Shown: positions 1 through 25,869 of the stretch, piece after piece | Position numbering within the stretch: position 1 is the stretch's first letter | Layout of the letters: each line of letters opens with the position of its first letter | Assembly (NCBI GenBank): GCA_039815185.1 | Contig: JBCBZT010000078.1 | Coordinates: 1-25,869, forward strand | Length of the DNA stretch: 25,869 nucleotides | Reading direction: 5' to 3' | Origin: Cyanobacteria bacterium P01_A01_bin.123 | Lineage (GTDB): Bacteria; Cyanobacteriota; Cyanobacteriia; Phormidesmidales; Phormidesmidaceae | Translations under genes and position numbers: made by a program | Notes under the pieces: model-generated | Databases searched by the model: none | Told to the model about the DNA's origin: nothing | What the model saw: the letters and a program-made list of their open reading frames with translations, nothing else

Positions 1-1
1 A

Positions 2-574
2 AAAACCAAACGTAAAAGTTACCGTAAAGGTCAAGAAGATAATCGCCAATGATAAAAAGGCTGCCTTATACCAATAAAGCTGATAATTGAATGATTCTCG
101 GACTTCTTTAGAAGCCGTTGTCAAAAATCCTGCAACGATAATATACAGTCCCAAAAAACCAATAGTGATGCAATTTCCGAGGGTTATAAAATTCTCACTT
201 GATAATCCGCTTGAACCTAAACCATGTTTAATTGACAAGTCAAATTGAACTGATTGTTCTAGCAAAGACAAAAGAAAAATATTGTTACGAGCAAGAATGA
301 GCAGAGTAAATGACAACCCCAAAATAAACGACAATACAACACTATAAAAGTCCAAGGCATCCTTTAGTTCATAAACATTTTGACAATGTTTTATAAGCGT
401 ATTCTTGTTTCCTTGTGCTTCAGATCTACTGATAAATGTCTTTAGATTTTCGTATCTTTTTTCCGCAAGTTCTAAATTTTTTCTAGAGTCTTGTATTATT
501 ATAAATTTAGCTAATTTCTTCCATGACATCTTTGTGGAATGAGTGATATTCGCAAGGATTCGTTTTTTAGCCAT
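2..574 (-). CDS. AT-rich hypothetical multi-pass membrane protein, 3'-truncated by the window edge (absent from the ORF track)
   Basis: Manual translation gives an ATG at 574 and an open frame to position 2: MAKKRILANITHSTKMSWKKLAKF...FYSVVLSFILGLSFTLLILA...CITIGFLGLYIIVAGFL...AAFLSLAIIFLTFTVTFTFGF. It has at least three hydrophobic segments. The start is uncertain. Confidence 0.65.
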   Translation of the reverse strand, partial: MAKKRILANITHSTKMSWKKLAKFIIIQDSRKNLELAEKRYENLKTFISRSEAQGNKNTLIKHCQNVYELKDALDFYSVVLSFILGLSFTLLILARNNIFLLSLLEQSVQFDLSIKHGLGSSGLSSENFITLGNCITIGFLGLYIIVAGFLTTASKEVRESFNYQLYWYKAAFLSLAIIFLTFTVTFTFGF

Positions 575-724
575 ATAGAAATTAGGGTTATAATTTTATT
601 TTTTCTGACGCATTTTCCTTGATTTTGAAATAGCATATCGGAAACTTCGAGGATATAGTGCTTTTTGAAATATCCCAACATGCATGTAACGGGAAACGAT
701 ACAGCGACAAAAGTTTTCAAGAAT

Positions 725-2944
725 TTATCGAGATATTAGGTGAGATGCATGATCATCCGCATACTCACTTACCCGTTGGGCCATTTCAGGATTGTAAAGC
801 CGTAGATAGTTCCAGTAGTTGCCAAACACGTGATGGACATAGCCGTGGGTTTCGGGAAACGGGATTTTTTCGACAAAATCATCCGCGTCCTTAAAGCCTC
901 CTTCACTGATCCATTCAGAAATATTGCCTGGCCCGGCGTTATAGCTGGCGATCGCGAACAGCGAATTATTGTTGAACTCTTGATGGGTGTAGTTGAGATA
1001 CCAGGTACCAAACTTGATGTTGTCTTCGGGGTTTTCGAGGCTGTAGTCGCCCATGTCTTCCCAGCTTTCGTCGATCCATTCGGCAGTGCTGGGCATCACC
1101 TGCATTAACCCTGTCGCCCCAACCACCGAGCGAATTTTGGGCATAAACCGGGATTCTTGCCGCATCAGCGCCGTCACTAGCAACGGGTTGAGCTGGCGCT
1201 GGTTGGCCCAGGCTTCAATCACTGGGGTGTAAGGAAAGGGATAGAGCGCATGCCAGTAGGCGGGTTGCTGTTTGAGTTGAGCATATTGGGCTCGGTCGTC
1301 GGGATTTTCGCGCCAGTCTAAGGTTTCGATCTGAAAAATTCCTCGCAGCGTATCGTCAACCCCAATGCGCATCAAGCCATCAGTAAACTGCTCGGCAACA
1401 GTGGGGCTCAAATAGCCGGTGAACTCCGTTTGCCAAACCTTCCAGGCGTCTCGGTCTTGACCCAGTAGATAGAGTTCTTGCAGGGCTTCTGAACCAGCAG
1501 GTAGGGGCGATCGCGCCTCGGGCAGCACAATTTCAGGTATGACCGTGCGAATGGAGGGAAAGTCTCCCACCTCCCAACCCAGCATCACTGCCGAACGCCA
1601 AGCATAGTAAGATTCCGGCTGGATAGCGATCGCGGTTTCAAACGCCGTTTGAGCAGTTTGGTTATCGTTTCGCTGTAAAGACCACTTGCCCCACCAAAAG
1701 GCAGCTTCAGCTGCCAAATCGCTATCGCTGTTTTCTTCTGTGGCCTGTTTTGCCCAGTTGATCGCCCCCTCCCAGTCTTGAACTTTGGCAGCCTGCTTAG
1801 CCCGGTAAAGACGCAATTCTGCGGCAGATTCAGACTGGCTGTACTGGGTCAAAATGGACTGACGCGCCTGGGCAGCAGAGGTGGCGCTATTCAGATTATC
1901 CAGCCGTTCAGCCCGTTCCATCATGGCTTCGGCGGCCCAGTCGGGGAAGCGGGCAATCACCTGATCGAGGACATTAATGGCTTCTTTGTCAGGCAAGATC
2001 CAAGAAAACTTGAGCAGTCCCTCGCCCGTTTCAATCGCCTCAGGAAATTGCTGATCGAGTTGGTAGTAGGCCGCGATCGCCGCATCTCGCTTTTTACCCA
2101 ATTGATAACCCCGGGCAGCGCGGTAGGCATTGAGTGCATTCGGGGGAGCGTTAGCATAGGCGGGGCCCGCTTTGCCGTACTTTTGCATATCCCAATAGGC
2201 AAAGCCGATCGCTTCCCAATCTTCCGGTTGCAGTTGGCTGGCGTATTCTTCTACTACACGATCAAGAATGGATTCAATGTCAGGCAAGTGTCGTCCGTGG
2301 CGAATCACAATCCGCAGTACATCTATCGCATCGGCACGGTTAACGTCTTCGGTCCAACGGGCATAGGCGACTTCAACACTGCGGGGATGGGCTGGAATTT
2401 CACTGAGTAGCTGATCAAGATACTGGGGGTCTTGCTGGCCCAATTCGTAGAGGATTTCAGCGGTTGCCGGGTGGTTAGGAAATTCTGCGATCGCTTGCTG
2501 CCAAGTGGCTAGGGCTTGGTCTTTTTGGCCTGCGGCTCGTTGCGCTTGCCCCCGCTTAAACCAGATAAAGGGGGTCATGATCTCATAGCTATCTTCTAAC
2601 CCCTCTAATAAAGGAATCGCCGACCCGCCTCGGTCTTGGTCAATAAAATCGAGGGCCAGCAGGTATCGGGCGCGATCGCGATCGCGCCCATCCTGCCCCG
2701 CCTGGGCAAATTCCATCAAGCTAGCCCCGCGCCCCTCTGGAGACTGAGATACCAGCTTCAGCACTGCCGAGTCGCTGACTGGGTCAAGGCCGTCTAATCG
2801 CGCTTCGCCTTGCGCTTGCTGAGTGCCCCCCGTTAAATCTAACCCCCCGACGGTATTTAGCAGTGCAGCCCCAATCCCTAAAGACATGGCGCTGACACCC
2901 GCGATCGCCAGCAATGGCAAATGTTGTTTGACCTGCTTTAACAT
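725..2944 (-). CDS. slt: Soluble lytic murein transglycosylase (Slt70-like) with N-terminal anchor and TPR-like repeats
   Basis: C-terminal SLT motifs: RQESRF (catalytic Glu), GATGLMQVMPSTA, ASYNAGPG, IPFPET. Helical repeat region and hydrophobic N-terminus. Confidence 0.93.
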   Translation of the reverse strand: MLKQVKQHLPLLAIAGVSAMSLGIGAALLNTVGGLDLTGGTQQAQGEARLDGLDPVSDSAVLKLVSQSPEGRGASLMEFAQAGQDGRDRDRARYLLALDFIDQDRGGSAIPLLEGLEDSYEIMTPFIWFKRGQAQRAAGQKDQALATWQQAIAEFPNHPATAEILYELGQQDPQYLDQLLSEIPAHPRSVEVAYARWTEDVNRADAIDVLRIVIRHGRHLPDIESILDRVVEEYASQLQPEDWEAIGFAYWDMQKYGKAGPAYANAPPNALNAYRAARGYQLGKKRDAAIAAYYQLDQQFPEAIETGEGLLKFSWILPDKEAINVLDQVIARFPDWAAEAMMERAERLDNLNSATSAAQARQSILTQYSQSESAAELRLYRAKQAAKVQDWEGAINWAKQATEENSDSDLAAEAAFWWGKWSLQRNDNQTAQTAFETAIAIQPESYYAWRSAVMLGWEVGDFPSIRTVIPEIVLPEARSPLPAGSEALQELYLLGQDRDAWKVWQTEFTGYLSPTVAEQFTDGLMRIGVDDTLRGIFQIETLDWRENPDDRAQYAQLKQQPAYWHALYPFPYTPVIEAWANQRQLNPLLVTALMRQESRFMPKIRSVVGATGLMQVMPSTAEWIDESWEDMGDYSLENPEDNIKFGTWYLNYTHQEFNNNSLFAIASYNAGPGNISEWISEGGFKDADDFVEKIPFPETHGYVHHVFGNYWNYLRLYNPEMAQRVSEYADDHASHLISR

Positions 2945-3377
2945 TATCTGACTATTCCTCTGGGAAGTTAGAAGTATTGATTTGGAGGGCTTTCAGCCCA
3001 TTCAAGGTTCATCAAAGGTATGAAGTCTTAACTGGAGCTACCGCCATAGTCCGGTATTCCACACGCCAAGCAATTTTCAGGAGAGTGATCGTTCTCTTGC
3101 GTATGTTAGACAAACTCCCGCTAATTTTGCCATCAAGTTTGCGATCGCGACACGCTAACAAAAAGATTGACTGGGATCAGTGCTGACCGACACCAGTGAT
3201 TTATCGGTGCTCAAGTCTTGCTCTAGAGCCCATCTCTGCCAGAGCTCGCTTCTAACGGTTGGTAGCAGGGGCACTACCCTCCCAACCGCCGACTATGATG
3301 CCACCTGGAGGCAAGGCTTTTTGAGCCCTGAACAGTTTCTAACCATTGTTTACCGGAGCCTAGCTGATTAGATATCG

Positions 3378-3534
3378 AAGTCCCCGCCACACCAGGCATA
3401 GCAGTCGCCAGTTTCGTAGGACAAGACTGCGAGCCAGATTGCTTGTGGACTCAGCATCCCAGCGATACTCGGTGCATTAAGCAATCTGGCCAGCGACATA
3501 TACCAATTTCTAGGGAGGCGCGGGGCTTATGCCT
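3378..3534. other. Multi-stem inverted-repeat element (possible structured RNA, REP-like element or terminator)
   Basis: Perfect 12-bp IR GCCAGATTGCTT (3433-3444) / AAGCAATCTGGC (3479-3490). Also GCAGTC/GACTGC (3401-3430), AGGCATA/TATGCCT (3394-3400 / 3528-3534) and AAGTCCCCGC/GCGGGGCTT. Confidence 0.4.
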
Positions 3535-5655
3535 TTACAGTAACCCGCCCCATTCGGCTGGCGATGGTGAATCTTGAGCTGTCGTATAGGATCGAATGTT
3601 GACTTGTGAACTGCGATTACCCTTTTTAAATCGCACCAACCCCAACTGCTGTTGTTTACTGAACCCCGGTGCAATTTGATGATGGTTTGCGCAAATTAAA
3701 GTGGGTGCTAATTGCGTGTGTTGCAATAACAGATTTTTGAGGTTGCCGCTGCGTAGTCCTTGGGCATTGTTGCCGGGTAAAAATAGGGCTGCTGTTCCGC
3801 CCGAATTCAACAATTGAAAACAGCGTTCGATGAATAAGCGCTCGATATGAAACGTTGCAGATTGAAAGGGATGAGCGGCGCTGGTTTGCTGGTGCTCGTA
3901 TTGTTCGGCACGACGAAAATACTCGCGCACATAGGCAAACTGGCTGTGATAGAGTAACCAATGCTTAGCGAGTTCGGCGTCTTTTTGAAGAAGTTGGTTT
4001 CGCGATCGCCGAAAGGCCCTCGAATCAAGTTGTTTGCGCTGAGCCAGATGGCGAAAGCGGCTCAAAAACTGCTGAGACGTAGCTCGCAAAGCGCCCCAGG
4101 GCAGGTCAGCTAGAATGACGTCAAAGCCGCCCTCATTGGCCAAAATGGTGTGAAACTGATAGCCCCAATGGAATGGCTGTAGCTGCCGGATGTCGTCCAG
4201 ATTTAAGATGCGTTTATGGGTGCGACCATTTGCGGGTTGGGTTTGGCGGTAGCGGATGCCTAGTTTTTGGCTAAATTCATTGAGCAAAAGCTGATCGAGC
4301 TTTTGCTGGGCTTTTTGGTTGAGCGCCTGAATGTGGTCGCGCAAAAACTCACTTTGCACATATTTGGGCAGCGTTGTGACTTCGGCCATCAAACGAGTTT
4401 GGGCCTGATAGTCTTCTAGACTGATTTGCTTTTCGATCACGATGGTACGGTAGTCTTCGGCCATCAGGGGTTGTAGCAAATTGCCTTGCAGCACTCGGCT
4501 ATCGGTACCGACGCGATCGCTGCCTTTGAGCGTGACCTGGTCAAACCCTTCTGCATCGACTTGAATCAAACCAATCAACGCATTCCCCGGCAGCAGATTG
4601 AACTCAATTAGCGGTAGTGGCCCCAATTCGGTCTCTTGCTTGACGTCACTGAGCAGATGAAGAAACAGCTGGAGTCGGGTGAGTTCGATCGCCGATTCGG
4701 AAATATCAACGCCGTAGAGGTTGTCGGTTAAGATGCAGCGCTTGATGGCGAGGCGTTGGTTTTGGGGAGGGGAGGGGGGTGAGGAGATGGGGAGATGGGG
4801 GGAGATGGCTTCGTAAATTGGGACTAATGTTTGCATTGCGCCGATGAGCAATGCGCCTGATCCGCAGGCGGGATCAAGGATGCGAAAGCGGGGCAAAATA
4901 TCGTGTTTGAGGCGGGAGGCTAATTGATGATTAAGGTCTTTGAATAAGGCGTCTAGAGTTTTGAAGGATTGACCGCTAGCGGTGGTGATTCGATCTAAAA
5001 TCTGCTGTTCCACGACGCGATCGCAGAGAGATTGAATCACCTCCAGGGATAGGGCATAGGCTCGGCCACTGGCATCAGTCATGGCGTATTGAAAACTTTG
5101 CTGTAGCAGCGACAGAGTCAGGACTGGGGTTAATTCAGGGGCATCCTGGTTTTGTCCTTGCTGAATGCCGTTTAAGTCTTGGTCATTTGTAACCCCGTGC
5201 CACTGCCAGCGGTAGTCCCCAAACCAGTCCAAAATGGTTTCAAAACAGCTATCCGCGATCGCGATCGCCGAATAGCGTCGCTCAAGCCGATGGGGTTGGA
5301 ATAAACTGCTACTGAGGTAAGGAATTTGGCCAATCAGGGTTTGGGTGGAGGCGGTGCGTTCTTCTACTGGGAGGGCAAATCCCTGTAACCCTAAGCACTG
5401 TAAAAACTCGCCGTAAAACCGATTGGGGCCGCGCTGCTGACTTTGGCCGAGTTTATTTTGCAAATACCAGCGATCGCCCCCGTCGAGCCAACCCTGACCC
5501 TGTAAGAAACCAATCAAAATCAATCGGGCGAGGATAACTGTGGCATAAATCGCGCGATCGCCATCGTCCTCAATACCCTCGATCTCAGTCGTCAATACCG
5601 ATTGGTGCGTCTGAAATTCGAGAAACCATCGATAGCTTCTGTTGGAAGCGTCCAT
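3535..5655 (-). CDS. Eco57I/type IIG-like adenine DNA methyltransferase-domain protein with atypical catalytic motif
   Basis: SAM-binding motif I ILDPACGSGALL, followed by NLYGVDI and GNALIG. GGFDVILADLPW sits at the motif IV position, and LFIERCFQLL follows. Confidence 0.8.
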   Translation of the reverse strand: MDASNRSYRWFLEFQTHQSVLTTEIEGIEDDGDRAIYATVILARLILIGFLQGQGWLDGGDRWYLQNKLGQSQQRGPNRFYGEFLQCLGLQGFALPVEERTASTQTLIGQIPYLSSSLFQPHRLERRYSAIAIADSCFETILDWFGDYRWQWHGVTNDQDLNGIQQGQNQDAPELTPVLTLSLLQQSFQYAMTDASGRAYALSLEVIQSLCDRVVEQQILDRITTASGQSFKTLDALFKDLNHQLASRLKHDILPRFRILDPACGSGALLIGAMQTLVPIYEAISPHLPISSPPSPPQNQRLAIKRCILTDNLYGVDISESAIELTRLQLFLHLLSDVKQETELGPLPLIEFNLLPGNALIGLIQVDAEGFDQVTLKGSDRVGTDSRVLQGNLLQPLMAEDYRTIVIEKQISLEDYQAQTRLMAEVTTLPKYVQSEFLRDHIQALNQKAQQKLDQLLLNEFSQKLGIRYRQTQPANGRTHKRILNLDDIRQLQPFHWGYQFHTILANEGGFDVILADLPWGALRATSQQFLSRFRHLAQRKQLDSRAFRRSRNQLLQKDAELAKHWLLYHSQFAYVREYFRRAEQYEHQQTSAAHPFQSATFHIERLFIERCFQLLNSGGTAALFLPGNNAQGLRSGNLKNLLLQHTQLAPTLICANHHQIAPGFSKQQQLGLVRFKKGNRSSQVNIRSYTTAQDSPSPAEWGGLL
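4764..4808. repeat. Short G-rich low-complexity repeat inside the methyltransferase gene
   Basis: GGAGATGG occurs three times plus G runs. It encodes the Pro/Ser linker ISPHLPISSPPSPP. Confidence 0.6.
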
Positions 5656-5673
5656 TCCTGATCGTGTTATTCC

Positions 5674-5967
5674 TTACTTCCTGTCCCCTTGATCATGAGT
5701 CTGCAACCATTCTCGCAAATCTTCCAATCCAGAAAAATCCAACAACGCCTCACTCAACTGCTCTAGCGCTTCCAACGGCAACTGGTTAAGCTGAGGCTGA
5801 ACCTCATCCGGCAACCTGTCAAAACGTCGAGTCAAAAGACGAACCACGAGCGATCGCGCTTCATTCTCACGCCCTTGTTCGAGTCCTTGTTCGAGTCCTT
5901 GTTCGAGTCCTTGTTCGAGCCCCTGCTGATATACCCTGGTTTGCTTTAGTTCACTCAAGCCAAACAT
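5674..5967 (-). CDS. Putative nested in-frame small protein (RpnS-like antitoxin, 97 aa)
   Basis: AGGAG (5981-5977) lies 9 nt upstream of an in-frame ATG at 5967 (MFGLSELKQTRVYQQGLEQ...). Confidence 0.6.
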   Translation of the reverse strand: MFGLSELKQTRVYQQGLEQGLEQGLEQGLEQGRENEARSLVVRLLTRRFDRLPDEVQPQLNQLPLEALEQLSEALLDFSGLEDLREWLQTHDQGDRK

Positions 5968-6564
5968 CGCTGCAATCTCCTGCCAACTCAGCTGCGGAAA
6001 TTTATAGACCACAATTGTCTCAATTAGCTCTATTATCACCGATTCAGATAGACGTGATGTAGCATTCCCCATCTGCTCAACTAACCGCTGTGCCCGAGCA
6101 ACGGCAGTTGGTTCTGGCTCCACAATCAGTTTTATTAATTCCAACTCCACCGAAGTTGAATCTACTTCTGCCAGTTTATCGAGATATAGCCTTTGTACCT
6201 GAGAAAAAGCCAATAGTGGCGCATGAGCACCTGCGGCTCTAGGTTCGCAAATTTGGTTTCCATAGATCACCACTACCCGCCAATCCTGCACCTCAGGATT
6301 TTGACGCAAAGATACCATCACCTCGGCGAATAGTCGCCCATAGAGTTGCTCATCCCGTTGAAACTGCACTTCTATAAAGTAGACAGGTGCGTTAGCTGCA
6401 GTTGGTTCTGGTAGAAGCACGCCGTCAATGCGAAAGGCGGTTTGCTTCAGTTCGACTGAACGAAATACATAGGAGTCCGCTTGGAGATTGCTCTCGCCGA
6501 TTAACTCGAATAAGAGGGTTGGAGCGGTTTGAAACAGTCGATAAAATAGCGAATCAGTTTGCAC
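5674..6564 (-). CDS. Rpn-family PD-(D/E)XK nuclease / putative transposase (DUF2887-type N-terminus, DUF4351-type C-terminus)
   Basis: MQTDSLFYRLFQ start, ELKQTAFRIDGV and YFIEVQFQ motifs, GLEQ repeats, and C-terminal RLLTRRF...LEQLSEALLDF...LREWL. Confidence 0.9.
   Translation of the reverse strand: MQTDSLFYRLFQTAPTLLFELIGESNLQADSYVFRSVELKQTAFRIDGVLLPEPTAANAPVYFIEVQFQRDEQLYGRLFAEVMVSLRQNPEVQDWRVVVIYGNQICEPRAAGAHAPLLAFSQVQRLYLDKLAEVDSTSVELELIKLIVEPEPTAVARAQRLVEQMGNATSRLSESVIIELIETIVVYKFPQLSWQEIAAMFGLSELKQTRVYQQGLEQGLEQGLEQGLEQGRENEARSLVVRLLTRRFDRLPDEVQPQLNQLPLEALEQLSEALLDFSGLEDLREWLQTHDQGDRK
5873..5920. repeat. 12-bp tandem repeat, 4 copies (GLEQ repeats)
   Basis: CCTTGTTCGAGT three times, then CCTTGTTCGAGC. 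Confidence 0.95.
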
Positions 6565-6575
6565 CTCGCAGGTTC

Positions 6576-9203
6576 CTAGCGCTTAGCTTCCAAACTCTCC
6601 AAACGACTCTTCAACTCCTGATTCATCTTTTTCAGCTCGTCTAATTCCTGTTGAATGTGCTTCACGGCTTTATCAGATCCGGCATTTTTTTGCACTGTTT
6701 GCACGGCTTCTTCTGCACGGCGACGGACTCGCCCGTCAGGGGTAGAATCTGCCAGAGATTGCAGCACGCCGATTGCCTGGATCGTTTCCATTTGGGCTAA
6801 GGCCCCAACCACCGCCACTTGGGTCAGGAAGAAAGACTCGCGGGAAAGCTCGTCTAACTTTTCTAAAATTCGCGTCACATTGGGCTTGGACTGATCCGTG
6901 GAAATGGTGCCCAAGGCGCGAATAGCCCCCAGTCGCAGGGCTTGGGGTATGCCAGGTTCGGTGTATTGCAGCACGATATTCAGCGCCTCTTCTGACGATT
7001 TGAATTGACTCAGGCCACCGATGGCACCACCGCGTACGACTTCGTTCCACCCGGCCCGCTCTTTGAGCACGGTTTCAAGTAGTTTCAGCACCTTTTTATC
7101 TTTGGATTTGCTCGATTTGCCCGTGACTGTTTGGCTATTAGCCAGGGTTGCCCCGACTTTGCCCAATGCACGGGCGGCATCAGCTTCAACGTAATAGCTG
7201 GGGTCGCCTTTCTCTACGATTGACTTTAAAGCTTTGTAGCTCTCTGGGGTTTTGATGTTGCCTAGGGCCGAGACGCCAGCGCGGCGGACGTGGGGATGAT
7301 CATCTTTGAGGGCTTTGAGTATCCCGTCTACAGCTTGATCCAGTTTGATCGTGGCTAGTTGCTCGACCACTTCGACCCGTACGCCCCAAAAGGCTTCCTC
7401 TTTGAGGGCTTGAATCAGGGCTTTGACGCCATCGAGACTCCCTTTTTTGGCGATCGCTTTGGCCGCTTCAATCCGGGAAATTGGGTCGGGATCGGACTGT
7501 AACTGGGCCTTAAGTTCAGCCAGAGGATACTCCAGGGTTACGGTTTTGGTGTAGTGGTTACCCACATCAAAGCTAATGAACTGGGGCTTTTTCTCTAAGG
7601 GAAAGTAGAAGGCCTGTTCGCGATCGCAGACCTGCACCGCCATTGTTTTGAGTTCTACCTCGGCATCTTTACCACCGCCCTCTAGGTAACCAAACCCAAC
7701 CGGAATTTTTAGGTCAAACAGACCGCTGTCGCTACCATTGTCTCCATCCTTGGCCTGGGTCTGGGTAACGGTCAGTTTAGCTAGATTGCTGTCATTGTCC
7801 CAACTGTAGGCCACTTTATAGTCGGGATGTCCGCCGCGAAACACGTATTGATCGAACAAGAAGCGGAGATTACGTCCGGTGGCTTGTTCGATCGCCCGAA
7901 TCAGATCGATGGTTTCCACGGTTTGGTGGGCATAGGTGTTGACGAAATGTTGAATCGCCTGCCAAAACAGCTCATCCCCCAACGCCGTCCGGATCATGTG
8001 GTAGACGCACGCTCCTTTTTCGTAAATGTGGCGATCGTAGAGTTCAATAGCCTCACGGTAAATGTGGGTCACCATTGGTCGACGATAGCGGCTTTTGTCT
8101 TCTGACAAATAGCTGCGCATTTCCTTGAGGCGATAGTAAGCCGCTTCTTCAGAACCGTATTCATGATCTGTCCACATCACCTCAGAGTAGGTGGCCATGC
8201 CCTCTTTCACCCAGGCATGGGACCAGTGGGCAATCACCAGTAAATCCCCAAACCACTGGTGGGCCAGTTCATGCACCACAAGGCTTTCAGCGAAGCGATT
8301 ATCCAGGGCCGCCCGTTCGTCAATCAGGCAGCGATCGGTCAGCAGGGTGGTGGAAGTGTTTTCCATACCGCCAAAGATGAAGTCGTCCACGCAAACCTGG
8401 GCGTATTTGGGATAAGCGTAGTCATAGCCGTATTTTTGACTCAGAAACGCCATCATTTGAGGCGTTTTGCCCATGGTGCGCTGGGCATCGTCTTGGCGGG
8501 CTTGATCGACGTAGTAGGTCACCGGGATCTTACGCCACTGATCTTCCACCACGGCAAAGTCTCCCACGGCTAAAGTCATCAGGTAGGTGGGATGAACCTG
8601 TTGCTGCACCCAGTGGAAAATTTTGGCGTCGCCGTCTTCTGTTGTAGACGCCAAGCTGCCATTAGAAATGGCGATGTAGGCCTGAGGTACCCGCACCCGA
8701 ATCTCTGAAGTCGCGAGCTGCCCAGGATAATCGAAACAGGGAAACCAATAACGGGAATCTTCATCTTCACCTTGGGTCCACACCTGGACGGATTTGTCGG
8801 GGTAATGCTCGTCAGGGCCAATGAAATAGAGTCCGCGTTGGGGGTTCGCAACTTTATACGCGATCGCGATTGTGATGGTCTTGCCCGCTTTGGTCGGTTG
8901 CTTGAGACAAATGTGCAGTTGCTCATCATCGGCTTCAAAGGCTTGTTTGGCACTGCCCACCTTGACCGACTCAATCTGCAAGTTGACCGCATCCAGGGTT
9001 AACTTCTCTACCCCATCACGCACCGGATTCAGGCGAATTTTGCAGGTGCCGCTGTAGGATTTATTGGGAATATCCAGATCTAAATCCAAGGAAATATGCT
9101 CTACCTGGCCAGGGCGATCTGGGGTGTAGTGGGGTTTGGCCCCCGGCAGTTCAAAAGATTTGCGATCGCTTTTTTCCGTATCCAGGTAGAAGGTATGAAG
9201 CAT
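6576..9203 (-). CDS. pepN: M1-family aminopeptidase N with C-terminal HEAT-like repeats and coiled tail
   Basis: GGMEN and HELAHQWFG...E zinc motifs, IYEKGA. Start placed at ATG 9203 (AGAGGA upstream) rather than the ORF-track start at 9239. Confidence 0.93.
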   Translation of the reverse strand: MLHTFYLDTEKSDRKSFELPGAKPHYTPDRPGQVEHISLDLDLDIPNKSYSGTCKIRLNPVRDGVEKLTLDAVNLQIESVKVGSAKQAFEADDEQLHICLKQPTKAGKTITIAIAYKVANPQRGLYFIGPDEHYPDKSVQVWTQGEDEDSRYWFPCFDYPGQLATSEIRVRVPQAYIAISNGSLASTTEDGDAKIFHWVQQQVHPTYLMTLAVGDFAVVEDQWRKIPVTYYVDQARQDDAQRTMGKTPQMMAFLSQKYGYDYAYPKYAQVCVDDFIFGGMENTSTTLLTDRCLIDERAALDNRFAESLVVHELAHQWFGDLLVIAHWSHAWVKEGMATYSEVMWTDHEYGSEEAAYYRLKEMRSYLSEDKSRYRRPMVTHIYREAIELYDRHIYEKGACVYHMIRTALGDELFWQAIQHFVNTYAHQTVETIDLIRAIEQATGRNLRFLFDQYVFRGGHPDYKVAYSWDNDSNLAKLTVTQTQAKDGDNGSDSGLFDLKIPVGFGYLEGGGKDAEVELKTMAVQVCDREQAFYFPLEKKPQFISFDVGNHYTKTVTLEYPLAELKAQLQSDPDPISRIEAAKAIAKKGSLDGVKALIQALKEEAFWGVRVEVVEQLATIKLDQAVDGILKALKDDHPHVRRAGVSALGNIKTPESYKALKSIVEKGDPSYYVEADAARALGKVGATLANSQTVTGKSSKSKDKKVLKLLETVLKERAGWNEVVRGGAIGGLSQFKSSEEALNIVLQYTEPGIPQALRLGAIRALGTISTDQSKPNVTRILEKLDELSRESFFLTQVAVVGALAQMETIQAIGVLQSLADSTPDGRVRRRAEEAVQTVQKNAGSDKAVKHIQQELDELKKMNQELKSRLESLEAKR

Positions 9204-9490
9204 TTGACGATTCCTCTTGCGGGTCGATACCGCCGACAACGGCGGCTGGTCAATGCCGCGAGCAGCGACGGCAATGGGTGGGAGAAACGAAGTTCTCTAT
9301 GCGGAATGATTCCGATTTAACCAGGGTAGCGTTTATATCCGTAGACATAACTTCCTTTTGGGATAATAAACTTAGCGTAATTTGACAAACCGTTCTACCT
9401 TTAAAGATTTTTATACGACTGCCACTGCGTCTGCATCACGACTGACCCGCGTCGTCAATGGCATCCTAGCGCTCAATCATGAATCTCCGT

Positions 9491-9937
9491 TCAGCTTAAG
9501 CATCGGATCACATCCTGCATGTGGAAGCCATCTGAGAGGTTGATGCCAATGGCCGTTTTGACGAGGTAAGCCATTACTAAAACAACTGAGCTGATGAATA
9601 GATTTAAGTTGACGAGCAAAATGACAGCGGTCACGAAATTACTGATTTTAGTGAGTCTCCTAGGCACTTTATAGGCTCGAGGGCGGCGGCGGCGATCCTT
9701 GCCTAAAAGAAGAACGACGTAAAATTTAGAGAAAATTAGGTCAATCACAAAGCGTAAGTCCACTATCTTAGGGACTGGTTTTGAGATGGCCTGATCTAGA
9801 ACTCGCTGCACTTCATTGAGTTGTTCTTCGTCAAATCGGTTGAGTATCTCAGGACGAATGGTCTGTAGATAGTCTTTGGGAGTCCAATGACGATAGGGAG
9901 GAGTGCGAGGCGAGAATTCTGGCATGATTTCAATCAC
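9491..9937 (-). CDS. Hypothetical membrane protein
   Basis: 148-aa ORF with IVDLRF...YVVLLLGKDRR and a C-terminal hydrophobic helix. It lies 10 nt downstream of the next ORF on the same strand. Confidence 0.7.
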   Translation of the reverse strand: MIEIMPEFSPRTPPYRHWTPKDYLQTIRPEILNRFDEEQLNEVQRVLDQAISKPVPKIVDLRFVIDLIFSKFYVVLLLGKDRRRRPRAYKVPRRLTKISNFVTAVILLVNLNLFISSVVLVMAYLVKTAIGINLSDGFHMQDVIRCLS

Positions 9938-9947
9938 TTGAATTCAG

Positions 9948-10397
9948 TTATCCCAGAATGCCCAGCCAATATAGCGCTCCCCCAAAAGTTGTCGACAATA
10001 GCACCCAAAATCCTAGCTGTTTCAAACAGTCCTGCTTGGATGAACCATGCCGCTGGAGGTTTTCAGAGGCTGAGCTGAGCACAACCATTAGAATGACGGC
10101 TCCCAACCAGATACACAGGAAGATAGCCGCACGCTGGGGGGCTGGATTGTAAGGATTAGCAACAGGCCAAGTGGAGGGCCATTTGTCTCGATAAATTCCC
10201 AAACTACACAACAGTAAGACCCAAACATTCGCAAGTAACAACCCCCCATTGCCTACAAAAATTAAGTAAGCAAGGGTGGCCAAGGTGATGCCCCATCCCC
10301 ACCCAGGCACTTCATAAGCGGCTAACAGATATCCAAAAACGATACAACCGAATATAACTGAGACAAATCGTAGCCAATGCTGAAGTTTTGAAGGCAT
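9948..10397 (-). CDS. Hypothetical integral membrane protein
   Basis: 149 aa with about five hydrophobic segments. Confidence 0.7.
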   Translation of the reverse strand: MPSKLQHWLRFVSVIFGCIVFGYLLAAYEVPGWGWGITLATLAYLIFVGNGGLLLANVWVLLLCSLGIYRDKWPSTWPVANPYNPAPQRAAIFLCIWLGAVILMVVLSSASENLQRHGSSKQDCLKQLGFWVLLSTTFGGALYWLGILG

Positions 10398-10498
10398 CGT
10401 TCAACATGTGAACCAAATTCAAACTGAACCACATCCGATGACATGAGCCAAAATAAACCCTGAACAATCCCACCATCATTTTCAAGGGGTGCTCAACA

Positions 10499-11055
10499 AT
10501 GACAACCGATCCGGCCCTTGCCAAAATGCTTCAGTTCATTGTGGCTTATCAACAAGCCCGCCCCAACAGTGGTTCACCAGAACTGGTGCGTGAACTGCGA
10601 GCCTATACCAAACCCGGCTACGCCAGCCGCTTTTGGGAATTTGTGGCAGGGGATAACCCTGACTTTATCAGTGGCGAACTCGATAACGAAACTGTGGTGA
10701 TGGCGGGGAAAGAGCGTATCGTGTTGGCGATCGCGTGCAAAAATCCCCCAACTTACCCCTCGCCGATGCCATTGCCCAAATCGATGTGGTGCCCTTTGCC
10801 GAAAGTGTAAGGGGCTACTTGAGCGATACCTTGGGCGCTGCGATCGCGCCAACGGATCAAACCTTGATCAACATAGACCAGGTGAAATCCGAAATTCAGC
10901 GTCGCCTGCGGACTTATTTGATCTATAAACGTGACGCCCTGCAAGAAAGCATCCTCAACATTAGCTATCGCAAAACCCTCCGACCTACCTTAATGCAGCA
11001 AGCGGCGGAACATTTTCTGACCTATTTGTTACGCGAGGGGAACTTGGTTGGTTAG
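10499..11055 (+). pseudogene. Frame-broken hypothetical gene (ORFs 10499-10810 and 10735-11055)
   Basis: Two overlapping same-strand ORFs offset by -1. Protein-like sequence switches frame at about 10713-10750. Confidence 0.65.
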
Positions 11056-11197
11056 ATGAAATCGGAACGACATAGGTCTTTGAACCGTCGTTCAAACTAA
11101 ACAATGCCATTGGACAATCTTGCGATGGTTTAGACAGATACACCGGTTGCTTGACTGTTTGTATTTACGGCATCCACTGAGTTGATGGAGAGGTTCA

Positions 11198-11974
11198 ATG
11201 CTGCCATTTATCAGGCATCAGAGACGCCAATGGAGACGTCGAGCGGCTGTAATGCTGTCATTGGCGATCGCATTTGTCACTGTGGCTTTAACTGCGATCG
11301 CCTCCCCAGATGTAGAACCCTCAGGCTATTCTGCAATCCAAGACATCCATGGCGCGATGACGCCCAACGGTGTCCAGGCGCTCCACATGCGGATGACGCC
11401 AGAACGACCCTCGCCTACCGCTGACGAAATTGCCCATACCGATCAGTTGGCCGATGAGATTCGAGCTGCGATCGCCCCCTACACCGATATCAGCGTTGCC
11501 GAAGCCGATGGCTACAGACCCTTTCCACCAGACTCGGATGAGTTGACTATTGTCCACTATGTCCATGGGTGGCGATCGCTTTTAGAACATCAGCGGATTG
11601 ATCCAACCCAACCTGGGTCTTTGCTTTACGAACGGCAACCAGATGGCTCCCTAAAGCTTCTCGGGGTGATGTTTACCGCGCCTGTCGATGCGACCGAAGC
11701 CGAATTGAATCAACGGGTTCCCCTCTCTATTACCCGTTGGCATTTACACACCAACATTTGTATTCCTGATCCGATTTGGGATGCTGACCAATGGGCACAA
11801 GTGCAAAACGGACAGCCGCTGTTTGGGCCAGAGAGCCCGATTGCGACTGAATCGGCTTGTACCGCTATCGGCGGTGAATTCTTACCCACCGTATTTGGCT
11901 GGATGGTTCACGCTAACGTCTATGCCGAAAATCCGGCTGATGTTTGGAATCCGATGTACGGAGCGCAATCATAA
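11198..11974 (+). CDS. Exported hypothetical protein with His/Cys motifs
   Basis: Arg-rich N-terminus and hydrophobic signal region. Motifs HYVH, PGSLLYE, WHLHTNIC and GWMVHAN. Confidence 0.8.
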   Translation: MLPFIRHQRRQWRRRAAVMLSLAIAFVTVALTAIASPDVEPSGYSAIQDIHGAMTPNGVQALHMRMTPERPSPTADEIAHTDQLADEIRAAIAPYTDISVAEADGYRPFPPDSDELTIVHYVHGWRSLLEHQRIDPTQPGSLLYERQPDGSLKLLGVMFTAPVDATEAELNQRVPLSITRWHLHTNICIPDPIWDADQWAQVQNGQPLFGPESPIATESACTAIGGEFLPTVFGWMVHANVYAENPADVWNPMYGAQS

Positions 11975-12022
11975 AGTGCTGATCAATGCCGTCCCTATCA
12001 GTCAGCAAAAGGCGGAGATAGC

Positions 12023-12811
12023 TTATTCAAATAGTTGCGCGATCGCGCCAATGGACTCTATTACAGCGTCGGGGTTAATATCAGACTGCTCCACCAACGC
12101 TTCTCGGTATTTGCCCGTTTTCACCAGCACTCCCTTCATCCCCAGGGCTTGGGCACCGCCCACATCGGCATCAATATCATCACCAATCATCACCACGTCT
12201 TCGGCGGGTAACCCCAGTTCTTCTAGGGCCAAACTGTAAAAATAGGGCGCAGGTTTGCCGACAATCAACGCCGTTTGCCCCGTGGAATATTCCAGCCCGG
12301 TGACAAACGCACCAATATCTAGGTGTAAGCCCCCTTCCCACTGCCAGTATTTGGCTTTGTGCAAGGCAATGAGCGTTGCCCCCCGCATCAGCAAGCGAAA
12401 GGCTCGGTTAAGGGTGTGGTAACTCCATTCATTGCCCATATCCCCTAGCACGACCACGCTAGCTTCTGCTTCTGAGGTCGTGAATTCGGCAAAGTCTTGC
12501 TTGACTTCTTGACTCAGCAACAGGTAACACTTGGGATGGTTGAGTTTGCGCAGGTACAGCACTGCGCCATAAGGCGCACTGATGACCTCTTCTGGCTGAA
12601 TCGGCAACCCCATGGAATTGAGACTTTGGCATAAACGCTCGATCGATTCTGTGGTGTTATTGGTGACGAAGCGGAACGGAATTTGGCGATCGCGCAACCA
12701 GGCGATCGCGTCTTTTGCCCCTGTGATCATGCGATTGCCAACGTAGAATACGCCGTTTAAATCGAGCAGTAGTCCTTTCGCAGAAGCAAGGGAGGTAGAA
12801 GCCACAGGCAA
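12023..12811 (-). CDS. HAD-superfamily subfamily IIA hydrolase (LHPP/HDHD2-like)
   Basis: LLDLNGV, FVTNNT, VGKP, MIGDDIDADVGGA and VKTGKY motifs. Start uncertain (TTG). Confidence 0.9.
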   Translation of the reverse strand: MPVASTSLASAKGLLLDLNGVFYVGNRMITGAKDAIAWLRDRQIPFRFVTNNTTESIERLCQSLNSMGLPIQPEEVISAPYGAVLYLRKLNHPKCYLLLSQEVKQDFAEFTTSEAEASVVVLGDMGNEWSYHTLNRAFRLLMRGATLIALHKAKYWQWEGGLHLDIGAFVTGLEYSTGQTALIVGKPAPYFYSLALEELGLPAEDVVMIGDDIDADVGGAQALGMKGVLVKTGKYREALVEQSDINPDAVIESIGAIAQLFE

Positions 12812-13305
12812 TCCTCGGGGGGTACAGGTTTGATCACAGAACCCTGAGCGTACTGGATGTGATTTATCTCAAGATGGCACGAATTTTACCGTTCCGGTGA
12901 TTGTTATCAATCTTCAGCAACCCGATTTGAGGACAATCCTCAGCTCAACTCCCTTTCTCATAAATCTGCTAGGGAGCGTCTAAAGCACCTGCGAAAGGCG
13001 TTTAAAGCGATTAGAACACCACATTTTTGCTCAGCCGAACTAGACTAAGAGAAATCTGACCTTCGCCTAGGCTTCATTTGGATTTAACCTATGCTTCTGA
13101 TTGCTAAGAGCCTCTGGGGTTAAGGGGAGTAGTGACTAGGGCATCTAAAAAATCCTAAGAACTGCCGATTTACTTCAAGGAAGCTAGGTCGAATTCTGAA
13201 TTTGAGTTAACATAAATTAATATCTAGTTTTTTTTAAGTTAACAGAGCACTCACATGAGAGAACATAGCGTTCTCAACAGACAAGATTTAGGAGGCTAAA
13301 CCCCG

Positions 13306-15150
13306 GTGAACAAACGGTGGAGAAATGCAGGACTGTACGCGCTGCTAATTGTCGTGGTAATTGCCCTGGCAACGGCTGTCTTTGATAACGGTGGGGGTCA
13401 AGAGTCCCAGGCTTGGCGCTACAGCAAATTTATCGATGCGGTTCAAAACAATCGGATTGAGCGCGTCAGTATTAGCGCTGACCGAACTCGAGCTCAGTTT
13501 ACTGACCCCGATGGCGGCAGTCGCGTGACGGTTAACCTACCCAGTGATCCGGGTTTGGTTGGTATCCTCGAGCAAAACAATGTCGATATTGTGGTTACCC
13601 CCCAAGGTGACGACAGCGTTTGGGTACGGGTCTTCAGCACCTTGCTGATCCCAATATTGCTGTTGGTTGTTTTATTCTTTGTCTTGCGCCGTGCCCAGAG
13701 TGGCCCTGGTAGTCAAGCGATGAACTTCGGCAAATCCAAGGCCAGAGTTCAGATGGAGCCCCAGACTCAAGTGACTTTCGGCGATGTAGCCGGGATCGAG
13801 CAAGCCAAGCTGGAATTGGCAGAGGTCGTTGACTTCCTAAAGAATGCCGATCGCTTCACTGCCGTTGGTGCCAAGATCCCCAAAGGGGTTTTGTTGGTTG
13901 GCCCCCCTGGTACGGGTAAAACACTGCTTGCCCGTGCGGTTGCCGGGGAAGCTGGGGTGCCCTTCTTCTCAATCTCAGGTTCTGAATTTGTTGAAATGTT
14001 TGTTGGGGTTGGCGCTTCCCGCGTCCGTGACCTGTTTGAACAAGCAAAATCGAACGCACCTTGCATCGTGTTCATCGATGAGATTGATGCCGTTGGGCGT
14101 CAGCGGGGTGCCGGTCTCGGTGGCGGCAATGATGAGCGTGAGCAAACTTTGAACCAGCTGTTGACTGAGATGGATGGGTTTGAAGGCAACACGGGCATTA
14201 TTATCATTGCTGCGACCAACCGTCCTGACGTGTTAGATGCAGCCCTGCTACGCCCAGGACGCTTTGACCGTCAAGTTGTCGTTGATCGGCCTGACTATGC
14301 GGGTCGTTTGGAAATTCTCAATGTCCACGCCCGCGGTAAAACCTTTGCCAAGGATGTTGATCTCGACAAGATTGCCCGTCGTACCCCTGGCTTCACTGGA
14401 GCCGATTTGTCTAATCTGCTGAATGAAGCAGCGATTTTGGCAGCTCGGCGCAACCTGACTGAAATCTCTATGGATGAGGTCAACGACGCCATCGATCGTG
14501 TCTTGGCGGGCCCTGAGAAGAAAGATCGGGTCATGAGCGAACGCCGTAAGGAGCTGGTGGCCTATCACGAGGCAGGTCATGCCCTTGTGGGTGCCTTGAT
14601 GCCCGATTACGATCCCGTCCAGAAAATTAGTATCATTCCTCGGGGTCGAGCTGGTGGCCTAACTTGGTTCACCCCTAGCGAAGATCGCATGGAGTCTGGG
14701 CTTTACTCCCGCGCCTATCTGCAAAACCAGATGGCGGTTGCTTTGGGAGGACGGATTGCTGAAGAAATTATCTACGGCAATGAAGAAGTCACCACCGGTG
14801 CATCAAATGACTTGCAGCAGGTAGCGCGGGTAGCGCGGCAAATGGTGACCCGCTTTGGCATGAGCGATCGCCTTGGCCCAGTCGCTTTAGGCCGTCAGCA
14901 AGGCAACATGTTCTTAGGACGCGACATTGCTTCCGAGCGCGACTTCTCTGAAGAGACCGCTGCTGTGATTGACGATGAAGTCAGTCAACTTGTAGAGCAG
15001 GCCTACACCCGTGCTAAGAAGGTACTGGTTGAAAATCGGTCTGTCCTGAATCAGCTAGCCGACATGCTGGTTGAGAAGGAAACTGTCGATGCCGAAGAAC
15101 TACAGCAGTTACTCGCTAACAACGATGTAACAATGGCAGCGATCGCTTAA
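13306..15150 (+). CDS. ftsH3: ATP-dependent zinc metalloprotease FtsH (cyanobacterial FtsH3 type)
   Basis: [14 protein letters not shown]-terminus, Walker A GPPGTGKT, Walker [30 protein letters not shown], zinc motif HEAGH. AGGAGG SD before the GTG start. Confidence 0.97.
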
Positions 15151-15183
15151 ACACGGCTAATTTTCTTCGAAAATAGGTCAATT

Positions 15184-15224
15184 AAACAGGAGTAACCCGG
15201 TCTGGGTTACTCCTGTTTTGTTTA
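15184..15224 (+). terminator. Rho-independent terminator after ftsH3
   Basis: 15-bp perfect stem AAACAGGAGTAACCC/GGGTTACTCCTGTTT with a 5-nt loop and a T-rich tail. Confidence 0.9.
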
Positions 15225-15435
15225 TTTTTACTCATCATCAGCATTGATCCCGCTTATGAATTGCGACCTACGATATGCCAGAAATTTCTCCCTTCACCAT
15301 TAATTCATCAACCTTTCCACATCGAGAAATTGCCCCCAGGCTCATCGTCGGTGTAGCGCAAAAGCCTTTTCCATAGAGCTTATAGCCCCTTTTCTAGGCA
15401 CAAACAGAGATCCCGAAGAAGATTGGGTTTTGTTT

Positions 15436-15449
15436 GTAATGAGCATTAC
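15436..15449. promoter_or_regulatory. NtcA-type binding site upstream of nblA
   Basis: GTAATGAGCATTAC matches GTA-N8-TAC and is nearly a perfect palindrome. Confidence 0.65.
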
Positions 15450-15577
15450 CACCTAAATTTAATTGATAAAACTTCGGAAAGTTTACCCCTGGGTACCTTT
15501 GCAGGTAATGACACTGCTATTTTCAGTAGTTATACTCCTGGAATAACGAATTTGGCAGATGGTCAATTTGTCAATAA

Positions 15578-15595
15578 TTTGTTATATTCTGTAAA
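15578..15595 (-). promoter_or_regulatory. Possible HLR1 (RpaB) direct-repeat site upstream of nblA
   Basis: The minus strand reads TTTACAGA-AT-ATAACAAA, an imperfect match to (G/T)TTACA(T/A)(T/A)-N2 repeated. Confidence 0.35.
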
Positions 15596-15721
15596 CAACT
15601 GGGGAGTGGCTTGACGAGTTCACATCGATTCAGGTTATCCCACAGCTCCCCAGATTGAGTTCTGGCAGCTGTTTCGACACTGCCTTTGGCTGTTATACCT
15701 TCTCTCAAATGGAGTTAAGCT

Positions 15722-15916
15722 ATGCACGACCCGATTGAACTTTCCATGGAACAGCAATTTAGTTTGCGATCCTTTGAAACCCAAGTCGCGCGGATGAATC
15801 AAGAACAGGCTCAGGAGTTTTTAGTCAAGCTCTACGAGCAAATGATGATGCGCGAAACCATGTACAAGCGTTTTCTTAAGCACGAGTGGGGGATTGGTCC
15901 CAGCCCTCAGCTCTAG
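15722..15916 (+). CDS. nblA: Phycobilisome degradation protein NblA
   Basis: PIELSMEQQFSLRSFETQV...QAQEFLVKLYEQMMMRE signature and a GGAG SD. Confidence 0.95.
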   Translation: MHDPIELSMEQQFSLRSFETQVARMNQEQAQEFLVKLYEQMMMRETMYKRFLKHEWGIGPSPQL

Positions 15917-16094
15917 CGTTGCATGGGGCAATGTCTGCTCGTCAATGCTGATGAAGTAGGCGACCTCCTGCTCTTGCTTTTTTCAAAGCGAATGAAGCTG
16001 GGGCTGCTGGGGCGTCCGCTTTCCCTCCGAGTTAGACACAGTCGCTCATAGTTCAACCCGTTTATTCCAATTTATTTAAACCATTAACTTAATT

Positions 16095-16126
16095 TTTTAA
16101 TTCGGCTAAGTTTTAATTCAGCTAAG
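16095..16126. repeat. 16-bp tandem duplication in intergenic DNA
   Basis: TTTTAATTCGGCTAAG followed directly by TTTTAATTCAGCTAAG. Confidence 0.8.
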
Positions 16127-16558
16127 TGCACCGACTGTTTACCCGCTAACCCTTGTTATTGAAGGTTTTAACAGAAAATTGACCCAGTTCAGCGTCAATC
16201 CGCGGAAACCAATGATTAGCTCTGTCCTTGATTATTCCATTTGTTTCTCTACATCGTGACCTGAGCCATCATCAGAAAAGGTTATGAGCCCATAGGGCGA
16301 GGATCAGCTTCTTAATGGGAAAAGCCTTAGAAAACCTAGGCTGTAGCGTTTGAAGTTTGGCTATTAGCTGCAAGAACTGAGACATGAAACATTGCGGCAG
16401 TTCATGAAATATTTAGATTTATAGCAAAGCCTTAAGTTTGGTTTGTGCTAGTTTGTACGAGAACGTGCAAAAAGTGCTCGATCGTGCTCACTTAAGTTCA
16501 CCCGCAAGCAATATGCTGGGTGATTCTCTTGTACATTCTCCTCGGTGTAGGGTATCTA

Positions 16559-16846
16559 ATGGACTTTACGACCACGTTGGGACTCGTTGCCGGAACTTTG
16601 ACGACGCTGGCCTACTTGCCCCAGCTCATCAAAATTTGGCGTTCTAAATCTGCAGCTGATCTGTCCTGGGGCATGCTGGTTACCCTATGCTTGGGCATTT
16701 TGCTTTGGCTGATCTACGGAACCTATATGCATGATGTGCCTGTAATTTGTGCAAACAGCATTACCTTAGTGCTGTCGTTTATAATTTTGCTGCTCAAAAT
16801 CCGCTACCAGGGAATTAAGGTTGTGTCGAGAGTGTCTGAGCTCTGA
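16559..16846 (+). CDS. SemiSWEET / PQ-loop family transporter
   Basis: GLVAGTLTTLAYLPQLIKIWRSKSAADLS, LWLIYG and PVICAN motifs, three TM helices. Start placed at ATG 16559. Confidence 0.9.
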   Translation: MDFTTTLGLVAGTLTTLAYLPQLIKIWRSKSAADLSWGMLVTLCLGILLWLIYGTYMHDVPVICANSITLVLSFIILLLKIRYQGIKVVSRVSEL

Positions 16847-16950
16847 GATTGGCGGTTCAGGTCATCACTGCAAACATCAATCTTTTGACGTGTCCTGGTC
16901 TGTGTTAAACCTGACAGAATGAGAATAGGAGTAAACCCATTCGGTTGCCT

Positions 16951-18120
16951 ATGGCTGACACGCTTGATCTCATTTTGCATCGTGCCTTATCTGGCAAAGA
17001 CATTGGTGTCGCCGAGGCTGTTGCGTTGTTGACACAGAAAGACCCGGAGGCGATCGCATCTATTCAAGCCGCCGCTGATACCTTAAGACAGCGGCAAGCG
17101 GGCGACACGGTGACCTATGTGGTTAACCGCAACATCAACTACACCAACATCTGCGAACAGCACTGTAGCTTTTGTGCGTTCCGACGGGATGCCGATCAAC
17201 CCGGGGCTTACTGGCTTGATTGGGACACGATGCTGCAAAAGGCGGCTGATGGGGTTGCCCGTGGGGCAACCGAGATCTGCATGCAGGGTGGACTTAACCC
17301 TGAAGCAAAAATCGACGGTAGCAGCTTAAAGTTCTATTGCAAGCTGCTGCAAACCTTAAAAGCGGCTTTTCCTAAGCTACACCTCCACGCCTTTTCACCC
17401 CAGGAAGTGCAGTTTATTGCCCGCCAAGATGGGTTGGATTACCGTAGCGTGATTGTTGCTTTGCAAGCGGCTGGGGTGGGTTCCCTACCGGGTACGGCGG
17501 CAGAAGTGCTTGACGACTCAGTCCGCAAAGTTCTGTGCCCTGAAAAGCTGGATACGGCAACTTGGCTAGACATTGTGGCGATCGCCCACAGTGAGGGACT
17601 CCATACTACGAGCACAATGCTCTCGGGGCACATTGAAACCCCCACCCAGCAAGCCCACCATTTAGACCAGCTGCGATCGCTCCAGCAACGTGCCCACGCC
17701 CAAGGCTATCCCGGCATTAGCGAATTTATTTTGCTGCCGTTTGTCGGTCAAGAAGCGCCCAAACCCCTGAGACGCAGAGTTGGGCGCGATCAACCTGTGC
17801 TAGCCGATGCTCTGTTGCTAATGGCAGTGGCGCGAATTTATTTGGGCAATTGGATTGTGCATCACCAGCCCAGCTGGGTCAAGCTGGGTCTAGAGGGTGC
17901 TAGAGAAGCCCTAAATTGGGGCTGCAACGATATTGGCGGCACCCTGATGGAAGAGCACATTACCTCGATGGCGGGAGCCCAGGGCGGCACCTGCATGGGG
18001 GTAGCCGATTTGCAAAATGCGATCGCGTCCCTAGGTAGACCCCATCAGCAACGAGATACTTTGTATCAGCCGATTGCCTTGGCAGGCAGCTTATCTGAAG
18101 CTGTCGGTGTGAATGCCTAA
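16951..18120 (+). CDS. cofH: FO (7,8-didemethyl-8-hydroxy-5-deazariboflavin) synthase subunit CofH, radical SAM
   Basis: [22 protein letters not shown] (CxxxCxxC), [16 protein letters not shown] and [12 protein letters not shown]. Start is ATG 16951 or TTG 16945. Confidence 0.92.
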
Positions 18121-18152
18121 TGGTTCGATTTATCCCAAAGACCCCTACAACA

Positions 18153-18956
18153 CTAAACGGCGATGAAATCGACAGCTTGTTGAATCACCCACTCATTGCG
18201 CAAAATGCGTCGATGGCCTAAGCCTGAGGTTTCAATCAAACGAGCTCCTGACCAAGCTTGAGCAATGGCATGGCCTTCTTCAATCGAGACGTCACGGTCA
18301 TGGCGATCGTGGAACAGCAGGGCTGGAACCGATAGCTTGCTGGCGATTTGATCGACTGAAAATCGTTGCCAAATATCCTGACCGAACTGTGTCTCAAACA
18401 GGTTTAGAAATGCTTCTCTAACGTCTGTAGAAAGTCTGGCTCGTCTGGCAAACAGTTTGGCCGCGTTTGACAACCAGCACATGGGGCCAAGATAAACCAC
18501 CTTATCGATCTGCATGCCGTCACTCAAGGCTAGGGTTGTGCTAGCTGCACCGATAGAGTGAGCGATGACTCGCGTGATCGGGGCTTGGTGTTGGGCTATG
18601 GTCGCGATCGCCTGAGCAATTTCTAAACCGCTGGTTTTAATCCCCACGGTACTGCCATGGGCAGGGGCATCGAATGCCAGGACTCGATAACCTGCGTTCA
18701 ACAGGGGTTCGATAAAGTGACCGAGTTGTAAGCCATAGCCCCCCCAACCATGCACTAGAAGCACAGTTGGGCCAGTACCCCAGCAGAATGCATTGAGGTT
18801 GATTGACTCAAAAGGAACTGCAAATGAGGTAGCTTGTGCCAGAACTCCCAACTCTAATTCAGAGAGCGGCTTCTTGGAAGGCGTCAAGAACTTTTCCAGC
18901 GCTTGTTGGGCTTCACTTGCAATCTGAATTGACAATATTTTTTGAGGATACGCCAT
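18153..18956 (-). CDS. Alpha/beta-fold hydrolase
   Basis: VHGWGG, FDAPAHG, nucleophile elbow AHSIG, HDRHD and GLGH. Confidence 0.9.
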   Translation of the reverse strand: MAYPQKILSIQIASEAQQALEKFLTPSKKPLSELELGVLAQATSFAVPFESINLNAFCWGTGPTVLLVHGWGGYGLQLGHFIEPLLNAGYRVLAFDAPAHGSTVGIKTSGLEIAQAIATIAQHQAPITRVIAHSIGAASTTLALSDGMQIDKVVYLGPMCWLSNAAKLFARRARLSTDVREAFLNLFETQFGQDIWQRFSVDQIASKLSVPALLFHDRHDRDVSIEEGHAIAQAWSGARLIETSGLGHRRILRNEWVIQQAVDFIAV

Positions 18957-19030
18957 ACTGACCAACGCTTAGTGTTGTGAGCAGATCAAACAGCTTAGGG
19001 AGGTTTAGCGCCACCCATTTGAGCACTTGA

Positions 19031-19082
19031 ATGTATACCTTGTCAACATATATCAAAATTCAAAAGTTGACAAGGTAAACTT
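19031..19082. promoter_or_regulatory. Twin palindromic operators between the divergent hydrolase and TetR genes
   Basis: ATGTATACCTTGTCAACAT (19031-19049) and AAGTTGACAAGGTAAACTT (19064-19082). Each is a quasi-palindrome, and they are inverted copies sharing 12 perfect bp (TACCTTGTCAAC). Confidence 0.8.
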
Positions 19083-19106
19083 CTAGTAATATCTGTAAAG
19101 AGATCT

Positions 19107-19727
19107 ATGTCTAACCCGAAAAAGCAAGGACGCTATCACCACGGTGATTTGCGACAAGCCGTCATTGATGCTGCTCTCCAGTTGATTGCAGAACAAGGCA
19201 TTGAAAGTTTGACGTTGCGGGAAATTGCTCAACGGGTTGGCGTTTCACGCATGGCCCCCTATCGTCACTTTGAAAATAAAGCGGTCTTGTTAGCGGTACT
19301 CGCTCAAGAAGGATTTCAGGCATTGTCTGTTCACATCCAGGCAACCTTGGCCAAATCGTCTTCTCAACCTCTAGAGCGATTGCAGGCGCTTGGCGTGGCT
19401 TACATTTTTTATGCGGTCGAAAATCCCGTCCATTACCGGGTAATGTTTGATGCCTCTCTTAGCAATCGCACGCTCTATCCGCCGCTTTATGAAACGGCGG
19501 TTAAAAGCTTTGACTGTCTAGTAGAGGTCTTAATAAAGTGTCAAAATGCTGGGCTAATTGGAGGCGGTGATCCGAAGGAATTAGCCCAAATTAATTGGTC
19601 ACTGTGTCATGGCTTAGCTATGTTGTTGATTGATCAGCAATTTATAACCATGGGGCATGCCCCAGTTGAAGAACTTGCCAATACTGCGCTGAGGACCATC
19701 ATTGAAGGTTTAAAGAACTCAAAATAG
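19107..19727 (+). CDS. TetR/AcrR family regulator (YHHGDLR / WHG-type)
   Basis: YHHGDLRQAVI, HTH LTLREIAQRVGVSRMAPYRHF, and WSLCHG. Confidence 0.95.
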   Translation: MSNPKKQGRYHHGDLRQAVIDAALQLIAEQGIESLTLREIAQRVGVSRMAPYRHFENKAVLLAVLAQEGFQALSVHIQATLAKSSSQPLERLQALGVAYIFYAVENPVHYRVMFDASLSNRTLYPPLYETAVKSFDCLVEVLIKCQNAGLIGGGDPKELAQINWSLCHGLAMLLIDQQFITMGHAPVEELANTALRTIIEGLKNSK

Positions 19728-20091
19728 GACAAAGGATGCTAGCAGAACGTTTGGCAGCGTGTTCTTCAAGGTTTTTGTAGAGTACCCTCCCAAAACCGTT
19801 GTTTCTCCATTCTTGTCCTATTGCAACCTGGTCGATGTACAAGAAATTCTCACTTAAGTGGTGACCAAACCATTGGAACTCTTCTGCATCGTAAGACGCA
19901 TCTTGATTCATCGCAAAAATATATCCAGCAACCACACTATCGACTTCAATGACTCTAAAATGCTCACATATTTTAATTAGAACTTCGAAGTAGTCACGTT
20001 CCAGTAAGGCTACTCCCGGTAACGATTCCCGATTGATCGACAAAACACGTTCGTAGTCTTCCGGTGTGGCGTTACGACATATCGACTGCAT
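19699..20091 (-). pseudogene. GNAT acetyltransferase, probably C-terminally truncated
   Basis: FLYIDQVAI...RNNGFGRVLY acetyl-CoA motif A is present. The ORF then runs antisense into the tetR 3' end with no motif B segment. Confidence 0.7.
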
Positions 20092-20274
20092 AAGTTTTTA
20101 AATACTGACTCCAATGCTTGATACCCTTGATGCCTTGCGTGAGGTTCGTAAAGCTCGTCGGCTGAGTTAGCCAGAGCTGTTCCGTTCAATATAACAATTG
20201 CTTGAGTCAGACTTACAATGTCAAGAATGAAGCTTAAAATCAGGTTCAGTACGATGTTTGCATAGGAAACCTGG

Positions 20275-20634
20275 ATGCGAGAAATTCAGATTGCGGCTGG
20301 TTACAAAACGCGGATTATCCGACGTCAGTTCAGCAGTCTTGCGACAAGTTATACCTTTAATGTGGTCCCTGCAACTCAGAATAGTCACTTGGTGGGAACA
20401 GTGGAAATCAAGGGATCCAATTGGATTTTCCCAAAATCTATCCAAAGGGTACCACTGAAGCCGATCAACACTGTTACAGCAGGTGTGTGGGATACATTTT
20501 TTTCGGTTTACGTAATCCCAGAGGTTGATGTTGTCATTTCTCTGCCATCCAAGTCCTTTGGCGGGCGGCTATGGCTCATTGGTCTGGTTGTGGTTGTGAC
20601 AGGGGTTGCGATCGCACTCTTCCTTTTGACTTGA
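20275..20634 (+). CDS. Hypothetical protein with C-terminal membrane anchor
   Basis: 119-aa ORF, AGGA upstream of the ATG, hydrophobic C-terminus containing a HIP1 site. Confidence 0.65.
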   Translation: MREIQIAAGYKTRIIRRQFSSLATSYTFNVVPATQNSHLVGTVEIKGSNWIFPKSIQRVPLKPINTVTAGVWDTFFSVYVIPEVDVVISLPSKSFGGRLWLIGLVVVVTGVAIALFLLT

Positions 20635-20677
20635 CCCTCGGAGTCAATCGAACGAAATCCAGTGCATAGGCGTCCAA

Positions 20678-20701
20678 GTCCGCTGCAGTGAGATGTTACG
20701 C
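20678..20701 (-). other. attC-like half site (R''-L'' arm)
   Basis: The minus strand reads GCGTAAC-ATCTCACTG-CAGCGGAC. No partner arm was found. Confidence 0.45.
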
Positions 20702-20819
20702 AATGCCCACCGGAGATGCAGCATTTCAAACTTAGCAGAGGCAAAACTCTCGCGATCGCAAGGTTTTGTGCCTAGCATGAGGAAAGGACTTACATACCTC
20801 ACGGCTTATTGTATCCGTC

Positions 20820-21113
20820 ATGGATCCTGGCACACTCAATCGGCTGACTGCTCAAGCATATGCAATCGTCTTTCTGACTGGAGCAGGTGTCTCAGCCCCT
20901 TCGGGATTGCCTACATACACTGATGCGGATGGGAAGAGAGTTGATGAAGGTTCGGAGGATGGCTCTGGAGAACTGCAAAAGATCTACGCTGAGTTAACCA
21001 GTCAGATTGCTAATGCGCAGCCAAATGCCGCTCACTACTATCCTGGGTGGTTGCTTGCAAAAGGACACACTGTAGAGGTGATTACTCAAAGTAAGGAGAC
21101 TGTTCTCTCATGA
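20820..21113 (+). pseudogene. Sir2/CobB sirtuin N-terminal fragment
   Basis: VFLTGAGVSAPSGLPTY, AQPNAAH and VITQ are present. The expected N(V/I)D, catalytic HG and C-terminal half are missing. Confidence 0.8.
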
Positions 21114-21243
21114 CCTCGAAGTGGCGCAGATGGATAATCGCCCATCATAAGGGTGACTGCAGCCAGCTATTTGATTCAGCAATGTCGGTACGGGATAAGT
21201 TTCAGCTTTGAGTTCCTGACATGCTCAGACTGTGAAATGCATG

Positions 21244-21345
21244 GCCTAACAGTCCCGCTCACCGGAGCCAGGTAATCTATCTTTGCATCAACGCATCAAA
21301 ACTCTACATAGATTCGGATAGGCTCCGTTGGAGTGAATATAGCTT
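21244..21345 (-). other. Degenerate attC-like site
   Basis: Minus strand: ...CACTCCAACGGAGCC...GGCTCCGGTGAGCGGGACT-GTTAGGC. R' matches GTTRRRY, while R'' is decayed. Confidence 0.5.
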
Positions 21346-21517
21346 GTGCCATTTAGGTTAGGACACCTAGTAAAGATACAACTCATGGCACAGAGCCAAA
21401 TGGCGTCGCAGCCTTGTCCTAAGGTCACTGGCGACGGCTATAACTAGACACTTATTGAGATTGGGAGCCCACTCCAGGTAGGCTTAGTCTGAACTCTAGC
21501 ACCGGAAGTCCTGATTC

Positions 21518-22144
21518 ATGGCTCAACTTACTGTTTACGGTCCGACTATCAGCACATATGTCCGCACCGTTCGCATGATCCTAGAAGAGACCAACACCTC
21601 TTATGAGCTTCAGGGTGTGGACATCTTCTCAGATAGAACGTCTGAGTACCTTGGGCTCAATCCTTTTGGTAAGGTTCCTACTCTGAAAGTGGATGATCAG
21701 ATTCTTTATGAAACCAGCGCGATCGCTGAATATCTGGATGCTACAGTGGCTGATCATGCCTTCACGCCTAAAGATCCGATGGCTCAGGCATATATGCGTC
21801 AGATTATGTCGATTGTGGATAGCTACCTGTATGGGCCTTCTATCAGCGTGATCACTATCCAGCGCCTGATCGTACCCAGTCAAGGAGGTGAATCGGATGA
21901 GACAGCTATTCAAACTGCTGTTCCTAAGGTTACAACGGCCTTAGAGGCGATCGAATCCATCACAAGTTGTAATCTGTTCCTGTTGGGCGACATGATCACC
22001 CTAGCAGATTTCTATTTGATGCCTGTGATGTTCTATCTTTCCAAGACTCCTGAGATGAATTCAGTGACTGCTCAAACGCCGAAATTGAAAAGCTGGTGGG
22101 ACTCCATCAACCAACGCCCCAGTTTCCAGCAGGTGATCGCCTAG
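21518..22144 (+). CDS. Glutathione S-transferase family protein
   Basis: STYVRTVR, NPFGKVPTL, YETSAIAEYL and GDMITLADF motifs. Confidence 0.95.
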   Translation: MAQLTVYGPTISTYVRTVRMILEETNTSYELQGVDIFSDRTSEYLGLNPFGKVPTLKVDDQILYETSAIAEYLDATVADHAFTPKDPMAQAYMRQIMSIVDSYLYGPSISVITIQRLIVPSQGGESDETAIQTAVPKVTTALEAIESITSCNLFLLGDMITLADFYLMPVMFYLSKTPEMNSVTAQTPKLKSWWDSINQRPSFQQVIA

Positions 22145-22154
22145 GGATCTCGGC

Positions 22155-22207
22155 GTTTAGTATTACGGGATCTGTTACGGCAAGATCCCGTAATACTAAA
22201 CAGTTTT
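22155..22207 (+). terminator. Long perfect hairpin (probable terminator) after the GST gene
   Basis: 19-bp perfect IR GTTTAGTATTACGGGATCT/AGATCCCGTAATACTAAAC with a 9-nt loop. Confidence 0.8.
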
Positions 22208-22367
22208 CATTTAAGAAAACGGATCATTCACACTTAGCCCAAACAAATTTATTAGCAATTACCCCACAGCAATTGTTCTTTTGGCGGTGGATCTGGAGTC
22301 ATGGCAGTTGGCAAAAGGATCCGGGGGGAGAGGACAGGATCTGCAAAAACGTCGACGGGGACGTGAT

Positions 22368-22455
22368 GTCTAACGGCTCAAATCAGCGGCGACCAGTAGC
22401 CTAGGACTCAACCATCTGCAACTTTCAAACGTCCGCGGCATTTGAATGGTTATGT
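22368..22455 (-). other. attC-like site (88 bp, both arms)
   Basis: Minus strand: ACATAAC-CAT-TCAAAT-G-CCGCGG-A-CG ... CG-CCGCTG-ATTTGA-GCC-GTTAGAC. It shows paired arms, unpaired extra bases and R' = GTTAGAC. Confidence 0.65.
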
Positions 22456-22572
22456 AGCTGCAACAGAACCAAATTTTGACTCTCATAACGGTAAGCAAAA
22501 CACCAATTATTTCATCCTGATTTTTCACTTTGGCTGAGTAACGAAACATACTCTATAAAACTCTGAAACCTT

Positions 22573-22668
22573 TATAGCAGTTCCCACTCAAATGAAGTGC
22601 ATCAAAATCATTGACTGACAAGGTTTTTAGCTTCAACACTGTACCTCACCAAATAGAGATCCGCTATA
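22573..22668. mobile_element. MITE-like element with imperfect 29-bp terminal inverted repeats and TA ends
   Basis: Left TATAGCAGTTCCCACTCAAATGAAGTGCA versus reverse-complemented right TATAGCGGATCTCTATTTGGTGAGGTACA. No ORF inside. Confidence 0.65.
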
Positions 22669-22815
22669 TTAGCGCAAAAAATCAGAACAGAACCCTTTCG
22701 AAATAGTCTGAGAAGTTGGTAAAAAAATATCAACATTGAGTAGAATCAAACTCAAGGAGAGCAAATAGCTTATATGAGCAAAGATAATGAGAATTGAGTT
22801 TTCTATAGTTAACTT

Positions 22816-25542
22816 CTAGCAGAAGTGAGATCGGCGATATCGTTTAAACCTATCAATGTCGGTTTCACCCGAGAACAAAAAATCCAAAAAGCTAACGTTT
22901 TTATATTTGCAAGTCTGGTAAATACTTAGCAGCACTAAATATCTTTTGACTCCATTTTCTGTAAATCTTCCGCCTACAATATTTCTATAACTTGCGAATG
23001 CTTTAATCGCATGCTCAGCATTATTATTATTCCATGGAATATCATCATGGTTTAAGAATTCAAATAGTTTTATCCTATTTTTGATTAAACGAGATTTATA
23101 TTTCTCAAAAAGATCGGAACCAAAAGAAAAAGACTCCATCTTTTTATAAAAATTATCTACATCATACTTGTGCTTTTTTAGGTTTCTTTTTTTGAGTCCA
23201 TACTCGTCTATTGTCTCTACGATCATCTTAAGAAGAATCCCAAGATTTTTTACAAGCGTTTTGTATTCTTCGTCGAATGGATTCTTGTATAAATCATCAT
23301 TCATATCTCTGATAAGATGGATAAGGCATTTTTGTTGAAGGCATTTAACAGAATTATAAGCACTGTAAAAATCAGAAATTAATACACCATCAAAGTTTGC
23401 TATCTTACCTAGAATTTTCCCTTCTCTACTTGGAGAATAGATATAAAAAACTTCTTCAAAACTGGTAAATACCCAGACATAACCTTCCTCTCTTTGAATG
23501 TCTACTGTTGTTTCGTCTGCATGAATAAGCTTACCTGCATTAAGTTTTTCTAAGATCAGATCATAAGTCTTACTATAATCATTTGCCATTGAAATCATAG
23601 ATTTGTCCCAACCTGGAAAAATATAAAATCCAAATATATCTTTTAGATTTTCATAAATATCATTCTGAGATTGCTTCATTGCAACTCGCTGATAAACCAT
23701 ATACGCATAAACTCGATGCCCATATCTATTTTTGATTGCCTTAAATTCGTCTGATCTCCACCGATATTTACAAGATTGACACCAAGCTCTATGAGTAGAG
23801 AATTTTGTTGTCCATTTTTTTATTCCATATTTAAAGTACTTTAAATCGATTACCGTTTTGTGCACTCTGCCGCCCCTGTAGATTTTAGTATGGCCACATT
23901 TTGGACATTTACTGGGTAGGGCGAGTTCCACATACTTATTCACTTTGTGGTCTTGACGTACTCTTTTCAACTTTTTGTTAGCATTTTTATTTGAGCCTCT
24001 CTCCTTTTTGTTTCTGAAAAATATCTTTTCCCTTTGGTAATCGAAATAGGCACACTTATTAATGTAGTTAAGTTCTTCTAAGACAAAATCGTTTTTCTTA
24101 AATAAAAAATTTGAATTATCACTAGTTTTATTTGCGTCAACAACCTCGGATGAATCTGGTCTATTTTCTTTGTTTGAAAGTTTCAACATGAAATTGAAAA
24201 CATGTTGTAACGCAAAGCAATCCTCCAGATTATATTCGATAAGTTTTTGCTTCAATTTTTCATGGTGGCTTTTCTCCCACTGGTATCTCCAAGCAAGACT
24301 TTGCAGCCCAGATACGCCTGATTCTGACCATGAAAAGCCTATAGAATTTGCAATTTCCTTTAAAGAGTTGGAAAATGTGGGAAAGTAGATCTTTCCATAA
24401 ATACATGAATTTATATTAATCAGACGTTTCGTGATCTGATCAATATCAGTTGAATATCTCTTGGCTAATTGATTGATTGCCTTCACCTCGTAATTTCCAT
24501 AATGATAAATTGGCACCTCAGGATACTCGTTAATCTTCGCAAGTAATTGTTTCCAGATTGTTTCCTCATGCTCCGGGGTATCTGTCCAGAAGGATTTTTG
24601 GATACAATTTTCTCCTTCACACACTAACAGTCCCATCAGGTAATAAAACCGCTTATCGGGAATTCCCTCTATGTCTAGAAACAGCTCTACTGATTGCCGA
24701 GTTAACTTTGGCAATTCTTGAATATAGACCTTTTGCTCCCGAATTGCCAATGCCTGTAGTTCCAAGCTGTGTTTCACTGGCTCTGAAGTCTTCTGCTTTT
24801 TTCGTCTTCGACGAGGTCTGAACAAGTAAGACAGTTGTTGAACCGTGAAAATACCGCGACTATTATATTTTTGAATCGCCTTGGGCGTCATTCGATCTAA
24901 TAAACTGAGATTGTTTTCCTTCTCTGCTTGCTCCTGACAGATATGCTGAAATTGACAGGATGGGCAATGTTTGTTCAAAACTAAACTGGGAGTTTCAGTT
25001 GATTGAGCATTGCACCAACTTTCAAGCATTTTCAAAGATGTTTTGATGCCTTTATAACCATTTTCTAATTGAACTCGATGGGCTTTCCCATCCATGCCTA
25101 CTATTCGTCCTAGAGCAGGTACCTGCTTCTGAATCTGGCCTAGCACCAAGCCAACGAATAGTAGTTCTACTTTCTGCTCAGAGGTAATACTGCAAGTACC
25201 CGTGACGATTGTTGGCTCGTACCTGATTCGACGATTTGTCGAACTAGTATCCACTTTAGTCAAGACAGCACAGTACGCTTCCAATTGCTCCGACCTCAGT
25301 GTTGCATCAACCAGAAACTCATGCTTCTTGAAACCTTTTGTGTCATACGCTCTGGCTTCAGGGTGGTATTCTAGGAACTTTTCTAAATACTGGGATCGAT
25401 TGTTTTCACGACGTTCTTCCAGAATTAGCGGATAATTATGAGGCTCCCCCTTGTCCTCAGAAAACATAAGCAAAAAAGCTTTGCGAGGACACTGCGAATA
25501 GGCAACAAAGATTTCCGAAGTGATTACTGAAATATTGCTCAT
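22816..25542 (-). CDS. TM0106-type RecB/Cas4-like + RNase H-like (DEDD) exonuclease + zinc finger + IS66-family DDE transposase fusion
   Basis: CPRKAFL and HCPSCQFQHIC; FLDIEG, IYHYGNYE, SLKEIA and YNLEDC; CPKCG...CQSC; IS66 TnpC motifs IHADET, YVWVF, LISDFYSAY, QKCLIHLIRD and NNNAEHAIK. Confidence 0.88.
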   Translation of the reverse strand: MSNISVITSEIFVAYSQCPRKAFLLMFSEDKGEPHNYPLILEERRENNRSQYLEKFLEYHPEARAYDTKGFKKHEFLVDATLRSEQLEAYCAVLTKVDTSSTNRRIRYEPTIVTGTCSITSEQKVELLFVGLVLGQIQKQVPALGRIVGMDGKAHRVQLENGYKGIKTSLKMLESWCNAQSTETPSLVLNKHCPSCQFQHICQEQAEKENNLSLLDRMTPKAIQKYNSRGIFTVQQLSYLFRPRRRRKKQKTSEPVKHSLELQALAIREQKVYIQELPKLTRQSVELFLDIEGIPDKRFYYLMGLLVCEGENCIQKSFWTDTPEHEETIWKQLLAKINEYPEVPIYHYGNYEVKAINQLAKRYSTDIDQITKRLININSCIYGKIYFPTFSNSLKEIANSIGFSWSESGVSGLQSLAWRYQWEKSHHEKLKQKLIEYNLEDCFALQHVFNFMLKLSNKENRPDSSEVVDANKTSDNSNFLFKKNDFVLEELNYINKCAYFDYQREKIFFRNKKERGSNKNANKKLKRVRQDHKVNKYVELALPSKCPKCGHTKIYRGGRVHKTVIDLKYFKYGIKKWTTKFSTHRAWCQSCKYRWRSDEFKAIKNRYGHRVYAYMVYQRVAMKQSQNDIYENLKDIFGFYIFPGWDKSMISMANDYSKTYDLILEKLNAGKLIHADETTVDIQREEGYVWVFTSFEEVFYIYSPSREGKILGKIANFDGVLISDFYSAYNSVKCLQQKCLIHLIRDMNDDLYKNPFDEEYKTLVKNLGILLKMIVETIDEYGLKKRNLKKHKYDVDNFYKKMESFSFGSDLFEKYKSRLIKNRIKLFEFLNHDDIPWNNNNAEHAIKAFASYRNIVGGRFTENGVKRYLVLLSIYQTCKYKNVSFLDFLFSGETDIDRFKRYRRSHFC

Positions 25543-25687
25543 GGCAATCTCTCATTTTTGCCCTGGATTGGCAATATAAATATATATTCAGCGTCAAATC
25601 TAGTAGATAAGATCCACATTTCCGGATCTTATGCGTCACTTTTGGGTGATAACACCCTTATATACAGAACTTATAGGCAACTTTTGA

Positions 25688-25869
25688 GTGCGACACGTTC
25701 CTCTGAAACCAGTTCTGGGGAAGGAGGACAAGGTCGAGAACCTTGATAACTGATGTCTGATAAGGGTGAAAGTCCCTTCCTCCCGGTAGTGGAGTGACAG
25801 CATAGCCCCCAGGTTTGCGACTGGCCATCAACGCCTGAAGCGGGGTTAAACGGCAGTAACCAAAAGCCT
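25688..25869 (+). mobile_element. Group II intron, 5' end (domain I), continuing beyond the window
   Basis: Starts with GTGCG (GUGYG consensus). Nested stems AAAC..CTGGGG/CCCCAG-GTTT and GGAGGA/TCCTCC, plus hairpins CAAGGT-CGAGA-ACCTTG and AAGGG-TGAAAGT-CCCTT with GNRA loops. Confidence 0.8.

Follow-up and report, generated by a model that had tools for sequence, protein, structure and literature searches.

An intact gene in the window (the whole 25,869-nucleotide stretch of DNA analysed here) encodes a 908-residue protein in which a TM0106-like module precedes an IS66-type DDE transposase, and I put at about one half the probability that this fusion represents a family of horizontally mobile, single-gene elements, derived from IS66, that acquired a TM0106-type DNA-end-processing module at the N-terminus. 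Near-identical copies in unrelated flanks, foreign GC content and sister pairs that cross phyla were counted for mobile-element behaviour, while the missing terminal inverted repeats (TIRs) and 8-bp duplications and the low copy number in long-read genomes were counted against it. IS66 is a large family of insertion sequences whose chemistry is poorly understood. A natural fusion present in hundreds of species points to a functional link between IS66 and TM0106/COG2251, and offers a one-protein system for studying the possible cooperation of a DDE active site with an exonuclease and an Fe-S domain that binds DNA ends. Whether the gene proves mobile or domesticated, it would provide a lead on the role of the standalone TM0106 proteins.

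Domain architecture of the fusion

The ORF occupies 22816..25542 on the minus strand, begins with ATG and is complete. TIGR03491 (TM0106) matches residues 8-452 over model positions 2-462 of 462 (NCBIfam, 245.3 bits, cut-off 97.45), with Pfam RNase_H_2 at residues 287-450 (103.2 bits, cut-off 22). Further downstream, DDE_Tnp_IS66 (PF03050) matches residues 607-865 (94.7 bits, cut-off 23.1) and the NCBIfam model transpos_IS66 (NF033517) residues 523-889 with 160.8 bits, under its cut-off of 180. The motifs read in the translation are C18 (CPRK), C193-x2-C196-x5-C202, D290-I-E292 and Y437-N-L-E-D441, followed by C546-x2-C549 ... C588-x2-C591, D676-E677 (ADET), D724 (SDFY) and N839-N840-A-E843. 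Judged as sequence similarities, these motif and domain matches are far above chance. Among 115 full-length relatives, C193, C196, C202, D290, E292, H347 and D441 are invariant, as are C546, C588, C591, D676, E677, D724, N839 and E843, and C18 is kept in at least 90% of the aligned sequences. An AlphaFold2 model with the 115 aligned relatives as input has a mean pLDDT of 88.2 and a pTM of 0.56; searched by sequence against the PDB, the fusion protein gave no match. From the N- to the C-terminus the modules are a four-cysteine Cas4-fold domain, a helix-hairpin-helix (HhH)-like stretch, a PolB-like DEDDy exonuclease, a Zn ribbon and the IS66 DDE domain. The earlier note, made from the DNA letters, had described this ORF, its motifs and the order of its domains; the translation, the profile matches to TM0106, RNase_H_2 and DDE_Tnp_IS66 and the alignment bear out all three. 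It had also made its proposal depend on the conservation of the DDE and exonuclease residues among homologues, and these residues are conserved in the 115-sequence alignment.

VIA-align, PADLOC and motif comparison assign residues 1-209 (24916..25542, minus strand) to the Cas4 fold. In VIA-align this part of the model superimposes on 7mi4_A with Z 17.2 (rmsd 3.3, 187 residues aligned) and on 8d3l_I with Z 15.7, and the PADLOC Cas4 model gives a weak match (E 4.8e-4). C18, C193, C196 and C202 have the 1 + 3 arrangement of Cas4, which predicts an Fe-S cluster site. By contrast, the PD-(D/E)xK residues are missing: A92 occupies the PD position, T-I-V stands where standalone TM0106 proteins show (D/E)-I-K, and residues 1-200 contain no acidic position conserved in a broad alignment of fusions. 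Because the acid and the lysine are replaced in all 18 of the 18 fusion sequences alignable in that region, the Cas4-like domain is probably no nuclease. The fold and the four cysteines of the "Cas4/RecB-like" module announced in the earlier note thus stand, whereas its nuclease activity probably does not. New in this domain is the retention of the four cysteines together with the loss of residues kept by the majority of standalone TM0106 genes in the same bacterial class (PD...(D/E)-I-K/R). Residues 210-282 (24697..24915, minus strand) comprise an LSLL...GIFT..QL stretch, recognized by its conservation among relatives, and then a basic linker. By my own reading of the motif this region is putatively HhH-like; in the ESM Atlas, HHH_5 is listed in 12-54% of the members of two standalone TM0106 clusters.

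Residues 283-470 (24133..24696, minus strand) form a predicted DEDDy-type 3'-5' exonuclease domain resembling that of PolB, as indicated by Pfam RNase_H_2, structure matches and conservation. D290 and E292 (Exo I, DxE), E352 (Exo II, acidic), and Y437 and D441 (Exo III, YxxxD) are invariant or at least 90% conserved, and the domain matches exonuclease domains of family-B polymerases, for instance 5mdn_A and 3k5o_B, with Z 15-16.4. The profile score and the Exo I-III residues argue for DEDDy membership and predict activity. A basic, flexible linker with a conserved INKCAYFDYQRE helix pair follows at residues 471-535 (23938..24132, minus strand; pLDDT and relatives), where pLDDT drops below 50 at residues 476-484 and 510-530; the INKCAYFDYQRE motif is found in shorter relatives too. 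The beta-rich Zn ribbon, residues 536-600 (23743..23937, minus strand), is defined by the invariant cysteines of C546-x2-C/H549 ... C588-x2-C591 and by beta strands at 536-588 in the AlphaFold2 model. The IS66-type DDE catalytic domain with its helical insertion (D676, D724, E843) occupies residues 601-905 (22828..23742, minus strand; Pfam and Foldseek), and its Foldseek matches are the ISCth4 transposase 6xgx_A (E 1.4e-7) and the Hermes transposase. In shorter relatives that have the DDE half, matches to the query start at residues 434-514, so that many of them may be truncated fusions.

The nearest relatives of the N-terminal part are the standalone TM0106/COG2251 proteins (TIGR03491), which combine a Cas4-like (DUF83) domain with a PF13482 exonuclease, match the model over its full length as the fusion does, and have the same four cysteines, HhH stretch and DEDDy motifs; the PD...(D/E)-I-K/R residues are what the fusion lacks. 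They are near-universal, single-copy genes in the class, with a match in 54 of 61 genomes; in 52 of these 54 the match scores 427-597 bits in frames of 477-629 aa, against 219-262 bits for the fusion module. The pairing of DUF83 with PF13482 is described by Majorek et al. 2014 (PMC3985635). The literature searched yielded no tested function for standalone TM0106/COG2251.

Distribution and selection

The fusion is not unique to this assembly, the case in which the earlier note would have dismissed it as a chance junction. It recurs at no fewer than 597 loci in species-representative genomes of many phyla, at no fewer than 567 loci in metagenome contigs and, at full length, on two plasmids, from Calothrix and Acaryochloris; it is therefore real and not an accident of assembly. 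The best 120 of 5158 protein matches all have both PF03050 and PF13482, mostly at about 99% query coverage, and the ESM Atlas holds at least 10 clusters with the same architecture. A phage origin was considered and discarded: an IMG/VR scan confirmed no relatives, and tblastn found no match among 50,697 phage records. Full-text searching of the literature, judged by listings and the beginnings of abstracts, found no description of the fusion protein.

The distribution is patchy and crosses phyla. Only 4 of 301 genomes of the phylum, the window's own included, carry the fusion, with one copy each, two of which contain stop codons. In a tree of 65 rows the phylum labels require 26 changes against a minimum of 10, and well-supported sister pairs join different phyla (L075/L080, L013/L033, L079/L084 and L046/L054). 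The DEDDy exonuclease and the DDE triad are under purifying selection: dN/dS is 0.18-0.31 in all eight close pairs, and every module taken separately stays below 1.

Selection on all three modules would also be expected of a domesticated transposase, which is a serious rival reading and a possible one. By this account the protein no longer transposes and serves as a DNA-processing enzyme, whether in repair, in interference with plasmids or phages, or in another task of the host or plasmid; recombination and other mobile elements would move the gene between genomes, and selection acting on the host or plasmid would retain it. That its neighbours often lie in variable, toxin-antitoxin-rich regions fits this account. 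However, the full DDE triad is invariant, and some genomes hold 8-10 fusion matches, full-length and fragmentary, with DNA 64-79% alike between copies and with many fragments or pseudogenes, which is the pattern of a decaying selfish element. Should the gene prove domesticated, it would be a widespread transposase-derived enzyme.

Neighbouring genes

The fusion has no partner gene, nor any conserved operon, which again speaks against domestication. The 1072 flanking ORFs of loci L010-L095 contain no set of similar neighbours that spans more than three loci, and no accessory ORF is conserved beside the relatives. TnpB_IS66 (PF05717), detected in 3 of 14 control genomes, has no match in the whole 8.09-Mb assembly. 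The earlier observation that the window lacks tnpA and tnpB accordingly holds, within the limit set by the 327 nt that separate the ORF from the contig end upstream. Canonical three-ORF IS66 elements have both genes; the fusion is without them, as is the single-ORF IS66 subgroup.

Of 102 neighbouring ORFs, about 19 encode transposases, integrases or proteins of toxin-antitoxin systems. None of the 102 is a cas gene, and across about 70 loci neither cas genes nor any other conserved neighbour was found. There are no tandem repeats or arrays in the last 6.9 kb of the window (19000-25869) and no Rfam match anywhere in it. PADLOC defence models gave no match besides the weak one to the Cas4 domain, a further point against a domesticated defence enzyme. 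In a promoter and terminator scan, sites were no more numerous than in shuffled sequence. Linkage to tRNA genes was considered and discarded: 3 of 60 loci in a first scan, and in addition L031 and L170, lie near a tRNA, which is not above expectation.

These neighbourhoods give no support to the analogy with Cas1 drawn in the earlier note, according to which the protein would capture, trim and integrate DNA. An enzyme working like Cas4-DnaQ-Cas1 in spacer acquisition, and inserting foreign DNA into a dedicated locus, is suggested by residues 1-209, whose top-scoring structural counterpart is the Cas4 portion of a Cas4/Cas1/Cas2 complex (7mi4_A, which I take to be a Cas4-Cas1 fusion, its chain length of 554 residues being consistent), and by the presence of a DnaQ-like exonuclease and an integrase-type domain in one chain. 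In Cas4 and Cas4-Cas1 fusions (7mi4, 8d3l; Z 15.7-17.2), as here, a four-cysteine Cas4 fold lies N-terminal to an integrating enzyme. Yet in the present fusion a DDE transposase stands in the place of Cas1, the D...(D/E)xK active-site residues of Cas4 are lost, Cas2, array and cas neighbourhood are missing, no flank is conserved, and no recurrent acceptor locus appears in the loci examined. I regard this reading as highly improbable. Also new is the fusion's occurrence without a conserved neighbour, TnpA, TnpB, cas gene or array.

Ends and copies

The unit shared between copies is little more than the ORF, and its ends are ragged. L210 and L217 are 97.5% identical over 3081 nt (dS 0.05) with both flanks unrelated; L161, L170 and L173 share about 92% identity, and each lies in a different context; L064 and L164 are 93.7% identical, and the 87.7% identity of L206 and L220 extends over 2737 nt, which is essentially the ORF. 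In L148/L149 similarity stops at the last sense codon; in several pairs it is lost within the final codons or 1-17 nt upstream of the ATG, so that repeats of normal size would not fit. That copies sharing 97.5% and about 92% identity occur in wholly unlike flanks, with breaks at the edges of the ORF, counts against domestication.

The earlier note had proposed aligning the flanks of homologues to find element ends, target duplications and empty sites. A convincing terminal inverted repeat was found in one of the 113 loci scanned, L210: it is imperfect, about 38 nt long, contains GTAATCGC and resembles the GTAA termini of IS66 relatives. No inverted repeats span the window ORF, and no 8-bp target duplication occurs at the boundaries of the close fusion pairs. 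No empty site could be found in ten same-family genomes compared with positions 17000-22815 of the window, since they share only one conserved gene with that stretch. The loci and genomes analysed showed no circle junction, no empty site and no transposition event. Inverted repeats in L015, L022, L037, L057, L172 and L221 were rejected as element ends because they are palindromic, lie on both sides and are partly within the ORF; they look like host REP-type repeats. Long direct repeats flank the unit in L053 (153 nt), L170 (51 nt) and L047 (40 nt), and in L031 the ends of the contig overlap by 44 nt; these cases are too few and too varied in kind to bear a reading.

The same procedure recovered inverted repeats and 8-bp duplications around standalone IS66 relatives, in all three copies in G302 and in five of six in G355. 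These single-ORF elements (1368 bp in G302, 1443 and 1464 bp in G355), presumably of the ISBst12-like group, resemble the fusion in their single ORF, their want of TnpA and TnpB, their compactness and their Zn ribbon and DDE_Tnp_IS66 core, which corresponds to about positions 507-862 of the fusion alignment profile. They differ in having no N-terminal TM0106 module and in having 15-17-nt TIRs that start with GTAA, 8-bp duplications and many near-identical copies, all three of which the fusion lacks at nearly all loci. This combination, a fusion without the usual ends and in few divergent copies beside IS66 controls with inverted repeats, 8-bp duplications and many copies, is likewise new. Among the matches listed for G355, a long-read genome, 24 are standalone IS66-type copies and two are divergent fusions; the other long-read genomes have two fusion copies (G356) or one each (G357, G358 and G359).

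The domestication account draws on several of these results: TIRs and target duplications are missing from 112 of 113 loci and present in the controls, long-read genomes hold one or two divergent copies, and related species share intact syntenic copies (L021/L050, beside recG, and L053/L062, with both flanks in common). Such same-locus copies are as compatible with a host gene that has been kept as with a mobile element. On the other hand, one copy, L210, retains IS66-like inverted repeats.

That repeat would also suit an ordinary IS66-group insertion sequence whose normal TIRs and 8-bp duplications were missed because the copies are old or truncated or because repeats collapsed in metagenome assemblies. 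Many gene-bearing contigs are just 2.9-3.5 kb long, as expected of repeats that break assemblies, and a 2890-nt contig from an isolate bears a label of 200-fold coverage; this high-coverage contig (L097) has no terminal repeat. Against an ordinary element, pairs up to 97.5% identical (dS 0.05) are already without shared ends, similarity runs too close to the ORF to leave space for the usual repeats, and a long-read genome that resolves 24 listed standalone copies shows two divergent fusions. An overlooked ordinary IS66 element is accordingly improbable.

Possible mode of action

If the fusion is a mobile element, as I favour, the Zn ribbon and DDE domain would carry out DNA cleavage and joining in the manner of other IS66- and IS256-like enzymes. 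The part made up of the Fe-S site, Cas4 fold and HhH-like stretch would do no cutting; it would grip a single-stranded or free DNA end and pass the 3' end to the exonuclease, which, by pure conjecture, might trim non-transferred or flanking DNA while the element is excised or integrated. Exonuclease nibbling and intramolecular events could then account for the ragged ends, for TIRs and target duplications usually being absent and for the small number of copies, and most copies, once arrived, would be unable to move again. A bolder version, which I think unlikely, has the DDE domain moving DNA by a route not described before, in which little more than the ORF is transposed, without recognition of TIRs or a fixed target duplication. 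Within that version it is an equally tentative idea that the Fe-S end-binding domain and the 3'-5' exonuclease prepare the ends, replacing TnpA, TnpB and precise cleavage. Were movement without inverted repeats and fixed duplications real, the known range of DDE transposition would be widened, and there would be a reason why such genes escape IS-finding software. The earlier note's alternative was that the transposase may be directed to particular DNA structures.

In Tn7, the restriction-enzyme-fold protein TnsA acts with the DDE transposase TnsB on the transposon ends, the nuclease being a separate, active protein. By analogy, the PD-(D/E)xK-fold domain of the fusion differs in being attached and apparently inactive, and the additional activity would be a 3'-5' exonuclease.

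The copy in the window

The window copy is intact, foreign in base composition and placed amid other mobile DNA. GC content is 0.32-0.40 over the ORF (0.32-0.37) and the AT-rich, non-coding stretch 3' of its stop codon (22459..22815, unique in the assembly and delimited by its GC profile), compared with 0.47-0.55 over most of the contig. Upstream of the start codon, an 85%-similar relative shares 25543..25552 (minus strand) and nothing further: one contig from run X3 spans 25376-25552 and runs on into unlike sequence, so the left edge of the conserved unit appears to lie some 10 nt ahead of the ATG. Outside the element, 34 nt upstream of the start codon, lies a copy of a short repeat that is dispersed in this genome (25576..25687, plus strand, by alignment to the copy on C14, which has 10 matches in the assembly, itself and the window copy included). 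At 25688..25869 (plus strand) this repeat is interrupted by the 5' end of a group II intron, recognized by its GTGCG start and its match to contig C8; the last 141 nt of the window are the start of C8, which has a reverse-transcriptase-like ORF and an Rfam Intron_gpII match (C8:2186-2261, 46.2 bits). Other copies of the repeat run on without a break beyond 25687, and the contig ends at 25869 because of this insertion. In run X2, read depth is 15.9 for a piece that ends at 22341 and carries 15 other letters, against 2.8-7.4 over the gene; the drop might reflect a related strain without the segment, but no contig joins across it, and contigs are no proof of absence. Four pieces of RNA run X4 fit the 5' part of the gene, with 133-270 letters alike in each, a similarity that falls short of proving transcription of the window gene itself.

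Domain architecture and distribution of the fusion

The fusion gene is a single ORF with an ATG start on the minus strand (22816..25542) that encodes 908 aa, and every motif named in the earlier note, which had proposed a transposase joined to Cas4/RecB-like and exonuclease modules, is readable in the translation. The NCBIfam model TIGR03491 (TM0106) is matched completely at residues 8–452 (model positions 2–462 of 462, 245.3 bits, cut-off 97.45 bits). Pfam places RNase_H_2 at residues 287–450 (103.2 bits) and DDE_Tnp_IS66 at residues 607–865 (94.7 bits), while the NCBIfam IS66 equivalog, at residues 523–889, falls short of its 180-bit cut-off with 160.8 bits.

An AlphaFold2 model built from 115 aligned relatives gave a mean pLDDT of 88.2 and a pTM of 0.56; the single domains are thus predicted confidently but not their mutual arrangement; residues 476–484 and 510–530 are modelled as disordered. 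A profile search of PDB sequences with the fusion returned no match. Foldseek against the PDB matched the model to the ISCth4 transposase (6xgx_A, E 1.4e-7) and Cas4 (8d3l_I, E 1.7e-5), and further to the Dna2 nuclease domain, the Hermes transposase and family-B polymerase exonuclease domains. By VIA-align, modelled residues 1–209 correspond to Cas4 (7mi4_A, Z 17.2, rmsd 3.3, 187 aligned; 8d3l_I, Z 15.7) and residues 283–470 to PolB-type exonuclease domains (Z 15–16.4). The pairing of a Cas4-like domain (DUF83) with a PF13482 exonuclease (COG2251) has been described by sequence analysis, in passages on the domain pair that do not mention IS66 (Majorek et al. 2014, PMC3985635).

The fusion is not the accidental in-frame junction that the earlier note had considered, since the same architecture recurs in many phyla, in metagenomes and on plasmids. 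Both Pfam domains are present in all of the best 120 of 5158 protein matches, mostly at ~99% query coverage, and the source names of the matches are 'IS66 family transposase' or 'TM0106 family RecB-like putative nuclease'. Scanning one genome per species confirmed at least 597 fusion loci, in Acidobacteriota, Verrucomicrobiota, Planctomycetota, Pseudomonadota, Nitrospirota, Chloroflexota, Cyanobacteriota and other phyla, and in one archaeal bin. A metagenome scan confirmed at least 567 more, two plasmids carry full-length copies, and at least 10 ESM Atlas clusters show the fused domain order, the four listed ones having 53–134 members each. Fusion proteins are already labelled by automatic annotation; no study of an IS66/TM0106 fusion was found in the literature.

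Conservation of the active sites

Standalone TM0106 is near-universal in the class, with a match in 54 of 61 genomes; in 52 of these the score is 427–597 bits, in frames of 477–629 aa, as against just 219–262 bits for the module of the fusions. An alignment compared the N-terminal modules of 15 standalone TM0106 proteins with those of 20 fusions. Most standalone sequences carry the hallmarks of PD-(D/E)xK nucleases, P-D-L-L-(I/V)-(K/R) and (D/E)-I-(K/R)-L-G-K, a few being without one of the acidic residues. In the fusions, the first acid position is occupied by A, D, G or another residue, the second motif reads T-I-V, or I-R-F and similar, and the lysine occurs in none of the 18 sequences aligned in that region. 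In a wider sample of 30 N-termini from fusions, only 24–33% identical to that of the window, none of the acidic residues at positions 1–200 is conserved, whereas the cysteines are. With the PD-(D/E)xK residues lost and the cysteines kept, the most fitting interpretation of the Cas4-fold domain is a predicted Fe-S domain that binds DNA without catalytic activity.

The DEDDy residues (DxE, YE of HYGxYE, YNxED) are retained in standalone TM0106 and fusions alike. The alignment of 115 sequences shows little or no variation at the four Cys, D290/E292, D441, the Zn-ribbon Cys and D676/D724/E843; the window copy is intact, with every conserved residue present. The best reading of these residues is that the exonuclease and the DDE site are both active. 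All eight close fusion pairs have dN/dS values of 0.18–0.31, below 1 in every third of the protein.

Two cyanobacterial TIGR03491 matches (G038:C1:3674983-3676455 and G334:C293:23884-25305; 254–262 bits) lie within open frames of 1175–1176 aa and represent another, longer TM0106-module architecture. In loci L019 and L037, the Cas4-like domain of the fusion ORF contains in-frame insertions of 18–30 residues; that of L037 coincides with a palindromic repeat also flanking the gene, which suggests insertion of REP-type repeats into the coding sequence.

Signs of mobility

The fusion is patchily spread, being found in 4 of 301 genomes of the window's phylum (its own included), one copy each, two of them with stop codons. 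On a 65-protein tree, which includes two very long branches (L042, L032) due to a wrong or partial frame, phylum labels change 26 times against a minimum of 10, and well-supported sister pairs cross phyla. Some genomes yield 8–10 matches each, full-length ones as well as fragments. Near-identical copies lie between unrelated flanks at L210/L217 (97.5% over 3081 nt), L064/L164 (93.7%), L161/L170/L173 (~92%), L148/L149 (92%) and L206/L220 (87.7% over 2737 nt). In such pairs similarity begins 1–105 nt before the ATG and mostly ends between the last codons and a few tens of nt past the stop, extending 60–180 nt further in L210/L217 and L064/L164. In the window's own clade, one contig from a different study is 85% alike and loses this similarity 10 nt before the ATG.

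At L053, a 153-nt direct repeat (1937–2089 and 5578–5730, 80% identical), made up of 3'-terminal sequence of the Mg-chelatase/ComM-like gene upstream, brackets a 3.6-kb segment consisting of the fusion gene and ~700 nt; it looks like an attachment-site duplication, although the segment contains no recombinase gene. L031 is a 3549-nt contig with a tRNA-Glu gene and the fusion gene, whose ends overlap by 44 identical nt (1–44, 3506–3549) including the 3' end of the tRNA gene; the contig may reflect circular DNA, tandem organisation or an artefact of assembly. In the Gemmataceae bin G303, two divergent fusion genes that share ~70% DNA identity are arranged head to tail less than 1 kb apart, on both C609 and C399 (loci L096, L114, L106, L120, L025).

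Absence of the usual transposon ends

A convincing terminal inverted repeat was found at only one of 113 loci, L210 (~38 nt, containing GTAATCGC), and no target duplication was seen at the boundaries of fusion pairs. The identical procedure applied to standalone IS66-type elements delimited elements of 1368, 1443 and 1464 bp with 15–17-nt inverted repeats starting GTAA, and 8-bp duplications at 3 of 3 and 5 of 6 copies. The controls being clean, the negative result is not a weakness of the method. An ordinary insertion sequence whose ends were missed, to which the repeat of L210 might point, is improbable.

Long-read genomes hold one or two divergent copies each; copies inside one genome are 64–79% alike in DNA, and in G355, with two fusion copies, the other 24 of 26 matches are standalone IS66-type transposases. 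Some fusion copies occupy syntenic sites in related species (L021/L050 beside recG; L053/L062 with both flanks shared). Low copy number and synteny would suit the main rival, a domesticated, non-transposing enzyme, to be weighed with the near-identical copies between unrelated flanks; I consider it possible, if doubtful. The reading I favour, at a probability of about 0.5, is that of a selfish single-gene element, derived from IS66 and spread by horizontal transfer, whose module would trim DNA ends. An IS66-derived element would have taken up a TM0106 paralogue, whose nuclease site then decayed while the Fe-S scaffold and exonuclease were kept; the module may serve the DDE site by binding and trimming DNA ends, and the trimming could yield ragged, repeat-less ends and low copy number. 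Among IS66-type transposases, the fusion stands apart by its unstudied accessory module and its non-canonical ends.

Surroundings of the fusion genes

Comparison of 1072 flanking ORFs revealed no conserved neighbour, the largest group of similar ORFs being spread over 3 loci. About 19 of the 102 nearest larger ORFs can be assigned to transposase, integrase, resolvase, toxin-antitoxin or plasmid families; the others are ordinary genes or have no family. None of the 102 encodes a Cas protein, and a CRISPR-adaptation-like capture machine, which the Cas4 fold might bring to mind, is very improbable. The earlier note had seen no tnpA or tnpB in the window, and TnpB_IS66 indeed has no match in the whole assembly (8.09 Mb, 133 contigs, 99.99% complete, 5.99% contamination), where the fusion occurs once and the window is the entire contig C126.

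The window site is a mobile-DNA patch inside an otherwise ordinary chromosomal region. The GC content of the fusion ORF is 0.32–0.37, against ~0.5 for most of the contig. A copy of a short dispersed repeat (25576–25687) lies 34 nt upstream of the start codon; it would be ~175 nt if complete, other copies running on past the equivalent of 25687, and the copy on C14 as query gives 10 matches in the assembly at 71–100% identity, itself and the window copy included. It is cut at 25687 by the 5' part of a group II intron (25688–25869, starting GTGCG), which continues into C8 (L093, 1–2270); this contig begins with the final 141 nt of the window and carries a reverse-transcriptase-like ORF, apparently split into several frames (528–1388), and Rfam Intron_gpII (2186–2261). 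The intron, which sits inside the dispersed repeat, accounts for the end of the window contig. Downstream of the fusion gene, ~360 nt of AT-rich unique DNA are followed by a small repeat of ~85 nt (22370–22458), also present in the related genomes G326, G348, G349 and G353, and another of ~105 nt (21336–21445), with many copies in related genomes and 13 matches in G351 alone. No tRNA or Rfam family was found in the window, nor any tandem repeat in its last 6.9 kb. The other genes are ordinary (SLT transglycosylase, M1 peptidase, FtsH, radical-SAM protein, TetR regulator, GST); in this otherwise housekeeping region, an Eco57I/MmeI-like methyltransferase-domain protein (3535–5655) adjoins a DUF2887/DUF4351 protein (5674–6564), both on the minus strand.
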